From Treponema sp. (GTDB taxonomy: Bacteria; Spirochaetota; Spirochaetia; Treponematales; Treponemataceae): a stretch of DNA of 64,000 nt. The notes beneath the pieces are model-generated. The model was not told where the DNA came from and made no database searches. It saw only the letters and a program-made list of their open reading frames with translations. Each line of letters begins with the position of its first letter. Position 1 is the stretch's first letter. Location: the NCBI GenBank assembly GCA_024682655.1, contig JAIKYZ010000027.1, positions 1,071-65,070 on the forward strand, read 5' to 3'. Positions 1 through 64,000 of this stretch are shown here, in pieces. The position numbers were made by a program, and so were the translations under genes.

Positions 1-1
1 A

Positions 2-3000
2 GTATATGCAATTCTTGATGAAGTAGTAAAAGAGCATCCGGTTATGCTTAACCGTGCGCCTACACTTCACCGTCTTGGTATTCAGGCATTTGAACCTGTA
101 CTTGTAGAAGGAAAAGCTCTTAAGCTTCACCCACTCGCATGTAAGGCCTTCAACGCCGACTTCGATGGTGACCAGATGGCTATCCACGTACCTCTGACTC
201 AGGCAGCTCAGATGGAATGCTGGACCTTGATGCTTTCTGCAAGAAACCTTCTTGACCCAGCTAACGGTAATACAATCGTTGCTCCTTCTCAGGACATGGT
301 ACTTGGTATTTACTACATGACTGCTATTAAACCTAACGCAAAGGGAACCGGAAAACGTTTCAGTAATCCTGATGAAGTTAGAATGGCAGCTGAACTTGGA
401 AATATTGAATGGCAGGCTTTGATTAAAGTTCCTGCACCTAAAAAATCATTTGATGCAAATGCTCTTAAAGTAAAGAATGATGATGCCTTTACTCAGGGTA
501 ATCAGACTTTCGAAGAAGGTGAATTAATCGAAACTTCAGCTGGACGTCTTGCATTTAATGAAGCTATGCCAGAAGAAATTGATTATGTAAACCGCCAGAT
601 GTTTGATAAATCACTCAAGAAGATGATTGAACACGTTTATCATACAAAAGGTTCTTGGATTACAATCAAAATGCATGATGCTATCAAGGATGTTGGTTAT
701 AAAAACGCTACATTCTACGGTGCTACAATTTGTATCGATGATATTCTTGTTCCTGAAGAAAAAAAGAAGATGGTTGATGATGCAAATAAGCAGGTTGATG
801 ACATCATTGGAAAATACAGTAGAGGTATTATTACTGCAGAAGAAAGATATAACACAATCTTAAGTGTTTGGAATAAGACTAACGAAGACCTTACAAAGAT
901 AATGATGAGTAAGCTTGAAAAAGATAAGCAGGGCTTCAACACTATCTGGACAATGGCCAACTCTGGTGCCCGTGGTTCTCGTGGTCAGATTTCTCAGCTT
1001 GCTGCAATGCGTGGTTTGATGACTAAACCTAACGGATCAATCATCGAACTTCCTGTTAAGGCTAACTTTAAGGAAGGTCTTAACGTGATGGAATACTTTA
1101 TTTCTACTAACGCTGCCCGTAAGGGTCTTTCTGATACCGCTCTTAAGACTGCCGATGCCGGTTACATGACTCGTCGTCTTGTTGATGTTGCTCAGGATGT
1201 AGTAGTAAATGAAGAAGACTGTCGTACAATCAACGGTATTGATTACGCCGCTATTAAAGATGGTGATGATATTAAAATTCCTTTAAGCAAACGTATTGAA
1301 GGCCACTTTACAATTGAACGCGTTGTTCACCCAATTACAGGTGAATTACTTTGCGATGTAAATCAGTACATTGATGAAAACTTAGCAAAGAAAATTGAAG
1401 CCGCTGGTGTAGAAAAAGTAAAACTTAGAACTGTACTTACTTGTGAAGCTAAACATGGTATTTGTGTTCGCTGTTATGGTAAGAACCTTGCTCGTAATAA
1501 GATTGTTGAAATTGGTGAAGCAGTTGGTATTGTTGCAGCTCAGTCAATCGGTCAGCCTGGTACACAGTTGACACTTCGAACATTCCACTCTGGTGGTGCT
1601 GCCGAAATGTCTACAGATGATACAAATATTGTTCTTAAGTTTGATGCATTTATCACTGATATCAAAGGTAAGAGTGTTACAACTAAGAAGGGTTATGAAT
1701 TATTTACTCGTAAGGGTCAGATGACTGTAATCCGTATTTTGGATCAGGTTGCTCTTGAAAAAGGTGATAAACTTCTTATTGAAGATGGAAAGAGCCTCAT
1801 GAGAGGAACAGCTTTAATTTCTAGAGCTGGAAAAGATATTGAATCAAAAGTTACAGGTAAAGTTCTTGTAAAAGATGATGTTGTTTATATCGTAAGTAAA
1901 GAACAGAAAATCGAAATTGCAAATGGTTCTACAATTTACGTAAAAGCTGGTGATTTAGTTAAAAAATCAGTTCCAATTGGTGAATTTGAACCTTACTCAG
2001 AACCTATAATTGCTGAAAATGATGGTTATGTACACTTTGAAGACATTATTGTTGGTTCTACTCTTGATGAAAAGAAAGATAATGTTTCTGGTGCAATTGA
2101 ACGTACAATTTCTGGTTTACACCTTGATGTTAAACAGCCACGTATTCTTATTACAGATGAAGCTGGTAACGAATTAGGTACTTATTACCTTCCAGAAGGT
2201 GCTGTACTTAAGGTTGAAGATAAAGCCGCAGTTGAGAAGGGTATTACACTTGCAACTATTCCTAAGGCTGCTCAGAAAACAAACGATATTACTGGTGGTC
2301 TTCCACGTGTATCTGAATTGTTTGAAGCTCGTAAACCTAAGAATCCTTGTGTACTTGCAAAGATTTCTGGTACTGTTAAATTCGATGGTATCAACAAAGG
2401 TAAGCGTAAGGTAGTAGTTGAAGATAAGTTCGGTCAGAAGTATGAACATTTAGTACCAATGGCTAAACGTATGATCGTTCGTGATGGCGACCAGGTAGAA
2501 GCTGGTGAACAGCTTTGTGCAGGATCTCCAAATCCACAGGACGTACTTGCAATCCTTGGTGAAAATGCTTTACAGAATTACTTAATGGATGAAATCCAGT
2601 CTGTATATAGCGCACAGGGTGTAGATATCAATGATAAACATATTGGAATTATCGTTCGTCAGATGCTCCGCAAAGTTGAAATCGTATCTGTAGGTGATAC
2701 AAAATTCATCTTTGGTCAGCAGGTTGATAAATATAAGTTCCACGAAGAAAATCAAAGAGTTATTGCTGAAGGTGGTAAACCTGCTATTGGTCATCCAATG
2801 TTCCAGGGTATTACTAAGGCTTCTCTTGGTGTTGATTCATTTATTTCTGCAGCATCATTCCAGGAAACAACTCGTGTTCTTACAAATGCAGCTATTTCTG
2901 GAGCAACAGATGGACTTCATGGTATCAAGGAAAATGTTGCAATTGGTCATATGATTCCTGCCGGAACTGGTATTAAGGATTACAAAGATGTAAGACTTTT

Positions 3001-3121
3001 TGATGATACTGATAAGGATCTTGATTTACAGATGAATGAGATTCTTGAAAAACGTCGTCAGGAAGAAGAACTTGAATCTCAACATGAAGAAACAAGTTAT
3101 GAATCAGAAGAAAATGACTAA
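2..3121 (+). CDS. rpoC: RNA polymerase beta' subunit, 5'-truncated by the window edge
   Basis: [10 protein letters not shown] catalytic motif, [13 protein letters not shown] trigger loop, [13 protein letters not shown]; frame is open upstream of the ORF-track start at 44. Confidence 0.99.
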
Positions 3122-3143
3122 TTCTTCTATATAACATAATTAG

Positions 3144-3186
3144 AAAGGGTGGGGTGAGGATTAGATTTTCACTCCACCTTTTTTTA
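3144..3186 (+). terminator. Rho-independent terminator after rpoC
   Basis: AGGGTGGGGTGA...TCACTCCACCTT stem (G-U pairs) followed by a T-run. Confidence 0.8.
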
Positions 3187-3243
3187 TCTTTCCTGAGAAT
3201 TTATAAATTCAGTCAAAATTTATAGATACTTGGGTAAATTCTA

Positions 3244-3272
3244 TTGAATTCATTTTTTGAATTCACTAAAAT
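3244..3272 (+). promoter_or_regulatory. putative sigma70 promoter of rpsL-rpsG
   Basis: TTGAAT-N17-TAAAAT upstream of rpsL. Confidence 0.55.
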
Positions 3273-3349
3273 TGTTAAACCTATCCTTAATGGAGTTTTT
3301 ATTGAAAATCTTCCGGGGTGCTGACCGGAATAAAATAGGAGTATAGGCG

Positions 3350-3724
3350 ATGCCTACAATTAATCAATTAATCCGTCAGGGTCGTAAAGCGGCAGCTAAC
3401 AGAACCAAGTCTCCCGCACTTGATTCATGCCCTCAGAAACGTGGAGTTTGTACACGTGTTATGACTCAGACACCTAAGAAACCAAACTCAGCATTGAGAA
3501 AGATTGCTCGTGTTCGTTTGTCAAATGGTATTGAAGTAACTGCATACATTCCAGGTATTGGACATAACTTGCAGGAACACTCAGTAGTTTTAGTACGTGG
3601 TGGTCGTGTTAAGGACCTCCCTGGTGTACGTTATCACATTATTCGTGGTACAAAAGATACTCTTGGCGTTGAAGATCGTAAACGCGGTCGTTCAAAATAT
3701 GGTGCTAAGAGACCTAAGGCTTAA
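3350..3724 (+). CDS. rpsL: 30S ribosomal protein S12
   Basis: [11 protein letters not shown] and [11 protein letters not shown] motifs. Confidence 0.99.
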
Positions 3725-3736
3725 TGGAGGACTAAG

Positions 3737-4207
3737 ATGGGAAGACATAAGAAATCAATCGAACGTCCATTGATGCCGGATGTAAAATATAACAGCAAAG
3801 TAGTTTCAAAATTAGTTTGCCGTATGATGTTAGATGGAAAAAAAGATACTTGTCAGAAAATTGTTTATGAAGCAATGGATAAGTTAAAGGCTAAGACTGA
3901 CAAAGATCCTTTGGAAGTTCTTCTTAAGGCTCTTGATAATGTAAAACCAATGGTTGAAGTTAAATCTCGCCGTGTTGGTGGTGCTACATATCAGGTTCCA
4001 ATGGAGATTCGTGAATCACGTCGTGAAGCTCTTGCAATGAGATGGGTTATCGAAGCTGCAAGAAACAGATCTGGTCACGGTATGGCTGATACACTTGCTT
4101 CTGAATTATTAGATGCATTTAATAATACAGGTACAGCTTACAAGAAACGTGAAGACGTTCATAAGATGGCTGAAGCTAACAAAGCTTTTGCTCATTATAA
4201 GTGGTAG
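3737..4207 (+). CDS. rpsG: 30S ribosomal protein S7
   Basis: [15 protein letters not shown] and [12 protein letters not shown] motifs. Confidence 0.99.
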
Positions 4208-4225
4208 GTTGTTAGACCTTAACAG

Positions 4226-4258
4226 AAAGGCGTTTATTTTTATAAACGCCTTTTTTTA
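4226..4258 (+). terminator. Rho-independent terminator after rpsG
   Basis: perfect 12-bp stem AAAGGCGTTTAT/ATAAACGCCTTT, TTTT loop, T-run. Confidence 0.85.
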
Positions 4259-4288
4259 TTTTTAAATTAAAATTAAAGAGGTAATAAA

Positions 4289-5350
4289 ATGGCTGATGTA
4301 ATTGTTCGCCCTGTTAAATTGGACGATGCTTGTGATCTTTTGAAAATTTATTCACCCTATGTAGAAAATACGGCTGTCAGCTTTGAATATGAAACTCCAG
4401 GTCTTGAAGAATTTAAGGAGCGGATTAAAAACATTACTCAAAAGTTTCCTTATTTAGTTTTATGTAAAGATAATGAAATTCTCGGTTATACCTATGCGTC
4501 TACTTTCCATGCTAGAGCAGCTTATAATCATAGTGTTGAGCTTTCTATATATATAAGAAAAGATTGTCATAATTGTGGATATGGAAGAATTCTTTATAAC
4601 AAACTGGAAGAAGAATTAAAAAAGAAAGGTTTTTTAGTAATGTATGTCTGTATTGCTGCAAGTTCCAGAAATCCAGACAAAAATCTTACTGATGCCAGTA
4701 TTAAATTTCACGAAAAAATGGGATTTAATAATGCTGGATTTTTTAAGAATTGTGCTAAAAAATTTGGGTGTTTTTATAATATTGTTTATATGCAGAAAAA
4801 TATTTCTTCCGAATTTCAAGATAATGAAAAAACAATAGATACAAGTGAAGTTGTTGATGTTTATGACAATCAAAAACGGGTAACAGGAAAAACTATTCAG
4901 CGAAGTGATTTTTTTGAAAATAATGGACTTTTAAGACTTGTTATTCACCTTTGTATTTTTAATAAAGAAGGAAAAATGTTAATTCAGCAAAGGGCTTCTT
5001 CTAAAAAAACTGGTGCAAATATCTGGGATTTTTCGGTTAGTGGACAAGTAATGGCCGGGGAAAGTTCACAAGAAGGGGCTCAGAGAGAATTAAAAGAAGA
5101 GTTGGGTATTCTTGCGCAAATTTCTCAGGCTCCTCAATTTACTAAAATCTTTTTTAACAGTTACAACGATTATTATGTCCTTCATTTGGATTGTGATCCT
5201 GTAAATCTTAAGTTTAAAAAGGATGAAGTTCAGGATGTAAAATGGGCTTCAAGAGAAGAAGTTTTAAAATTAAGAGAGAAAAATAAATTTCTTTCATATC
5301 CTGAATCATTAATAGGATTGGTTTTTGATATTGGTCAGGGCAAAGATTAA
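4289..5350 (+). CDS. GNAT (phosphinothricin-acetyltransferase/YncA-like) N-acetyltransferase fused to a Nudix hydrolase
   Basis: N-half resembles Pat/YncA (TAVSFEYETP, ELSIYIR, GYGRILY, SIKFHEKMGF); C-half carries an exact Nudix box GQVMAGESSQEGAQRELKEELGI; SD GAGG upstream. Confidence 0.85.
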   Translation: MADVIVRPVKLDDACDLLKIYSPYVENTAVSFEYETPGLEEFKERIKNITQKFPYLVLCKDNEILGYTYASTFHARAAYNHSVELSIYIRKDCHNCGYGRILYNKLEEELKKKGFLVMYVCIAASSRNPDKNLTDASIKFHEKMGFNNAGFFKNCAKKFGCFYNIVYMQKNISSEFQDNEKTIDTSEVVDVYDNQKRVTGKTIQRSDFFENNGLLRLVIHLCIFNKEGKMLIQQRASSKKTGANIWDFSVSGQVMAGESSQEGAQRELKEELGILAQISQAPQFTKIFFNSYNDYYVLHLDCDPVNLKFKKDEVQDVKWASREEVLKLREKNKFLSYPESLIGLVFDIGQGKD

Positions 5351-5377
5351 AAAAGTCAAAAATGCTTTACCAACCTA

Positions 5378-5406
5378 TTGCATAAAAACTTTAAAAAATA
5401 TATAAA
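5378..5406 (+). promoter_or_regulatory. sigma70 promoter driving the tuf leader and tuf
   Basis: TTGCAT-N17-TATAAA. Confidence 0.7.
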
Positions 5407-5411
5407 TAAAA

Positions 5412-5876
5412 TAATACTCTTTAAATTAAGGGTTTACTATCTGCTTTTACGCAGAATTGGGTTCTTTGAGAAGACAGGCGGATTTATTCCGGTGCGACCG
5501 TAAAGTTAATCAGAAATGATTTTCAGGGAGGCGGCCCATGATTAAAGTAATTTGTTACCGTTGGTAATAATTATAGATAAACTTGATTTTGGGTTTCTGT
5601 CAGCCTTTAAGGCAAAACTCGAAATACCAAACCAAGTTGTCAAAATGTTAGAGATAACGAAAGGTGGTTACGGGTTTGAATCATTCCGAATTGATGGAAT
5701 GATAAATAATTTCTAATCTGTAAACTAATCTAAAATCTCTAATAATAGCAAATATTGTGTCTGCGAATGTGATGTTTCTTAGTGAAGAAATGTCTCATTC
5801 TGGCTTAAAGTGCAACACATAAAAATAAGTAAAGCCAGAAAAAGAAGAAAAAAAAGTTTCTGGCAAGGAGACAAAC
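5412..5876 (+). ncRNA. candidate long structured 5' leader or ncRNA upstream of tuf
   Basis: ~465 nt with no long ORF and many hairpins (GAAA and GAGA tetraloops); no tRNA/tmRNA/RNase P signature recognised. Confidence 0.5.
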
Positions 5877-7061
5877 ATGGCAAAGGAGAAGTTCGTTAGA
5901 ACTAAACCTCACATGAACGTTGGTACTATTGGTCACGTTGACCATGGTAAGACTACACTTTCTGCTGCTATCACTACATATTGTGGAAACAAATATGGTG
6001 ATAAAGTTCTTAAGTATGATGAAATTGATAACGCTCCAGAAGAGAAGGAACGTGGTATTACTATCAATACTCGTCACTTGGAATATCAGTCTGATAAGAG
6101 ACACTATGCTCATATCGACTGTCCAGGACATGCTGACTATATTAAGAACATGATTACTGGTGCTGCTCAGATGGATGGTTCTATCCTCGTAGTTTCTGCT
6201 CCAGATTCAGTTATGCCACAGACACGTGAACACTTGTTGCTCGCACGTCAGGTAGGTGTACCAAAGATCATCGTTTTCTTAAACAAAGTTGATATGGTTG
6301 ATGATCCTGATCTTCTTGAACTCGTAGTAGAAGAAGTAAAAGATACTATTAAAGAATATGGTTTCCAGGAAGACACTCCAATTATTAAGGGATCTGCTTT
6401 CAAAACATTGAACGACCCAGCTCCAGAAAACACAGCTTGTATCGAAGAACTTCTCCAGGCTATGGATACATGGTTTGATGATCCAGTTCGTGATGATCAG
6501 AAACCATTCTTGATGCCAATTGAAGACATCTTTACAATTTCAGGACGTGGTACTGTAGTAACAGGTAAGATCGAACGTGGTGTTGTAAATATGAACGATG
6601 CTGTACAGATCGTAGGTATCCGCCCAACAGCTGATACAACTGTAACAGGTATCGAAATGTTCCAGAAGACTCTTGATCAGGGTATGGCTGGTGATAACGT
6701 TGGTATCCTCCTTCGTGGTATTGAAAAGAAAGATGTTGTTCGCGGACAGGTTCTTGCTGCACCAAAATCTATCACTCCACACACAAAGTTCGAAGCTCAG
6801 ATTTACGTTCTTTCAAAGGAAGAAGGTGGACGTCACTCACCATTCTTCACTGGATATCGCCCACAGTTCTACTTCAGAACTACAGATATTACAGGAACTA
6901 TCGAACTTGAAGCTGGTACAGACATGGTAAAACCAGGTGATAACGTAAAAGTTATCGGTGAACTTATTCACCCTATCGCTATGGACGAAGGTCTTAAACT
7001 TGCTATCCGTGAAGGCGGTCACACAATCGCTTCTGGACAGGTAACAAAAATTATTGAATAG
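5877..7061 (+). CDS. tuf: elongation factor Tu
   Basis: [25 protein letters not shown]; SD AAGGAG. Confidence 0.99.
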
Positions 7062-7080
7062 TTTTTAATATTTTTGCTAC

Positions 7081-7110
7081 AAAAGGGCTGGTTATTTAAT
7101 CAGTCCTTTT
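7081..7110 (+). terminator. weak terminator/attenuator hairpin between tuf and rpsJ
   Basis: AAAAGGGCTG/CAGTCCTTTT stem, short T tail. Confidence 0.5.
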
Positions 7111-7132
7111 GTATCGCAATAGGAGTATAGAA

Positions 7133-7441
7133 ATGGCTAATGGAAAGATTCGTGTCAGACTTCGCGCATTTGACGTAGAGTTGATCGATCAGAGTGCTAA
7201 AGCCATCGTGCAGACTGTTCAGAAGGCTGGGGCAAAGGTTTCAGGACCTATCCCACTTCCAACAAAAATTAATAAGGTAACAGTATTGCGTTCACCTCAC
7301 GTAAACAAAAAGTCACGTGAGCAGTTTGAAATGCGTACTCACAAACGTCTTATTGATATTATGAACCCATCACAAGAAGTAATGGATTCATTGATGAAAC
7401 TTGAACTTCCTGCCGGTGTTGATGTAGTAATCACACAGTAG
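7133..7441 (+). CDS. rpsJ: 30S ribosomal protein S10
   Basis: [23 protein letters not shown]; start moved to the ATG after SD AGGAG. Confidence 0.99.
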
Positions 7442-7451
7442 TGAATTAAAA

Positions 7452-7557
7452 TGCCTGACCTTTATGGTTGGGAAAAGGGTACGGTCCCCTTGGATCTGGG
7501 ATGACGGCCTAAATTAATTTAATGGAATGATGGTAAGTAATTACCAGTCACTTCCAT
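7452..7557 (+). promoter_or_regulatory. structured intercistronic element before rplC (candidate r-protein leader)
   Basis: GC-rich stems plus the hairpin ATGGAA-TGA-TGGTAA-gtaa-TTACCA-gTCA-cTTCCAT ending just before the SD. Confidence 0.5.
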
Positions 7558-7573
7558 ATAGGAGAATATCAGA

Positions 7574-8194
7574 ATGAAAGGTCTGATTGCTAAAAAAGTT
7601 GGCATGACACAGATATTCGACGAAAGCGGTAATCTTACACCAGTAACCGTGATCCAGGTCGAGCCTAATGTTGTTGTTGCCAAGAAAACAAAGGAAAATT
7701 GCGGTTATGATGCAGTAGTTCTTGGTTTAGATGATATGAAAGCTTCTAAAGCAAGTAAAGCATATGCCGGTCAATTCCCAGAGAACATCAATCCAAAACG
7801 TCACTTGAAAGAGTTCCGTAGCTTTGAAAAGGACGTTAATGTTGGAGATGAAATTGGTCTTGAACTTTTTGAAGGTACACGTTTCTTAGACGTAACTGCA
7901 ACTTCAAAAGGTAAAGGTTTCCAGGGTGTTATGAAGAGATGGGGCTTCCATGGTGGTCGTGCTACTCATGGTTCTAAATTCCATCGTGAGCCAGGTGGTA
8001 CAGGTGAATGTACAACACCAGGACACAGTTTCAAAAATATTAAATTACCTGGAAGAATGGGATTCAAACGCGTAACAATTCAGAATTTGAAAGTAGTAAA
8101 AATTGATCCTGAATTGAAAGTAATTATGGTACGTGGTGCAGTTCCTGGAGTTAAGAATTGTACTCTTATCGTTAAGTCCGCAGTTAAGAAATAG
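7574..8194 (+). CDS. rplC: 50S ribosomal protein L3
   Basis: KKVGMTQIF, SKGKGFQGVMKRWGF. Confidence 0.99.
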   Translation: MKGLIAKKVGMTQIFDESGNLTPVTVIQVEPNVVVAKKTKENCGYDAVVLGLDDMKASKASKAYAGQFPENINPKRHLKEFRSFEKDVNVGDEIGLELFEGTRFLDVTATSKGKGFQGVMKRWGFHGGRATHGSKFHREPGGTGECTTPGHSFKNIKLPGRMGFKRVTIQNLKVVKIDPELKVIMVRGAVPGVKNCTLIVKSAVKK

Positions 8195-8204
8195 GAGATA
8201 GAAT

Positions 8205-8843
8205 ATGGAAAAGAAAGTATATTCAACTTCTGGAAAAGAGCTGCGTACAATTAATCTTGATGATAAAGTATTCGGTCTTCCAGTAAATGATGACGTAATC
8301 TATTATGCAATTACAAATGAATTAGCTAATAAACGTGTTGGTACAGCTTGTACAAAAACACGCAAAGAAGTTCACGGAAGTAATAACAAACCTTATAAAC
8401 AGAAGGGTACTGGTAATGCTCGTCGTGGTGATAAGAAATCTCCTATCACAGTAGGTGGTGGTACAATTTTTGGACCAAAACCAAGAGATTTCTCTTACTC
8501 AATTCCTAAAAAGGAAAAGAGACTTGCTATGATGACAATTTTAAGTGCTCACGCACAGGGTGATAGACTTACTGTTGTTGAAGATTTTACTATTGATAGT
8601 GGTAAAACAAAGGATTTAGTAAAGATTCTTAATAATTTTGCTAAAGATGAAAAGACAGTATTAATCTTGAAAGATGATGATTCAAAAGTAAAACAGGCAG
8701 GACGTAATATTCCTAACCTTACATTCCTTTCTTATAACCGTCTTAACGCTCATGATTTATATTATGGACGCAAAGTTGTAGTTATGGAAAGCGCAGTTAA
8801 ATCTCTTTCAGATTTCTATGCTAATGATAAGGAGGCTAAATAA
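8205..8843 (+). CDS. rplD: 50S ribosomal protein L4
   Basis: KPYKQKGTGNARRG, GGGTIFGPKPRD. Confidence 0.99.
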   Translation: MEKKVYSTSGKELRTINLDDKVFGLPVNDDVIYYAITNELANKRVGTACTKTRKEVHGSNNKPYKQKGTGNARRGDKKSPITVGGGTIFGPKPRDFSYSIPKKEKRLAMMTILSAHAQGDRLTVVEDFTIDSGKTKDLVKILNNFAKDEKTVLILKDDDSKVKQAGRNIPNLTFLSYNRLNAHDLYYGRKVVVMESAVKSLSDFYANDKEAK

Positions 8844-9127
8844 TGAATTACGAAGATATTCTTATTGAACCTGTTGTATCAGAAAAAGCAAGTGCTTTAC
8901 GTGAACAGAATAAATATGTATTCATCGTACAGCCAAGTGCAACAAAAACTCAGATTAAAGAAGCTGTTGCACGTATGTTTAAAGTAAAAGTTGTCGGCTG
9001 CACAACAATGAATGTGCTTGGAAAAATGAAACGTCTTCGTGGTAAACCAGGACGTACTTCTTCATACAAGAAAGCAATCGTTCGCCTTGCAGAAGGTGAA
9101 ACAATCGCTGTGTTTGAAGGTGTTTAA
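8843..9127 (+). CDS. rplW: 50S ribosomal protein L23
   Basis: PVVSEKA, YKKAIVRL; operon position. Confidence 0.98.
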   Translation: MNYEDILIEPVVSEKASALREQNKYVFIVQPSATKTQIKEAVARMFKVKVVGCTTMNVLGKMKRLRGKPGRTSSYKKAIVRLAEGETIAVFEGV

Positions 9128-9154
9128 TCCAAGTAGGAATTAAGGGGAATTAAG

Positions 9155-9982
9155 ATGGCTCTTAAAGTATTTAAGCCAATGACACCAGGTACACGTGGAC
9201 GTGTTGACTTGGTTCGTAGTGAACTGACAACCGATAGACCCGAAAAAACTTTGGTGTCAGGTAAAAAGTCAAATGGTGGACGCGGAGCTGGTGGTCGTAT
9301 TTCTGTACGTCATCAGGGTGGCGGTCACAAAAGACTTTATCGTGATATTGATTTCAAACGTGATAAGCACGGTATCCCAGGAACTGTCAAAGCAATTGAA
9401 TATGATCCTAACAGAAGTGCTAATATCGCTTTGATTTATTATGCTGACGGTGATAAACGTTATATCATCGCTCCTAAAGGATTGCAGGTTGGCCAGAAGA
9501 TTATGTCTGGTGATAATGCAACTCCAACAGTTGGAAATGCACTTCCTCTAAATGCAATTCCAGTTGGTTTCACAATTCATAATATTGAATTGACACTTGG
9601 TAAAGGTGGTCAGTTGGTTCGCTCAGCTGGAGCTAGCGCTATGATCGCTGGTCGTGAAGGCGATTATGTAATCGTACGTTTACCTTCAAGTGAAATGAGA
9701 AAAATTAACGGTAAGTGTTACGCTACAATTGGTGTTGTAGGTAATGAAGAACACATGAACGTTAAGCTTGGTAAAGCTGGTCACAAACGCTGGATGGGTA
9801 TCCGTCCTACAGTTCGTGGTATGGCAATGAACCCAGTTGATCATCCACTTGGTGGTGGTGAAGGTGCCGGTAAAGGTCGTAACCCTGTTACTCCATGGGG
9901 ACAGCCTTGTAAAGGTTACCAGACACGTAACAAGAGAAAGACATCTAGCAATTTTATTGTTAGCCGTCGTAAGAAGAAGTAA
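9155..9982 (+). CDS. rplB: 50S ribosomal protein L2
   Basis: [30 protein letters not shown]. Confidence 0.99.
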
Positions 9983-9999
9983 TCGCAGAGGAGATAATA

Positions 10000-10287
10000 G
10001 TGTCAAGATCTGTTAAGAAAGGACCATTCGTAGAAAAATCACTCTACAAAAAGGTTCAGGCAATGAATAAAGAAGCAGATAAGAAGATTATTAAAACATA
10101 TTCTCGCTGCTCAACAATCATCCCAGAAATGGTAGGTAATACTATTTCTGTTTATAATGGTAAATCATGGATTCCTGTATATGTTACAGAAAACTTAGTT
10201 GGACATAAACTCGGTGAGTTTGCACCAACTCGTACATATCATGGACATGGTGGTTCAGACAAAACAGCCGCTAAGGCTAATTCATAG
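10000..10287 (+). CDS. rpsS: 30S ribosomal protein S19 (GTG start)
   Basis: [21 protein letters not shown]. Confidence 0.99.
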
Positions 10288-10296
10288 GTGGATATT

Positions 10297-10653
10297 ATGG
10301 CTGAGAAAAAAGGTTATGTAGCCACTACAAAATTCCTTATTGCATCACCAACTAAGGTTCGTCCAGTTGCTAATGTAATTAAACAGAAGTCCTATTCGGA
10401 AGCTATGGCAATTCTTGCTAATATGCCACAGAAAGGTGCAGATTTAATCAGTGCTACTTTAAAGTCAGCTGCTGCAAACGCACTCAACCAGAATAGCAAG
10501 TTAGATGAAGATATGCTTTACGTTAAAGAAATAAGAATTGACGAAGGTCCAAGACTCAAGAGAGTATGGTTCCGTGCACGTGGTCGTGCTGATCAGCTCT
10601 TAAAACGTATGTGCCATATTACCGTTGTCGTTGACGAAAAGGCGGGGGAATAA
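10297..10653 (+). CDS. rplV: 50S ribosomal protein L22
   Basis: [23 protein letters not shown]. Confidence 0.98.
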
Positions 10654-10654
10654 A

Positions 10655-11398
10655 GTGGGACAGAAAGTTAATCCTATTGGTTTACGTTTAGGTGTAAACA
10701 AGACATGGCAGTCACGTTGGTATGCAGATCCACGTGAATATGCAGATTTAGTTCTTGAAGATATCAAAATCAGAAATATGGTTCGTGATCTTCCAGAATG
10801 TAAAAATGCCGATATAGCTGAAATTGAAATTGTTCGCCATCCACAGCGCGTAACAATCATTATTCATACAGCTCGCCCAGGTGTTATTATTGGTGTAAAA
10901 GGTGCATCAATCGAAAAGATTAGTGCAGATATTCAGAAGCAGCTTACAAAGAAAGTACAGATTAAGATTAAAGAAATCAAACGTGCTGATTTGAACGCAT
11001 CATTAATCGCTCAGAATATCGGTCGTCAGTTAGTTGGTCGTGGATCATTCCGTAAGGCAATGAAACAGGCTGTAAGTAGCGCTATGAGAGCCGGAGCTTT
11101 AGGAATTAAAGTTCGTCTTAGTGGTCGTCTCGGTGGAGCAGATATGTCTCGTACTGAAGAACACAAAGAAGGACGTGTTCCACTTCATACTCTTCGTGCT
11201 GACATTGATTACGGTACATTTGAAGCTCTTACTACATACGGAAAAATTGGTATTAAAGTATGGGTTTATAATGGAATGAATTATGGTATTGACCATAATG
11301 AAGATGCTGGTCAGCTTGTAAAGAAGCCAAGACGTCAATCTCGTCAGGCTGCTGATAAGACTGAGGGTTCTGATTCTGCTAAAAAGGCAAGGAGTTAG
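10655..11398 (+). CDS. rpsC: 30S ribosomal protein S3 (GTG start)
   Basis: [26 protein letters not shown]. Confidence 0.99.
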
Positions 11399-11401
11399 TA
11401 T

Positions 11402-11821
11402 ATGCCACTTAGTCCTAAAAGAGTAATTCACCGTAAGGTACAGCGTGGACGTGAAAAAGGTAACGCTACACGTAACAATACAATTGATTTTGGTGATATC
11501 GCATTAGTTGCTATGGAACCAACTTGGCTTGACGCCAGAGTTATCGAAGCAGCCCGTGTTGCTATCAACCGTAAGTTGGATCGTAAAGGTAATGTTTGGA
11601 TCAGAATTTTCCCAGATAAACCTATTACTAAGAAACCAGCTGAAGTTCGTATGGGTAAGGGTAAAGGTGCTCCAGATCATTGGGCAGCTGTTATCAAACC
11701 AGGTATGATTATGTTTGAAGTTGGTGGTGTTGATCTTGCATTGGCTCAGAGAGCACTTGAGCTTGCTGCAGACAAATTACCAGTTAAAACTAAAATAGCT
11801 TATAAGCCAACAAGAGACTAG
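11402..11821 (+). CDS. rplP: 50S ribosomal protein L16
   Basis: [24 protein letters not shown]. Confidence 0.99.
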
Positions 11822-11831
11822 GAGGAATAAG

Positions 11832-12044
11832 ATGGCTAATTCAAAGAAAAAGAATGACAATGAACTGTCTTATAAAGAACTAGTTGCTAAGCGTGATGAG
11901 CTTAAAAAGGAATACATGGATCTTCGTTTTAAAATGATTATTTCCCATGTAGATAATCCAATGCAGAAACGTACAATTCGTAGAGAAATTGCACGTTTGA
12001 ACACATTTATTCGCCAGAAAGAAATTGCTGGCGATAATAAATAG
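11832..12044 (+). CDS. rpmC: 50S ribosomal protein L29
   Basis: operon position; RREIARLNT motif. Confidence 0.96.
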   Translation: MANSKKKNDNELSYKELVAKRDELKKEYMDLRFKMIISHVDNPMQKRTIRREIARLNTFIRQKEIAGDNK

Positions 12045-12054
12045 GAGCTGAACC

Positions 12055-12330
12055 GTGGAAAAAGAGACTGTTCAGACTGTAAAGGCTGCAAAAAGATCTT
12101 TTGTTGGAACTGTTACTTCAGAAGCAATGGATAAAACTATTGTTGTAACAATCGAAACTAAAAAAAGAGATCGTCTTTACAAGAAGTATGTTACTAGATC
12201 TAAGAAATACATGGCTCATGATGAAATGAATGATGCACATGTTGGAGATACTGTTCGTATCGTTGAGTGTCGCCCGCTCAGCAAGAATAAATGCTGGCGT
12301 TTGGCTGAAGTAGTTGAAAGAGCTAAATAG
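12055..12330 (+). CDS. rpsQ: 30S ribosomal protein S17 (GTG start)
   Basis: MDKTIVV, GDTVRIVECRPLSKNK. Confidence 0.99.
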   Translation: MEKETVQTVKAAKRSFVGTVTSEAMDKTIVVTIETKKRDRLYKKYVTRSKKYMAHDEMNDAHVGDTVRIVECRPLSKNKCWRLAEVVERAK

Positions 12331-12340
12331 GAGTTAAATT

Positions 12341-12709
12341 ATGATTCAGATGCAATCTTGTATGACAGTTGCTGATAACTCCGGAGCTAAAATTGCTCAG
12401 TGTATCAAAGTTATCGGTGGTTCACATCGTAGATACGCTGGTATCGGTGACATTGTTGTAGTAGCTATCAAAGATGCTATTCCAACATCAACAATTAAAA
12501 AGGGTACAATTGAAAAAGCTGTAATTGTACGCCAAGCTAAAGAATACCGTCGTCCAGATGGAACTTACATTCGTTTTGATGATAACGCTTGTGTTATCGT
12601 AGATGATAGTAAAAATCCAAAAGGAAAACGTATTTTTGGACCTGTAGCTCGTGAGCTTCGTGATATGGATTTTATGAAAATCATTTCATTAGCTCCAGAG
12701 GTTCTTTAA
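12341..12709 (+). CDS. rplN: 50S ribosomal protein L14
   Basis: [25 protein letters not shown]. Confidence 0.99.
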
Positions 12710-12719
12710 GGAGTATCTT

Positions 12720-13034
12720 ATGTTGAAAAAATACAAAATCCATAAAGACGACACAGTACAGGTACTAGCTGGAAAAGATAAGGGAAAACGTGGAACTGTA
12801 GTTCGCATTATCCCTGATAAAGATGCAGTTATAGTATCTGGTGTAAACATTGTTAAAAAAGCAATGAAAAAGAGAAGCCAGCAAGACCAAGGTGGTATTG
12901 CAGAAGTAGAAGCTCCTCTTAATATTTCAAATGTTGCAATCGTATGTAAAAAATGCGGTCCAACAAGAATTGGTTATAAAAAAGACGGCGACAAGAAAGT
13001 TCGTGTTTGCCGTAAATGTGGAGAAATCTTGTAA
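12720..13034 (+). CDS. rplX: 50S ribosomal protein L24
   Basis: KOW motif [22 protein letters not shown]. Confidence 0.99.
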
Positions 13035-13585
13035 TGGCAAATTACGTACCTCGGCTTAAGAAAGTCTATAAAGACGAAATCGCCCCAGCTCTTGTAAAAG
13101 AGTTTAATTACACTACTCCAATGCAGATTCCTGCAGTAAAAAAAGTAGTTGTAAGTATGGGTGTAGGTGAAGCTCTCACAAATAAGAAACTCCTTGATGC
13201 CGCAGTTACTGACTTGACAGCTATCACAGGTCAGAAGGCTGTAAAAACAAAGGCAAAGAAGAGTATTGCTAACTTTAAACTTCGTGAGGGTAATGAAGTG
13301 GGAGCAATGGTAACATTGCGCGGAAACATTATGTATGAATTCCTTGATCGTTTGATCAACGTAGCATTCCCACGTATTAAGGATTTCCGTGGAATCAAAG
13401 CAACTGGTTTTGATGGTCACGGTAATTTCTCAGTTGGTATTACTGAACAGTTAATATTCCCAGAAATCGACTTTGATAAAGTTGTAAAAATCGCTGGTAT
13501 GAATATTACTATTGTAACAAGTGCTGCTACAGATGCTGAAGCTAAGTCACTTCTTACTAAGTTCAATATGCCATTCCGTAAGTAG
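13034..13585 (+). CDS. rplE: 50S ribosomal protein L5
   Basis: [23 protein letters not shown]; ATG overlaps the rplX stop. Confidence 0.99.
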
Positions 13586-13592
13586 GTGAAGT

Positions 13593-13778
13593 ATGGCAAA
13601 AAAATCAATGGTTATTAAAGCAGCCCGCAAACAGAAGTATGCAACAAGAGAATACAATCGTTGCCAGATCTGCGGACGTCCTCGTGGATATTTGCGAAAG
13701 TATAAGATGTGTCGTCTTTGTTTCCGTAAATTAGCAAGTGAAGGCCAGCTTCCTGGCGTTACTAAATCAAGTTGGTAG
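13593..13778 (+). CDS. rpsZ: 30S ribosomal protein S14, Zn-binding (type Z)
   Basis: 61 aa, CQICGRP...CRLCFR. Confidence 0.98.
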
Positions 13779-13787
13779 GAGATAGAA

Positions 13788-14186
13788 ATGAGTGCATCAG
13801 ATCCAGTAGCAGATATGCTCACAAAGGTTCGTAATGCGGCTATGGCCCGCCATGAAAAAGTAGATGTTCCAGCTTCAAAGCTTAAGCTCGAAATTGTTAA
13901 GATTATGAAGACTGAAGGCTACATCAAGAACTTTAAGAAGGTTCAGGAAGACGGAAAAAATACAATCCGTATCTTCTTGAAATATGATGAAGAGAATAAT
14001 CCAGTAATCCATGGTGTTAAGAAAATTTCTACACCAGGTCGCCGTGTTTATTCTGGTTACAAAGATTTACCACGTGTTTACAATGGTTATGGTACAATTA
14101 TCGTTTCAACTTCTTCTGGTGTTACAACTGGTAAGAAAGCTGCAGAAAAGATGGTTGGTGGTGAATTAGTTTGCACAATTTGGTAA
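13788..14186 (+). CDS. rpsH: 30S ribosomal protein S8
   Basis: [22 protein letters not shown]. Confidence 0.99.
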
Positions 14187-14201
14187 TAGGAGTAGGTAGG
14201 T

Positions 14202-14741
14202 ATGTCTAAAGTAGGTAAACTTCCTGTTGCTATTCCAGCAGGTGTAACAGTAACAGTTGCAAACAATCTTGTTTCAGTTAAAGGTCCTAAGGGCGAACTT
14301 AAACAGGATTTTAGTAATAATGTTAAAGTTGAAGTAAAGGGCACTGAAGTTGTTCTTACTACAGCTAATGATACAAAGCAGGCAAATGCAGACCACGGTC
14401 TTTATAGAGCTTTGATTGCTAACATGATAAAAGGTGTTTCTGAAGGATATTCAAAAACATTAATTATTACAGGTGTTGGTTTCAGAGCTGAAGTAAAGGG
14501 AAAAGAACTTGTAATGAACCTTGGTTATTCAAGTGATTACATTGTTATTATTCCTGATGGTCTTACAATTGTTGCCACTCCAGATGGAAAAGTAACTGTT
14601 TCTGGTATTAGTAAACAGTTGGTTGGTGAGTTCTGTTCGCAAATTCGTAAGTTAAGAAAACCTGAACCTTATAAAGGAAAAGGTATTCGCTACGAAAACG
14701 AAGTTATCAGACGTAAAGTCGGTAAAACTGGTGTTAAATAA
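14202..14741 (+). CDS. rplF: 50S ribosomal protein L6
   Basis: [13 protein letters not shown]. Confidence 0.99.
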
Positions 14742-14752
14742 GGTGAAGCTAT

Positions 14753-15115
14753 ATGTTTAAGAAAATGAATGATAAAAACAGAAAACGCTTGCACAGAAAA
14801 ATTCATATCCGTAAATCAGTTTATGGAACTGCAGATAGACCAAGAATGACTGTTACTCGCAGTAACAAGAACATTTCTGTCCAGGTAATTAATGATGACG
14901 AAGGTAAAACTTTAGCTTCTATTTCAACACTTGAAAAAGAATTTGCTAAAATTAAACCAAATACTGAAGGAGCTGCACAGCTTGGTGAAGCATTTGGTGC
15001 TCGTCTTAAGGAAAAGAAAATTACAAAAGTAGTTTTCGATCGTAATGGTTATCTTTACCATGGAGTTGTAAAAGCACTCGCTGATGGAACTCGTAAAGCA
15101 GGAATTGAATTCTAG
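14753..15115 (+). CDS. rplR: 50S ribosomal protein L18
   Basis: [19 protein letters not shown]. Confidence 0.99.
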
Positions 15116-15124
15116 GAGTTGAAG

Positions 15125-15649
15125 ATGGAAGAACATCAGAAGAAATTTGATAAAGAACCTAAAGAAAAGAGAGAAGAATACATCGAAAAGCTTGTAACTC
15201 TTAACAGAACAAGTAAAACTGTAAAAGGTGGACGTCGTATGGCTTTCTCTGCTTTAACAGTTGTTGGTGATGGTAAGGGTCGTGTAGGATACGGACTTGG
15301 TAAAGCTAACGATGTATCTGAAGCTATCAAAAAGAGTATTGATAAGGCAAAGAGAAGTCTTGTAACTGTTCCATTAAAGAACGGTACATTACCACATGAT
15401 GTTGTTGGTAAATACAAGTCTTCATCTGTACTTGTAAAACCAGCTTGTTCCGGTACTGGACTTATCGCTGGTGGAACTGTACGTGCAATTATGGAAGCAG
15501 CTGGTGCAACAGATTTACTTTCTAAATCATTAGGATCTAGTTCAGCAGTAAATGTAGTTAGAGCTACATTTGATGCTATTTCTAAATTAATGGATGCTAA
15601 GAAAGTAGCAGCTAATAGAGGTAAAACTCTTGATGAGTTGTGGGGTTAG
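15125..15649 (+). CDS. rpsE: 30S ribosomal protein S5
   Basis: KTVKGGRRMAFSALTVVGD, GTGLIAGG. Confidence 0.99.
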   Translation: MEEHQKKFDKEPKEKREEYIEKLVTLNRTSKTVKGGRRMAFSALTVVGDGKGRVGYGLGKANDVSEAIKKSIDKAKRSLVTVPLKNGTLPHDVVGKYKSSSVLVKPACSGTGLIAGGTVRAIMEAAGATDLLSKSLGSSSAVNVVRATFDAISKLMDAKKVAANRGKTLDELWG

Positions 15650-15652
15650 AGT

Positions 15653-15841
15653 ATGGCTAAAGCAAAACAGATTAAAGTTACATTAGTTAAGAGTGTAATT
15701 GGTCAGAAACCAGATAACGTTGCAACAGTAAGAAGTCTTGGACTTAAGAAGATTAATTCTTCTAAAATCCATAAGGATAACGATGCTATCCGTGGTATGA
15801 TTGCAAACGTTTCTCATTTAGTTAAAGTTGAGGAGATGTAG
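15653..15841 (+). CDS. rpmD: 50S ribosomal protein L30
   Basis: VTLVKSVIG, GMIANVSHLVKVEE. Confidence 0.98.
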   Translation: MAKAKQIKVTLVKSVIGQKPDNVATVRSLGLKKINSSKIHKDNDAIRGMIANVSHLVKVEEM

Positions 15842-15842
15842 T

Positions 15843-16325
15843 ATGGCAGATTATAATCCAATTTTAAGCGCTCCTCAGGGTGCTAATAAGAATCCAAAAC
15901 GTGTTGGACGTGGTTCTTCATCAGGACTTGGTACAACAGCAGGTAAAGGTAATAAGGGACAGCAGTCTCGTTCAGGTGGAAAAACTTATGTAGGTTTTGA
16001 AGGTGGACAGATGCCTTTATACAGACGTATCGCTCACAAAGGTTTTTCTAACTATCCTTTCAAGAAAGAATACGTTTGTATCAATCTTGATCAGCTTGAA
16101 GCTAAATTTGATAATGGTGCAACAGTAGATAAAGAAGCTCTTAAAGCTAAGGGATTTATTTCTAAGAAAACTGATACTCTTGTAAAAGTTCTTGGAAATG
16201 GAGAACTCAAAAAGAAGTTAACTATTGTTGTAGACAAAGTTTCTGCATCAGCAAAGGCTAAAATCGAAAAAGCCGGTGGTTCTGTAACTACAGCAGATGC
16301 TGAAAAAACCGAAGAGAAAAAGTAG
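15843..16325 (+). CDS. rplO: 50S ribosomal protein L15
   Basis: RVGRGSSSGLGTTAGKG, GFEGGQMPL. Confidence 0.99.
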   Translation: MADYNPILSAPQGANKNPKRVGRGSSSGLGTTAGKGNKGQQSRSGGKTYVGFEGGQMPLYRRIAHKGFSNYPFKKEYVCINLDQLEAKFDNGATVDKEALKAKGFISKKTDTLVKVLGNGELKKKLTIVVDKVSASAKAKIEKAGGSVTTADAEKTEEKK

Positions 16326-16338
16326 AGTGGAGTAGTAC

Positions 16339-17673
16339 ATGGCAAGCAATCCAATTGTAAATATGTTTAAAGTTAAAGAATTGAGAGATCGTTTGTTTTT
16401 TACATTCTTAGTATTAGCAGTATTCCGTTTAGGATCTGTATTAACAATTCCTGGAATTGATGCAAATGTTCTTATTCAGTACTTTGATGACTTGGCTGCT
16501 CAGAATAAAAATGCATTCGCAAGCTATATGGACTTCTTTGTTGGAGGAGCTTTCTCAAACTTCTCTATTCTTATGCTTGGTGTAATGCCTTACATCTCTA
16601 TGCAGATTATTATGCAGCTTGCTGTGATTATTTTCCCATCTCTTAAAAGAGTCTCACAAGAAGACGGTGGCCAGCGTAAGATTGCTCAGTATACAAGAGT
16701 AGGTACTATCCTTGTTTGTCTTTTGCAGTCTTTCGCTGTAACTAGATACGCTCTCAGCATTCCAGGTTGTATTATTCTTGAGAACAGAGTTCTCTTTAAT
16801 ATTCTTGCAATGCTGACAGTAACAACTGGTTCAATGGTTACTGTATGGTTAGGAGATCAAATTACAGCTCGCGGTATTGGTAATGGTATATCAATGATGA
16901 TTTTTGCAGGTATCGTAGCTCGTATGCCTAATGCTATTGTTGAATTAGTTCAACAGGTAAAAGCAGGCGAAGTTCAGCTTGTATTTGTTATCTTGGTATT
17001 GATCATGTACATTGCAATTATTGCATTGGTAATTTATGAAGAGTCTGGTGTTCGCAAGATCCCAGTAAACTATGCAAAACGTGTTGTTGGAAGAAAAATG
17101 TATGGCGGACAGAGCACATACATTCCATTTAAGGTAAATCCTTCAAATGTTATTCCTTTAATCTTTGCATCTTCAATTTTGACTTTACCAATTACATTAT
17201 TTTCAATGTTATCAAATGGTCAGAACACACCAAAATGGGTTAGTAATCTTTCAAGATTCTTAACTCCAAATGGTCTTTGGTACAATATTTTGTTAGTTGT
17301 TCTTATTGTCTTCTTTGCTTACTTCTACACTCAGGTAACCCTGAACCCTACAGAAATTGCAAAGAATATCAGAGAAAACGGCGGCTCCATTCCTGGTATT
17401 AGTTCAGATAAGACAGAAGAATATCTTACAAAGATTTTGAATAGACTTATATTACCTGGATCTTTGTTCCTTGCATTTATTGCAATTATTCCAACTGTAA
17501 TTCAGTTACTGTTTGGATTCCCTCAGTCTGTTTCTCAACTGATGGGTGGAACTTCATTAATTATCATGGTCGGTGTTGATCTTGATACAATGAGTCAGGT
17601 TGAAGCTCTGTTGAAAATGCATCATCACGATGGATTAACAACAAAGGGCAAAATCAGATCACGAAGTTTATAA
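16339..17673 (+). CDS. secY: preprotein translocase subunit SecY
   Basis: LGVMPYIS, GIGNGISMMIFAGI, GGTSLIIMVGV; about 10 hydrophobic segments. Confidence 0.99.
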   Translation: MASNPIVNMFKVKELRDRLFFTFLVLAVFRLGSVLTIPGIDANVLIQYFDDLAAQNKNAFASYMDFFVGGAFSNFSILMLGVMPYISMQIIMQLAVIIFPSLKRVSQEDGGQRKIAQYTRVGTILVCLLQSFAVTRYALSIPGCIILENRVLFNILAMLTVTTGSMVTVWLGDQITARGIGNGISMMIFAGIVARMPNAIVELVQQVKAGEVQLVFVILVLIMYIAIIALVIYEESGVRKIPVNYAKRVVGRKMYGGQSTYIPFKVNPSNVIPLIFASSILTLPITLFSMLSNGQNTPKWVSNLSRFLTPNGLWYNILLVVLIVFFAYFYTQVTLNPTEIAKNIRENGGSIPGISSDKTEEYLTKILNRLILPGSLFLAFIAIIPTVIQLLFGFPQSVSQLMGGTSLIIMVGVDLDTMSQVEALLKMHHHDGLTTKGKIRSRSL

Positions 17674-17701
17674 AAAAAATTCCGTGAATTACTAGAAAAG
17701 A

Positions 17702-17783
17702 AAAGAGAATATTGGTATAGTATCTTTTACCGAATTGCTCTCATTGCGAGGTGCTGAAAATTCGGTGAAAGAATATTCTCTTT
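17702..17783 (+). promoter_or_regulatory. putative internal promoter (extended -10 TGGTATAGT) and structured leader of the rpmJ-alpha operon
   Basis: extended -10 at 17713-17721; nested stems TTTTACCGAATT/AATTCGGTGAAA and AAAGAGAATATT/AATATTCTCTTT. Confidence 0.5.
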
Positions 17784-17795
17784 GGGGGCTTTATA

Positions 17796-17909
17796 ATGAA
17801 AGTACGAACCAGTGTAAAACCTATCTGTGATAAGTGTAAGGTTATTAAAAGAAACGGCGTTGTCCGTATTATTTGTACAAACCCAAAACATAAGCAGAGA
17901 CAGGGCTAA
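17796..17909 (+). CDS. rpmJ: 50S ribosomal protein L36 (missed by the ORF track)
   Basis: hand translation [37 protein letters not shown]. Confidence 0.99.
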
Positions 17910-17919
17910 GGAGTAACAG

Positions 17920-18288
17920 ATGGCTCGAATTGCGGGAGTAGATATCCCTAATAAACATGTAGGTACCGCATTAACTTATATTTATGGTATCGGTCGTTCA
18001 TCAGCAAAGAAGATTTGTGATGAAGCAAAAGTTGATTCTGAAAAAATGATGAATGATTTATCTCAAGATGAGCTTAACAAGCTTCGTGAAATTATCGATA
18101 GAGACTACAAAGTTGAAGGTCGTCTTCGTTCAGAAATCGGTCTTAACTTAAAACGTCTTATGGATATTGGTTGCTATAGAGGTCTTCGTCATAAGAGTGG
18201 TCTTCCTGTTCGTGGACAGCGTACACGTACAAACGCACGTACACGTAAAGGTAAGAAGAAGACTGTTGCTAATAAGAAGAAAGCATAA
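17920..18288 (+). CDS. rpsM: 30S ribosomal protein S13
   Basis: [25 protein letters not shown]. Confidence 0.99.
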
Positions 18289-18305
18289 GGCGGAGGATAA
18301 TTAGA

Positions 18306-18686
18306 ATGGCTACCGTTAAGAAACGAAAGGAAAAAAAGAGCGTATACGAGGGTAATGTATATATCCAGGCTACGTTCAACAATACAATCGTAACTGTAAC
18401 AGATATGAAAGGAAATGCTCTTTCATGGGCTTCTTCTGGTGGACTCGGTTTCCGTGGAGCAAAAAAATCTACTCCATTTGCTGCACAGTCAGTTGCTGAA
18501 ACAGCATTACAGAAGGCTGCAAGTTATGGTTTACGCGAAGTACATGTATACGTTAAAGGCCCAGGAATGGGAAGAGAAAACGCTATACGTTCAATTGGTT
18601 TGATGGGATTAAAAGTAAAATCAATTTCTGATGTTACACCTATTCCACATAATGGCTGTCGTCCTCGTAAGACACGACGCATGTAA
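18306..18686 (+). CDS. rpsK: 30S ribosomal protein S11
   Basis: [21 protein letters not shown]. Confidence 0.99.
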
Positions 18687-18704
18687 TTTCTGAGGAGAAC
18701 TATT

Positions 18705-19286
18705 ATGGGTAAAAGCACACAACCATTATTAAAGAGATGTAAATCATTAGGTATTAATCCTGTTGTTATGGGTTATACTAAAGAATCAAAAAGAAACCAG
18801 AAAGAAGTAAGACGTAAGAAGTCAGAATATGGTATTCAGCTTGATGAAAAACAGAAAGTAAGATTTATCTATGGTGTTATGGAAAAACAGTTCCGTAATT
18901 ACTATGTGATGGCTACTAAAAAGAGTGGAGTTACAGGTGAAAACTTGTTACAGATCCTGGAATCTAGATTGGACAATGTAGTTTATCGTTTAGGTTTTGC
19001 TAAAACAAGACAGCAGGCTAGACAGATGGTAAACCACGGTCACATCCTTATTAACGGAAAGAAAGTTGATATTCCTTCTTTCTTAGTTAAAGTAGGAGAT
19101 GTTATCACTGTAAAAGAAAATTCAAGCATCAGAAAGTTAGTTGTATCAAATGGTGATAAAGTTGTTCCAGCATGGCTTGAAGCTGACAAAGATAATTTTA
19201 CTGGAAAGGTTGTTAATTTAGCTACAAAAGCAGATATTGATTATGAAGTTAAAGAAAACCTCATAGTTGAATATTATTCTAAATAA
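18705..19286 (+). CDS. rpsD: 30S ribosomal protein S4
   Basis: SEYGIQLDEKQK, LESRLDNVVYRLGF, ARQMVNHGH. Confidence 0.99.
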   Translation: MGKSTQPLLKRCKSLGINPVVMGYTKESKRNQKEVRRKKSEYGIQLDEKQKVRFIYGVMEKQFRNYYVMATKKSGVTGENLLQILESRLDNVVYRLGFAKTRQQARQMVNHGHILINGKKVDIPSFLVKVGDVITVKENSSIRKLVVSNGDKVVPAWLEADKDNFTGKVVNLATKADIDYEVKENLIVEYYSK

Positions 19287-19301
19287 TAAGAAGGAGTTCA
19301 G

Positions 19302-20363
19302 ATGGCACGCAAAAATTTGCTTAAAGGTTTTAAAAAGCCTAAGGGCATTACATTTGAACACAGCGTTACAAATTCTACATACGGAAAATTTATTGCCTAT
19401 CCTTTTGAAACAGGATTTGGAACAACAGTTGGTAATACTTTAAGAAGAGTTTTACTTTCTTCAATTCAGGGTTATGCAATTTCTTCTATCCGTATTACAT
19501 CTTATGATGATAGTGGAGTACCACATGTAATCAACAGTGAATTTGATAAGATTCCTAAGGTTGCTGAAGATACTCTTGAAATTATTAACACACTTAAGAT
19601 GATTCGTTTGCGTTTACCAAACGATGTAGAACAAGATACAATTAATTTTGAGTTCAAGGGTCCTGGAAAAGTTACAGGTAGTGACTTTACAAAAGAAGGT
19701 CAGCTTGAAGTAATGGAAGTAAGCAAAGACGTTTTAGTATTTACTATGAACGAAGGTGCTCACCTTGATATCGAAATTCAAGTGGATCTTGGTAGAGGAT
19801 ATGTACCTGCTGAAACTAACGAACATTACATTGAAATGGTTGGAACTATTCCAATGGATGCAATCTTCACTCCTGTTCCAAAAGTAAAATATTCAATTGA
19901 ACCTTGTCGTGTTGGTCAGAGAAATGACTATGATAAGCTCATCCTTGAAATTTGGACTGATGGAACAATCGCTCCAGTTGATGCTTTAGGTGAAGCTGCA
20001 AAGATTGCTAAAGATTTATTTGCTATCTTTGTAAACTTTAATGATAAAGATGTAATTGGAACTGATGAAACAGAAGAAGATGATGAGGATCTTCAGAAGT
20101 TACTTAATACTTCTGTTGATGACTTGGAACTTTCAGTTAGATCTTCTAATTGTTTGAAAAATGCAAATATTCGTACTATTGGCGAATTAACAAAGAAAAC
20201 AGAAGATGACATTGCCAAGACAAGAAACTTTGGTAAGAAGTCTCTACAGGAAATTAAAGAAAAACTGCAGAGTTGGAATCTTACTCTTGGAATGACAGAT
20301 TACAGTCATCTGAAGAATGCTGCAAATTTAACTAAGCAGAAGGAAGAAACAGATGAATCATAA
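19302..20363 (+). CDS. rpoA: RNA polymerase alpha subunit
   Basis: [31 protein letters not shown]. Confidence 0.99.
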
Positions 20364-20856
20364 GAATGGTTTTAATCCGCTTTCACGTACTACAGCACAT
20401 CGTCGTGCTATGTCACGCAATATGGTAACTTCTCTCTTTAGATATGAGCGAATTACAACAACTAAAGCTAAAGCACTTGAAGTTAGAAGAAGTGCTGAAA
20501 AATTAATCACTAGAGCTAAAGTTGATTCTGTACACAATCGTCGTGAAGTAGCTAAATATATTCAGGATGAAAAAATTCTTGACAAACTTTTTAAGGATAT
20601 CGCTCCTCGTATGCAGGAACGCAACGGTGGTTATACACGCGTACTTAAATTAGGATACCGTCAGGGTGACGCAGCAGATGTTGTTATTCTTGAATTAGTT
20701 GATTATAAGCTTGAGAAAGCCGATGAAGAAACAAAAAAAGAAAAGAAGCCTGCTAAAAAAGTAGAAAAACCAGCAAAAGCTGCTGATGATACTAAGAAAA
20801 AGGCAACAACAAAAGCAAAGAAAACCGAAACTAAAAAAGAAGAAGCTAAAGCATAA
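20353..20856 (+). CDS. rplQ: 50S ribosomal protein L17 with Lys/Glu/Ala-rich C-terminal tail
   Basis: [22 protein letters not shown]. Confidence 0.99.
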
Positions 20857-20887
20857 CTTGTTTTAGTGGATTTTTAAGGAGTCCGAA

Positions 20888-21115
20888 ATGTCAAAAAACC
20901 ATCGTGGATCAGGTATCAGATCATTAGCTTCTCATGGAAGAGGAACTTGTGCTATTTGTGGTAAAACAGATATTAAAGTTCTTTGGGAAAAAGAAATTAA
21001 TGGTCAGACAGTAAAGATTTGTAAATATTGTAATGCAGCTCTTAAAAATAAGGCTAGAAAAGAAGCTCCTGCTGCTGCAGCAGAAGCACCAGCTGAAGAA
21101 AGTGCAGCTGAGTAA
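20888..21115 (+). CDS. small basic Zn-ribbon protein of unknown function, last gene of the ribosomal superoperon
   Basis: SD AAGGAG, CAIC...CKYC, codon choices like the r-protein genes, terminator directly after. Confidence 0.8.
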   Translation: MSKNHRGSGIRSLASHGRGTCAICGKTDIKVLWEKEINGQTVKICKYCNAALKNKARKEAPAAAAEAPAEESAAE

Positions 21116-21137
21116 TTCTAAATATTTATGAACTATC

Positions 21138-21172
21138 AAATCCGTCTTATATACTAAGGCGGATTTTTTTTA
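21138..21172 (+). terminator. terminator closing the ribosomal superoperon
   Basis: AAATCCGTCTTA/TAAGGCGGATTT stem plus T-run. Confidence 0.85.
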
Positions 21173-21200
21173 TTAATTCTTACTTATAATAATTTTTTAA

Positions 21201-21229
21201 TTGTACATTCAGCAAATATTAGTTATTAT
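21201..21229 (+). promoter_or_regulatory. putative sigma70 promoter for the PilZ gene
   Basis: TTGTAC-N17-TATTAT. Confidence 0.5.
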
Positions 21230-21286
21230 AAAACATATTATTTTTTAAAGTGTCTTAAAATTTTCTTTAAGGATAAGTGCCTAGTA

Positions 21287-22219
21287 ATGAGTGTTTCTAA
21301 TAGTCATAAAATTTCTAATTATTACGATTTTTATCGTGATAAAGAAATTGTGTTTACGAAAGCAAATTTAAGATATTTAAGAATGGATCCACGCCAGATT
21401 TACATTAAATGTAATGGTGGACAGTGGCCTTGTATTCTCAACTCTTCTTCTTTACAACAAGCAAAGATAATTGTTGGAACTTCAAGTGGTGTATATCTTG
21501 AAATCAATAAAAGCAAAAATAAGAATTTGGTCCTAAGTTTACGCTATTGCTTTATTGATCAAAATAACCAGCCAATTCAATTCTTTGTTAATTCAAATGT
21601 TGTTGATATTAAACCTTATAAAGAAACAAATGAATTAGCTTTGATTACCCTTGAATTTACCCAAAGGCCACCTGATGATTTAATTTCTAGAATTGGTGAA
21701 TTTCTGGAAGTTAATCATAATTTTGAAACAAGAAAAGAAGAAAGAATTGCTATTAATGAAAATTCTTTGAGACAATTAGCAATTCCAAAGGAAGAATCTT
21801 TTATTTTTATTGCTGATGTTCCTAGAAAGTGTATCTTAAAAGATTTATCTTTTGGTGGAGCAAAAGTTTTAACTGTCGGAATTCCTAAATTTCTTGTGGA
21901 AAAAAGAACAGATTTACGCTTAATCTTCTCTGATACTGCAGAAAAAGTTTCTATTCCTGGTGTTATTAAAAGCGCAGACTTTTTACCAGGTAGAAAAGAT
22001 ATTGCAATTATCCATATTGAATTTATTCAGTCTGAAACTCCAATGGCCTATAAATTCCATATCAACAGTTATATCACTTCTTATCAAAAGCAAATGATTC
22101 AAAATCAAATTAAGAATCAAATTGCTGAAAGAAATTCTGAATTAAAGGCTGCACAGAAAAAAGCTGAAATTGAAAAAGCAATGAGCAAAAATGCAGCTGA
22201 AAATCAAGAAAATGAATAA
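21287..22219 (+). CDS. PilZ-domain c-di-GMP receptor (PlzA-like architecture)
   Basis: RKEER (RxxxR) and DLSFGG (DxSxxG) motifs after an N-terminal beta domain. Confidence 0.8.
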   Translation: MSVSNSHKISNYYDFYRDKEIVFTKANLRYLRMDPRQIYIKCNGGQWPCILNSSSLQQAKIIVGTSSGVYLEINKSKNKNLVLSLRYCFIDQNNQPIQFFVNSNVVDIKPYKETNELALITLEFTQRPPDDLISRIGEFLEVNHNFETRKEERIAINENSLRQLAIPKEESFIFIADVPRKCILKDLSFGGAKVLTVGIPKFLVEKRTDLRLIFSDTAEKVSIPGVIKSADFLPGRKDIAIIHIEFIQSETPMAYKFHINSYITSYQKQMIQNQIKNQIAERNSELKAAQKKAEIEKAMSKNAAENQENE

Positions 22220-22258
22220 ATAAAGTAAATTTAAAAAATCATATAAAAGAGGTTATTT

Positions 22259-23410
22259 ATGAATCCAGCAAATCCTTTAGAGTCGATTTATTATATTAAC
22301 ATTCCTGAAAATTTTAATCCTTCAAACGGGGCTTTTCAGATTGATAAAACAATTCAACTTCCTGTTCAGAGAAAAACAACCGAGGATCCGGGAAATTTTA
22401 ATCCAGAAGAAATTACAACTGAACAGATTCTTGCTGGTATTTTGACTGTTCTTGCTTATGATTCTAAAAATGCCCACTTAGATTATTACCGTTCAATTAT
22501 TAAGCAGGTAAAACCAAATATTAAAAAAGAACTTTGCGAAGCAGCAATTTTAAAAACAAAGAATGAAGATTACGAACTTGCAGAAGAAATCTTTAGAGCC
22601 TTGCTTGGTTTTGATCCAGAAGATTCTGCTGTTATCTTAAATATGGCTTTATTCTTAGATCAAAGAGCTGATGCTTATAGACGTTCTGGATTAAATGAAG
22701 ATGCCGATGCTTATGATTCAGATTCTTTGGCTTATTATGAAGAGGCAATGGAAGCAGATCCACCTTTAGCTGATGCCTTTTTTAATGCAGGATTTTTCTA
22801 TATGAAACAACACCAGTTTAGAGAAGCAAAGGATGCCTTTGAAACTTACCTTGCTTTGACTTGTGATGTTTCTGACGATGAACTTGGAGAAAATGGCGTT
22901 TATAAAAAGGAAAGAGCCCAGGAAATTGTTAATAATATTAATGCCCAGAATATTGATGATGAAACATATAAAGCTGCCTATGATTTTATAAAGAAGGGCC
23001 AGGAAGAAAAAGGTATTGAAGCTATAAGGGAATTTTTACAGTCTAATCCAAAAGTTTGGAATGCCTGGTTCTTATTGGGCTGGGGTCTTAGAAGACTTGA
23101 AAGATATTCTGATGCTAAAACTGCATTTTTACAGGCTGTAAAATTTGGTGCAGATAAAAATGTTGATACTTATAATGAACTTTCTTTGTGTTATGTTCAG
23201 GAAAAGGATTTTAAATCTGCTAAAGATTGTCTTATGAAGGCTTTTGCAATTGAACCTGAAAATGTGAAAATTATTTCAAACTTAGGATATCTGGCCCTTG
23301 CTGAGGGAAATAAAGAAGAGGCAAGAAAATATTTTACAAGTGTTCTAGAATTTGATCCTAAAGATGCAATTGCGGCTAATGAACTATTAAAATTAGAAAA
23401 AGAAAACTAA
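22259..23410 (+). CDS. tetratricopeptide repeat protein
   Basis: repeated TPR patterns (AFFNAGFFY, AWFLLGWGLRRL, SNLGYLAL). Confidence 0.85.
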   Translation: MNPANPLESIYYINIPENFNPSNGAFQIDKTIQLPVQRKTTEDPGNFNPEEITTEQILAGILTVLAYDSKNAHLDYYRSIIKQVKPNIKKELCEAAILKTKNEDYELAEEIFRALLGFDPEDSAVILNMALFLDQRADAYRRSGLNEDADAYDSDSLAYYEEAMEADPPLADAFFNAGFFYMKQHQFREAKDAFETYLALTCDVSDDELGENGVYKKERAQEIVNNINAQNIDDETYKAAYDFIKKGQEEKGIEAIREFLQSNPKVWNAWFLLGWGLRRLERYSDAKTAFLQAVKFGADKNVDTYNELSLCYVQEKDFKSAKDCLMKAFAIEPENVKIISNLGYLALAEGNKEEARKYFTSVLEFDPKDAIAANELLKLEKEN

Positions 23411-23411
23411 T

Positions 23412-23876
23412 TTATTTAAGATTTAAAATAGAAAGATCTATAGAATCACCTTCTTTTATACAGTTTTTCTCGAACCAGCCCTGGGGTACTTCAAGGGCGT
23501 AACGTACGGAACCTGTACTTACAATTGATGATAAACTGTAGGGTGTCATGTCGTAGATGTTTCTGATTTTTCCTTTGGAATCTATGTAGGCAATTGAAAG
23601 TGGGTGAGGGGTATTTTTCATCCAGAAAGAAAGAACCTGATCTTTGTTGAAGACAAATAACATTCCTGTTCCCTGTGGAATTATTCTTCGTCCCATATAA
23701 CCTTTTTGTCGGCTTTCCTGTGTGTCCGCAATTTCAACGTTAAGAAGGTATGAAATTCCGGCCTGTGTTCTAATGGTCAGAGTGTCTTTTCTTAATTTAT
23801 TTCTTTTACAGGAGATAGAAAAAAATAAACTTACTGACATTAGAAAAATTAAAAATACATACTTTTTTTTCATCAT
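23412..23876 (-). CDS. DUF192-family lipoprotein
   Basis: lipobox-like FSISC; GMLFVF, FWMKNT, YALEV motifs. Confidence 0.85.
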   Translation of the reverse strand: MMKKKYVFLIFLMSVSLFFSISCKRNKLRKDTLTIRTQAGISYLLNVEIADTQESRQKGYMGRRIIPQGTGMLFVFNKDQVLSFWMKNTPHPLSIAYIDSKGKIRNIYDMTPYSLSSIVSTGSVRYALEVPQGWFEKNCIKEGDSIDLSILNLK

Positions 23877-24418
23877 AGTTCATCCAAAAACATTTGACGT
23901 GTTTCTTCTTCTGCAGATTTTTGAATGTTTGAATAATTTTGAAGCTGGTCGAATGTTTCATTATCAATATATTTTAGGGTTAAAGGTTTTTCAAGACTTA
24001 AGGTAACTTCGTCATTTTTCCAGGAAGCGGCGTTTGGACTAATTGTGTCAGGTTCTCCGTATTTTTTTGTAAGGGTTGTAAAAATGGAATAATAATCCAT
24101 TCTTTTTGGATTTACATTTATTGTAATTATAAATAACTTTTCGTCATAAAATTGAAACCAGCAGTGGGAAAGAAAACTGGAACCTAATCCTCTTTGAGAG
24201 TCGGTTTCTATTAAAGTAGTTTGATTTGAAGGTACCAGAGAAACATCTCTTTCTCCATGATAACCAAAAGAAGAATCTTTTATTAAATTTGTTTTTGTGT
24301 CTTCTAAAGACATTCCTAATTGAATATTTTTATAACCTTTTGGCAGGTCTTTTGCGAATTGTGGAAAAAGAATAAAAATGAAGAGGGTTAAAAAAATAAT
24401 ATTCTTCTGGTAATTCAT
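23873..24418 (-). CDS. exported hypothetical protein
   Basis: N-terminal signal peptide; 4-bp overlap with the DUF192 gene. Confidence 0.7.
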   Translation of the reverse strand: MNYQKNIIFLTLFIFILFPQFAKDLPKGYKNIQLGMSLEDTKTNLIKDSSFGYHGERDVSLVPSNQTTLIETDSQRGLGSSFLSHCWFQFYDEKLFIITINVNPKRMDYYSIFTTLTKKYGEPDTISPNAASWKNDEVTLSLEKPLTLKYIDNETFDQLQNYSNIQKSAEEETRQMFLDEL

Positions 24419-24467
24419 ATTTTAATTATCGGAAGAATATTATTTAGGATTTAGTTTTAAATTCAAC

Positions 24468-25658
24468 TTATTTATCGCCAGGGTGTTTTCTATAGAAGGC
24501 AGCCTGTTTCATTAATTCAACAACATCTTTGATGAAAATCTTCTGATTTATAATCTTAATGTGATTGTCCTGCTGGAATTCATAAATTGCCTTAGCCTGA
24601 GCTTCGTGAGGAATACCACACAAATTAGCCAAGTCCTGACAAGAAAGATCACTCTGGTGCTGTTTATTAATAAGTGTATTAACATCGATATTTTTCTTTT
24701 CAAGTTGAAGAGAAAGCATATCAATCATTTTTGCTACTGGATTTGCAAGATTAGCATTATCAAGCTGACGGTACATTGACCACAGTCTTTCGGCTAAAGT
24801 AGTTGTAAGTTTGGCAACCAGCTGTGGTTGTGTTGCAACCATCTGATTAAAGTTTGCTCTGTTGATTACCATTAAATGACAATCTGTATGAGCAATGGCA
24901 CTAGCAGATCTTGGTTTGTTTTCCAATAAAGCCATTTCGCCAAACATATCTCCTTTGTGGAGAATTGCAAGGGTTACTTCGTTTCCATCTACAATTTTTG
25001 AAATAGAAACTTCTCCGCTTTGGATAATAAACATATCTGCACCTGGAGCTGATTCAGAGAAAATCATACAATCTTGTGGATATGAACGAGTCATTTCTGA
25101 ATTTGGTTCAAGATATACAGCATGTGTTTTTGGTTTTAAGAAAGCGAATTTCTTTTTAGCGTCTTCGGCATTTGGACCAACTGGTCTTGTCTTTAAATAT
25201 TGATAATATGCAAATACTGCAATATTGTGCTTTGAAGTTTTTTCGTAGAATCTTGCTACTTTATAAATCTGGTCGTAAGTTTCTGAAACAACTCCTTTTA
25301 AGGTTGCCTTTGTAAGCATTTCGTTCATTACACGCATGCGGTTTGCAAAGGTTTTAATTATTTTTAAAGCAACTGGAGTATTGTTTTTTATGAGATCTGG
25401 ATATTGTTCTTTTTTTACTGAGATTGCTACAACATCTGTCTTTGCGATGGCAGTTTCGATTTGAAGTCTGCCAGACATACAGGCAACTACACCAACGAAG
25501 TCTCCTGGTCCTAAAGCTACAGGAGTTGAACCACTGCCTGTTGCTTTGTAAGATTGAACAGAGCCTTGTTGAATAATATAAAAATGATCACTGTCTGATT
25601 TTCCTTCTACGACCAGATAAGCTCCAGGAGGAAAACGACTAATTTGTAACTGTAGCAC
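24468..25658 (-). CDS. Crp/Fnr-like protein with two cNMP-binding domains (GTG start)
   Basis: two cNMP folds, the second with canonical FGEMALLENKPRSASA; probable C-terminal HTH-like region; SD GAGG. Confidence 0.85.
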   Translation of the reverse strand: MLQLQISRFPPGAYLVVEGKSDSDHFYIIQQGSVQSYKATGSGSTPVALGPGDFVGVVACMSGRLQIETAIAKTDVVAISVKKEQYPDLIKNNTPVALKIIKTFANRMRVMNEMLTKATLKGVVSETYDQIYKVARFYEKTSKHNIAVFAYYQYLKTRPVGPNAEDAKKKFAFLKPKTHAVYLEPNSEMTRSYPQDCMIFSESAPGADMFIIQSGEVSISKIVDGNEVTLAILHKGDMFGEMALLENKPRSASAIAHTDCHLMVINRANFNQMVATQPQLVAKLTTTLAERLWSMYRQLDNANLANPVAKMIDMLSLQLEKKNIDVNTLINKQHQSDLSCQDLANLCGIPHEAQAKAIYEFQQDNHIKIINQKIFIKDVVELMKQAAFYRKHPGDK

Positions 25659-25685
25659 AGTATTACCTCATTATCTTAATAAATA

Positions 25686-25714
25686 AGTATAAATTTTGAT
25701 TTTTCATTTGTCAA
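25686..25714 (-). promoter_or_regulatory. sigma70 promoter of the cNMP-protein operon
   Basis: minus strand TTGACA-N17-TATACT. Confidence 0.75.
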
Positions 25715-25748
25715 CAAAAGTATTTTAACTAAGAAAAACCTTATATTG

Positions 25749-26735
25749 TTAATTGTCGACAAAAATTATTTCTGGCTCAAGGTTAAAAGAGTATTTTTCT
25801 TTAATTATTTTTTGAGTATATTGGACCAGATCTTTTACATCTTTTGCCTTTGCATTTCCTGTGTTGATTATAAAATTACCGTGGAAATCGGCAATTTTTG
25901 CTCCACCAATTTGATAACCTTTGAGTCCTGCCTGGTCAATTATTGCTCCGGAAGGTTTACCAAATTCATGATTGTTCTTAAAAACGGAACCTGCTGAAGG
26001 ATATTTAAAATGACCTTTTGAAACTCTTTCTGCTATAAATTTTTTGCAGTTACTTTCGATTTCTGCTTTATCTTCCGGGCTTTTTTGAGTTAAGAGGAAA
26101 GTTGCTGTTGTAATGAATTTTTGGGACTTTTGATAGGGTGATTTTTTATAAGCCCATTCTTCTTTAATTGTTTTACATTTTTTGAGGCTTACTTTACCAC
26201 TTGAAAAATCCATGTAGCTTGAGCATAAAAGAATATCTGAAATTTCTTTATTAAAACAACGGGCATTCATATAAAGAGCACCGCCAACGCTGCCCGGCAA
26301 ACCTGCAAATTCTTCCAGGCCTGATATGTTATTGTTTGTACAGAAATTTACAAGTTTAGACATTGGTGTTCCAGAAAAACAGGAAACAAGGCACTGGTCT
26401 TTTGTGATTTCTATTTTTCCAAATTCAGGAGGTAAATCTTCGGGCAAGAAATAATCTAAGTCCGAAAAATCCTGGGTAGAGATTACGACTTTTTCTAAAA
26501 CCTGATCGGTAAAAACTATATTGCTTCCACCACCTAAAATAAAAAATGGAACTTTATCTTCGAGTAAGGTATCTAAGACAATTTGAAAAGAATTGTAATT
26601 TAAGGGTTTAATAAATAATTGCGCCCTTCCACCGATTTTAAATGTTGTTTTGTTTGCCAGTGGTTCGTCTAAAAGGATTTTTCCTTTGAAGTGATCGTAA
26701 CTTTTTATTTTTGCAATAATTTCTTGAGTATTCAC
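25749..26735 (-). CDS. murB: UDP-N-acetylenolpyruvoylglucosamine reductase
   Basis: TTFKIGG, LGGGSNI, GLPGSVGGALYMNA, PSAGSVFKN, HGNFIIN. Confidence 0.97.
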   Translation of the reverse strand: MNTQEIIAKIKSYDHFKGKILLDEPLANKTTFKIGGRAQLFIKPLNYNSFQIVLDTLLEDKVPFFILGGGSNIVFTDQVLEKVVISTQDFSDLDYFLPEDLPPEFGKIEITKDQCLVSCFSGTPMSKLVNFCTNNNISGLEEFAGLPGSVGGALYMNARCFNKEISDILLCSSYMDFSSGKVSLKKCKTIKEEWAYKKSPYQKSQKFITTATFLLTQKSPEDKAEIESNCKKFIAERVSKGHFKYPSAGSVFKNNHEFGKPSGAIIDQAGLKGYQIGGAKIADFHGNFIINTGNAKAKDVKDLVQYTQKIIKEKYSFNLEPEIIFVDN

Positions 26736-26866
26736 GTTTTAATTATATCAATTTACTGAATTAAATTCACTTTAATTGAGGGTAAGTCAAAGATTTTTAT
26801 GCTTGTTGTTTAAGACTGGGGAAATCTATATAATTAATTACAGAATAGATAAAAATTTAGATAAAA

Positions 26867-27103
26867 AAGGTGGGGGTAGGGGGCAGTGACCTTCGCAGCA
26901 TAGCTGCTCGGAGACTCGCTAAAAACAGTCCACTGGACTGTTTTTGCCCTGCTTCGCAGTGCCGCTCCCTACCTATGAGAGGGGGTGCAGTCAGGCATAG
27001 CCTGCCTTTACGCATTTTGGAGGAGAATCCTAAAACGACCCGCTGCCGCAGCTCGTTTTTTAACGGATTTCCTATAAGAGCGGGGGGAGACTTACCCCAC
27101 CTT
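26867..27103. repeat. GC-rich multi-hairpin palindromic element (REP/MITE-like) in the cysS 5' region
   Basis: terminal inverted repeats AAGGTGGGG(G)TA / TACCCCACCTT; internal AAAAACAGTCCA-C-TGGACTGTTTTT and GCAGC/GCTGC hairpins. Confidence 0.65.
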
Positions 27104-27127
27104 AATTTTATCGAACAGAGGTATTTT

Positions 27128-28669
27128 ATGGCATTGAAATTATACAACACTATGGGTCACAAAATGGAAGATTTTAAACCTATTCACGAAGGCTTTGCTG
27201 GTTTTTATGGATGTGGTCCTACAGTTTATAATTATGCTCACATTGGAAATCTTAGAGCTTATGTTTGCTGGGATATCCTTGATAAAACTTTAGATTATTT
27301 AGGCTATAAAATTAAACACGTAATGAATATCACTGATGTTGGACACCTTACCGGGGACAATGACGAAGGTGAAGATAAAATGAAAAAATCGGCTGCAGAA
27401 AGACATCAGTCGGTTCTTGAAGTTGCCCAGTTTTATACTGATGCCTTTATGAAAGATATTGATGCTTTGAATATTCGTCACCCTGATGTTATTTGTAAGG
27501 CTACTGAACATATTGATGAAATGATTGACTTGATTAAAGAGATTGAAGCTAATGGTCATACTTATATGGCTGGTGGAAATCTTTATTACGATATTTCTAC
27601 TTATCCTGATTATGGAAAACTTGCTAATTTAAATCTTGATGAATTGAAGGCTGGTGCTGGAAAACGTAAGGTTGTTGTTGTTGATGAAAATAAACGTAAC
27701 CCTGGGGATTTTGTTCTTTGGTTTACTAAGTCTAAGTTTGAAGATCAGGCTATGACTTGGGATTCTCCTTGGGGCCGTGGTTATCCTGGCTGGCACATTG
27801 AATGTTCTGCTATGAGTATGAAATATCTTGGTAAGCACTTTGATATTCACACTGGCGGTATTGATCATGTTCCTGTTCACCATACAAATGAAATTGCTCA
27901 GAGTGAAGGTTCTTTTGATCAGGCTGAGAGTGCTAAGGGGCCTTGGGTAAAATACTGGATGCACAATGAATTTTTAATTCTTGAAGGCGGAAAGATGAGT
28001 AAATCTTCTGGCCATTTTATTACCTTGCAGACATCGCTTCCTGAGGAAAAGGGTTTTTCTTTAAAGGATAAGGGCTACGAAGCTTTGGATTATAGATTTT
28101 TCCTTTTGACAGGACATTACAGAAAACAGCTGGTATTCTCTTTTGATGCCCTGGATTCTGCAAAATCTTCAAGAGTCGCCTTAAATCAAAGACTTGCAAA
28201 GTTGATTAAAAAGGCTAATGAAAGTGAAGGTCTTGGTCTTACAGAAAAGAATTTTGCCCAGATTTTGGGAAAAATTAATCCTGACTGTGATAATCTTAAG
28301 AAATTTAAAGAAGGCTTGGAAAATGACCTTGCAACTCCTGTGGCTTTGGCTGCTATGCAGGTAGAATCAAATGGTAAGGGGCAGAGAAAAGCTTCTGAAT
28401 CTTTGGCTGCAATTTTCCAGATGGACAAGGTTTTAAGTCTTGATGTTATTAAAAATGGCTTTAAGGTTATTGAAGAAGAGGAAAAGGCAAATTTAAATCT
28501 TCATGCTGGAGATCCTGAGGCTGATGAAATTGATGCTTTAGTTGCTGAAAGAAGTTTGGCAAAGAAAAATAAAGATTGGGCAAAGGCCGATGAGATTCGC
28601 AATAAATTAACAGAAAGGGGTATTGTTATTATTGATACTCCAAATGGTCCAACCTGGAAGAGACAGTAA
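27128..28669 (+). CDS. cysS: cysteine--tRNA ligase
   Basis: CGPTVYNYAHIGN, GYPGWHIECSAM, KMSKS; start reset to ATG 27128 after SD GAGG. Confidence 0.98.
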   Translation: MALKLYNTMGHKMEDFKPIHEGFAGFYGCGPTVYNYAHIGNLRAYVCWDILDKTLDYLGYKIKHVMNITDVGHLTGDNDEGEDKMKKSAAERHQSVLEVAQFYTDAFMKDIDALNIRHPDVICKATEHIDEMIDLIKEIEANGHTYMAGGNLYYDISTYPDYGKLANLNLDELKAGAGKRKVVVVDENKRNPGDFVLWFTKSKFEDQAMTWDSPWGRGYPGWHIECSAMSMKYLGKHFDIHTGGIDHVPVHHTNEIAQSEGSFDQAESAKGPWVKYWMHNEFLILEGGKMSKSSGHFITLQTSLPEEKGFSLKDKGYEALDYRFFLLTGHYRKQLVFSFDALDSAKSSRVALNQRLAKLIKKANESEGLGLTEKNFAQILGKINPDCDNLKKFKEGLENDLATPVALAAMQVESNGKGQRKASESLAAIFQMDKVLSLDVIKNGFKVIEEEEKANLNLHAGDPEADEIDALVAERSLAKKNKDWAKADEIRNKLTERGIVIIDTPNGPTWKRQ

Positions 28670-28769
28670 TTTTACAAAGCTTAGAGTTTTCTAATGATTG
28701 TAACTTTTAAAAGTTCCTTTTGTTTTTTTTATTAGGCCGCGTGTATAAAGGGGTCTGTAAAAATATTTT

Positions 28770-28797
28770 TGTAACCTTTGAAATTGTAGGGTGTTAT
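28770..28797 (+). promoter_or_regulatory. putative ECF-sigma autoregulatory promoter
   Basis: TGTAAC-N16-TGTTAT ending 4 nt before the sigma gene ATG. Confidence 0.5.
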
Positions 28798-28801
28798 TAA
28801 T

Positions 28802-29359
28802 ATGGATAGTGAGCAGAATCAAGAATTAGTTCCGTTGAATGCGGCTAATCCTGTTGATTTTCGGAAAATTTACAATGAATGTATGACTATGATTTACAAG
28901 GTCTCATTTAGAATTGTAAATGATGAAGAAGCGGCAGAAGATTTAGCTCATGATTCTCTTATTAAGGCTAACGAAAAAGGTCTGGTTTTTCCGACAATTA
29001 ATGATGCCAAGTACTGGTTAATTAGGGTCGTAAAAAATGCCTCTCTGAATTATGTAAAACGTAAGGAAAGGGAAAGAAAGGCCTATGAAAAAGCCTTGTA
29101 TGAAGGTGAGAGGAAATCAGAATCTGGTGAGACTGATTTATTAAAACAAGAATCAATTAATAAGGCTAGGGAAGCTTTAAAAAAACTACCAAAGAACTTA
29201 CAGGAAGTCCTTATGCTGCGTGAATACGGAGATATGAATTATAAGGAAATTGGTAAAGTTCTGGGAATTACAGAAGGTAATGTTAAGGTTAGGATTTTTA
29301 GAGCCAGGGAACAGCTTTTAAAAATTATAGGAGATGAAAATGTCTACATGCCCGACTAA
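28802..29359 (+). CDS. ECF RNA polymerase sigma factor (RpoE-like)
   Basis: region 2 AEDLAHD/YWLIRVVKNASLNY; region 4 YKEIGKVLGITEGNVKVRIFRAR. Confidence 0.93.
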   Translation: MDSEQNQELVPLNAANPVDFRKIYNECMTMIYKVSFRIVNDEEAAEDLAHDSLIKANEKGLVFPTINDAKYWLIRVVKNASLNYVKRKERERKAYEKALYEGERKSESGETDLLKQESINKAREALKKLPKNLQEVLMLREYGDMNYKEIGKVLGITEGNVKVRIFRAREQLLKIIGDENVYMPD

Positions 29360-30068
29360 AGATTTGCTTTCGGTTTATTTGGATAATGAACTTCCTGAAA
29401 TTTATAAAGCAGAATACGAAGCTCATATTAAATCTTGCCCAAAATGTAGCCAGGAACTTGAAAAGTTAAAGGCTTTAAGGGGGCTTTTTCAGGCCGATGC
29501 TAAAGCTATAACTCCAGATTCTCATTATTTAGATCAATCTTATGAAAGACTTATGATTAAAATGAAGTATTCTAAGGTTGCTTCTTCTTCGAAAAAAATT
29601 ATTTCTTCTAATAAATTTAATTTTAATAAAATTACTTATGTTGCAACTGCTATTGCGGCGGCGGCTGTTTTTGCCCTTGTTATTCCTCTTGGATTAAAAT
29701 TAGGTTCAAATTCTACTTCAAGTGCCCCTGCGAATATTGCTTCAATTCCTTCTCTTTCTTCTAATATTGCTTCTGATTATACAAATAATATTTCCTTAAA
29801 TAGTGGAAGAAGTGTGTTAATTTCGGGTAATATAGAGAAATCAGTCTTATCTTCGGTAAATAGAGGTTATAAGAATAATTCTATTGTTAGAAATATTAGT
29901 AATACTGCTAATGCTTCTGGAAATATGATTAAGGATGTTGAAGTCTTTAGACCTGATTTTGCTGATGAAGAGACAATCTCTATAAGAGTTACTGTTCCTG
30001 GAATGAATTCATCTTCTGTTGTTGCAGAATTTGAAATGCCGGTAACTGTAATTTTAGGCAAGAATTAG
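29340..30068 (+). CDS. zinc-binding transmembrane anti-sigma factor (zf-HC2/ZAS)
   Basis: LSVYLDNEL...HIKSCPKC (HxxxCxxC); single TM helix; overlaps the sigma gene. Confidence 0.88.
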   Translation: MSTCPTKDLLSVYLDNELPEIYKAEYEAHIKSCPKCSQELEKLKALRGLFQADAKAITPDSHYLDQSYERLMIKMKYSKVASSSKKIISSNKFNFNKITYVATAIAAAAVFALVIPLGLKLGSNSTSSAPANIASIPSLSSNIASDYTNNISLNSGRSVLISGNIEKSVLSSVNRGYKNNSIVRNISNTANASGNMIKDVEVFRPDFADEETISIRVTVPGMNSSSVVAEFEMPVTVILGKN

Positions 30069-31777
30069 TGGAATCTTCTAACAGTTTTAATTACATTTTT
30101 AGACGCTACCCCTTTTTTAGGGTTTTATTATTGGTAATTCTCTTAGGAATAATTGTTGCTTCTATACTTTTTATCAATCACCGTATAAAGCCTATTCCTG
30201 AAATTGAGTCTATTGTCCCTCCTGTTGGTTCTCCGGGGGATGTTGTTATTATAAGCGGTAAAAATTTTGGTGACGCCAGAAATATGAGTTATGTTGAATT
30301 TTCTGGTTCAAAATTAACTTCTTCTTCTTATATTTCCTGGTCAGATACTCAGATTAAACTTGTACTTCCTGCAAATATTCGTGATGGTTTGGTTGTTGTT
30401 GGAACTAAAGATTCAAGATCTAAACCTTCGCTTTTTGCAAATGAAGTTGATATTCCTGTTCCTGTAACAACTTATGTTCAATCTACAAAACCTGTAATCA
30501 CAGAAGTTTCTTCTAAAAAATTCAAAGTTGGTGATTTGATTAAAATTAGCGGAAACAATTTTGGCGAAAGTAGAAATAAGACAAAAGTTCTTTTTACAAT
30601 GGATTACAACAACAAGATAAAAGAAAGCGATGTAAAAAATATTAATCTGCTTACAGAAAATATGCTGGAAGCAAATGAAAATGAATTTGATTATCTTTCC
30701 TGGTCAAATACAGAAATAGAATTATACGTTCCAGATGGAATTTCTTCGGGTATTATGTATATTGATACTGGTAAAGAAAAATCGGAAGCCTTGTATTACA
30801 CTCTGGATGATTCTATTGGAAGTAAAACTTTTACCAATAAAAAAATCTACCTTATGGAATACACTGCAGATATTGCTGATGTTGTTACTAATGACACTGC
30901 AACAATTACCCTGCGCTGTCCACTTCCTGAAGTTTACAGCCTTCAGCCAAATTTGGAAATTACAGATGTAACCCCTAGTCCTATTTTATATAACTATCAA
31001 AAAGATTTAATTCATCAGGTTGTTAGAAATAAAAGTTCTAATAATAAGAGTTTCTTTGACCAGACTTTTGTTCTTACTGTTTATGAAGTAAAAACTAATG
31101 TAAATGTAGATAAAGTAGGTTCTTATAAAAATATTAATCCTGTAGTTCTTGAAAATGCCTTAAAAGCAGATTCTTTTAATCCTTGTGATAATCAGGATAT
31201 TCTTGAGTTGTGCCTTAAAATTGTTGGCCGCGAAAAAAATCCTTATAAAAAGGCCAAGATGATTTATGATTATATGTGTGATAATTATAGAATCTTAAAA
31301 AACACAAGAAAGGGTGATGCAAATCCTTTGGATATGTTGAAATCTAAAAAAGGTGATGCTTATGATTTTGCGGTTATCTACACTAGCCTGCTGAGGGCCG
31401 CAGATATTCCTGCTTATACAGATTCTGGAGTTTTAGTTGGACAGGATTTTGTAACCCAGGTTCACTGGTGGAGTGAATTTTATCTTGAAGGTTTTGGTTG
31501 GATCCCTGTTGATACTGCTTTAGGTGCAGGTCTTGAATATAATAAGTGGAATGAAGGAAAGATTGAAGATTCCAGAGAATATTATTTTGGAAATCTTGAT
31601 TCTCATCACATAACTTTCTCTAGGGGCTGGAATCAGTTGAAACCTTTTAGTCAGGATAATAAAATTGTACAGCAGCCTAGAAGTTTTGCTCTTCAGTCTA
31701 TTTGGGAAGAGGCTTCTAATTCTACTGTTAAGTACAGCAGTTATTGGAGTGTTCCAGTAATTAAAGGCCTTTATTAA
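30068..31777 (+). CDS. membrane-anchored IPT/TIG-repeat protein with a transglutaminase-like domain
   Basis: N-terminal TM; two IPT repeats (GDVVIISGKNFG, GDLIKISGNNFG); HWWSEFYLEGFGWIPVD. Confidence 0.85.
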   Translation: MESSNSFNYIFRRYPFFRVLLLVILLGIIVASILFINHRIKPIPEIESIVPPVGSPGDVVIISGKNFGDARNMSYVEFSGSKLTSSSYISWSDTQIKLVLPANIRDGLVVVGTKDSRSKPSLFANEVDIPVPVTTYVQSTKPVITEVSSKKFKVGDLIKISGNNFGESRNKTKVLFTMDYNNKIKESDVKNINLLTENMLEANENEFDYLSWSNTEIELYVPDGISSGIMYIDTGKEKSEALYYTLDDSIGSKTFTNKKIYLMEYTADIADVVTNDTATITLRCPLPEVYSLQPNLEITDVTPSPILYNYQKDLIHQVVRNKSSNNKSFFDQTFVLTVYEVKTNVNVDKVGSYKNINPVVLENALKADSFNPCDNQDILELCLKIVGREKNPYKKAKMIYDYMCDNYRILKNTRKGDANPLDMLKSKKGDAYDFAVIYTSLLRAADIPAYTDSGVLVGQDFVTQVHWWSEFYLEGFGWIPVDTALGAGLEYNKWNEGKIEDSREYYFGNLDSHHITFSRGWNQLKPFSQDNKIVQQPRSFALQSIWEEASNSTVKYSSYWSVPVIKGLY

Positions 31778-31806
31778 TTGGTTTATAAATTGTAAAAGGA
31801 GTTTTT

Positions 31807-32508
31807 ATGTCTACAAAAGTTTTAAGTGTAGGTGGTTCAATTATTGTTCCTGAAAAACCAGATACTGATTTTTTGGTTAAATTTGTTTCTATGTGTATAG
31901 AATGGCTTAAAGAAGATAAGTCTAGACGTTTAATTTTAGTAGCAGGAGGTGGAGCTCCAGCAAGAGTTTACCAGAATGCTTATAAAGAAGTTGCAGAAAA
32001 AACAGGTCTTGCTTCTGAAGATATGGCAGCTGACTGGATTGGTATTATGGCTACTAGAATTAATGCTCAGTTGTTAAAAGCCTCTTTTGGCGAATACTGC
32101 AAAAATGATGTTGTTTATAATCCAACTCTTGAAGATTTAAAATTTGATGGCCAGGTTTTAGTTGCTTCTGGCTGGAAACCAGGTTTTTCTACCGATACAG
32201 ATGCTGTTTATCTTGGAGAAAAATTTGATGCTAAGACAATTGTAAATCTTTCTAACATCGAAAAAGTTTACACTGACGATCCAAGAAAAAATCCAGATGC
32301 TAAGCCAATCGATTCAATTTCCTGGGCAGATTTCCGCAAGATTGTTGGAGATGAATGGGTTCCTGGAAAGAATTGTCCATTTGACCCAATTGCCTCTAAA
32401 AAAGCCGATCAGCTTGGAATGAAGGTAATTTGTGCTTCTGGTAAAAATATTGAAAATATTAAATCTATTTTGAATGAAAAAGAATATATTGGAACTACAA
32501 TTGGTTAA
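31807..32508 (+). CDS. pyrH: UMP kinase, archaeal/spirochaete type
   Basis: VLSVGGS, VAGGGAPARVYQ, GWKPGFSTD, VYTDDPRKNP, PFDPIA. Confidence 0.92.
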   Translation: MSTKVLSVGGSIIVPEKPDTDFLVKFVSMCIEWLKEDKSRRLILVAGGGAPARVYQNAYKEVAEKTGLASEDMAADWIGIMATRINAQLLKASFGEYCKNDVVYNPTLEDLKFDGQVLVASGWKPGFSTDTDAVYLGEKFDAKTIVNLSNIEKVYTDDPRKNPDAKPIDSISWADFRKIVGDEWVPGKNCPFDPIASKKADQLGMKVICASGKNIENIKSILNEKEYIGTTIG

Positions 32509-32523
32509 TTTATAGTTTTTTAT

Positions 32524-32661
32524 AAAAAAAAGGCAGGAAATTAATATCTGAGCTGCACTTGGCTGTGGATTTAATTTCCTGCCTTTTTTATTTAGGGTTT
32601 ATTACAAACCCTAAAAACGAGCGAGTCAAGGCCTTGAGCGAAGCGTGCCTTGACCGGTCGT
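32524..32661. repeat. array of three hairpins including a bidirectional terminator in a convergent gap
   Basis: 19-bp perfect stem AAAAAAGGCAGGAAATTAA/TTAATTTCCTGCCTTTTTT; TTTAGGGTTT/AAACCCTAAA; GTCAAGGC/GCCTTGAC. Confidence 0.7.
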
Positions 32662-32676
32662 ATGGCTCAACAAATG

Positions 32677-33306
32677 TTAATTTTTTGGGAAAAGTAATTC
32701 CATTTCGCAGAGGATTTTTTCTATTTTTTGATCGTATTCTGGGTCGCTTGCCCAATTTCCTGTAAGATCTTGAATAGTATCTGCGTGTTTTGTTTTGTGT
32801 GGCCAATCATAACGAGGGTCCACAAGTTCATTATTGAGTTTTACATCTTCGTCTGTTGCATAGGCGTGTAGATGCTGAATATGAGCCCTAATTCCTAATA
32901 ATTTGGTTGGAAAACTTTCGCCTGGGTTATCTTTATCTATAGCGCCAAGCCCGCAAAAATTGTTCATACTTGCTTTTACAAGGTTTCCAAATTTTAAATA
33001 GCCTGTTTCAAGACACATCTGGGCAAAAGCAACATCGGAATTGATTCCTTCATCATTTGCTTCAGCTATGTAATTTGCGGCCATATTTAAAATTTCGTTT
33101 ACATCTGCATTTGGTCTTTTTGATAGAAAATATCTTGTTAATTGACCAGCGTTTAACTGACCCTTATCCATAAGTTTTCTTGAAAGATATGGCTGGGGAG
33201 GGAGCTCTATTTCTTGAGTCTTTGGTGTACTTTTACAGGAAAAAAGTAGGAGACTGGCTGAAATAAGTGTGAGTAAAATAGTTAATTTCTTCATAGGTCT
33301 TTTCAT
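32677..33306 (-). CDS. glucosaminidase-domain (GH73-like) lipoprotein
   Basis: lipobox LLFSC; AFAQMCLETG, NNFCGLG, HIQHLHAYA, LTGNWASDPEY; alternative start 33294. Confidence 0.85.
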   Translation of the reverse strand: MKRPMKKLTILLTLISASLLLFSCKSTPKTQEIELPPQPYLSRKLMDKGQLNAGQLTRYFLSKRPNADVNEILNMAANYIAEANDEGINSDVAFAQMCLETGYLKFGNLVKASMNNFCGLGAIDKDNPGESFPTKLLGIRAHIQHLHAYATDEDVKLNNELVDPRYDWPHKTKHADTIQDLTGNWASDPEYDQKIEKILCEMELLFPKN

Positions 33307-33388
33307 GGTTGAAAAATATACACTTTATTAAAAAAAATTTAAATGGACTTCATAATTTGTTTCAATCAATTCAATTATATATGTAGAT

Positions 33389-34060
33389 ATGGAAACAAAT
33401 TTAACAAATAAAAAACTGGACTTGAGGGAAATGGCTCTTGAGCACGGAATGTCTTTTCCTTTTGATGAAGATTTGGTGGCTTTGATTTTGGGCTCTGGTA
33501 GTAAAGAATTTCCAATTCAAAGTATGGCACGAAAAATTGTGGAAACTTTGGATAATTCTAATGAAAAAGATATCGTTAGGAATTTACTAAGTGTAAAGGG
33601 AATTGGTAGTAGTAAGGCTTTGGCAATTGCTGCAGCCCTGGAACTGGGAAAAAGAAGAAGTAATCATTTGAGGGCACCTATCAGGACGCCGGAAGATATG
33701 ATTCCCTTTATTAAAAATTTTGCGGTTAGTAATAAGGAACGTTTTGTAGTTGTAACTTTAAATGGGGGGCATGAAATAATTCAGATTCATGTGGTTAGTG
33801 TTGGAACTTTGAACCGATCTTTAATTCATCCCCGCGAAGTATTTTCGGAGGCAATCAGGGAAAATGCTGCCGCGATGATTTTATGCCATAATCACCCCTC
33901 GGGGAATGTGGAGCCTTCTGAAGAAGATATTCAAACTACAAAGATTTTATTAAAAGCCTCTATAATTCTGGGAATTGATATTCTTGATCATATAATTGTA
34001 GACAGAGAGAAATATTATAGCTTTGTTGAACATAATCTATTGTTTACAAATGACGAGTAA
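33389..34060 (+). CDS. radC: RadC/JAB-domain protein
   Basis: HhH VKGIG; VHPREVF-like IHPREVF; HNHPSG...PSEED; LDHIIV. Confidence 0.92.
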   Translation: METNLTNKKLDLREMALEHGMSFPFDEDLVALILGSGSKEFPIQSMARKIVETLDNSNEKDIVRNLLSVKGIGSSKALAIAAALELGKRRSNHLRAPIRTPEDMIPFIKNFAVSNKERFVVVTLNGGHEIIQIHVVSVGTLNRSLIHPREVFSEAIRENAAAMILCHNHPSGNVEPSEEDIQTTKILLKASIILGIDILDHIIVDREKYYSFVEHNLLFTNDE

Positions 34061-34075
34061 GATAAAATTGCAGTT

Positions 34076-35950
34076 ATGAATTGCGGTAAAAAATTAAAGC
34101 CATTATTTTTGATTTTCACTTTGCTTTTTGTATGCAAGCCTTTATTTTCTGAGGAAATTTCATTTTTAGAGCCAAATAAAATTAAAGAAACTAAAGATCA
34201 ATCTACGGTCCTGGAAATTAAAACAAATGTTTTTGGGGCTGATGTTTATATCAACGAAGTTTATCTTGGAAAAACAAATCTTACTGTTTTAGATTATTTG
34301 TCCGGAAATTATTTTTTGAAAGTTAGTAAAAAGGGGTATGAGACAAAAAAATATCAGCTGGAAATCCAGAAGGGCTACCATCAAACTTATTACATTGAAT
34401 TGAAGGCTCTTTACGGAAATCTTTCTTTGTCTAATCTTGATGCTGACGCTTTAGTTTTTATAGATGGCCGAAAGCTTTCTCTTGACTTAGAGGAAATCGC
34501 CGGGGACGGACAGGAAACTTCCGCCGGGGAGAACGAAATTGCCGGGGGACAGGAAACTGCCGCCGGGGAGGGTGAAATCGCCGGGGGCGGACAGCAAACT
34601 GCAGCCGGGGAAAGCCAAATCGCCGGGGCACAGCAAATCGCCGCCGGGGAGGGTGAAATCGCCGGGGGCGCACAGCAAATCGCCGCCGGGGAAAACGAAA
34701 TCGCCAGGGGACAGGAAACTGCCGAGCCCCAGCAAGCCCAAAATCTTACACAAAAGCCTAAGTATTCTGCCAGTGTAAAAATCCCGGTTGGGGAGCATGA
34801 AGTTCTGGTTAGAAAATTTGGCTGTAAAGATTTTTATGCTGAGGTAACTATTCAAAAGGGCCAGACTTCATCGCTGGAAATTAAAGAAGAATTAATTGAT
34901 TTTGAAATTAAGTCTTTTGGCGTTTCTAAAAAATCTTTTAATCCTGAATATAAAAATTCAGTTGGCAGTGTAACTTTTGCTTTTGCCGTAACTGCAAGCC
35001 AGCCCCTTTCTTTTTACATTAAAAATTCAAAAGATGAGATTGTTTTTAATCATGAATGGAAGGAATTTAATAACTGGTATCAGTCGATTGTCTGGGACGG
35101 AAAAGATTCAGACGGCAATATTTTGCCAGATGGAGAATATGTCGCAAGTATTCAGAGCAGACATTATATTTTTAATCAGCCGGTAAAAATTGACACTACA
35201 ATTTCTTATCCTCTGTTCAGCATTTGTGATAACGGAATTGGAATTGGAGATTTACCTGCGGTTTTTGCAAGCATTTCCAGTAAAGATTCTGAATTTGGAA
35301 AAATGCTCACTTTGCCTTATTTTCAGTTAAAACCAATTTCTAAAGTTACCGGGGATAATCCCGCTTTTATAGCAGTAAAATCAAATGTAGGAATTGTAAC
35401 TACAATTCAAAATAATTATGAATTTAATCTTGGAGTTTCTTTGTATCCAGGACTTGAAGATGGAGGGCTTTCTTTGAATGGAAGTTTTAAGCTTGCTTAT
35501 GCTTCTAAACTTGGAGATTTCTTTAGTCTTACTTATGGTGGACTTCTTCGTTATGGTTTTACAAATGCTACTTTATATTCTGATTATATTGATAATGGAA
35601 GTGGATTTGGCTTAGGCGCCTTACTTGGTCTTGATTCAAAGATTTTAAAAATGGAACTTTCTTCTCAGTTATTTTTTAGGGAGAAAATTGTTGATAAGGA
35701 AAATCCAGAGGATTCTGTATTTTATTCAGTGTGGAAAAATGGGCTTACTTTGAGTGTAAAACCTGTAAATGTATTTAGTCTTTATTCCTGGCTTACTCTT
35801 GAAAATATAGATGCTCTTGATATTGGTGCAGGCTTTAATTTTATGCCTGCAGGAACTTCAATACTTTTTGATTTTAATTGTCAGACCGCTATTTTGTTTA
35901 ATTCTTCAAGTTATCTGACTTTTGGAATTATGTTGTCATATTTGTTCTAA
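34076..35950 (+). CDS. exported PEGA-domain protein with FlgD-like Ig segment and internal tandem repeat
   Basis: signal peptide; PEGA (TNVFGADVYINEVYLGKT); WDGKDSDGNILPDGEY Ig motif. Confidence 0.8.
   Translation: MNCGKKLKPLFLIFTLLFVCKPLFSEEISFLEPNKIKETKDQSTVLEIKTNVFGADVYINEVYLGKTNLTVLDYLSGNYFLKVSKKGYETKKYQLEIQKGYHQTYYIELKALYGNLSLSNLDADALVFIDGRKLSLDLEEIAGDGQETSAGENEIAGGQETAAGEGEIAGGGQQTAAGESQIAGAQQIAAGEGEIAGGAQQIAAGENEIARGQETAEPQQAQNLTQKPKYSASVKIPVGEHEVLVRKFGCKDFYAEVTIQKGQTSSLEIKEELIDFEIKSFGVSKKSFNPEYKNSVGSVTFAFAVTASQPLSFYIKNSKDEIVFNHEWKEFNNWYQSIVWDGKDSDGNILPDGEYVASIQSRHYIFNQPVKIDTTISYPLFSICDNGIGIGDLPAVFASISSKDSEFGKMLTLPYFQLKPISKVTGDNPAFIAVKSNVGIVTTIQNNYEFNLGVSLYPGLEDGGLSLNGSFKLAYASKLGDFFSLTYGGLLRYGFTNATLYSDYIDNGSGFGLGALLGLDSKILKMELSSQLFFREKIVDKENPEDSVFYSVWKNGLTLSVKPVNVFSLYSWLTLENIDALDIGAGFNFMPAGTSILFDFNCQTAILFNSSSYLTFGIMLSYLF
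34493..34726 (+). repeat. in-frame GC-rich tandem repeat, about 6 units of 39-42 bp
   Basis: encodes EIAG(G)xQ(E/Q)(T/I)AAGEx; recurring GAAATCGCCGGGG and GCCGGGGA. Confidence 0.92.
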
Positions 35951-36103
35951 TTTATTAAATTTTAGGAATGTTTAAATTGAATGGCTAAAATATCGCCATT
36001 CAATTTAACTTAGAGTTTCTTGCGAAACTCTTATATTGTTAATCAAATATCCTCGGTTGTTGAAACAACCTGCGGTATTTGATTTTAAAGAAAGGTTATA
36101 GTA

Positions 36104-37360
36104 ATGAAATTATATTCTCGTGGTCAGGTTTTTAGGTTCGTTTTAATTGTTTCTGTTTTGGTAGCAGGCCTAACAGCTCTTATTTGTGGAAAAATCTTCT
36201 CACAAAACAATAAAAATCAGTCTTTTGCAGCTTCAGAGGCAAAGGAAAATTCTGTAGAAGAAGTTGCTCAAGAGGAAAATTATCAACTTGCAAAATATGA
36301 AAATGAACTGGAGTTAGAAACTAATACTCCTGTTATTTCTGCAATGCCGGTTGCTAACGTAAATTATACCCAGGACGAAGTTCAAAATATTAATGTTTAT
36401 GAACTTTGTAATGATGCGGTTGTAAATATAAATACAAAAATTACTTCTTATGATTGGTTTTTGGAGCCTTATGTTTCGGATGGTGGCAGTGGTTCTGGTT
36501 CAATTATTGATAAACGAGGCTACATACTTACAAATGTACATGTAATTCAGAACGCGACAAAGATTTATGTTTCACTTTCGGATGGAACTCAGTATGAAGC
36601 CGAAGTTGTTGGCCAGGATTTAGACAGTGATCTTGCCGTTATTAAATTTGATCCTCCAGAGGGGGTTACTTTAAAAACCATAGGATTTGGAGATTCTACT
36701 GCTTTAAAAGTTGGACAGAAGGTTATAGCAATTGGAAATCCTTTTGGTATGGAAAGAACTATGACTTGCGGAATTGTTTCGGGGCTTGGTCGTCCAATTC
36801 AAAATTCAAACAACAGAATTATTAGAAATATGATTCAGACTGATGCTTCTATCAACCCGGGGAATTCTGGTGGACCTTTACTTGATACAAATGGAAAGAT
36901 GGTTGGAATTAACACAATGATTATGTCTAATTCTGGTTCTTCTTCCGGAGTTGGATTTGCGGTTCCAAGTCAAACTGCAATTAGAGTTGTAGCAGATCTT
37001 ATTAAATATGGAAAAGTTCAGAGGGGAACTCTGGATGTAAAACTTGTTCAAAACAGTCGTAGAATTGCTCAGTACGCAGGACTTGATATTTCAACTGGTA
37101 TGCTGGTTTCTGAAGTTACCAAAGGTGGAAATGCAGAAAAGGCCGGTATGCAGGGTGGTAGCGAGGCTGTTTATTATGGCAGCAGAAACTCTGTAATTTA
37201 TCTTGGCGGAGATATTATTATTAAGATTGATAATATAAAGATTTCAACTCTGGCAGATTATTATTCTGCTCTGGAAAGTAAAAAGCCTGGAGATGTAATT
37301 ACAGTTCTGGTAAGAAGAAATAATAAGGACGTAAGTCTAAAAATTACGCTTGGAGAATAA
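36104..37360 (+). CDS. htrA: HtrA/DegP-family serine protease with one PDZ domain
   Basis: TNVHV, SDLAVIK, TDASINPGNSGGPL; N-terminal TM. Confidence 0.93.
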   Translation: MKLYSRGQVFRFVLIVSVLVAGLTALICGKIFSQNNKNQSFAASEAKENSVEEVAQEENYQLAKYENELELETNTPVISAMPVANVNYTQDEVQNINVYELCNDAVVNINTKITSYDWFLEPYVSDGGSGSGSIIDKRGYILTNVHVIQNATKIYVSLSDGTQYEAEVVGQDLDSDLAVIKFDPPEGVTLKTIGFGDSTALKVGQKVIAIGNPFGMERTMTCGIVSGLGRPIQNSNNRIIRNMIQTDASINPGNSGGPLLDTNGKMVGINTMIMSNSGSSSGVGFAVPSQTAIRVVADLIKYGKVQRGTLDVKLVQNSRRIAQYAGLDISTGMLVSEVTKGGNAEKAGMQGGSEAVYYGSRNSVIYLGGDIIIKIDNIKISTLADYYSALESKKPGDVITVLVRRNNKDVSLKITLGE

Positions 37361-37364
37361 TTGA

Positions 37365-39362
37365 ATGAGAGAGTTTAAAGTTGTTTCTCCTTATGAGCCA
37401 AGTGGAGACCAGGCCCAGGCAATTGAAAAACTGAGCCAGGGATTTTTACGGGGCGATAAATATCAGACTCTTAAAGGTGTAACCGGTTCTGGAAAAACTT
37501 TTACAATGGCCAAAATTATTGAAAAAGTTCAAAGACCAACTTTAATCATAAGTCATAATAAAACACTTTCTGCCCAGCTTTACCGGGAATTTAAGACTTT
37601 TTTTCCAAACAATGCCGTTGAATATTTTGTTTCCTATTATGATTATTACCAGCCTGAAGCCTACGTTGCGGCCCGTGATTTATATATAGAAAAAGACTGT
37701 GATATCAATAAGGAAATTGACCAGCTTAGATTAGCCGCTACCTATAGTTTAATGGAAAGACGGGATGTAATTGTTGTTGCCACCGTCAGTTGTATTTATG
37801 GTCTGGGTATGCCAGATCTTTACAAGGAAATGAGGGTTCACCTGGAACTTGGTCAAACTCTTGATATTAAAAAATTTGCCGATTCTTTGATTTCTTTACA
37901 GTACACAAGAAATGATGATGTTCTTGACCGTGGAAATTTCCGCATTAAAGGTGATGTAATAGAAGTTTTTCCTCCTTATATGGAAACTGATGAAGCTTAT
38001 AGAATTGAACTTGATTGGGATGAAATAGTAAAGATTCGAAGATTTGAAGTTTTAAACCGTAATGTAACCGGGGAACTGGATGAAACTGTTTTTTATCCTG
38101 CCAAGCACTTTGTTGTTCCAAGAGAGCAGTTGATTAGTGCTACAGATAGAATCCAAAAAGAAATGGAAGAAAGGGTAGCAGAATTCCAGAAAGAAGGAAA
38201 AATACTGGAAGCCGAAAGAATTAAAACCCGTACAACTTATGATATTGAAATGTTAAAAGAAATGGGCTCTTGTCCGGGAATTGAAAATTATTCAGGGCCA
38301 ATTTCGGGGCGAAAATCTGGAGAACCTCCTGCAACTTTATTACATTATTTTCCAGATGATTTTTTATGTTTGATTGATGAAGCCCACGTTACAGTTCCAC
38401 AAATTGGGGCCATGTACGAAGGGGACAGAAGTCGTAAACAGAGTCTTATTAATTTTGGCTTTAGATTACCAAGTGCTTTGGATAACAGACCTTTGAAAAA
38501 AGCTGAATTCGACAAAAAGATGAATCAGATTATTTATGTAACTGCAACTCCTCGTCCAGATGAAGTAAAACAAAGTAGTCAGGTTGTTGAACAGCTTATT
38601 CGTCCTACAGGTCTTTTGGATCCTTTAATTGAAATTAGGCCTAGTGAAGGTCAAATGGAAGACATTTATAAGGAAGTTAAAGAAAGAATTGAAAAACATG
38701 AAAGAAGTTTGATTTTGACTTTAACTAAAAAAATGGCCGAAGATTTGACTCAGTATCTGACAGAATTAAATCTAAAAGTAAAATATATCCACTCTGAAAT
38801 TGATACCTTTGAAAGAGTTGAAATTTTAAAATCCCTGCGTTCAGGTGAAATTGACGTTCTGATTGGAATTAATCTTTTGCGAGAAGGTATTGATTTACCG
38901 GAAGTTTCTTTTATTGCAATTCTTGATGCAGATAAAATTGGATTTTTAAGGTCCGAAACTTCTTTGATTCAGATTATTGGTCGTGCAGCCCGTAATGCCC
39001 AGGGTATGGTTGTTATGTACGCTGACCATATGTCGCCTGCAATGGAAGCCGCTGTAAAAGAAACTAAACACAGGCGAGAAATCCAGGAAGCCTACAATAA
39101 AGAGCATGGAATTACTCCACAGACAATTAAAAAGGCTGTTGAAGATATTTTAATTCACGAGAAATCTGATGCCCAGGAAAATGCACAGCTGGATGTGGAA
39201 GTAATTAAAAATAAAGCAAATCTCTTTAATTCCAGTGAGCGTAAAAAAGTTATTAAGGCTCTTACCAAGCAGATGTCTGATTTTGCGGATAGAATGGAAT
39301 ACGAAGAAGCGGCTGCAATTCGTGACCAGATTAGGGAGATTGAAGCCCAGTACGGAAAGTAA
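37365..39362 (+). CDS. uvrB: excinuclease ABC subunit B
   Basis: GVTGSGKT, YYDYYQPEAY, GFRLPSALDNRPL, C-terminal UVR domain. Confidence 0.99.
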   Translation: MREFKVVSPYEPSGDQAQAIEKLSQGFLRGDKYQTLKGVTGSGKTFTMAKIIEKVQRPTLIISHNKTLSAQLYREFKTFFPNNAVEYFVSYYDYYQPEAYVAARDLYIEKDCDINKEIDQLRLAATYSLMERRDVIVVATVSCIYGLGMPDLYKEMRVHLELGQTLDIKKFADSLISLQYTRNDDVLDRGNFRIKGDVIEVFPPYMETDEAYRIELDWDEIVKIRRFEVLNRNVTGELDETVFYPAKHFVVPREQLISATDRIQKEMEERVAEFQKEGKILEAERIKTRTTYDIEMLKEMGSCPGIENYSGPISGRKSGEPPATLLHYFPDDFLCLIDEAHVTVPQIGAMYEGDRSRKQSLINFGFRLPSALDNRPLKKAEFDKKMNQIIYVTATPRPDEVKQSSQVVEQLIRPTGLLDPLIEIRPSEGQMEDIYKEVKERIEKHERSLILTLTKKMAEDLTQYLTELNLKVKYIHSEIDTFERVEILKSLRSGEIDVLIGINLLREGIDLPEVSFIAILDADKIGFLRSETSLIQIIGRAARNAQGMVVMYADHMSPAMEAAVKETKHRREIQEAYNKEHGITPQTIKKAVEDILIHEKSDAQENAQLDVEVIKNKANLFNSSERKKVIKALTKQMSDFADRMEYEEAAAIRDQIREIEAQYGK

Positions 39363-39387
39363 ATTTTCTTATTAGGGATTTGTCTTG

Positions 39388-39416
39388 TTGACAATTTTTA
39401 ATAAATTTTATATGCT
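39388..39416 (+). promoter_or_regulatory. sigma70 promoter of rpmB
   Basis: TTGACA-N17-TATGCT. Confidence 0.7.
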
Positions 39417-39467
39417 CTTAAAACTATCGTTAGATTTTGATTATTGTTTTAAGGAAGGATAAATACT

Positions 39468-39692
39468 ATGTCAAGAATGTGTGATGTTTGTGGAAAAGGT
39501 GTAATGTCTGGAAACAAAGTTAGTAAATCTTATAATCATACACGCAGAACATGGAGACCAAATCTTCATACAGTAAAAGCTAAGCTTCCAAACGGTGAAG
39601 TTAGAACTCTTAAAGTATGTTCTGGATGTTTGAATGCTGGATTTATTGACAAGAAAGTTAGAGTTCCAAAAGCAGAAGTTGCTCAGAACTAA
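39468..39692 (+). CDS. rpmB: 50S ribosomal protein L28 (Zn-ribbon form)
   Basis: CDVCGKG..SGNKVS...RRTWRPNL...CSGC. Confidence 0.98.
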   Translation: MSRMCDVCGKGVMSGNKVSKSYNHTRRTWRPNLHTVKAKLPNGEVRTLKVCSGCLNAGFIDKKVRVPKAEVAQN

Positions 39693-39732
39693 ATCTAGTT
39701 TTTTTTATTAATTCATCTTTTTTAGGGGAATT

Positions 39733-39775
39733 TGAAAGGCTGCTCATTTTGTTGAAGGGCAGCTTTTTCTTTTTT
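39733..39775 (+). terminator. terminator after rpmB
   Basis: AAAGGCTGCTC/GGGCAGCTTT stem plus T-run. Confidence 0.75.
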
Positions 39776-39799
39776 AAAGGCCTTTTTTTATTTTATGGC

Positions 39800-39902
39800 T
39801 TAGGGATTGGAGTGGCTTGTCCCAAAGGCCTGTCCTTTGGGATGGAGCGATAGCGGAACCACGGAAAGCCCGACCGCTTTAGCGGGAAGCTCCAAATTCT
39901 AA
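39800..39902. repeat. GC-rich branched palindromic element (REP-like)
   Basis: outer stem TTAGGGATTGGAG/CTCCAAATTCTAA; inner TCCCAAAGG/CCTTTGGGA and CCGCT/AGCGG hairpins. Confidence 0.65.
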
Positions 39903-40762
39903 ATCTTGATTAAAAGTCCATCCCAAGAAGGCATTACTTTTTTAGTGAGTTTTGGAAATTCTTTGAGGTGCTTTTTGATATACTTTTTTGTTGCCCTGTG
40001 GCCGTCGTGGTGGGTCATGTGGGTAAAATAAACTTTTTCTGCCCCGATTTTTTCTGCTGTCTGCATAGCTTGTAAATAATTAAAATGGGTTGAATGTTCT
40101 TTTACGCGAAGGGCATCGATTATAAGCACTTTGAGTTGTCCGCAATTTTTGTGAATTAAATCTATAGATTCCTGGCTGATGTAAGAGCAGTCTGTTAAAT
40201 AGGCAAGGGACTGGGATTTGCCATCTTTTTCTTCGGTTAAAAGCCAGCCCAGAGTTTCTAAATGACCGTGAAGCATTGGAATTGGTGTGATTTTTGTCTG
40301 GCCCAGGTAAAAACTTTCTTTTGCTTCTATCAAATTAACTTTTGCGTGTCCACCGCCTTCTTTTGGGGTAATAAAAAAATAGGAAAAACGGTTTTCTACA
40401 TCTTTGATTGTATTTTGGTTTGTGTAGATTGGAATTGGTTCTGCATCAAAAAAGTGGGCATTTGCTTCGGTCTTCTTAAAACAAACACTGGAATAGGAAC
40501 GTAAATCGTCAATTCCGTGAAGATGGTCGGCGTGACTGTGAGTTAAGAGAAGGGCATCTATTTTATTTACCTTATATTTTAAGGCCTGCAGACGAAATTC
40601 CGGGCCTATGTCTATAAGAATGTATTTATTATCTTTTGTAGTGATGTAAACTGAAGCCCGGTTTCTCTTATCCTTTGGGTTAAGTGACCGACAGACTTTA
40701 CAATTGCAGGCAATAACCGGAACCCCGTTACTTGTACCGCTTCCTAAAACTCTTAATTGCAT
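39899..40762 (-). CDS. PhnP-like metallo-beta-lactamase-fold hydrolase
   Basis: LGSGTSNGVP, THSHADHLHGIDDLR, YLTDC, FTHMTH; start reset to MQLRVLG. Confidence 0.9.
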   Translation of the reverse strand: MQLRVLGSGTSNGVPVIACNCKVCRSLNPKDKRNRASVYITTKDNKYILIDIGPEFRLQALKYKVNKIDALLLTHSHADHLHGIDDLRSYSSVCFKKTEANAHFFDAEPIPIYTNQNTIKDVENRFSYFFITPKEGGGHAKVNLIEAKESFYLGQTKITPIPMLHGHLETLGWLLTEEKDGKSQSLAYLTDCSYISQESIDLIHKNCGQLKVLIIDALRVKEHSTHFNYLQAMQTAEKIGAEKVYFTHMTHHDGHRATKKYIKKHLKEFPKLTKKVMPSWDGLLIKI

Positions 40763-40808
40763 GGGCTTATTATACTGATATTTGTATTGATGGAAAATAC
40801 AGTTTTTT

Positions 40809-40942
40809 ACAAACGGATTTGCTCGCATCTAACGATGCTCCCTTTTTTTTGGTGAATCCCGTTAGGGATGAACAAATCCGTTTGTGATGAAACCTAAAAA
40901 AGTGAATCCCGTTAGGGATGAACAAATCCGTTTGTGATGAAA
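40809..40942. repeat. two 41-bp direct repeats (40852-40892, 40902-40942) plus one inverted variant (40809-40838)
   Basis: GTGAATCCCGTTAGGGATGAACAAATCCGTTTGTGATGAAA twice, period 50 bp; inverted copy GCATCGTTAGATGCGAGCAAATCCGTTTGT. Confidence 0.92.
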
Positions 40943-41104
40943 TTGATTTAGATTAAAGTTTGAATTTGTTTTTTGTACAGTGTGAACAAAGATTCTTTTT
41001 TGTGTAATTTAATTGTTAATGTAAATCTTCAATTCTATTCCATAATAACTAAAATTATTCTAAAATAGTTTAATAATATTAAAAATGTTTAATAGGAGGA
41101 TACT

Positions 41105-42031
41105 TTGTCTGGTGGTTCAATGTTTTTACAACAGTTAATAAATGGATTGTCGCTGGGAAGCATCTACGCTCTTATAGCACTTGGTTATACAATGGTTTAC
41201 GGTATTGTAAAACTGATCAATTTTGCTCATGGCGATGTTATGATGATAGGTGCCTATGCGGGATATTTTGTTTTAATCAAAATGTGCAAAAATGGTAATG
41301 ATATTAACGTAACAGTATTTGGAATGATTTGCGCCTTCCTTGCTGCTATGGTTTTTTGTGCTTTACTTTCTTTGTTGATTGAACGCTTTGCTTATAGACC
41401 TTTAAGAAATGCACCACGTTTAAATTCTTTAATTACAGCCATTGCGGTTGAACTTATTTTACAGAATGTAATGCGTGTACTTCCTTTTGTTGGTCCAAAC
41501 CCTAAACAGTTCCCAACTATGCCTTTACAGAACTTTGGAATTGGTGCAACAGGAGTTTCAATTTCAAATCTTCAGTTGATAGTAATTGGTTCTTCAATTG
41601 TTCTGATGGTTATTTTGAATATTGTTGTAAACTACACAAAAACCGGAAAGGCCATGCGTGCAGTTTCTTATGATATGCAGGCCGCAAGTCTTATGGGTAT
41701 CTCTGTAAATAAAACAATTGCCATTACTTTTGTAATTGGTTCTATTTTAGCAGGTGCTGGTGGAATCTTATATGCAACAGCTTATCCTCAGATTGAACCT
41801 ACAATGGGTTATATGCCTGGTCTTAAGGCCTTTGTTGCGGCAGTTTTGGGTGGAATTGGTTCTATTCCAGGTGCCATGGTTGGTGGTGTTTTACTTGGGG
41901 TTGCAGAAACTCTTACAAAAGGTTTTATTTCATCTCAGTATGCTGATGCAATTTCTTTTGGTATTTTGATTGTGATTTTACTTGTTAAACCAACAGGTAT
42001 TTTTGGCAAAAAACGTACAGTTAAAGTTTAA
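41105..42031 (+). CDS. livH: branched-chain amino acid ABC transporter permease
   Basis: LINGLSLGSIYALIALG, NFAHG, AAVLGGIGS; TTG start after AGGAGG. Confidence 0.95.
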   Translation: MSGGSMFLQQLINGLSLGSIYALIALGYTMVYGIVKLINFAHGDVMMIGAYAGYFVLIKMCKNGNDINVTVFGMICAFLAAMVFCALLSLLIERFAYRPLRNAPRLNSLITAIAVELILQNVMRVLPFVGPNPKQFPTMPLQNFGIGATGVSISNLQLIVIGSSIVLMVILNIVVNYTKTGKAMRAVSYDMQAASLMGISVNKTIAITFVIGSILAGAGGILYATAYPQIEPTMGYMPGLKAFVAAVLGGIGSIPGAMVGGVLLGVAETLTKGFISSQYADAISFGILIVILLVKPTGIFGKKRTVKV

Positions 42032-42055
42032 GTAAAGGTAAAGGAGATTAATGTT

Positions 42056-43087
42056 ATGAAAAATAAGAACTTAAGAAATACATTGATTCTTGCAGCCTTT
42101 GCTTGTGCTGCAGTTGTTATTCCGGCAATTTTAATTAAATTCGAAGTATTAAATGCATATACCGCACAGATTATTACACTTGCTGGAATTAATGCCATTA
42201 TGGCTTTGAGCGTTAATATTATCTGTGGTATTACAGGTCAGCTTTCTTTGGGTCAAGCCGGATTTATGGCTATTGGTTGTTATGCCACAATTATTTTGAC
42301 TCAGGACTGCCATATTCCTCTTGTAATTAGTATTATTCTTGCAGCCCTTATTACTGCCCTCTTTGGATTTTTGATTGGTTTTCCAACTCTTAAATTGGAC
42401 GGGGACTATCTTGCAATTGTAACTCTGGGATTTGGCGAAATTATCCGTGTAGTTCTTGTAAATCTTAAGGGAATTACTGGTGGTCCAAACGGAAAGCAGT
42501 TTATTACCCCTTTAGCCTTTAATTCAACTCTGGCTTATTGTGTAATTATTGGAGTTCTGGTGGCAATTGTAATTTTACTGCAGAACTTTATTCGTTCAAC
42601 TTACGGTCGTGCAATTATTGCGGTTCGTGATGATGAAATTGCGGCTAATTCTTCAGGTATTCCAGTATTCAAATATAAGATGGTTGGATTTGTAATTGCT
42701 TCTTTTGTTGCAGGAATTGGCGGTGGTCTTTATTCATCTTTTATTGGATTTGTAAAACCAGAGCAGGCTTCCTTTAATAACTCAATCAATTATTTGATTT
42801 ACGTTGTACTTGGCGGTATGGGATCTACAACAGGTTCTATTCTTGCGGCCTTTGTTCTTACTTATTTACAGGAATTCTTAAGATTCTTAAAGAATTTCAG
42901 ACTTTTGATTTATCCTGTAATTTTGATTATTGTTATGCTTTTCCGTCCTCAGGGATTACTTGGTCACAAAGAAATGTCTTTTGTAGGCCTTGTTGACTGG
43001 TGCAAAAAATCAGAAAATTGGAAAAATCTTGGAAAAAATATAAAAGGTCTTTTTTCAAAAAAAAATAAAGAAGGAGGTTCAAAATAA
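42056..43087 (+). CDS. livM: branched-chain amino acid ABC transporter permease
   Basis: GQLSLGQAGF, GDYLAIVTLGFGEI, GRAIIAVRDDEIAA. Confidence 0.95.
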   Translation: MKNKNLRNTLILAAFACAAVVIPAILIKFEVLNAYTAQIITLAGINAIMALSVNIICGITGQLSLGQAGFMAIGCYATIILTQDCHIPLVISIILAALITALFGFLIGFPTLKLDGDYLAIVTLGFGEIIRVVLVNLKGITGGPNGKQFITPLAFNSTLAYCVIIGVLVAIVILLQNFIRSTYGRAIIAVRDDEIAANSSGIPVFKYKMVGFVIASFVAGIGGGLYSSFIGFVKPEQASFNNSINYLIYVVLGGMGSTTGSILAAFVLTYLQEFLRFLKNFRLLIYPVILIIVMLFRPQGLLGHKEMSFVGLVDWCKKSENWKNLGKNIKGLFSKKNKEGGSK

Positions 43088-43879
43088 ATGAGCGAAATAA
43101 AAACTGTCCTTCAGGCAAATGAAATCTCAATTGTTTTTGGTGGTCTTACCGCAGTTAGTCATTTTTCTTGTGAATTAAAAGAAGGTGAACTTGTTGGTTT
43201 GATTGGTCCAAATGGTGCTGGTAAAACAACTATTTTTAATATGTTGAGTGGGGTTTATACTCCAACTTCCGGTCAGATTACTTTTATGGACCGTAATGAT
43301 AAGGTTCGTATTATTAATAAAAAATCTCCAGCTCAATTAAATAAACTTGGAATTGCCAGAACTTTCCAGAACATTCGTTTGTTTAATTCTCAGACTGTTG
43401 CTGATAATGTTAGAATTGCTTTACATAATCAGAGAATTGTAAATCCTCTTGATGTTTTATTTAGAAGTCCAAAATTCCGACGTGATGAAAAATTAATGGA
43501 TGAAAAAGTAAATGAATTACTTGAAATCTTAAAAATCAGCAATAAAAAATATGAACTTGCTTCTAATCTTCCTTACGGAGAACAGAGAAAACTGGAAATT
43601 GCCCGCGCTTTAGCTTCTAATCCAAAAGTTTTATTATTGGATGAACCTGCCGCTGGTATGAATCCTCAGGAAACTGAAGAACTCCGTCAGATGATAGAAT
43701 TGATTCGCAAACATTTTAATTTGACTGTTTTGTTGATTGAACATGATATGAAATTTGTTATGCAGATTTGCGAAAGAATCATGGTTCTTGATTATGGTAG
43801 AATTATTGCAGAAGGTCTGCCAGAAGAAATCAAAAAGAATCCTGATGTTATCAAAGCTTATCTTGGAAGTGAAGCCTAA
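43088..43879 (+). CDS. livG: branched-chain amino acid ABC transporter ATPase
   Basis: GPNGAGKTT, ARTFQNIRLF, LPYGEQRKLEIARAL, LLLDEPAAG. Confidence 0.95.
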   Translation: MSEIKTVLQANEISIVFGGLTAVSHFSCELKEGELVGLIGPNGAGKTTIFNMLSGVYTPTSGQITFMDRNDKVRIINKKSPAQLNKLGIARTFQNIRLFNSQTVADNVRIALHNQRIVNPLDVLFRSPKFRRDEKLMDEKVNELLEILKISNKKYELASNLPYGEQRKLEIARALASNPKVLLLDEPAAGMNPQETEELRQMIELIRKHFNLTVLLIEHDMKFVMQICERIMVLDYGRIIAEGLPEEIKKNPDVIKAYLGSEA

Positions 43880-43889
43880 GGAGTCCGAA

Positions 43890-44597
43890 ATGTTGTTAAA
43901 AGTTGAAAATCTAACAGTAAATTACGGGGCAATTCGAGCTCTTAAAAATATTTCTTTTGAAGTTGATAAAGGTGAAATTATTACTTTGATTGGTTCAAAC
44001 GGAGCCGGTAAAACAACAACTTTACATTCAATTTCAAATATCATTAAAAAAGCAGAGGGTAAAATTACTTTTAACGGTCAGGATATTACAAATCTTGCTG
44101 CCGATAAAATTGTTACTCATCATTTAATTCAAGTTCCAGAGGGAAGACGTATTTTCCAGAATTTATCTGTAAAAGAAAATCTTGAATTAGGTGCTTTTCT
44201 CCGTAAGGATAAAAAGGGCATTCAATCTGATATGGAAAGGGTTTTTGAATACTTCCCAAGAATGAAAGAAAGAATTAAACAGAATGCCGGTACTCTTTCT
44301 GGTGGTGAGTTACAGATGCTGGCTATGGGGCGTGCTTTAATGGCTCAGCCAGAACTTTTATTACTTGATGAACCTTCAATGGGACTTGCACCTATTTTTG
44401 TTGATGAAATCTTTAATATTATTCAAAAAATTAATAATGATGGTACAACTATCCTTCTAGTTGAACAAAATGCTTTTAAAGCTTTGTCAATTGCTAATCG
44501 AGGGTATATACTTGAAACAGGAGAAATTACAAAGAGTGGTCCTGCTCAAGATTTAATTTCAGATCCTGCGATTAAGCAAGCTTATTTAGGAGGCTAA
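43890..44597 (+). CDS. livF: branched-chain amino acid ABC transporter ATPase
   Basis: GSNGAGKTT, QVPEGRRIF, LSGGELQM; start reset after SD AAGGAG. Confidence 0.95.
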   Translation: MLLKVENLTVNYGAIRALKNISFEVDKGEIITLIGSNGAGKTTTLHSISNIIKKAEGKITFNGQDITNLAADKIVTHHLIQVPEGRRIFQNLSVKENLELGAFLRKDKKGIQSDMERVFEYFPRMKERIKQNAGTLSGGELQMLAMGRALMAQPELLLLDEPSMGLAPIFVDEIFNIIQKINNDGTTILLVEQNAFKALSIANRGYILETGEITKSGPAQDLISDPAIKQAYLGG

Positions 44598-44599
44598 TT

Positions 44600-45244
44600 A
44601 TGATTATTAAAGATGTAATGACTAGAAATCCGATTTGTGTAGAAGTTGATACTTCAATTGTGAAGGCAAAAGAAATTTTAAAGAAAAATAATTTCAGTAA
44701 GCTTCCTGTTATTGATAAACAGAAAAAATTAGTTGGAATTATTACAAAGAATGATATTTCTAAAGTTTCGCCTTCTGATGCTACAACCTTGGATAAATAT
44801 GAAATTTCAGCTTTGCTGGATAAATTAACCTGTGGAAAATGTATGACAAAAGACGTTATTACAATTTCCGAAGATCAGGTAATTGAAGAAGCTGCAAGAA
44901 TTATGGTAGACAGCAATATTGGTTGTGTACCAGTTGTAAAAGATGACCTTGTAATTGGAATTGTTACCGAAAGTGATTTGTTCGAAATGTTTACAAATAT
45001 GTTCTGTGCCCGTATGAAGGGTGTTCGTGCAAATTTCCAGATGGCAGATAAACCAGGTTCACTTGCAGGCTTGTTTAGCAAAATTGCAGAATTGGGAGGA
45101 AACATTGTTTCCGTAGTTACTCGTGAATCAGAAAGTGCTGGAAACCGTAGAGTTACAATCAAAGTTCTTGATATTGAACTTGAACCAGTAAAGAAAATTC
45201 TTGAAGATTGCGGAGCAACAATCATAGATATACGTGTCGCATAA
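44600..45244 (+). CDS. CBS-pair plus ACT-domain protein (AcuB-like)
   Basis: two CBS repeats (LPVID, GIVTESD) and C-terminal DKPGSLA ACT motif. Confidence 0.85.
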   Translation: MIIKDVMTRNPICVEVDTSIVKAKEILKKNNFSKLPVIDKQKKLVGIITKNDISKVSPSDATTLDKYEISALLDKLTCGKCMTKDVITISEDQVIEEAARIMVDSNIGCVPVVKDDLVIGIVTESDLFEMFTNMFCARMKGVRANFQMADKPGSLAGLFSKIAELGGNIVSVVTRESESAGNRRVTIKVLDIELEPVKKILEDCGATIIDIRVA

Positions 45245-46712
45245 TTATTCTTCAGGCCAAGTAATTACCTATTTTTTGAAAAACGAAAAATCTGTTTTTA
45301 CTGCAAATGATTTTTGCAAATATCTTAAACGCTATGGGGTAAAAATTACTTTATCCCAGGCGACAGATTTACTTCGTTCTTCAAATATTATTTTTCCTCT
45401 TATAAACGACCAGTTCATTACCAGAGCCGGCGCCTTTACTAATAAATATTTTAGTTTTAAACCAAGTAAAGAAGAAGTAGAAAAAGGCTATTTTTTAATA
45501 GGCCACCGTGGAATGCCTTTTGTAAATCCTGAAATTAATCCGGATTCTTTTGGTGTTTACAGTGGAAATGGTGAATCTACTGTTATTCCTACAGGCGTAA
45601 CTTTTTCTATGAATCTTGCTATGGATGTTTTTGCCCTTTTTGGCGAAGGTTATGTACTTCCATATATTCTTAATGACAGAGCTAATAAGAATGTATCTTT
45701 ATCCTCTGTTCAGTATAATCTTCCAAGTCAGGTTACTTTAACTGCCTGGCCAATAAGTCAACTTAAGGGCGGTAAAAATTTTACCTATGGAGATAGAATT
45801 TTATGTAGGGTTATCGACTGGGAATCATCTTCAATTTCTATGTCGGTTTTAAAAAATGAATCTCAAAAAATGTCTATTTCAAAGGCTTCAATAGAAAGAG
45901 AAAACTGGTACTCTGCCTTTGAAGATGGTTTACTGCAGGGATTTGATAAGCATGGTCCAATGAATTCAATAGAAGAACAGCTGGCTCTTTTATTTTTGGA
46001 AAACCAGGAAAGTCTTATCATGAAAAACTGCGGTTCCTGCGAAGAATTTTTAAAACACACAAAAAAGATTGCATTTTCTTCTTATGGAGTTGAATCCAGA
46101 ATCTGGAAAAGTGGCCAGGACGTTCCTTATATTGGACAGTGGAATAAAGATTACAATAAGGAGTTGATTTTAGCAGATGTGACTGTAACTTTTACTCCTA
46201 CAATTGTTGATGCCTACCTTTTGGATTATATTGCGAATGATAAAAATAATAAAAAAGACGATGAAAGTTTTGAACTTCTTTTTGATAAAGTGATTCCAAG
46301 TGTTCTTAAAATGAACAGTCAAGAAAGGGAACTCGTTTTATTGAATATGAAAAAGCGTCATGATATACTGAAAAAGTCGTATAGTCAATTTTCAGATTAT
46401 AAGATAGCGCCTTTAAGACGGAGAATTCTTACTTTATTTTCCGATGTTAGTAAACTTTTGTGCGATATTGCTAATTCAGGAATAAAGGTAATTGATTTTC
46501 CTCAACAGGAACTGGTTGTACTTTCTCAGCTTTTTTCTCATACAGCAAGACTATTGGAAGAAGTAGTCGATTTTCCTGTAAAAGACCAGATACCACTTGA
46601 AGAACTTTCTTTATCCCTTGAAGGAATGGAAGAAACCTTTGATGGTATTAGGGGAATTCTAACAATGGAATTAGAAAAGAACAGGCGTAAAGGTTTTGAA
46701 ATTATTAGTTAA
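45234..46712 (+). CDS. hypothetical protein (492 aa)
   Basis: long ORF overlapping the upstream stop; no family recognised. Confidence 0.75.
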   Translation: MSHNYSSGQVITYFLKNEKSVFTANDFCKYLKRYGVKITLSQATDLLRSSNIIFPLINDQFITRAGAFTNKYFSFKPSKEEVEKGYFLIGHRGMPFVNPEINPDSFGVYSGNGESTVIPTGVTFSMNLAMDVFALFGEGYVLPYILNDRANKNVSLSSVQYNLPSQVTLTAWPISQLKGGKNFTYGDRILCRVIDWESSSISMSVLKNESQKMSISKASIERENWYSAFEDGLLQGFDKHGPMNSIEEQLALLFLENQESLIMKNCGSCEEFLKHTKKIAFSSYGVESRIWKSGQDVPYIGQWNKDYNKELILADVTVTFTPTIVDAYLLDYIANDKNNKKDDESFELLFDKVIPSVLKMNSQERELVLLNMKKRHDILKKSYSQFSDYKIAPLRRRILTLFSDVSKLLCDIANSGIKVIDFPQQELVVLSQLFSHTARLLEEVVDFPVKDQIPLEELSLSLEGMEETFDGIRGILTMELEKNRRKGFEIIS

Positions 46713-46752
46713 AAGTTAATAATATAATAAAGTTCTAGGAGATTGAGGAAAA

Positions 46753-47217
46753 ATGGAAAATGATGTAGATATTGCACAGTTGATTCATCAGGGTGGAATT
46801 ATTACCGATATGGAAGGGGATAATCCCAAAGAAATCTATGAAAAAGTATCAAAGATGATAAAATTACCCGATGGTATAACTTCTGAGCAAGTGTATAATG
46901 CATTGTGTGCTCGTGAAGATGTTCTTAGTACAGCAGTTGGTAACGGAATTGCTTTACCACATGCTCGTGCACCAATTATGAAGAGTGAAAAAGATCAGAA
47001 AATTGTTGTAGTTTATCTGAAAAAGCCTATGGAAATGCAGGCTCCTGATGAACGCCCAGTAACAACAATGTTTATTCTTCTTACCTATAATTCACAGGTA
47101 CATTTAAAAATTTTATCTACATTAGCTGGACTTTTTAGAAGTTTACGATTTAGAAAAGCTCTTGAAGATAAGGCTTCAGAACAAGTTCTTTCGGCTTTGA
47201 TAAAAGAATTAGACTAA
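46753..47217 (+). CDS. PTS EIIA (Fru/Mtl/Ntr-type) domain protein
   Basis: AREDVLSTAVGNGIALPHAR, HLKILSTLA. Confidence 0.9.
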   Translation: MENDVDIAQLIHQGGIITDMEGDNPKEIYEKVSKMIKLPDGITSEQVYNALCAREDVLSTAVGNGIALPHARAPIMKSEKDQKIVVVYLKKPMEMQAPDERPVTTMFILLTYNSQVHLKILSTLAGLFRSLRFRKALEDKASEQVLSALIKELD

Positions 47218-47255
47218 AGTTATATTTTTATTAATAGATTTACGAGGTATTAATT

Positions 47256-49232
47256 ATGGACAAAAAAGGTGTTGAGGCAGTTGCACTTTCAATTCGCAGC
47301 TTGTCAATGGACGCTATTCAGAAGGCAAATTCAGGTCACCCAGGCCTTCCACTTGGTGCAGCAGAAGCAGCTGCTCTTCTTTATGGTGAAATAATGAAAC
47401 ACAATCCTGCTAATTCAAAATGGGCTGATAGAGACCGTTTTATTCTTTCTGCAGGTCATGGATCTATGTTACTTTATTCAATCCTTCACTTGGCTGGATA
47501 TAAAGTTTCTATGGACGATATTAAGGACTTCCGTCAGGTAGGTTCAAAATGTCCAGGTCACCCAGAATATGGTGAAACAGACGGTGTTGAATGTACTGCT
47601 GGTCCTCTTGGTCAGGGTGTTTCAATGGCTGTTGGTATGGCAATGGCAGAATCTATGCTTGCTGCAAAATTCAATACAGCTAAACACACAATCGTAGATC
47701 ACTATACCTATTCATTAGTTGGTGAAGGTTGTTTACAGGAAGGTGTTGCTTCTGAAGCTTCTTCTTTGGCCGGAAACTTAAAACTTGGAAAATTAATCGT
47801 ATTCTACGATGAAAATAAAATCTCAATTGATGGTTGTACAGATATTACTTTCACTGATGATATTGCAAAACGCTACGAAGCTTATGGCTGGCAGGTTTTG
47901 CGCGGTGACATGTATGATGTAGAAGGAACTCTTGAACTTGTAAATAAAGCAAAAGCTAATAAAGATCAGCCTTCTTTGATTATGCTTAAATCAATTATCG
48001 GTAAGGGTGCTCCAAAAGAAGGTAAAGCTGATGTTCACGGGGCACCACTCGGAGCAGAAGGAATTATTGAAGCAAAGAAAAAACTTGGTCTTCCAACAGA
48101 TAAAGATTTTTATGTTCTTCCTGAAGCTTATAAATATTTTGAAGATAAAAAAGCATCTTTTGCTAAAGCTGAAGCTGACTGGAATGCTGAATTTGACGCT
48201 TGGGCTAAAGAAAATCCTGAACTTAAAAAAGAATGGGATGCATATCATGCTGACGGCGTAACAAACGCAGATGTAAAAGATGTTGAATATAAAGTAGGCG
48301 ATGCTTGTGCTACTCGTGATGCTTCTGGAAAAGCCTTAAATGTAATTGCAGCTCGTTATGGTAACTTGGTTGGTGGTTCTGCTGACCTTATGGGACCAAA
48401 TAAGACTGCTTTCAAAGATACAGATAATGGTACTTTCAGCCCAGCTAACCGCAAGGGTCGTACAATTGAATACGGTATCCGTGAATTTGCAATGTCTGCT
48501 GTTGCTGCTGGTATTTCTTTACACGGTGGTCTCCGTCCATTCTGTGCTACCTTCTTAGTATTTGCTGACTACTTAAGAGGTTCTTTAAGAGTTGTTTCTT
48601 TGATGAAACAGCCTGTAATTTATGTATTCACTCATGATTCAATCTACGTTGGTGAAGACGGACCTACACATCAGCCAATTGAAACTATGACTTCTTTGCG
48701 TGCAATTCCTGGAGTTCAGGCAATTCGTCCTGGTGACCCAGAAGAATCTATGGAAGCCTGGAAAATTGCTTATGCTTCTAAAGATCACCCAGTTTGTATG
48801 GCATTTACTCGTCAGGCACTTGCTGTTTACGAAAAAGCAGATAAAGACTGGAAAAAGAACATGGCAGAAAAAGGTGCTTATGTTGTAGCAGAAGGTTCTG
48901 CTAATCCTGATATTACAATCTTAGCTTCTGGTTCTGAAGTAAATATGGCTTTGGACGCTGTTAAACTTGTAAGTGGAAAAGCAATTCGTGTAGTTTCTGT
49001 TCCAGATTTAAAGAAATTCTCTGAACTTTCTAAGGCTGAACAGAATAAGATTATGGGAAATCCAAAACGCGTTGTTTGTACTGAAGCTGGTATTTCTATG
49101 GAATGGTTACAGTTTACAGATAAAGAAAACTGCTTCTGTATTGACCGCTTTGGTGCTTCTGGTCCAGCTAAAAAAGTTGCTGAATACCTTGGATTCACTG
49201 CTGAAGGTCTTTCAAAGTTACTTAATAAGTAA
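47256..49232 (+). CDS. tkt: transketolase
   Basis: SGHPG, RDRFILSAGHGSM, GPLGQG, EYGIREFAM, GEDGPTHQP. Confidence 0.98.
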   Translation: MDKKGVEAVALSIRSLSMDAIQKANSGHPGLPLGAAEAAALLYGEIMKHNPANSKWADRDRFILSAGHGSMLLYSILHLAGYKVSMDDIKDFRQVGSKCPGHPEYGETDGVECTAGPLGQGVSMAVGMAMAESMLAAKFNTAKHTIVDHYTYSLVGEGCLQEGVASEASSLAGNLKLGKLIVFYDENKISIDGCTDITFTDDIAKRYEAYGWQVLRGDMYDVEGTLELVNKAKANKDQPSLIMLKSIIGKGAPKEGKADVHGAPLGAEGIIEAKKKLGLPTDKDFYVLPEAYKYFEDKKASFAKAEADWNAEFDAWAKENPELKKEWDAYHADGVTNADVKDVEYKVGDACATRDASGKALNVIAARYGNLVGGSADLMGPNKTAFKDTDNGTFSPANRKGRTIEYGIREFAMSAVAAGISLHGGLRPFCATFLVFADYLRGSLRVVSLMKQPVIYVFTHDSIYVGEDGPTHQPIETMTSLRAIPGVQAIRPGDPEESMEAWKIAYASKDHPVCMAFTRQALAVYEKADKDWKKNMAEKGAYVVAEGSANPDITILASGSEVNMALDAVKLVSGKAIRVVSVPDLKKFSELSKAEQNKIMGNPKRVVCTEAGISMEWLQFTDKENCFCIDRFGASGPAKKVAEYLGFTAEGLSKLLNK

Positions 49233-49254
49233 TTTATTCTTTTTGATATAGAAT

Positions 49255-49303
49255 AAGGCGTTTATAAAAATCGTTATTACGAGATTTATAAACGCCTTTT
49301 TAT
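49255..49303 (+). terminator. terminator after tkt
   Basis: 14-bp stem AAGGCGTTTATAAA/TTTATAAACGCCTT plus T-run. Confidence 0.85.
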
Positions 49304-49349
49304 TTGCCTGTCATTTACAAAGCACTTATTTCTAATGTAAAATTACTAT

Positions 49350-51269
49350 ATGAAGAAGCCGGGAGAAAAAAGGTTAACCTTTGCAGTTTGTGTTTCTGGT
49401 TATAACTGGGAATGGGATTATAGAATTATTAATGGAATTCTTCGTAAATGTCAGAAAAATGATGTAAATCTTTTAATTTTTAATTCTCTTATGCTTAAAG
49501 GAGATTTTCCAAAAGGAATTGAGATAACAAAAAATCTTGTCCGTGGAGAATCAGAAATCTTTAATCTTATCAATTATGATTTGGTTGATGGAGTTATTCT
49601 TTTAGGAGACTCTATTTATCGAAGAAAATCAATTCAAGAAATCTCTGATAAATGTGATTTACATAAAATTCCCTGTATAAACATAAATGACGTACGTACA
49701 AAACTTAAACATAATGTTTATTTGGAAAACACTCATGCAATGGAGCTGGTAGTTGACCATCTTGTAAAGGTGCATAATTGCAAGAGAATCAATTTTATTG
49801 GTGGATATCCTGATAACAAAGAAACAATTGAACGCCTAGCTGCCTATAAAAAAATCCTTACAGAAAATAATATTCCAATTCAGGAAGAAAGAATTGATTA
49901 TGGTCATTTCTGGAAACATTCTGTTGAATGTGTTGAAAAAATGCTTGAATTTGATGTTCCGGAAGCAATTGTTTGTGCCAATGATACAATGGCAGTCTTA
50001 ATTTCTGATTATCTTAAAAACCGGGGATTTAAAATTCCTCAGGATATTATTATTACCGGTTTTGATGGAATTAATGATGCTTTTGCCTATCATCCTACTA
50101 TTACAACCGTTTCTTCAGATTTTGAAAGTACAGGTGCTAGAACTTATGAAATGATGGAAGAACTGATAAAGGGTAATAAGGATATTGGAGATATTACAAT
50201 TCAATCAGAATTAATTATTCAGGAATCTTGTGGTTGTATGCACTTACAAAAGGAAGAGCATAATTTTATAGACAGCCGTTATAACGAAAAGAATTTCACC
50301 CTGGATTTTAATAAGAGACTGGTAAAGACAAATATTTATATTTCAGATTCCAATACTTCTGATGAAATTTATTATCATCTTCTGTCAGGTGCCGAATCTT
50401 TTGGTTTTAAGAGATTTACTTTCTGTCTAAATGCAGATTTGGAAAATAGCAGTAAGTTTTTCTTTAGTAATAATGACCAGAATAATTATGGAATAGCTAA
50501 AAATCTTTTTGAAGTATATTTGGATGAAAACAGTAAGGTATGCCGTAAGGATTTTGAAGCTTCGCAATTGTTGTCTTATGATTTCTTAAATGGTCCTGAG
50601 CCTGTTGTAATGACTTTTTCTCCTTTGTATTACAAGACCTATTTTTTGGGCTATATGGCCTTTGAACCTGTAAAACTAAAACTTGAAGTAGATGGGGATT
50701 ATTTCTTTCTTTATTCTTTACAGGCCGCAAATGAAATTCAGAGTTTTTATGTAAAAAGAGAACTGGAAATTATAAACAAAATAGATTATATGACCGGGCT
50801 TTATAATCGTCGTGGAATGGATAAAGTTTGCAAAGATATTTTAGACGAATTGAAATATGAAAAAAAGCATCTTTATATGCTCTGTGCCGATATAGATAAT
50901 CTAAAAATTATTAACGATAAATATGGCCACGAAGCAGGGGATAGTGCAATTATCCAGATAGCATCAGCAATTAAAAAGGTTTTTGCAGATTATGCCTGTA
51001 TTAGAACTGGTGGAGATGAATTCTGCATAATTATAAGTGAAGACAAAAAAATCAACGTTGAAAAGATGATTAAAAAGGTGGACGAGGAATTAAAAATTTA
51101 TAATAAAAACAGTCAGCTACCTTACAGTCTTTTATGTAGTTGTGGTTATTATTCTCTTGATTCAGATAAATTTATCAGTTTTGAAGATATGCAGAACAAG
51201 GCAGATAGGAATTTATACGAGGTAAAGGCAAAGCATCATCAGAAAAAATTATTTGCCCCAAAAATCTAG
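49350..51269 (+). CDS. diguanylate cyclase with LacI-type sugar-binding sensor domain
   Basis: PEAIVCANDTMA, ITGFDG, PTITTV sensor motifs; DYMTGLYNRR, NDKYGHEAGD, RTGGDEF. Confidence 0.9.
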   Translation: MKKPGEKRLTFAVCVSGYNWEWDYRIINGILRKCQKNDVNLLIFNSLMLKGDFPKGIEITKNLVRGESEIFNLINYDLVDGVILLGDSIYRRKSIQEISDKCDLHKIPCININDVRTKLKHNVYLENTHAMELVVDHLVKVHNCKRINFIGGYPDNKETIERLAAYKKILTENNIPIQEERIDYGHFWKHSVECVEKMLEFDVPEAIVCANDTMAVLISDYLKNRGFKIPQDIIITGFDGINDAFAYHPTITTVSSDFESTGARTYEMMEELIKGNKDIGDITIQSELIIQESCGCMHLQKEEHNFIDSRYNEKNFTLDFNKRLVKTNIYISDSNTSDEIYYHLLSGAESFGFKRFTFCLNADLENSSKFFFSNNDQNNYGIAKNLFEVYLDENSKVCRKDFEASQLLSYDFLNGPEPVVMTFSPLYYKTYFLGYMAFEPVKLKLEVDGDYFFLYSLQAANEIQSFYVKRELEIINKIDYMTGLYNRRGMDKVCKDILDELKYEKKHLYMLCADIDNLKIINDKYGHEAGDSAIIQIASAIKKVFADYACIRTGGDEFCIIISEDKKINVEKMIKKVDEELKIYNKNSQLPYSLLCSCGYYSLDSDKFISFEDMQNKADRNLYEVKAKHHQKKLFAPKI

Positions 51270-51357
51270 GTATATTGTAGGCTGCTGGTAAATATTGTAT
51301 TAAAACACTATATGTGGTATATTCAAGTCATAAATCAATTATAAAAGAGGTCTTATT

Positions 51358-52656
51358 ATGCCTTATACCGAGCCAACAAGTCTTGCGATTGTTGCCTGTC
51401 CTGGTGGCGAAGCTTTCGCCAATGAAGTCATAACGCACCTTAAACACATGTACAAACACCGCTTCACTTTGAAGAACGATGTTGTGTCAAAGCGTTATGA
51501 GCTGACTAAAGAAGAGCTTGTACAAAAGATTAATCTGCAGAACGATTTGCAGACTAGTGATGTTTGTATAAGAGGTGCTACTAATAAGTACAGACCGCCT
51601 GTATTCAAAGTTAATGCACGGTTTACTTATTTTGCTAATGGTGAGGTTAAGACCGAACTTTTAGACACTGTCCGTGGAAAAGATGTATTTATTTTCCAGG
51701 ATGTAGAAAACCACGAAGTTCTTGAATTGAACGGTGGTGCAAACAAAATCAGAATGACTGTAAACGATCATGTTATGTCATTACTGGTTACTATTGATGC
51801 TGTTCGTATGGCAGGTGCAGGAAATATTACACTTGTAGTTCCAGCCTATCCATATGCTCGCCAGCACAAAAGAAAGGGCCGCGAAGGACTTACAGCTAGT
51901 CTTTTAGGTCACATTTATGAAATGCAGAGCGTTTCTCGTATTATTACACTCGATTTACATTCCCGTGAAATTCCTAATGCATTCTCAAGATTAAATCTTG
52001 ATAATCTTCATGCAAGTTATCAGATTATCCGTGAATTGGGCAAAATCGTAGATTTAACTGGGCAGACAGAAGATATGGTTATTGTTTCTCCTGATACAGG
52101 TGCCATTGACCGTAATAAATTCTATGCTTCTGGTTTAAAACTCCCACTTGCTATGATTTACAAAGAGCGTGATTATTCTATCGTAACTCAGGATGCTCAC
52201 TCTACAAATATTAAATCTGTAAAACTTTTAGGAGATGTAAAGGGTAAGGTTGCATTCCTGGCTGATGATATGCTGGGTACAGGTGGAACTTTACTTAAAG
52301 CTATGTCTTTCTTAAAAGAACAGGGCGCTACAAAAGTTATTTGTGCAATTTCTCTTCCATTCTTTACAGGTGATGCAATTAAAAACTTTGATGAAGCTTA
52401 TGAAAAAGGACTTTTCTACAGAATCATCGGTACAAATGCAGTTTACCACGAAGAACTTTTAAACAGAGAATGGTACATTTCAACAGATGTAAGTGGTCTT
52501 TTTGCAAATGTAATTACAAGAATTCATTATAATCAGTCTTTAAGCGAACTTCTTGATAACCGTAATATTATCGAAAAGGTAGTAAAACAGAGTCCAGCAG
52601 GACAATCAAAAGTTGCTGCAAGTACAGACGAAAATGAAAAAAAGGAAGATAAATAG
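51358..52656 (+). CDS. prs: ribose-phosphate pyrophosphokinase, long variant
   Basis: FANGEVK, PYARQ, TLDLH, SPDTG, DDMLGTGGT. Confidence 0.9.
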   Translation: MPYTEPTSLAIVACPGGEAFANEVITHLKHMYKHRFTLKNDVVSKRYELTKEELVQKINLQNDLQTSDVCIRGATNKYRPPVFKVNARFTYFANGEVKTELLDTVRGKDVFIFQDVENHEVLELNGGANKIRMTVNDHVMSLLVTIDAVRMAGAGNITLVVPAYPYARQHKRKGREGLTASLLGHIYEMQSVSRIITLDLHSREIPNAFSRLNLDNLHASYQIIRELGKIVDLTGQTEDMVIVSPDTGAIDRNKFYASGLKLPLAMIYKERDYSIVTQDAHSTNIKSVKLLGDVKGKVAFLADDMLGTGGTLLKAMSFLKEQGATKVICAISLPFFTGDAIKNFDEAYEKGLFYRIIGTNAVYHEELLNREWYISTDVSGLFANVITRIHYNQSLSELLDNRNIIEKVVKQSPAGQSKVAASTDENEKKEDK

Positions 52657-52661
52657 GTCTG

Positions 52662-53807
52662 ATGACTGAAAGTGTCTTTGTCCTTGATATTGGAACGACT
52701 TCACTAAAGGCAGGATTAGTTTCTGCTGATGGTGAGGTCGTTTTTATTTTTAGAAAAAAGTATTTTGCTCCCCTTTCCCTTGATGTTTCAAAATATTGGT
52801 TATCGGCTTTTGACTTAGCTTTCCAAAAGGCTAAAAAATTTTCAAAAAAGCGGGATATTCAGATTAAGGCAATTTGCATTTCTGGAAACGGTCCTACAAT
52901 TGTCGATTGCCGGGGAAAAACTCTTTTATGGAATGGCAGTAATATTCCTCTTGAGCTCAAAGAAAAAGCCCGCCTGGAATTAGAAAAAATCAACCTGCAG
53001 TTAAAAGAAAAAAATATCCATTCTTTATTTCTTCCAAGAATATTATTATTTAAGGAAGTTTACAAAAATTCCTTTGATAAATCGTCTTATATTTTTTCGG
53101 GGCCTGAATATTTAATTTACAAATTAACCGGCCAGGCCCTTACAATTTTACCGGAAAAACGTTATCAAGCTGCCTATTGGGATTCGGCTCTTTTAGATTC
53201 TCTGGGCTTAGCGGCCGAAAAATTCCCTGCCTTTGTAAATACTGCTTCTTTGTCTGGATATTTTAAGGGCCTTCCAGTATTTGCCGGCGGGCCTGATTTT
53301 ATTGTCGCTTTAATTGGTACAAATACTTTAAGTCCAGGAAAAATCTGTGACAGGTCTGGTTCTTCAGAAGGAATTAATCTTTGTGTAAATAAAGAAATTC
53401 ACCGGGATGGCCTTAGAACTCTGCCTTCCCTTATTCCTGATTTGTGGAATTGCTCTGTTTTAATTCCAAATAGCAGTAAATTAAGGGAAAACGAAAGATT
53501 AGGTAAACTTAAAGAAGGTCTTAAACTTTTACAGGAGCTTTCAAAAGAAAATGATTTTGAATTCCCTCTGAAAATGAAAGTTACCGGAGGTCAGACTAAA
53601 AATTCCTTCTGGATGCAGAAAAAGGCTACATTTCTTGAGATGGAACTGGAAGTTTGCGATTGTCCGGATTCTGAACTTTTGGGGGACGCCTGTATAGCCT
53701 GGATGGGTCTTGGAAAATATCAGTCTTTAGGTCAGGCTGCCCAGGTTATTTCAAAAGTAGAAAGAAGTTACAAAGCCCAGACTGAGAAAAATTTGCTTAA
53801 GGACTAA
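52662..53807 (+). CDS. FGGY-family carbohydrate kinase, compact
   Basis: LDIGTTSLKA, AICISG, VTGGQTK, LLGDACIA. Confidence 0.8.
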   Translation: MTESVFVLDIGTTSLKAGLVSADGEVVFIFRKKYFAPLSLDVSKYWLSAFDLAFQKAKKFSKKRDIQIKAICISGNGPTIVDCRGKTLLWNGSNIPLELKEKARLELEKINLQLKEKNIHSLFLPRILLFKEVYKNSFDKSSYIFSGPEYLIYKLTGQALTILPEKRYQAAYWDSALLDSLGLAAEKFPAFVNTASLSGYFKGLPVFAGGPDFIVALIGTNTLSPGKICDRSGSSEGINLCVNKEIHRDGLRTLPSLIPDLWNCSVLIPNSSKLRENERLGKLKEGLKLLQELSKENDFEFPLKMKVTGGQTKNSFWMQKKATFLEMELEVCDCPDSELLGDACIAWMGLGKYQSLGQAAQVISKVERSYKAQTEKNLLKD

Positions 53808-53810
53808 ATT

Positions 53811-54464
53811 ATGACAGTTTATAAAATTCCTCAAAATCTAAAAGCAATTATTTTTGATATTGATTCAACTCTCTACACCAATTCTGCTTATGCTTTTGAA
53901 CAGGTTGATTGTCAGGTTAGACAGTATGCAAAAGAGATTGGAATTACTGCCGAAGAAGCTAGAAAAAAGGTCGCTGATTATAGAAAACTCTTTGCCCAGG
54001 AACATGAGGGAAAAAAAGTAAGTCTTGGAAATACCTTACTTGCCTTTGGAATTCCAATTGAAAAGAGTGTAGAGTGGAGAAAATCACTTTTAGAGCCTGC
54101 CAATTTTTTGAGCCGGGACCAAAAATTATTTGAAGAACTTAAAATCTTGCAAAAAGAATATAAATTGATTTGTGTTACAAATAATCCTGTTTTACCTGCC
54201 AGAAAAACTCTGGAGGCCCTGGGAATAAGTGAATTTTTCCCGGAAATTGTGGGATTAGATAGCTGTTTTAAATCAAAACCTGCCCTGGAACCTTTTATGA
54301 AAGCCTGCCAGATACTTGAATTAGAAGCCCAGAATTGTCTTGCTATTGGTGACCGTTATGATATGGATATTTCTCTGCCTCTTGAAATGGGTATGGGGGG
54401 AATTTTAGTAAAAGGGGTTAGTGAAATATATAATTTACATTCAATAATTTCCTTTAATGCATAA
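53811..54464 (+). CDS. HAD-superfamily hydrolase
   Basis: FDIDSTL motif I, VTNN, KP, IGDRYDMD. Confidence 0.9.
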   Translation: MTVYKIPQNLKAIIFDIDSTLYTNSAYAFEQVDCQVRQYAKEIGITAEEARKKVADYRKLFAQEHEGKKVSLGNTLLAFGIPIEKSVEWRKSLLEPANFLSRDQKLFEELKILQKEYKLICVTNNPVLPARKTLEALGISEFFPEIVGLDSCFKSKPALEPFMKACQILELEAQNCLAIGDRYDMDISLPLEMGMGGILVKGVSEIYNLHSIISFNA

Positions 54465-54491
54465 TTTTACTTTTTATGTTATATTTAAAAT

Positions 54492-55331
54492 ATGGAAATC
54501 AAAGATTTTAGCGACAAGGTAGAATTTACCAATGATGGAAGGCTTTCTTTGTTTTTTGTGGGGACAGGATCAGCTTTTTCCAAGGAATTCTTTCAAAATA
54601 ATCTAATAATTGTAAAGGGAAAGGATCACATCTTGATTGACTGTGGAACTTTATTACCTTTTATATTAGAAGTTGCTTATCACACAAGTATATCTGAAAT
54701 AGAAAACGTTATTTTAACTCATCCACATGCAGACCATATTGGTGGAGTAGAAGAATTAATCTTAAACGGCAGATATGTTAAAAAATCTAAAATAAATATA
54801 ATTATAACCGACGAATTTAAAGAACTTTTGTGGGAACAAACTTTAAGGGGTGGTTGTCAGTATAGTGAAGACGGAAAAATGACTTTTGATGATTATTTTA
54901 ATCAGATTAAGCCTGCTGAAATTCCTGGAACTCCCTGGCCTATGTGGGAAGCAAATATTGGTTCTATAAATATTAAACTTTTCAGAAGTTTTCATGTTAC
55001 TACAATGCCTAATTCCTTTGAAAATTCACAGTTTTCTGTTGGTATGATTATTGATGATAGAATTTTATTCCCTGGCGATACTCAATTTAAGCCAGATCAG
55101 CTTGATTGGATTTTAAATCATTACAATATTGAATGTATTTTCCATGACTGCGATGTATCTGGTTTTAGCGAAGGAGTTCATGCTACTTATCAACAGTTAA
55201 AAACTCTTCCGGACGAGGTAAAGAAAAAAATGTATTTATGCCATTACAATAAAAGTGCCTGTAAAATCAATTCAAAGGCAGATGGATTTGCAGGTTTTGC
55301 TCGTAAAGGTAAGTATTATATTTTTGATTAA
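54492..55331 (+). CDS. MBL-fold metallohydrolase, Apyc1-like putative cyclic-nucleotide phosphodiesterase
   Basis: GTGSAFSK, LIDCG, THPHADHIGGVEE, FHV, GDT, FHDC, GVHA, LCHY. Confidence 0.8.
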   Translation: MEIKDFSDKVEFTNDGRLSLFFVGTGSAFSKEFFQNNLIIVKGKDHILIDCGTLLPFILEVAYHTSISEIENVILTHPHADHIGGVEELILNGRYVKKSKINIIITDEFKELLWEQTLRGGCQYSEDGKMTFDDYFNQIKPAEIPGTPWPMWEANIGSINIKLFRSFHVTTMPNSFENSQFSVGMIIDDRILFPGDTQFKPDQLDWILNHYNIECIFHDCDVSGFSEGVHATYQQLKTLPDEVKKKMYLCHYNKSACKINSKADGFAGFARKGKYYIFD

Positions 55332-55372
55332 TCAAAAATGGTAATAATAATTTAATAAAGATGGAGAAATAA

Positions 55373-56677
55373 ATGAAAAAAATTCTGATTGCATCTACAA
55401 ATGTTGGTGTAATTGATATTGTAAAAAGTGTCTGTAATAAATTTGCCTTATACTTTGATCCTATTTTTTGTCCTGATACAGAAGAAGCTTTAAGCTTTAT
55501 TGATTATGAAATTCCAGAAATTAAAATCCTTGATTTTACCAGTAGCACTATTGATTCTTTTAGGATTTTAAACGCAATCGATTCTGACCCTTGGCTTCAT
55601 AACGGTGGAATTATTGCAATTGTTAAAGATAAAAAAACTGTACAGGAATTTGAATCTAAGAAAAATCCTAATATCCTTGCAATTCAGGTAATTGAAGCTT
55701 TTAAAGAAAATTTTGAAAGACTTCTTAAGATTCTTTGGAATAATCAGCAGTTCCTTTTTAATCGAGGAATGCAGGAATCTATAAACGGTGTTGAAAAAGG
55801 AAAATTTATTTGTGGAAATGATCCTTTTGATATCCGAATGTATGCAAGTTTCCTGGTGAATTATTTATATTGTACAAACCGAATTGATGAAGATGGTCGT
55901 TATGCCCTTCAAACTACTTTTATGGAAATGCTTACAAACGCCCTTGAACACGGTAACTGTAATATTTCTTATGAAGAAAAAAGTAAGTGGTTGGAAAAGG
56001 GTGGAAATATTCTTGATTTAATTAAGGAAAAATCAAAAGACCCTGTGATTGGTGCTAAAAAAATCCACATTGAATATGTTATTGGAAAGGAAAAATCTAC
56101 TTTTACAATTACAGATGAAGGTGATGGTTTTGATTGGCGTTCAAGAGTTCAAAATGATGACTTTACAATGGAAACTCATGGACGTGGAATCTTTATGTCC
56201 AAAAATCTTGTTACAGGATTAACTTACAATGATAAGGGTAATCAAGTTTCTTTTGAAATACAAAATCTTATGAACGTTTCTAATAATGTTCCTTTGATTA
56301 TGTCTACCTTTGCAACTGTTCAATATACAAAACATCAGATTGTTTGCCGTCAGAATGAACCTTCAAATGATTTATTCTTTATTGTGTCGGGCCGATATGG
56401 AGTTTATGTGGATGGAAAATTACTTTCTGTTCTTACTCCAAAAGATATATTTATTGGCGAAATGGCCTTTCTTTTGAATGACCGTCGTTCAGCTACAATT
56501 ATGTCTGCTGGGCAGGGACAGTTGATTCGTATTCCTAAAGTTTCTTTCTTGAATCTTATTAGAAAAAATCCACACTATGGAATATTCCTTTCTAAACTTT
56601 TGGCTCAGAGAGTAACAAATCAAAATCGTAAAACAATTGAACTTTCCAACGAAATCCTGGAATTAAAAAATAAATAA
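55373..56677 (+). CDS. receiver-like + RsbW-type HATPase + cNMP-binding domain protein
   Basis: PEIKILD; EMLTNALEHGN, DEGDGFD, HGRGI, YNDKGN; FIGEMAFLLNDRRSAT. Confidence 0.85.
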   Translation: MKKILIASTNVGVIDIVKSVCNKFALYFDPIFCPDTEEALSFIDYEIPEIKILDFTSSTIDSFRILNAIDSDPWLHNGGIIAIVKDKKTVQEFESKKNPNILAIQVIEAFKENFERLLKILWNNQQFLFNRGMQESINGVEKGKFICGNDPFDIRMYASFLVNYLYCTNRIDEDGRYALQTTFMEMLTNALEHGNCNISYEEKSKWLEKGGNILDLIKEKSKDPVIGAKKIHIEYVIGKEKSTFTITDEGDGFDWRSRVQNDDFTMETHGRGIFMSKNLVTGLTYNDKGNQVSFEIQNLMNVSNNVPLIMSTFATVQYTKHQIVCRQNEPSNDLFFIVSGRYGVYVDGKLLSVLTPKDIFIGEMAFLLNDRRSATIMSAGQGQLIRIPKVSFLNLIRKNPHYGIFLSKLLAQRVTNQNRKTIELSNEILELKNK

Positions 56678-56694
56678 AAGGATTTAAGTTTAAA

Positions 56695-56736
56695 ATAAAA
56701 AAATCGGGACTTTATTAAAAGCCCCGATTTTTTTTT
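56695..56736. terminator. bidirectional terminator between the cNMP-kinase gene and the tRNA
   Basis: A-run, AATCGGG.CTTT/AAAG.CCCGATT stem, T-run. Confidence 0.85.
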
Positions 56737-56809
56737 GATCCTAATGCGAGTCGAACGCACGACCTTTCGCTTAGGAGGCGAATGCTCTATCCAGCTGAGC
56801 TACAGGATC
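56736..56809 (-). tRNA. tRNA-Arg(CCT)
   Basis: reverse complement GATCCTGTAGCTCAGCTGGATAGAGCATTCGCCTCCTAAGCGAAAGGTCGTGCGTTCGACTCGCATTAGGATCA folds to a cloverleaf, anticodon CCT; CCA not encoded. Confidence 0.96.
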
Positions 56810-56854
56810 AGATTTATTTAATATAGCAAAAAAACTATAAAAAATCTCGTAAAA

Positions 56855-58531
56855 TTAGAAAAGACCGGAAATAATTCCATTATCATCAACATCAATGTTT
56901 AATGCTGCTGGTGCTTTTGGAAGTCCAGGCATTGTCATAATATCTCCGGCAAGGGCAACAACAAATCCTGCTCCCGCATATAACTGAACGTCTCTTACAG
57001 GGAAGGTAAAGCCACTTGGAGCGCCAATTAATTTTGGATCATGACTGATTGAATTCTGGGTTTTGGCAATACAAACTGGTAATTTGCCATATCCGGCATC
57101 TTCAAAAGCCTTGAGTTTTTTAAGGGCTGCTGAGTCAAATTCAAGGTCCCCGGCTCGGTAGATTTCTTTGGCAATAGTTTTAATTTTTTCTGCAAGTGGT
57201 AAATCCAAAGAATAAAGTGGATGATAATCAGCTTTTCCACTGTCTGCAATTTCTGCTACTGTGCGGGCAAGTTCTGCTGTACCTTCTCCGCCTTTTTCCC
57301 AGCCTTCAGAAAGAACTGCCTTTGTTCCCAATTTTTCGCAAAGATTTTTTAAAAGTTCAATTTCTTTGTCGCTATCTGTAATAAATTTGTTGATAGCAAC
57401 AACTGCTGGAAGTCCAAATTTTGCAATATTTTCTATGTGAGTTTTAAGATTTTCGAAGCCTTTTTCCAGGGCCTGGCAGTTTTCGCTTGAAAGTTCTGTT
57501 TTAGCAAGACCACCGTGCATTTTTAAGGCTCTGATTGTTGCAACAATAACTACTGCATTAGGTTTTAAACCTGCAGAGCGGCATTTTATATCTAGGAATT
57601 TTTCGGCACCTAAATCTGCTGCAAATCCTGCTTCTGTTACAACGTAATCCCCACTGGCAAGAGCGCAAAGGGTAGCATTTACAGAGTTACAACCGTGGGC
57701 AATGTTAGCAAAAGGACCACCGTGAACAAAGGCTGGATTTTTTTCCAAAGTTTGAACAAGATTTGGTTTGATTACGTCTTTTAAGAGGGCTGCAACTGCA
57801 CCAGTACATTTAAGCTGTCCAAAGGTAATATTTTCTTTCTTGTAGTTCTGACCAATTACAATGCGGTTAATTCTTTCTTTTAATTCTGTGATTGTTTTTG
57901 AAAGACATACAATTGCCATAATTTCTGAGGCAACGGCGATTGTAAAGTGGTCTTCTCTAGGTACGCCCTGAATTCTTCCTCCAAGTCCAATAATTATGTT
58001 GCGGAGGGCTCTGTCGTTTAAATCTAAACAGCGTTTCCAGGTAATTGTTCTTGGGTCAAGGTTTAATTCATTTCCCTGCTGAATATGATTATCAATTAAG
58101 GCTGCAATAAGATTATTTGCAATGCTGATGGCGTGAATATCACCTGTAAAGTGCAGATTTATATCTTCCATAGGAACAATCTGTGCATATCCACCGCCGC
58201 AGGCTCCACCTTTTACTCCAAAACAAGGTCCAAGACTTGGTTCACGTAAGGCAACAACTGTCTTTTTTCCAATTTTATTTAAGCCGTCTGCAAGTCCAAT
58301 AGAAACTGTAGATTTTCCTTCTCCGGCTGGAGTTGGTGTAACAGCTGTAACAAGAATCAATTTTCCTGGATTTTTACTTGCTTTATCCTGTAAAGTTTTA
58401 AGTTCTTCAAAAGTGATTTTAGCTTTATAAGGACCGTAAAGTTCCAGGTCACCTTCTTTGATACCAATTTTTTCAGCAACCTGAGTAATTGGAATCATCT
58501 TGTTTTTCTGAGCGATTTCTATATCTGTCAT
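56855..58531 (-). CDS. fhs: formate--tetrahydrofolate ligase
   Basis: TPAGEGKST, LREPSLGP, LHFTGD, HGGPFANIAHG, TEAGF, MPGLPK. Confidence 0.98.
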   Translation of the reverse strand: MTDIEIAQKNKMIPITQVAEKIGIKEGDLELYGPYKAKITFEELKTLQDKASKNPGKLILVTAVTPTPAGEGKSTVSIGLADGLNKIGKKTVVALREPSLGPCFGVKGGACGGGYAQIVPMEDINLHFTGDIHAISIANNLIAALIDNHIQQGNELNLDPRTITWKRCLDLNDRALRNIIIGLGGRIQGVPREDHFTIAVASEIMAIVCLSKTITELKERINRIVIGQNYKKENITFGQLKCTGAVAALLKDVIKPNLVQTLEKNPAFVHGGPFANIAHGCNSVNATLCALASGDYVVTEAGFAADLGAEKFLDIKCRSAGLKPNAVVIVATIRALKMHGGLAKTELSSENCQALEKGFENLKTHIENIAKFGLPAVVAINKFITDSDKEIELLKNLCEKLGTKAVLSEGWEKGGEGTAELARTVAEIADSGKADYHPLYSLDLPLAEKIKTIAKEIYRAGDLEFDSAALKKLKAFEDAGYGKLPVCIAKTQNSISHDPKLIGAPSGFTFPVRDVQLYAGAGFVVALAGDIMTMPGLPKAPAALNIDVDDNGIISGLF

Positions 58532-58532
58532 A

Positions 58533-59018
58533 TTAAACCTCTAATTTGATTTCTCTTCCTGTTCTTTTGTATTTTATAACTTCAACACCAGCGGTTTTAA
58601 GTAATTCTTTTGAAACAATATTCATTGGGGTTCCGTCATATTTGTCGGAATCGTAAATTACTGTTTTTATTCCAGCTTGAATTATTGCTTTTGCACATTC
58701 ATTGCAGGGAAAAAGTGTTACGTAAAGTTTTGTGCCTTGAAGCGAACCGCCCCGGTAATTTAAGATTGCATTTAATTCACTGTGTACAACGTAAGGGTAT
58801 TTTGTATCGATTTGATCACCTTCGCGGGCCCAGGGAAATTTTTCATCTGAGCAGCCAAGTGGAAAACCGTTGTAGCCCATAGAAAGGATTTTATTTTCCT
58901 GACTAACAATGCAGGCTCCAACCTGAGAGTTTGGATCTTTTGAACGAAGCGCAGAAAGTGCTGCGATTCCCATAAAATATTCGTCCCAACTTATGTAGTC
59001 TTGTCTTTTTGCTATCAT
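58533..59018 (-). CDS. dCMP deaminase (ComEB-like)
   Basis: RSKDPNSQVGAC, GYNG, HSELNAI, TLFPCNECAK. Confidence 0.93.
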   Translation of the reverse strand: MIAKRQDYISWDEYFMGIAALSALRSKDPNSQVGACIVSQENKILSMGYNGFPLGCSDEKFPWAREGDQIDTKYPYVVHSELNAILNYRGGSLQGTKLYVTLFPCNECAKAIIQAGIKTVIYDSDKYDGTPMNIVSKELLKTAGVEVIKYKRTGREIKLEV

Positions 59019-59097
59019 AAATAGTCCTGAAAATAAGATATATTATTTTAACTGAAGATATACATTTGAACAAGATGTGTAAATCTGCACTAAAATT

Positions 59098-59916
59098 CTA
59101 TTCAAAGATTTTATCCAAATCCTCGTCTTCCAGATATTTGTATTCTCCGGCCTCAAGTTCTAAATCTAAGGGCAGATTACCAATTTTAATACGCTTTAAA
59201 AATATTACTTTATTTCCAACCGCCTGGAACATTCTTTTTACCTGATGATATTTTCCTTCCTGAATAGTTAAAATTGCAAGATTCTGGGCCTTAATTTGCT
59301 CAAGAGGCATAACTTCTTCAATAGAACTTTTTCCCAGGTAAATCTTTGCTTCTTCCAAATCTGGAAATCTTACTCTGGCACTCTGGCAGGTAAAGCCTTC
59401 TTCGTTATCTTCCGGGCCCACGGTAATTCCTTCAAGAAATTTCTTTTTGATTTCTTCCTGACTCTGGGGATTTTCACTTTTTTCCAAGAGGCAGAAATAA
59501 GTTTTATCAACATGATTTTTTGGCGAAATTAAACGATGAGTTAATTCCCCGTCGGTGGTAAATAAAAGCAGGCCTTCGGTGTCCATATCAAGTCGGCCAA
59601 CAAGATGAAGTTTATCCTGCAGATATGGAGTTTTCATGTCCTCATCAAGTAAATCAAAGACAGTTTGATGTTCCCCGTCTTTATTTGATGAGATTGTGTG
59701 CATGATTTTATTCATCATCAGATAAATGTGGCCGTGAAGATTGATTTCTTCGCCATCGACACTTATCTGATCATTTTGGCTGTCTATTCCAAATCCTGGA
59801 TCAAAAATCTGTTTTCCATTTACAAGAACCTGACAAGATCTGAGTAATTTTTTTATATCTTTTCTTGAACCAAAACCTTCGTGAGATAATAGTTTATCAA
59901 TTCTTTCTTTACTCAT
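59098..59916 (-). CDS. RsuA-family rRNA pseudouridine synthase
   Basis: S4 domain RIDKLL; GRLDMDTEGLL; EGKYHQVKRM. Confidence 0.92.
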   Translation of the reverse strand: MSKERIDKLLSHEGFGSRKDIKKLLRSCQVLVNGKQIFDPGFGIDSQNDQISVDGEEINLHGHIYLMMNKIMHTISSNKDGEHQTVFDLLDEDMKTPYLQDKLHLVGRLDMDTEGLLLFTTDGELTHRLISPKNHVDKTYFCLLEKSENPQSQEEIKKKFLEGITVGPEDNEEGFTCQSARVRFPDLEEAKIYLGKSSIEEVMPLEQIKAQNLAILTIQEGKYHQVKRMFQAVGNKVIFLKRIKIGNLPLDLELEAGEYKYLEDEDLDKIFE

Positions 59917-59986
59917 TGATGACTCCTGTAAATAAAAGTTACTTTCTTACTTGAAAATCAGCAAGGGTAAAATAAGCTGGAATCAC

Positions 59987-61348
59987 TTATTTTCTTTCTG
60001 TAAGAGGAATAAATTTTCTTTCGGCAGAAACGTTCTTGTAAGCTGGACGGTAGATTCTTCCGCCAGAAATTATTTCCTCTATACGGTGAGCAGACCAACC
60101 GGCAATTCTGGAAATTGCAAAGATTGGAGTAAAGAGTTCACGTGGAATATCAAGCATAGAATAAACAAAACCAGAGTATAAGTCGACATTTGCACAAATT
60201 GGTTTATCTGAATGATGAACTTCCTGAATAATTTTTGGAGTTACTCTTTCGATTGTATCGTAAAGATTGAATTCATCCATAAATCCTTTTTCTTTTGCCA
60301 ATTCTTTTGCTTTTTGTTTAAGTAAAACTTCACGAGGATCACTGATTGTATAAACTGCATGACCCATACCATAAACAAGTCCTGAATTATCAAAAGCTTC
60401 TTTTTGAGCAATTTTTCTAATGTAGTCTGAGACTTCTTTTTCGCTGCTCCAGTCTTTTACATTTTCTTTGATATCATCCATCATTTCGATTACTTTGATA
60501 TTTGCTCCACCATGACGACGTCCTTTTAAAGAACCAATAGCCGCTGCAATGGCTGAGTAAGTATCTGTATCTGCCGAAGAAACTACGTGAACTGTAAGTG
60601 AGGAGTTGTTACCTCCACCATGTTCTGCGTGAAGAATTAAAGCCAAATCCAAAGTTTCTGCTTCAAGTCTTGTATACTGCTTATCTGATCTTATAAGTCT
60701 TAAGAAGTTTTCGGCAGTTGAAAGTTCAGGCTTTGGATTGTGAACGTACATTGATTTATCATCATAATATCTTCTTTTTGCCTGATAACCGTAAGCTGCA
60801 ATTGTAGAAAAACGTGCAATTAACTGTAAACACTGGCGAACAATATTTGCAACAGAGCGGTCTTCTGGATTGTCATCATAAGAATAAGATGCAAGAACAC
60901 CACGGGCCATCTTGTTCATAATATCGTTTGAAGGTGCTTTCATAATCATGTCTTCGGTAAAGTTTGGAGGAAGTACACGGCATTCACCAAGATAATTTGA
61001 AAATTTTGTTAACTGGTCCTGATTTGGAAGTTCACCAAAAACCAGAAGATATGCAATCTGTTCAAAACCAAATTGTTTATTTTTTTCTGCATCGTGAATT
61101 AAATCTTCAACATTATAGCCACGGTAAATCAGACGTCCTGGAACTGCAATTTTCTGTCCGTTTTTAATTTCATAACCAACTACATCACCAATTCTTGTAA
61201 GACCTACAAGAACACCAGTGCCGTTTGCGTTTCTTAAACCTCTTTTAACATCATATTTAACATATAAATCTGGATTGATTGGATCGTTGTGTATGGCGAG
61301 TTTTTCAAGTTTCTTGAGAATTGCCAGTTTTTCTTTTTCTGTAGACAT
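59987..61348 (-). CDS. gltA: citrate synthase
   Basis: HAEHGGG, HGGAN, GMGHAVY, DPR, ANVDLYSG, FAISRIAGW; start probably the second ATG. Confidence 0.92.
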   Translation of the reverse strand: MSTEKEKLAILKKLEKLAIHNDPINPDLYVKYDVKRGLRNANGTGVLVGLTRIGDVVGYEIKNGQKIAVPGRLIYRGYNVEDLIHDAEKNKQFGFEQIAYLLVFGELPNQDQLTKFSNYLGECRVLPPNFTEDMIMKAPSNDIMNKMARGVLASYSYDDNPEDRSVANIVRQCLQLIARFSTIAAYGYQAKRRYYDDKSMYVHNPKPELSTAENFLRLIRSDKQYTRLEAETLDLALILHAEHGGGNNSSLTVHVVSSADTDTYSAIAAAIGSLKGRRHGGANIKVIEMMDDIKENVKDWSSEKEVSDYIRKIAQKEAFDNSGLVYGMGHAVYTISDPREVLLKQKAKELAKEKGFMDEFNLYDTIERVTPKIIQEVHHSDKPICANVDLYSGFVYSMLDIPRELFTPIFAISRIAGWSAHRIEEIISGGRIYRPAYKNVSAERKFIPLTERK

Positions 61349-61457
61349 CTTTGCCCCCATGAAAATGTATAAATATACAAGAATTGCCCTTTGAAATTAC
61401 ATAATTATACGAAACTGAGATAACAAATTCAATAATTTTGGGAAAATTTGCAAAAAA

Positions 61458-62219
61458 TTAATGGGACTTTCTGTAAAAACCTATAGAAGCGGGAATGTTT
61501 TTTGTTGATTTTGCACAAATATATCCAAACTCAGGACAATACATGGCACTTGAATGACCGCCGTCAAATTCCAGACCATCAGAGCAGTTTAATTCCTGTA
61601 ATAAAGCGGCACATTCTTGGTAAGTCATTCCGGAAAGATCTGTTTTTAGGCTGGAAGTTACACAAAGCAGGTAAAGGAATCTGCCGTCTGAACTTAAACC
61701 ACAGGCTGTGCGGGATCTTTTATATTTTTTGAATTCCTGAATTTGATTATCCTGTAAAATTGTAAAATAAGCCCCAATAAGGGTTGGGTATTTTGCAATT
61801 TCTTCTGAGCTTTGGTTTTTTATTACTTTTGCCCTCAGTTGATTTTCTTCGTTAAAATAAAAGGCCAGGGCAGAATATTTTTCCTGGGCTTGAGATAAAA
61901 TCTGGTCATTAAATTTATTAAGGCCCAGAAGCTGGCATTGATTATTTTGGTCGTAATAGTAGGGTGTAGAGTTGATTGCATAATCAAGGTCATTTTCTTC
62001 TGCAAAATCTGAAACAGAGTAAAATTCCTGGGTGTTTATGCCCAAAACTAAAGAGACGGAATTTAAATCAATTTTACTTATGTAGGCGGTGGCATTCCTT
62101 AATTTAATTGGAGGAATGTAATCCTGGCTAAAATCAATTTCCGACCAGTTTGTTGTCTGGCAGGAAATTAAAGCGAATAGAAATAATGTAGAAAAAAAAT
62201 ATAGTATTTTTCTTTGCAT
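61458..62219 (-). CDS. phosphodiester glycosidase (NAGPA-like) family lipoprotein
   Basis: lipobox ALISC; RSRTACG; GMTYQE; FDGGHSS. Confidence 0.75.
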   Translation of the reverse strand: MQRKILYFFSTLFLFALISCQTTNWSEIDFSQDYIPPIKLRNATAYISKIDLNSVSLVLGINTQEFYSVSDFAEENDLDYAINSTPYYYDQNNQCQLLGLNKFNDQILSQAQEKYSALAFYFNEENQLRAKVIKNQSSEEIAKYPTLIGAYFTILQDNQIQEFKKYKRSRTACGLSSDGRFLYLLCVTSSLKTDLSGMTYQECAALLQELNCSDGLEFDGGHSSAMYCPEFGYICAKSTKNIPASIGFYRKSH

Positions 62220-62224
62220 AAAAC

Positions 62225-62848
62225 TTATTGGTGTTTAGTTGCAAATCTTTGAGAAGGAGTTACAATCCACAGGGCTTCAACGTCGCTGTCTCCGGCATTT
62301 TCCAAAAAGTGAGGAACTCCGGCCGAAAAAGAAACACTGTCGCCTTCTTCAAGAATATATTCTGTGTTGTCGTAAGTAAGTTTGATTTTTCCTTTGATTA
62401 TAAGACCAATTTCTCGTCCAATATGACCGTAAGAACCGTGGTGAGTATGAGTTCCTACAGGGATTTTAAGAATATAACTTTCCATAGAATTATTTTTATC
62501 GCTATTATTCTGTGGAGCTGCTAATTCTTCGTAAACAATTCCATCTTCGTCAATAGTTGGTCTTTCATGAGATCTGATAATATTTACTGGTCTGGATTTT
62601 CTATATTCTTCAAAGAGGAATTCAAGATTTATATCAAGAACATCTGCAAGGGAAAGTAAAGTGTCGATTGCAGGGCTAACGTGGTTTCTTTCAATCTGAG
62701 AAACAAGACTTTCACTTACTCCTGCTTTTTGAGCTACAACTTTTAAGGTATAGCCCTTTTCTTCTCGAACTTTTCTAAGTTTTTCCCCAAAGTGATAAGG
62801 TACTTTGTTCTTTTTTTCTGAGGTTGAATTATTTTGCGAAGGTGTCAT
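62225..62848 (-). CDS. XRE-family HTH regulator with cupin domain
   Basis: LRKVREEKGYTLKVVAQKAGVSESLVSQIERN; EGDSVSFSAGVPH; start probably MTPSQ. Confidence 0.9.
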   Translation of the reverse strand: MTPSQNNSTSEKKNKVPYHFGEKLRKVREEKGYTLKVVAQKAGVSESLVSQIERNHVSPAIDTLLSLADVLDINLEFLFEEYRKSRPVNIIRSHERPTIDEDGIVYEELAAPQNNSDKNNSMESYILKIPVGTHTHHGSYGHIGREIGLIIKGKIKLTYDNTEYILEEGDSVSFSAGVPHFLENAGDSDVEALWIVTPSQRFATKHQ

Positions 62849-63902
62849 TATTTTGTTTCTCCTGGTTTTGCTCTGTAACAAACTGAATAAAGTAGTCTTC
62901 TAGAGTTTTTTTAGGACCTTCCTGGTGCCATCTTGCTCTAGAGCGTGCATTATCTCTTCGAATTGTGTACATAGTGTAAAAGTCTCTATAATCTAATCCC
63001 GCATCGGCTTTTACGTGTTCGCCAAGGAATTTTGAAACTTCATCACGTCCAATAGCCGAAATCCCCTGTTCCTTGAGGTTTCGTCTTAAAAGGGCTATTT
63101 GTTCAAAAGAAATTCCAAAAAGGAACTCTTCCATTGCCTGTGCAACTCCGTTGTCTCCCATTTTTCTTTTGATAAATGAAATCCACTGGTCATCCATCTG
63201 CATAGAAATCATAAGTAATTCTGAGGTCCCCATCATTGTTCCAAAAGCAGGGGCCAGTCTTCTACGTGCAGTCCAAACTGCCTGAAGAACAGGTGCTACA
63301 GTTTCTATTGTCTGATCATTCCAGTGTTCCCACAAAAGTAAAAGTGACATTGCCCATTGTCTGCGGAATTCCATTGGCTGGCTTTGATCGCAAATAAGGT
63401 TCATGTAAACATCTTCTACCAAAAGAGAGAACATAGAAAGTATAGTTTCGTTTTCAAATTTTTTTGAGATAGCTTCAAATTCTGTGCCCAGGTGTTTTGC
63501 ATATTTTGAAAATGAAGATAAGGTATGAGCCTTTGCAACTAAAAGTGCCTTTCCTAAAATTGCTTTTGATGGCAGTTGTAAAGTCTTATCGCCTTCTACC
63601 TGGTGTTTAATCAAAGAATCAATTAAAGTTTTTGGAGTTCTGGTTCCACCTGTTAATTCATGACGTTCCAAAAGGGAAGGGAATTTTGCAATCGACTGGG
63701 CCATTCCTTCAAGGTCGGCAATACGATTATAAAAAATTTCAGCCCTTTCCTTATCATTTTTTTCAATGACAGGCATAAGCTCATTGATTAAGCCATTTTG
63801 ACGAGGTGTAAATATTGCTGCTTTATCGTTGATATCTTCTTTTTCGTCTTTATCAAAAAAACTGTTAATATCAACCTTTTCGAATTCTAATGTGTCTGCC
63901 AT
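62829..63902 (-). CDS. hypothetical protein (357 aa, predicted helical)
   Basis: long ORF; no family recognised; 3' end overlaps the XRE gene start. Confidence 0.75.
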   Translation of the reverse strand: MADTLEFEKVDINSFFDKDEKEDINDKAAIFTPRQNGLINELMPVIEKNDKERAEIFYNRIADLEGMAQSIAKFPSLLERHELTGGTRTPKTLIDSLIKHQVEGDKTLQLPSKAILGKALLVAKAHTLSSFSKYAKHLGTEFEAISKKFENETILSMFSLLVEDVYMNLICDQSQPMEFRRQWAMSLLLLWEHWNDQTIETVAPVLQAVWTARRRLAPAFGTMMGTSELLMISMQMDDQWISFIKRKMGDNGVAQAMEEFLFGISFEQIALLRRNLKEQGISAIGRDEVSKFLGEHVKADAGLDYRDFYTMYTIRRDNARSRARWHQEGPKKTLEDYFIQFVTEQNQEKQNNDTFAK

Positions 63903-64000
63903 ATTCTTTGCTGAACTTTAATTATTTTGAATATCTTTATCCACATTATAAATCAAAAAATTCATTTTTTCCACCGATAATTGAAATATGCGTAAATATA

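Follow-up and report, generated by a model that had tools for sequence, protein, structure and literature searches.

An Apyc1-type phosphodiesterase gene and a cyclic-nucleotide-binding RsbW/LvrC-type gene, probably conserved separately in spirochaetes and made neighbours once in a Treponema clade

Within the window, a stretch of 64,000 nucleotides of Treponema DNA that was analysed as a whole, a gene for an Apyc1-family phosphodiesterase (P1) lies directly ahead of a gene that joins a receiver-like fold, an RsbW-type ATPase domain and a cNMP-binding domain (P2). We consider it likely, although well short of certain, that these are two separately conserved spirochaete cyclic-nucleotide genes that became neighbours once. 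In particular, a single rearrangement in the ancestor of T. bryantii-type gut and rumen Treponema would have brought them together, and in this genome they would be the last genes of one co-transcribed unit, prs-FGGY-HAD-P1-P2. P1 would be a cytoplasmic zinc-dependent MBL phosphodiesterase that most likely converts 3',5'-cNMPs to 5'-NMPs, while P2 would most likely bind cAMP via its CRP-like domain, which carries a dimerisation-type C-helix. The cAMP-bound P2 is predicted to change, through its RsbW-like domain, the sequestration of a sigma factor and/or the phosphorylation of an orphan STAS protein. Coupling of P1 and P2, if there is any, would pass through a shared cAMP pool and not through a dedicated module. 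The first-pass annotation had proposed a two-gene reader/eraser module; this proposal did not hold up, as the pair is syntenic only within one sub-genus clade, with what appears to be a single origin and with repeated single-gene losses.

The open reading frames bear out that P1 (279 aa) and P2 (434 aa) are adjacent and co-oriented with a spacing of 41 nt, as had been claimed (Table 1). The pair is the tail end of a tightly packed cluster, prs-FGGY-HAD-P1-P2, in which the successive gaps are 5, 3, 27 and 41 nt. A GGAG Shine-Dalgarno motif at 55363-55366 stands six nt ahead of the P2 ATG, and the P1-P2 spacer held no hairpin on reading and no terminator-like site in a terminator scan. Downstream of P2, a hairpin with a T-run (-20.8 kcal/mol, z = -5.13; none of 200 shuffles folds equally well) overlaps the 3' end of the minus-strand tRNA-Arg(CCT), and since it abuts this end it is probably a bidirectional terminator shared by P2 and the tRNA gene. 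The hairpin was missed by a consensus scanner because of its loop. The claim that one terminator closes the pair was right as to the hairpin but not as to the unit, since the tight spacing runs on upstream of P1 and the terminator closes a cluster of at least five genes. Among these, the FGGY gene matched no NCBIfam equivalog at cut-off, and the HAD protein resembles pyrimidine 5'-nucleotidase weakly, below the NCBIfam threshold. The window had also been described as devoid of cyclase, STAS and PP2C genes, in agreement with profile searches for class III cyclase, STAS and PP2C, which returned no match on its contig (C70).

Table 1. Features of the P1-P2 locus, with positions counted in the window.
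Feature	Coordinates	Strand	Evidence
prs (PRPP synthetase)	51358..52656	+	NCBIfam NF005299, 465.8 bits vs cut-off 327; Pfam Pribosyltran_N/Pribosyltran
Short FGGY-family carbohydrate kinase-like gene	52662..53807	+	Pfam FGGY_N + FGGY_C; 5 nt past prs
HAD-IA hydrolase	53811..54464	+	Pfam Hydrolase/HAD_2; 3 nt past FGGY, 27 nt upstream of P1
P1, Apyc1-family MBL-fold phosphodiesterase	54492..55331	+	PF23023; 279 aa
P1-P2 spacer, 41 nt	55332..55372	+	Sequence reading
P2, whole ORF	55373..56677	+	434 aa
P2 residues 1-123, receiver-like (beta-alpha)5 domain	55373..55741	+	AlphaFold model, Foldseek, phmmer
P2 residues ~141-297, RsbW/SpoIIAB-type Bergerat ATPase/kinase (HATPase_c_2)	55793..56263	+	PF13581
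P2 residues ~303-434, cNMP-binding domain and long C-terminal helix	56279..56674	+	PF00027
Hairpin with T-run (A-run on opposite side)	about 56697-56737	.	-20.8 kcal/mol, z -5.13
tRNA-Arg(CCT)	56735-56810	-	ARAGORN

P1 matches the Pfam Apyc1 profile PF23023 with 106.7 bits (cut-off 50) over profile positions 4-246 of 250, and the solved Apyc1 structures 7T28, 7U2R and 7U2S with E-values of 1.5e-35 to 1.8e-30. The di-metal site of MBL enzymes, HxHxDH followed by downstream His, Asp and His ligands, is complete: H77xH79xD81H82, H168, D196 and H251 are invariant among 19 orthologues and aligned to 7T28 and 7U2R. RNase Z and PhnP were rejected as identities, as their scores fall far under cut-off and their matches extend over no more than the HxHxDH region. 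P1 is present in a single copy in the genome and has no signal peptide by eye. It shares PF23023 and the full HxHxDH/H/D/H metal site with chromosomal Apyc1 homologues (PMC9117128; PMC11724313) and, like more than 80% of the detected Apyc1 genes, lies in a non-mobile chromosomal region (PMC9117128; PMC11724313). Such chromosomal homologues cleave cNMPs and have been proposed as regulators of housekeeping cAMP (PMC11724313). The broad hydrolysis of cAMP, cGMP, cCMP and cUMP by Apyc1 depends on an Apyc1-specific loop, and some homologues whose loops are altered show little or no cNMP cleavage (PMC11724313). P1 exceeds the solved Apyc1 proteins in length by about 30 residues, and its 120-165 region contains residues that 7U2R lacks. 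Its phage homologues come from Bacillus, Staphylococcus and Psychrobacillus phages only and are only 31-34% identical to it. Unlike Apyc1 genes that act in phage counter-defence against Pycsar, P1 is not encoded by a phage or prophage and closes a conserved core operon, prs-FGGY-HAD-P1, that spans eight genera. The idea of a cellular source from which phages took Apyc1 has already been put forward in the literature for the family as such (PMC11724313; PMC9117128); its lineage-specific form is not sustained by phage copies at this level of identity.

P2 contains a HATPase_c_2 domain at residues 155-294 (PF13581, 43.1 bits against a cut-off of 27.4) and a cNMP_binding domain at residues 316-399 (PF00027, 64.8 bits against 27.5). 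The domain assignments made at first pass, Apyc1-like for P1 and REC-HATPase-cNMP for P2, are therefore matched in Pfam, save for REC. The ATP-binding boxes are invariant in 16 P2 orthologues (N-box E185/N189/H193/G194, G1 D248xG250xG252, G2 H269-G270-x-G272), as is, down to 29% identity, the phosphate-binding cassette G362-E363...R372-S373-A374. Foldseek matches the cNMP domain to CRP/CAP with an rmsd of about 2 A, and in the AlphaFold model residues 400-433 form a helix. The same model folds residues 1-123 as (beta-alpha)5, and it is by this predicted fold only that the 'REC' domain is supported. Indeed, the P2 N-terminus gave no Pfam Response_reg match even at E<=10, and phmmer searches with the domain returned response regulators only, at E 0.03-1.3. 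In the receiver alignment the canonical VDDE reads ASTN in P2, D54 occupies the phospho-Asp position, and no conserved Lys follows beta5 across the orthologues. Of the residues expected in a canonical receiver that can be phosphorylated (an acidic pair, the phospho-Asp, a Thr/Ser and a Lys) only D54 is kept, and the domain is probably a degenerate pseudo-receiver. PADLOC matched P2 to its PycTIR and PycC models via the generic cNMP-binding region only; a Pycsar locus (PycC cyclase plus effector) was rejected, as the match reflects this shared region and no cyclase lies on contig C70.

The closest solved relative of P2 is Leptospira LvrC. Foldseek aligns the receiver and Bergerat domains of P2 with LvrC 9QIH over about 305 columns (E 6e-16), and the HATPase domain matches the 9QIH chain at E 2e-11; the depositor's name for this chain is 'SenB', and the entry title reads LvrC. 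LvrC of Leptospira interrogans (LIC11110; PDB 9QIH) is a REC-Bergerat anti-sigma-type response regulator whose receiver is phosphorylated by LvrB; it is tied to the control of Leptospira virulence genes and in 2026 provided the first REC-Bergerat structure (PMC13269768). Like P2, it combines an N-terminal receiver fold with an RsbW/SpoIIAB-type Bergerat domain (PMC13269768), and the two spirochaete proteins are presumably homodimeric, nucleotide-binding regulators of the anti-sigma type. P2 differs in its additional C-terminal CRP-like cNMP-binding domain and helix, in a sequence identity of about 20%, and in its receiver, which lacks the acidic pair and escapes the Pfam REC model, whereas that of LvrC is canonical. 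The partner-switching kinases RsbW and SpoIIAB also have HATPase_c_2 with N, G1 and G2 boxes, but P2 is three times larger, has two sensory domains and is never adjoined by a STAS, PP2C or sigma gene. With CRP/CAP and the PKA/PKG-type domains it shares the beta-barrel fold, the G-E...R-S-A cassette and the C-helix, while its output is an RsbW-type kinase/anti-sigma domain in place of a DNA-binding domain or a kinase of the eukaryotic type. In the literature, we found nothing relevant on 'SenB' or on RsbW-plus-cNMP fusions, and no study of the P2 variant.

Throughout Spirochaetota, P2 occurs without a regular companion gene. No conserved partner emerged from 12 loci of Treponemataceae and 16 more distant ones, and none of these 28 loci across the phylum has a STAS, PP2C or sigma gene beside P2; a cyclase adjoins it in only two of the 16 distant loci. 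Elsewhere its neighbours are unrelated housekeeping genes (NFACT, isoamylase, TatD, PGK, helicase), with NFACT after P2 in many Treponema. TP0995 of T. pallidum, annotated as 'cyclic nucleotide binding protein', is 44% identical to P2 over the full length and likely its orthologue, and a 446-aa P2-like ORF in a single-contig genome of 1.14 Mb agrees with TP0995 in position and size. This protein is known from genome annotation, with no functional study found, and the 1.14-Mb genome is without P1. A search of that genome for RsbW-type kinases besides P2 gave a weak candidate of 159 aa, while the Pfam model misses the P2 orthologue itself at E<=0.01. T. denticola-type genomes, which lack P1, probably have P2 as well.

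A scan of the 80 nearest P2 loci found 28 with P1 followed by P2, six with the same block without P1, two convergent, 34 with P2 elsewhere and 10 unclassifiable. It overturned the view that the pairing is unique to this genome, which came from an even family sample of 151 genomes (two or three adjacencies) that under-sampled the T. bryantii clade. Members of the T. bryantii-type clade keep the arrangement even where their P2 proteins are only about 56% identical. Synteny across Spirochaetota, checked for the proposed pair, is not kept: P1 and P2 are unlinked in other Treponema outside the clade and are never adjacent in other spirochaete families. In the P2 tree, all 40 block-type sequences form one clade (SH-aLRT 90), and the insertion of P2 behind P1 appears to be a one-time event of the T. 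bryantii-type clade. It is the whole block that is kept, including the unrelated FTHFS, pseudouridine synthase and citrate synthase genes, with FTHFS after P2 in 34/34 block loci against 28/34 for the presence of P1. In 24 of the 28 P1-P2 loci the two genes are separated by a tRNA-Arg gene, and the same tRNA-Arg stands between P1 and FTHFS in genomes without P2 at the junction. Many loci have P1-tRNA-P2 gaps of only 102-150 nt, which leave little room for promoters, so co-transcription of P1 and P2 may be the rule in the clade.

In parallel, the two genes are not inherited as a pair. P1 has been lost genome-wide at least five times with P2 kept, as P1-less loci fall at no fewer than five separate places inside the block-type P2 clade, and whole-genome searches found P1 in none of the six genomes concerned, against one P1 in each of four control genomes. 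The reverse is seen in one sampled same-genus genome (G129), which keeps P1-tRNA-FTHFS and lacks P2 genome-wide. Co-occurrence of P1 and P2 is not positive at the family level (odds ratio 0.51), while the value at the phylum level (odds ratio 2.6, p 0.009) is uncorrected for phylogeny. Neither adjacency beyond block synteny nor joint gain and loss was observed. Some observations do speak against a mere chance meeting of two separate genes: the persistence of the pairing in the T. bryantii-type clade, the short P1-tRNA-P2 gaps, the phylum-level odds ratio, and the convergent arrangement in G080 and G100, since two landings of P2 beside the sole Apyc1-like gene of a genome exceed the naive chance expectation.

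Profile searches of the whole genome returned 10 class III cyclases, five STAS, six PP2C and seven cNMP-binding proteins. Since one P1-type gene stands against this number of cyclases and cNMP-binding proteins, P1 looks like the general cAMP phosphodiesterase of the cell. A canonical PP2C-STAS-RsbW cluster lies on contig C29, away from P1 and P2, and orphan STAS proteins, with no adjacent kinase, occur in this genome and in six others checked; their sizes are about 185-190 aa and about 110 aa. Of the reader idea put forward at first pass, the reading of a cNMP via an RsbW-type kinase/anti-sigma domain is supported by the motifs of P2, but the dedicated, conserved module is not. A bolder reading, which we hold as possible and rather doubtful, is that the TP0995-type family of P2 is a direct cAMP-gated sigma-factor switch across Spirochaetota, with orphan STAS proteins or a sigma factor as targets. 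If this were true, cAMP would control transcription without CRP, including in the syphilis agent, and in members of the T. bryantii clade a joint transcript with the sole Apyc1-type phosphodiesterase would feed back negatively on the same signal.

Three other explanations were weighed against that of two separately conserved genes. In a dedicated module, P1 would locally erase the cNMP that gates P2, selection would act on the two genes as a unit, and the output would be Ser/Thr phosphorylation of STAS proteins. Such a module would agree with the co-orientation, the short spacer with its Shine-Dalgarno motif and without a terminator, the P1-P2 order in more than a third of the scanned loci, T. 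bryantii included, and the cleavage of cNMPs by the P1 family (PMC11724313) next to an intact cNMP cassette in P2; a second, independent and convergent juxtaposition, with NFACT between P1 and P2, is found in G080 and G100. We regard it nonetheless as very unlikely, as the arrangement seems to have arisen once, a tRNA gene separates P1 and P2 in most of the loci, and unrelated flanking genes are conserved equally or better. The reading is weakened further by the repeated single-gene losses, by the occurrence of both genes phylum-wide, yet unlinked outside the clade, and by the one P1-type phosphodiesterase alongside 10 cyclases and seven cNMP-binding proteins. Alternatively, P1 may be a metabolic phosphodiesterase working with PRPP synthetase, FGGY kinase and HAD phosphatase, which could feed 5'-NMPs to nucleotide salvage or cleave another cyclic or diester phosphate, and its adjacency to P2 would be functionally meaningless. 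The prs-FGGY-HAD-P1 order is in fact the most stable association of P1 in Treponemataceae, as 16 of 18 loci from eight genera have prs, FGGY and HAD ahead of P1, with gaps of 3-27 nt, and prs precedes P1 in every block-type locus with enough flank. The resemblance of HAD to pyrimidine 5'-nucleotidase, weak and sub-threshold, and the poor activity on cNMPs of some Apyc1 homologues with altered loops (PMC11724313) point the same way. However, P1 is unlinked to prs, FGGY or HAD in 16 loci outside Treponemataceae, no specific pathway fits an FGGY kinase together with P1, the best matches of P1 are enzymes shown to cleave cNMPs, and the genome needs a cAMP phosphodiesterase, all of which makes a purely metabolic role improbable.

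The remaining alternative concerns P2, which could be a pure LvrC-type anti-sigma factor with no kinase activity or partner switching, its D54 being phosphorylated by a histidine kinase and its cNMP domain being structural or binding a ligand other than a cNMP. LvrC is indeed the top structural match over the REC and Bergerat domains, D54 is invariant, and the 28 loci hold no STAS gene beside P2. Against this, Ser-Thr stands where the acidic Mg2+-binding pair would be, the Lys after beta5 is not conserved and Pfam REC goes undetected, while the ATP-binding boxes are intact and the invariance of the G-E...R-S-A cassette down to 29% identity argues for real cNMP binding; we therefore give this possibility little weight.

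With P1 and P2 read as separately conserved genes, the proposed system reduces to a pair of signalling genes, each of a known kind, that adjoin in a single lineage; its main use is as a warning against reading a module into close spacing seen in one genome. What value is left lies mostly in P2, a phylum-wide, motif-intact fusion of a cyclic-nucleotide sensor with an RsbW/LvrC-type domain for which we found no functional study. A cAMP-gated relative of LvrC, if P2 is one, would link cAMP to sigma-factor control by a path open to testing, in bacteria for which regulation is little understood. The conserved prs-FGGY-HAD-Apyc1-like operon is a new context for chromosomal Apyc1 homologues, a position at its end being undescribed for them to our knowledge.

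The genes P1, encoding an Apyc1-family MBL phosphodiesterase, and P2, encoding a kinase-like protein with receiver-like, RsbW-type and cNMP-binding parts, are indeed neighbours. As the first-pass annotation held, they are adjacent, co-oriented, separated by 41 nt and followed by one terminator, with a GGAG lying six nt ahead of the P2 start. The hairpin after P2 is probably a bidirectional terminator shared by P2 and tRNA-Arg(CCT), since it meets the 3' end of this minus-strand gene. The spacing prs–5 nt–FGGY–3 nt–HAD–27 nt–P1–41 nt–P2 is tight upstream of P1 as well, and the terminator therefore closes not two but five or more clustered genes. P1 and P2 are probably co-transcribed in the window genome and a few close relatives, where the genes abut. 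A diguanylate cyclase gene lies 88 nt 5' of prs and, as such a gene is also upstream in several relatives (loci L092, L154 and L155), a c-di-GMP gene may head the prs-FGGY-HAD-P1-P2 transcription unit.

Features of the window and of other sampled sequences (G, genome; C, contig; L, fetched locus)
Feature	Location	Strand	Remarks
GGDEF diguanylate cyclase	window 49350-51269	+	LacI-type periplasmic-binding-fold sensor
P1 ORF	window 54492..55331	+	279 aa
P2 ORF	window 55373..56677	+	434 aa
Hairpin	window ~56697-56737		-20.8 kcal/mol, z = -5.1; 0/200 shuffles fold as well
tRNA-Arg(CCT)	window 56735-56810	-	3' end abuts hairpin
Tandem cNMP-binding protein	window 24468-25658	-	396 aa; two PF00027 matches
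Split tRNA-Arg-like gene	L020 (G027) 6128-6260		~65 nt insert between 5' and 3' halves
Intact tRNA-Arg(CCT)	L020 (G027) 6316-6391		between P1 and P2
P2 pseudogene	G005:C56:11177-12374		TGA, TAG and TAA stops
Class III cyclase-like gene	L062 6185-7777; L071 6653-9799		beside distant P2 orthologues
P2-like proteins without cNMP-binding domain	G167:C4; G203:C108; G247:C16; G268:C77; G288:C147; G293:C142		305-319 aa
STAS family	G000 C13:32835-33146; G000 C60:5474-5794; G024 C1:242419-242736; G016 C1:597906-598208		~185-190 aa

The identity of P1, present as one copy in the source genome, is borne out by a score of 106.7 bits against Pfam PF23023 "Anti-Pycsar protein Apyc1" (cut-off 50), by matches to the solved Apyc1 structures 7T28, 7U2R and 7U2S (E 1.5e-35 to 1.8e-30), and by a complete MBL metal site (H77xH79xD81H82, H168, D196, H251) that is invariant across 19 orthologues. 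Most likely P1 would hydrolyze 3',5'-cNMPs to 5'-NMPs, because all four cNMPs are substrates of those bacterial Apyc1 homologues whose loops are intact (PMC11724313). The likely ancestral status of chromosomal homologues and their proposed housekeeping control of cAMP have already been published (PMC9117128; PMC11724313), and P1 adds a member to this known family, its operon context being newly noted. The suggestion that the window lineage was the cellular source of phage Apyc1 found no donor mark: P1 shares just 31-34% identity with the phage copies, all of which are in Bacillus, Staphylococcus and Psychrobacillus phages. Tandem duplications of P1-type genes occur in several non-Treponema spirochaetes (G254:C21, G299:C68, G358:C52, G371:C9, G396:C121 and G400:C5).

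Within Treponemataceae, 16 of the 18 loci outside the window, spanning eight genera, have P1 co-oriented with, and downstream of, prs plus FGGY and/or HAD. An evenly drawn family sample made the P1-P2 adjacency seem near-unique to the source genome, which a scan of named genomes corrected. Among the 80 nearest P2 loci, P1 precedes P2, co-oriented, in 28, both T. bryantii strains included; tRNA-Arg(CCT) stands between the genes in 24 of these, and in four they abut directly as in the window (gap 18-27 nt). Six others have this block but P1 is cleanly absent from it (HAD–P2 gap 10-293 nt), two have convergent genes with NFACT between, 34 have P2 elsewhere and ten have flanks too short for classification. 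Away from P1, P2 has unrelated housekeeping neighbours, namely NFACT/RqcH-like, isoamylase, TatD, PGK and XPB-type helicase genes. In the P2 tree, one clade holds all 40 block-type sequences (SH-aLRT 90), so P2 entered the junction once. P1-less loci appear at at least five separate places inside this clade; a P1 homologue is absent genome-wide from all six P1-less genomes, with one in each of four controls. The opposite case is G129, which has the closest P1 of the evenly drawn sample (66% identity): it keeps P1–tRNA–FTHFS and lacks P2 genome-wide. FTHFS follows P2 in 34/34 block loci, and most also have the pseudouridine synthase and citrate synthase genes further on, so conservation of the unrelated flank at least equals that of the pair. 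An inverted FTHFS, co-oriented with P2 in one sub-clade (L107-L111, L115, L120, L122, L124 and L126), is further evidence of a rearrangement-prone junction. In L020, the split tRNA-Arg-like gene just upstream of the intact one looks like a relic of rearrangement there, a tRNA having been duplicated or disrupted.

Full-length P2 orthologues are found in many spirochaete families (29-44% identity) and P1 in 98 of 301 genomes sampled outside Treponemataceae, yet the two were never adjacent there, and in the 16 loci examined each gene stands alone. Co-occurrence is, if anything, negative in the family sample (odds ratio 0.51, p 0.07) and positive in the phylum sample (odds ratio 2.6, p 0.009), where the statistic ignores phylogeny and may be inflated by large clades that have neither gene. 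Many lineages clearly have a working P2 and no P1, among them T. denticola-type genomes and a 1.14-Mb genome whose orthologue agrees in position and size with TP0995, the T. pallidum 'cyclic nucleotide binding protein'. A class III cyclase-like gene directly adjoins P2 in 2/16 distant loci, slightly more than expected by chance. In the 99%-complete G005, the P2 orthologue is a fragmented pseudogene.

All in all, the results agree with two cAMP-pathway genes, each conserved independently, that one rearrangement joined. This would have occurred downstream of the prs operon, at the junction marked by the tRNA, the arrangement then being inherited within the syntenic block; in the source genome and a few close relatives the tRNA has since shifted to the other side of P2, and P1 and P2 abut. 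The dedicated two-gene system first proposed is largely unsupported given the single origin, the repeated P1-less loci, G129 and the equally conserved flank. Nevertheless, the arrangement lasts within the clade down to ~56% P2 identity, many members have very short P1–tRNA–P2 gaps (102-150 nt), and a second, independent juxtaposition (convergent) exists in G080 and G100; such a module therefore retains a small share of probability. Under two independent genes, any functional coupling is via the shared cAMP pool.

P2, not the pair, is the part that deserves follow-up. Its proposed REC-HATPase-cNMP makeup stood for HATPase_c_2 (residues 155-294) and cNMP_binding (316-399), both Pfam domains, and for the receiver as a fold only, the Pfam REC model being undetected even at E<=10. 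A confident AlphaFold model made from 16 orthologues (pLDDT 83.8, pTM 0.80) has a (beta-alpha)5 CheY-like domain (residues 1-123), a Bergerat ATPase domain and a C-terminal CRP-like cNMP-binding barrel with a long helix. In the orthologue alignment, the ATP-binding boxes (N-box E185/N189/H193/G194, G1 D248xGxG, G2 H269-G-x-G) are invariant, as is the phosphate-binding cassette G362-E363…R372-S373-A374, and no conserved Lys follows beta5 of the receiver. Response-regulator alignments retain D54 at the phospho-Asp position and pair the canonical VDDE with ASTN, the acidic Mg2+-binding pair being lost; judging by CheY-type receivers, the domain looks like a degenerate pseudo-receiver. The top structural match (9QIH, E 6e-16), spanning receiver and Bergerat domains, is Leptospira LvrC, a REC–RsbW-like protein (PMC13269768) and the nearest characterised relative, from which P2 differs by its additional cNMP-binding domain and degenerate receiver. 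Proteins of 305-319 aa in other spirochaete families, matching the receiver-like and HATPase region, have the LvrC-type architecture. No description of the P2 architecture was found in the searchable literature; among proteins of the RsbW/LvrC kind, P2 is a new variant. It would probably dimerise, as RsbW, LvrC and CRP do, and probably bind cAMP via its canonical cassette, which would alter sigma-factor sequestration and/or STAS phosphorylation by the Bergerat domain.

The reported lack of cyclase, STAS and PP2C genes extends to the window's whole contig, where none of the three profiles (class III for the cyclases) has a match. The 2.74-Mb assembly of the source Treponema contains 10 class III cyclases, 5 STAS proteins, 6 PP2C/SpoIIE phosphatases, a canonical PP2C–STAS–RsbW cluster on contig C29 and seven cNMP-binding proteins, one of them the tandem-domain protein that is another cAMP reader in the window. 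Thus, a large cAMP network has P1 as one eraser, and P2 is one of seven readers. Treponemataceae genomes have three STAS proteins, yet a single canonical RsbW, adjoining one of them; those of ~185-190 aa and ~110 aa have no kinase alongside and therefore remain candidate partners of P2, a lead rather than a result. The ~185-190 aa family is conserved and lacks an adjoining kinase in every Treponemataceae genome checked, the 1.14-Mb one included.

Follow-up and report, generated by a model that had tools for sequence, protein, structure and literature searches.

Partner-switching modules, in which an RsbW/SpoIIAB-type kinase is combined with STAS and PP2C proteins, usually receive their input through sensors on the phosphatase side or through stressosomes. 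One gene in the window analysed here (a stretch of 64,000 nucleotides from Treponema sp.) raises the question of whether a kinase or anti-σ subunit of this type may also read a second messenger directly. A preliminary description of the gene had proposed a receiver-like domain, an RsbW-type GHKL ATPase, and a cyclic nucleotide-binding domain in a single protein, and had interpreted this protein as a kinase/anti-σ factor gated by a cyclic nucleotide. The three-domain layout was borne out by Pfam, by an AlphaFold2 (AF2) model, and by conservation; the functional interpretation is partly supported. The ORF runs from ATG to stop with exact boundaries and encodes 434 aa, for which the AF2 model (pLDDT 91, pTM 0.86) contains three folded domains. 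A promoter and terminator scan around the gene gave no signal above shuffled expectation. Conservation within the family is given below as counts from an alignment of 59 sequences, with identity down to 24%. The features of the locus are as follows.

54492..55331, + strand: gene encoding an Apyc1-family MBL-fold cyclic-mononucleotide phosphodiesterase (PF23023, 106.7 bits; cut-off, 50)
55363..55366, + strand: Shine-Dalgarno sequence GGAG, 6 nt before the ATG (direct sequence reading)
55373..56677, + strand: whole ORF, pseudo-receiver, then RsbW/LvrC-type GHKL domain, then cyclic nucleotide-binding (CNB) domain (Pfam and AF2)
55373..55741, + strand: (βα)5 pseudo-receiver, residues 1-123 (AF2 secondary structure, column counts, Rec-GHKL comparison, and Foldseek alignment to LvrC)
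55742..55792, + strand: short linker of low pLDDT without DHp or His-box, residues 124-140
55793..56263, + strand: Bergerat-fold GHKL domain (HATPase_c_2), residues 141-297 (Pfam and alignment to PDB 9qih)
55925..55957, + strand: N-box EMLTNALEHGN, residues 185-195 (E185, N189, E192, H193, and G194 invariant)
56114..56131, + strand: G1 box DEGDGF, residues 248-253 (D248, G250, G252, and F253 invariant)
56177..56191, + strand: G2 box HGRGI, residues 269-273 (G270 and G272 invariant)
56315..56569, + strand: cyclic nucleotide-binding β-barrel, residues 315-399 (Pfam PF00027 and Foldseek)
56456..56497, + strand: phosphate-binding cassette GEMAFLLNDRRSAT, residues 362-375 (conservation in the family alignment)
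56570..56671, + strand: predicted C-terminal helix, residues 400-433, the putative C-helix/lid of the CNB domain and a candidate dimer interface

The central domain matched the HATPase_c_2 profile (PF13581) over residues 155-294 (E 5e-11, 43.1 bits against a cut-off of 27.4), whereas the histidine-kinase HATPase_c profile scored only 15 bits against a cut-off of 26.4; these scores, and LvrC as the best structural relative, support the earlier assignment to the DHp-less GHKL domains of RsbW/SpoIIAB type. The N, G1, and G2 boxes that had been recognised in the sequence are genuine and under selection, as their key residues are invariant in the 59 sequences, and G289 of a KGN motif is invariant as well. 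A helical insert of about 25-30 residues follows the N-box and is common to LvrC; it corresponds to a 29-residue gap in the alignment with a small RsbW paralogue. The reported absence of a DHp domain or His-box also stood, as the protein gave no Pfam match to HisKA, no His is conserved in the family alignment within residues 107-150, a range that takes in the stretch between α5 of the receiver and the GHKL domain, and linker residues 130-140 have low pLDDT in the AF2 model. A DHp domain with a phospho-accepting His, as in histidine kinases, is thus missing from this protein.

The N-terminal domain is predicted by AF2 to adopt a clean (βα)5 CheY-like fold over residues 2-123 (E2-7/H11-23/E28-32/H36-46/E50-54/H62-76/E79-84/H87-96/E101-106/H107-123), with block-mean pLDDT values of 83-97 over residues 1-120. 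No match to Response_reg (PF00072) was found in the 434-aa protein at E ≤ 1, and receivers in the PDB matched this domain weakly by sequence (E 0.09-2). The Asp in PEIKILD that had been described as retained is D54, which is Asp in 44 and Asn in 10 of the 59 sequences. The acidic pair is indeed missing, with S, T, or N in its place; the preliminary description had overlooked, however, that the Thr/Ser and Lys positions of the receiver are also unconserved. With the acidic pair, Thr/Ser, and Lys all absent, the N-terminal domain is a pseudo-receiver. That it may still be a working receiver, which would integrate a phosphorelay (as from LvrB to LvrC) with the cyclic nucleotide signal, is distinctly improbable; while the retention of D54 in most members, the clean fold, and the presence of genuine Rec-GHKL response regulators among close relatives would fit such a role, it is contradicted by the loss of the Mg-binding acidic pair, Thr/Ser, and Lys, by the Asn found at position 54 in some members, and by the lack of a PF00072 match.

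Canonical Rec-GHKL relatives retain the DD/D/T/KP residues, but CNB-bearing members do not; P0261, P0264, and P0269 keep the acidic pair, the Asp, the Thr/Ser, and the Lys, all of them. The pseudo-receiver also carries a family-specific DPWL motif at residues 72-75, present in seven of the eight CNB-bearing members displayed (DKWL in the remaining one) and lacking from every CNB-less relative. In the 59-sequence alignment, the conservation of D72 and W74 is at least 90%. In a tree of the Rec and GHKL regions, built to see whether the CNB clade arose from canonical Rec-GHKL proteins, 21 of 37 branches were open and the backbone was unresolved, with only the canonical-Rec trio monophyletic (100/98). 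Within this unresolved backbone, CNB-less pseudo-Rec proteins interleave with CNB-bearing ones, suggesting truncated gene calls or secondary losses.

The C-terminal domain matched cNMP_binding (PF00027) over residues 316-399 (E 7e-18, 64.8 bits against a cut-off of 27.5) and, according to Foldseek, resembles the cAMP- or cGMP-bound domains of CRP, PKG, SthK, and PycTIR (rmsd 1.5-2.6 Å). The cassette, which had been described as intact, is conserved in its Gly-Glu and Arg-x-Ala-Thr elements, with G362 and E363 at least 90% and R372, A374, and T375 70-89% conserved across the 59 sequences; S373 varies within the family. The cassette is also similar to that of the cGMP-specific Plasmodium PKG, and ligand specificity could not be decided from the cassette alone, because RSAT is found both in cGMP-specific PKG and in cAMP-binding CRP. 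The host genome encodes 10 class III cyclase domains, eight of which carry the adenylate-cyclase (ATP-specifying) Lys and none the guanylate-cyclase Glu. We consider it improbable that the CNB domain no longer senses a cyclic nucleotide and, with a different small ligand or no ligand at all, serves as a dimerisation or regulatory scaffold (compare the CNB folds of CooA, FNR, and NtcA type). Many bacterial CNB-fold domains do sense other signals (Kannan et al. 2007, PMC2246266), and S373 is variable, but the five conserved cassette residues are diagnostic for binding of the cNMP phosphate and ribose, these positions are degenerate in the non-cNMP CNB families of the same census (Kannan et al. 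2007, PMC2246266), and cyclases are abundant in the genome. At the coiled-coil end proposed for the protein, AF2 predicts a 34-residue helix (residues 400-433), of which the last ~14 residues are lineage-specific.

The phosphodiesterase gene lies 41 bp upstream of the CNB-encoding gene; both are on the same strand, and no terminator separates them. The two genes might be read as a dedicated "cNMP eraser plus cNMP-gated effector", possibly akin to Pycsar-type defence signalling with a cyclic pyrimidine ligand; the Pycsar effector PycTIR is the best single-domain PDB sequence match of the CNB domain (39 bits), the pair is also adjacent in G027, a genome of the same genus, and the two genes lie within 2 kb of each other in G100 and G080. 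This reading is highly improbable and is largely refuted by distribution. Among 121 genomes, 28 contain both genes, 50 the CNB-encoding gene only, 20 the phosphodiesterase only, and 23 neither, as compared to about 31 genomes with both expected under independence; the genes adjoin in only two of the 28 genomes with both and are elsewhere on other contigs or 65-168 kb apart. The loci P0103 and P0075 contain no phosphodiesterase gene, and at the P0035 locus this gene is on the opposite strand at a distance of 7.5 kb. In addition, the CNB-encoding gene stands among housekeeping genes, is vertically conserved across the phylum, and is kept in a 1.14-Mb genome from which the phosphodiesterase is absent. 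With no excess of co-occurrence and only rare adjacency, the pair was rejected as a conserved system.

Members of the family occur throughout Spirochaetota, where they are conserved at no fewer than 580 species-representative loci, and in 78 of the 121 Treponemataceae genomes. Across 80 named loci, a search for conserved neighbours found no family in more than 15 loci, and the neighbour families (ABC ATPase, DEAD helicase, NFACT, and rpsD) are all generic. No σ gene is a conserved neighbour across these 80 loci, and phmmer searches for homologues of the host genome's STAS, PP2C, and RsbW proteins within ±4 kb of them found none except one PP2C, encoded next to the family gene in L093. The host genome as a whole encodes five STAS and six PP2C proteins and only two PF13581 proteins above the cut-off; its separate small RsbW is part of a PP2C-STAS-RsbW cluster on contig C29, while two orphan proteins that combine a STAS domain with a Zn-ribbon (SSTG/TSTG; contigs C13 and C60) have no kinase gene nearby. 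The STAS protein of C29 has 112 aa and carries DSSG, a STAS protein of C131 has the non-phosphorylatable DPAG, and the genome also encodes seven σ70-family proteins.

As an alternative to a STAS kinase, the protein could be a cNMP-regulated, ATP-dependent binding switch in which ATP is a conformational cofactor for holding and releasing a σ factor or another non-STAS target, or it could phosphorylate a different substrate. We regard this alternative as rather unlikely, although several observations are consistent with it: the closest relative, LvrC, is proposed to sequester σ (PMC13269768), no STAS gene neighbours any of the 80 loci, and in most Treponema the canonical STAS gene comes with a small RsbW of its own, which is highly conserved. 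Moreover, the STAS-Zn-ribbon protein is near-universal (117 of 121 genomes, including 43 without the CNB-bearing kinase-like protein), so that phyletic profiles do not tie it to the protein described here. Two findings argue against a mere binding switch. First, E185, at the general-base position, is invariant and the ATP lid is complete, which suggests catalysis over mere binding. Second, the T. pallidum-type reduced genome G024 (1.14 Mb) retains an orthologue with all motifs and keeps three STAS proteins, one of them canonical with DSSG; the small RsbW, found at 74-83% identity in 12 of 13 other genomes, was absent from G024 in a direct protein search. The orthologue is the only RsbW-type GHKL protein in G024 as judged by the small-RsbW protein search and locus inspection, as in a six-frame PF13581 scan of this genome even the orthologue itself failed to reach E 0.001. 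The persistence of three STAS proteins without another RsbW-type GHKL protein argues that the orthologue services them. G024 has only three or four CNB proteins altogether.

Treponema pallidum TP0995 (at ~1.081 Mb of a 1.14-Mb genome) shares 44% identity with the protein over its full length, as well as the same three domains and all motifs, and is probably its orthologue. For the TP0995-type protein, the analysis establishes how the domains are arranged, that the residues for catalysis and ligand binding are conserved, how the family is distributed among genomes, and which signalling proteins the genome encodes. The sole annotation of TP0995, a long-standing one, is "cyclic nucleotide binding protein", a name that includes neither the GHKL domain nor the pseudo-receiver; we found no functional study of TP0995 in the literature, and no paper characterising the pseudo-receiver/GHKL/CNB architecture. 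The family is widespread in spirochaetes and uncharacterised, although not unseen: TP0995 carries an annotation, and a census of 2007 already listed CNB-HisK fusions with the two domains in the opposite order.

The combination of a pseudo-receiver, an RsbW/LvrC-type kinase/anti-σ domain, and a CNB domain in one protein suggests that cAMP probably controls partner-switching directly, and a cAMP-gated RsbW-type STAS kinase/anti-σ switch is the best reading of the protein, which we consider somewhat probable. Which ligand is bound, whether the output is kinase or anti-σ action, what the targets are, and how the allosteric signal travels are all inferred from these features. The protein would be a cytoplasmic, probably dimeric switch of the RsbW/SpoIIAB/LvrC type, in which the Bergerat-fold GHKL domain would bind ATP·Mg and most likely phosphorylate a STAS antagonist and/or sequester a partner such as a σ factor. 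Binding of a cyclic nucleotide, most likely cAMP, to the C-terminal CNB domain may shift the long C-helix and rearrange the GHKL dimer, which would switch partner binding or kinase activity. The receiver fold, having lost its phospho-acceptor chemistry, is probably a structural or dimerisation module, and DPWL, a motif found for the most part in members with a CNB domain, may provide communication with that domain; a cyclic nucleotide input would here take the place of the phosphorylation that feeds LvrC-like proteins. More tentatively, the TP0995 family could represent an unrecognised class of partner-switching kinase/anti-σ proteins in which cAMP replaces phosphorylation as the input and the pseudo-receiver with DPWL relays the signal from the CNB domain to the GHKL dimer, and TP0995 could be the sole RsbW-type switch in the syphilis spirochaete.

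If the proposed cAMP-gated switch is correct, partner-switching would gain a new input route, in which the kinase/anti-σ subunit itself responds to a second messenger. On the more tentative reading, cAMP would directly control STAS phosphorylation and σ availability in the syphilis spirochaete, an organism in which gene regulation is very poorly understood. The survival of the family through genome reduction and its hundreds of species-level representatives across Spirochaetota add to the interest of such a switch. Spirochaetes are known to use cAMP signalling, as in the light-driven control of Leptospira motility (PMC9043183). The recent structure of LvrC provides a direct structural template for tests of this hypothesis with recombinant proteins.

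Among known systems, the closest is LvrC (LIC11110) of Leptospira interrogans (PDB 9QIH), a putative anti-σ factor of Rec–Bergerat architecture (Agustoni et al. 2026, PMC13269768) and the top Foldseek match (E 1e-15, 304-307 columns spanning the Rec and Bergerat domains), ahead of cNMP-bound CNB domains; the phmmer sequence match to 9qih (E 2e-11) includes the insert after the N-box. The PDB name of this entry, "SenB", first suggested a selenoneine glycosyltransferase, which was discarded as the accession 9QIH leads to LvrC. LvrC, also spirochaetal, was crystallised with ADP·Mg and has been proposed to be a Rec-regulated anti-σ factor (PMC13269768). In both proteins a (βα)5 receiver fold leads into a Bergerat/HATPase_c_2 domain without DHp, and both share the segment NA(I/L)EHG…ISYE(E/H)K and the helical insert after the N-box. 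LvrC, however, has a canonical receiver that can be phosphorylated (D53, Y-T switch) and is fed by the histidine kinase LvrB, and it has no CNB domain. In the protein described here, by contrast, the receiver is degenerate and a CNB domain follows at the C-terminus, so that it presumably responds to a cyclic nucleotide instead of a phosphoryl group. Its identity to LvrC is only ~20% over the structural alignment.

With RsbW and SpoIIAB, the protein shares an HATPase_c_2 match above the cut-off, the N, G1, and G2 boxes, the lack of a DHp domain, and a genome that encodes STAS and PP2C proteins; unlike these single-domain proteins of ~140-160 aa, whose genes adjoin their own STAS and σ genes, it has two extra domains, an insert of ~29 residues, and no linked partner genes. 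The "HisK" CNB family combines a bacterial CNB domain with a HisK-like ATPase and has a similar cassette consensus, GELSLLTGGPRSATVRA; the census noted this fusion as an architecture that had not been characterised (Kannan et al. 2007, PMC2246266). Here, by contrast, the domain order is reversed, the ATPase is RsbW-type, and a pseudo-receiver stands in front. The CNB β-barrel with its intact cassette and C-helix is like those of CRP/CAP, PKA-R/PKG, and SthK, and Bd1971, a cAMP-sensing EAL phosphodiesterase, provides a precedent for a bacterial enzyme directly regulated by a fused CNB domain; the output in the protein described here is a GHKL kinase/anti-σ module, as opposed to a DNA-binding domain, a eukaryotic-type kinase, a channel, or an EAL domain.

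The protein analysed here (the target) is encoded by an open reading frame with the following features:

55373 (ATG) to 56677 (stop), + strand: target ORF, 434 aa
6 nt before the target ATG, + strand: GGAG, read from the sequence

A Pfam profile search placed HATPase_c_2 (PF13581) on residues 155–294 (43.1 bits; curated cut-off 27.4) and cNMP_binding (PF00027) on residues 316–399 (64.8 bits; curated cut-off 27.5); since both scored above their cut-offs and every motif quoted in the preliminary description is present, the described architecture is real and far above chance. The histidine-kinase-type HATPase_c profile reached only 15 bits, and neither HisKA/DHp nor Response_reg matched the protein, which bears out its earlier description as an RsbW/SpoIIAB-type GHKL protein without a DHp/His-box. 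When 1.84 billion cluster representatives were searched exhaustively, ~100 clusters (50% identity) showed the full-length architecture, down to ~25% identity, and 59 of these were aligned. An AlphaFold2 model built on this alignment was confident (mean pLDDT 91.1, pTM 0.86) and comprised:

Residues 2–123: clean (βα)5 receiver fold
Residues 130–140: short linker, low confidence
Residues 141–297: Bergerat-fold GHKL domain
Residues 315–398: CNB β-barrel
Residues 400–433: C-terminal helix, 34 residues

The top Foldseek match to this model in the PDB was 9qih (E 1e-15; 304–307 aligned columns, covering both N-terminal domains); for the GHKL part, it was also the only strong sequence match in the PDB (E 2e-11). 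The sequence alignment includes an unusual stretch that follows the N-box (NALEHGNCNISYEEKSKWL vs. NAIEHGFAGISYEHKASLL), and the target carries the LvrC-like GHKL subfamily signature. The entry, deposited as "SenB", is LvrC (LIC11110) of Leptospira interrogans, a "Rec-Bergerat" protein from a 2026 paper on LvrB, the histidine kinase that phosphorylates it; the crystal contains ADP·Mg, and the likeness of LvrC to RsbW and SpoIIAB led to the proposal that it is an anti-σ factor regulated by Rec (PMC13269768).

Twelve ATP-site residues (E185, N189, E192, H193, G194, D248, G250, G252, F253, G270, G272, and G289) are invariant in the 59-sequence alignment. The cNMP cassette, reported earlier as intact, is so, with conservation of at least 90% at G362 and E363 and of 70–89% at R372, A374, and T375; judged from this alignment, the ATP·Mg and cNMP sites are both under strong purifying selection. 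After 9qih, the next Foldseek matches were the cAMP- or cGMP-bound CNB domains of MtbCRP, CAP, GlxR, PKG, PycTIR, and SthK (rmsd 1.5–2.6 Å), and it is improbable that the CNB domain binds a ligand other than a cyclic nucleotide.

The N-terminus had been described as receiver-like, without the first acidic pair but with its Asp; the fold and the missing pair (Ser, Thr, or Asn at these positions) stood, the Asp at D54 is retained in 44 of the 59 sequences (Asn in 10, Glu in two), and the β4 Thr/Ser and β5 Lys are likewise unconserved. Relatives lacking the CNB domain are of two kinds, those with a bona fide Response_reg and those with an N-terminal domain undetected by Pfam; the former (P0261, P0264, and P0269; 92–101 bits) have DD, D, T/S, and KP intact. 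Because most of the phospho-site residues are unconserved, unlike those of these canonical-Rec relatives, the N-terminal domain of the target is a pseudo-receiver, with the receiver fold but without phospho-acceptor chemistry. A functional receiver, which the fold and the frequent Asp might suggest, is thus highly improbable. A tree of Rec plus GHKL left the order of events unsettled, the canonical-Rec trio being its only supported clade. The family-specific DPWL motif (residues 72–75) is nearly invariant in the alignment. All CNB-less relatives compared lack it, whereas of the eight CNB-bearing members displayed, seven carry it and one has DKWL; DPWL therefore tracks the CNB domain, which suggests a part in the communication of this domain with the pseudo-receiver.

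Of 1,248 homologues from a word-indexed search, the best 120 all contained PF13581 and PF00027, and the named ones among them were Treponema/Treponemataceae proteins called "cyclic nucleotide-binding domain-containing protein". At least 580 loci in a species-representative genome collection encode a relative, and the best 80 of these belong to Treponema, Treponemataceae, Spirochaetaceae, Rectinemataceae, Gracilinema, Alkalispirochaeta, Salinispira, and Leptospirales, with a few MAGs labelled Riflebacteria/Ozemobacteraceae, Planctomycetota, Chitinispirillaceae, or Desulfovibrionaceae. Among 121 Treponemataceae genomes, 78 (13 of 24 genera) contain the target, and one genus has a second paralogue (33–40% identical). 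The complete T. pallidum-type genome G024 (1,139,633 bp) encodes, at ~1.081 Mb, a 446-aa orthologue that is 44% identical with every motif intact and matches TP0995 of T. pallidum, a "cyclic nucleotide binding protein" of 444 aa (1080774–1082108 in strain Chicago; PMC3373638); annotation of the family thus goes back to the first T. pallidum genome, but covers its CNB domain only.

Upstream of the target, on the same strand, are genes for a PRPP synthetase, an FGGY-like kinase, a HAD hydrolase, and a phosphodiesterase (PDE):

54492–55331, + strand: PDE, 279-aa MBL-fold protein, PF23023 (Apyc1 cyclic-mononucleotide phosphodiesterase family), 106.7 bits vs. cut-off of 50

The gap between PDE and target is 41 bp, with no terminator in it; downstream lie convergent housekeeping genes (formate-THF ligase, dCMP deaminase, pseudouridine synthase, and citrate synthase). 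A GGDEF diguanylate cyclase gene (49350–51269, + strand), whose product has an N-terminal sensor domain resembling LacI-type periplasmic binding proteins, is inserted between the transketolase and PRPP synthetase genes relative to a syntenic locus (L030). While the adjacency could indicate a PDE–effector or defence-type system, the 121 genomes include 28 with both genes (~31 expected by chance), 50 with the target only, 20 with the PDE only, and 23 with neither; the two adjoin in only two of the 28 (G000 and G027, of the same genus) and lie within 2 kb in two more, the rest being on other contigs or 65–168 kb away. In three other lineages inspected directly, the PDE was absent or 7.5 kb off on the opposite strand. 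A conserved pair was therefore rejected, and a system of this kind is very improbable. The PDE is a chromosomal member of the Apyc1 (anti-Pycsar) family, which occurs in 48 of the 121 genomes (11 of 24 genera) but was absent from all 14 control genomes; the enzyme probably serves these spirochaetes as a housekeeping cNMP phosphodiesterase. Clustering of all neighbours at 80 loci identified no conserved partner gene, and the target is a stand-alone signalling gene. At only one of these loci, in a Leptospiraceae MAG (L093:7077–8393), does a SpoIIE-type PP2C gene adjoin the homologue, 48 bp directly downstream, a possible lineage-specific operon linking the family to partner switching.

The host genome (2.74 Mb, 151 contigs) encodes 10 class III cyclase domains. 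The specificity of such cyclases follows an established Lys/Asp vs. Glu/Cys rule; two residues before (I/E/L)GD, eight of the 10 domains have Lys; of the other two, one carries Ser and the other is degenerate, and the guanylate-cyclase Glu occurs in none, making cAMP, on these residues, the likeliest messenger. Two domains are atypical (C73:33369–33959, − strand; C58:5104–5622, + strand), one with the Ser (VGSIIGD) and the other without the metal-binding GD motif (SKFLSGG) and probably inactive. Nine CNB domains occur in ~7 host proteins; a second cNMP receptor in the window is a 396-aa tandem-CNB protein (24468–25658, − strand; PF00027, 90 and 60 bits), and a 424-aa tandem-CNB protein is also found in G024 at ~98 kb.

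The host also encodes five STAS proteins, six PP2C phosphatases, and seven σ70-family matches; only two proteins exceed the PF13581 cut-off, the target and an RsbW-like protein of 184 aa. One STAS domain (contig C148) is part of a SulP transporter, and the others are:

C29:6950–9565, − strand, outside the window: classical cluster of PP2C (557 aa, membrane), STAS (112 aa, DSSG), and small RsbW-like protein (184 aa)
C13:32661–33215, − strand, and C60:5414–5965, + strand: STAS-Zn-ribbon paralogues (183–184 aa), C-terminal CxxC…CxxC zinc-ribbon
C131:872–5115, − strand: STAS with DPAG and two large membrane PP2C phosphatases (840 and 464 aa), no kinase

DPAG replaces the phosphorylatable Ser, so the C131 STAS is not phosphorylatable and its partner-switch-like module is apparently unable to use STAS phosphorylation. 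At the phospho-site, the STAS-Zn-ribbon paralogues carry SSTG/TSTG, and neither a kinase nor a phosphatase gene lies near them; their family occurs in 117 of the 121 genomes, including the reduced genome G024 (at position ~242 kb), a profile that neither supports nor contradicts a STAS-directed role of the target. The most telling evidence on possible partners is G024. The small RsbW is unusually conserved: of 13 other Treponema genomes, 12 (from five genera) have it at 74–83% identity. G024 lacks it and yielded not even a first-look candidate; in its place, era follows the canonical DSSG STAS gene. Since G024 keeps three STAS proteins and the target orthologue, its only available RsbW-type GHKL protein is a member of the target family, which supports a STAS-directed role circumstantially. 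The main rival keeps cNMP gating with pure sequestration or a non-STAS target as output, as proposed for LvrC itself; we regard it as rather unlikely.

On balance, we favour a cAMP-gated RsbW-type switch. The target would dimerise via GHKL β1/α1 elements, as LvrC, RsbW, and SpoIIAB do, possibly with a further contact through the CNB C-helix, as in CRP. Binding of cAMP to the cassette would shift this helix by the generic CNB mechanism and alter the GHKL dimer, perhaps via the pseudo-receiver and DPWL, so that the GHKL domain could toggle between two states: in one it would phosphorylate or bind a STAS antagonist, and in the other it would hold a partner, for instance a σ factor. This function is inferred, and domain shuffling of CNB modules is common, leaving the significance moderate; the family is nevertheless phylum-wide and kept in T. 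pallidum, and the LvrC structure makes direct testing possible.

CNB fusions to HisK-like ATPases were catalogued, uncharacterised, in 2007, in the opposite domain order (PMC2246266). We found no functional treatment of the three-domain architecture in the literature, in agreement with the earlier remark that a cNMP input is not known to be characterised for the RsbW-type family. The target would work like RsbW, SpoIIAB, and LvrC, and it belongs to HATPase_c_2 by sequence and fold; however, it lacks the canonical receiver of LvrC and, unlike RsbW/SpoIIAB-type proteins, is not encoded with its partners. What is new is best called a Rec-Bergerat/RsbW-type switch with a cyclic nucleotide as its presumed input.
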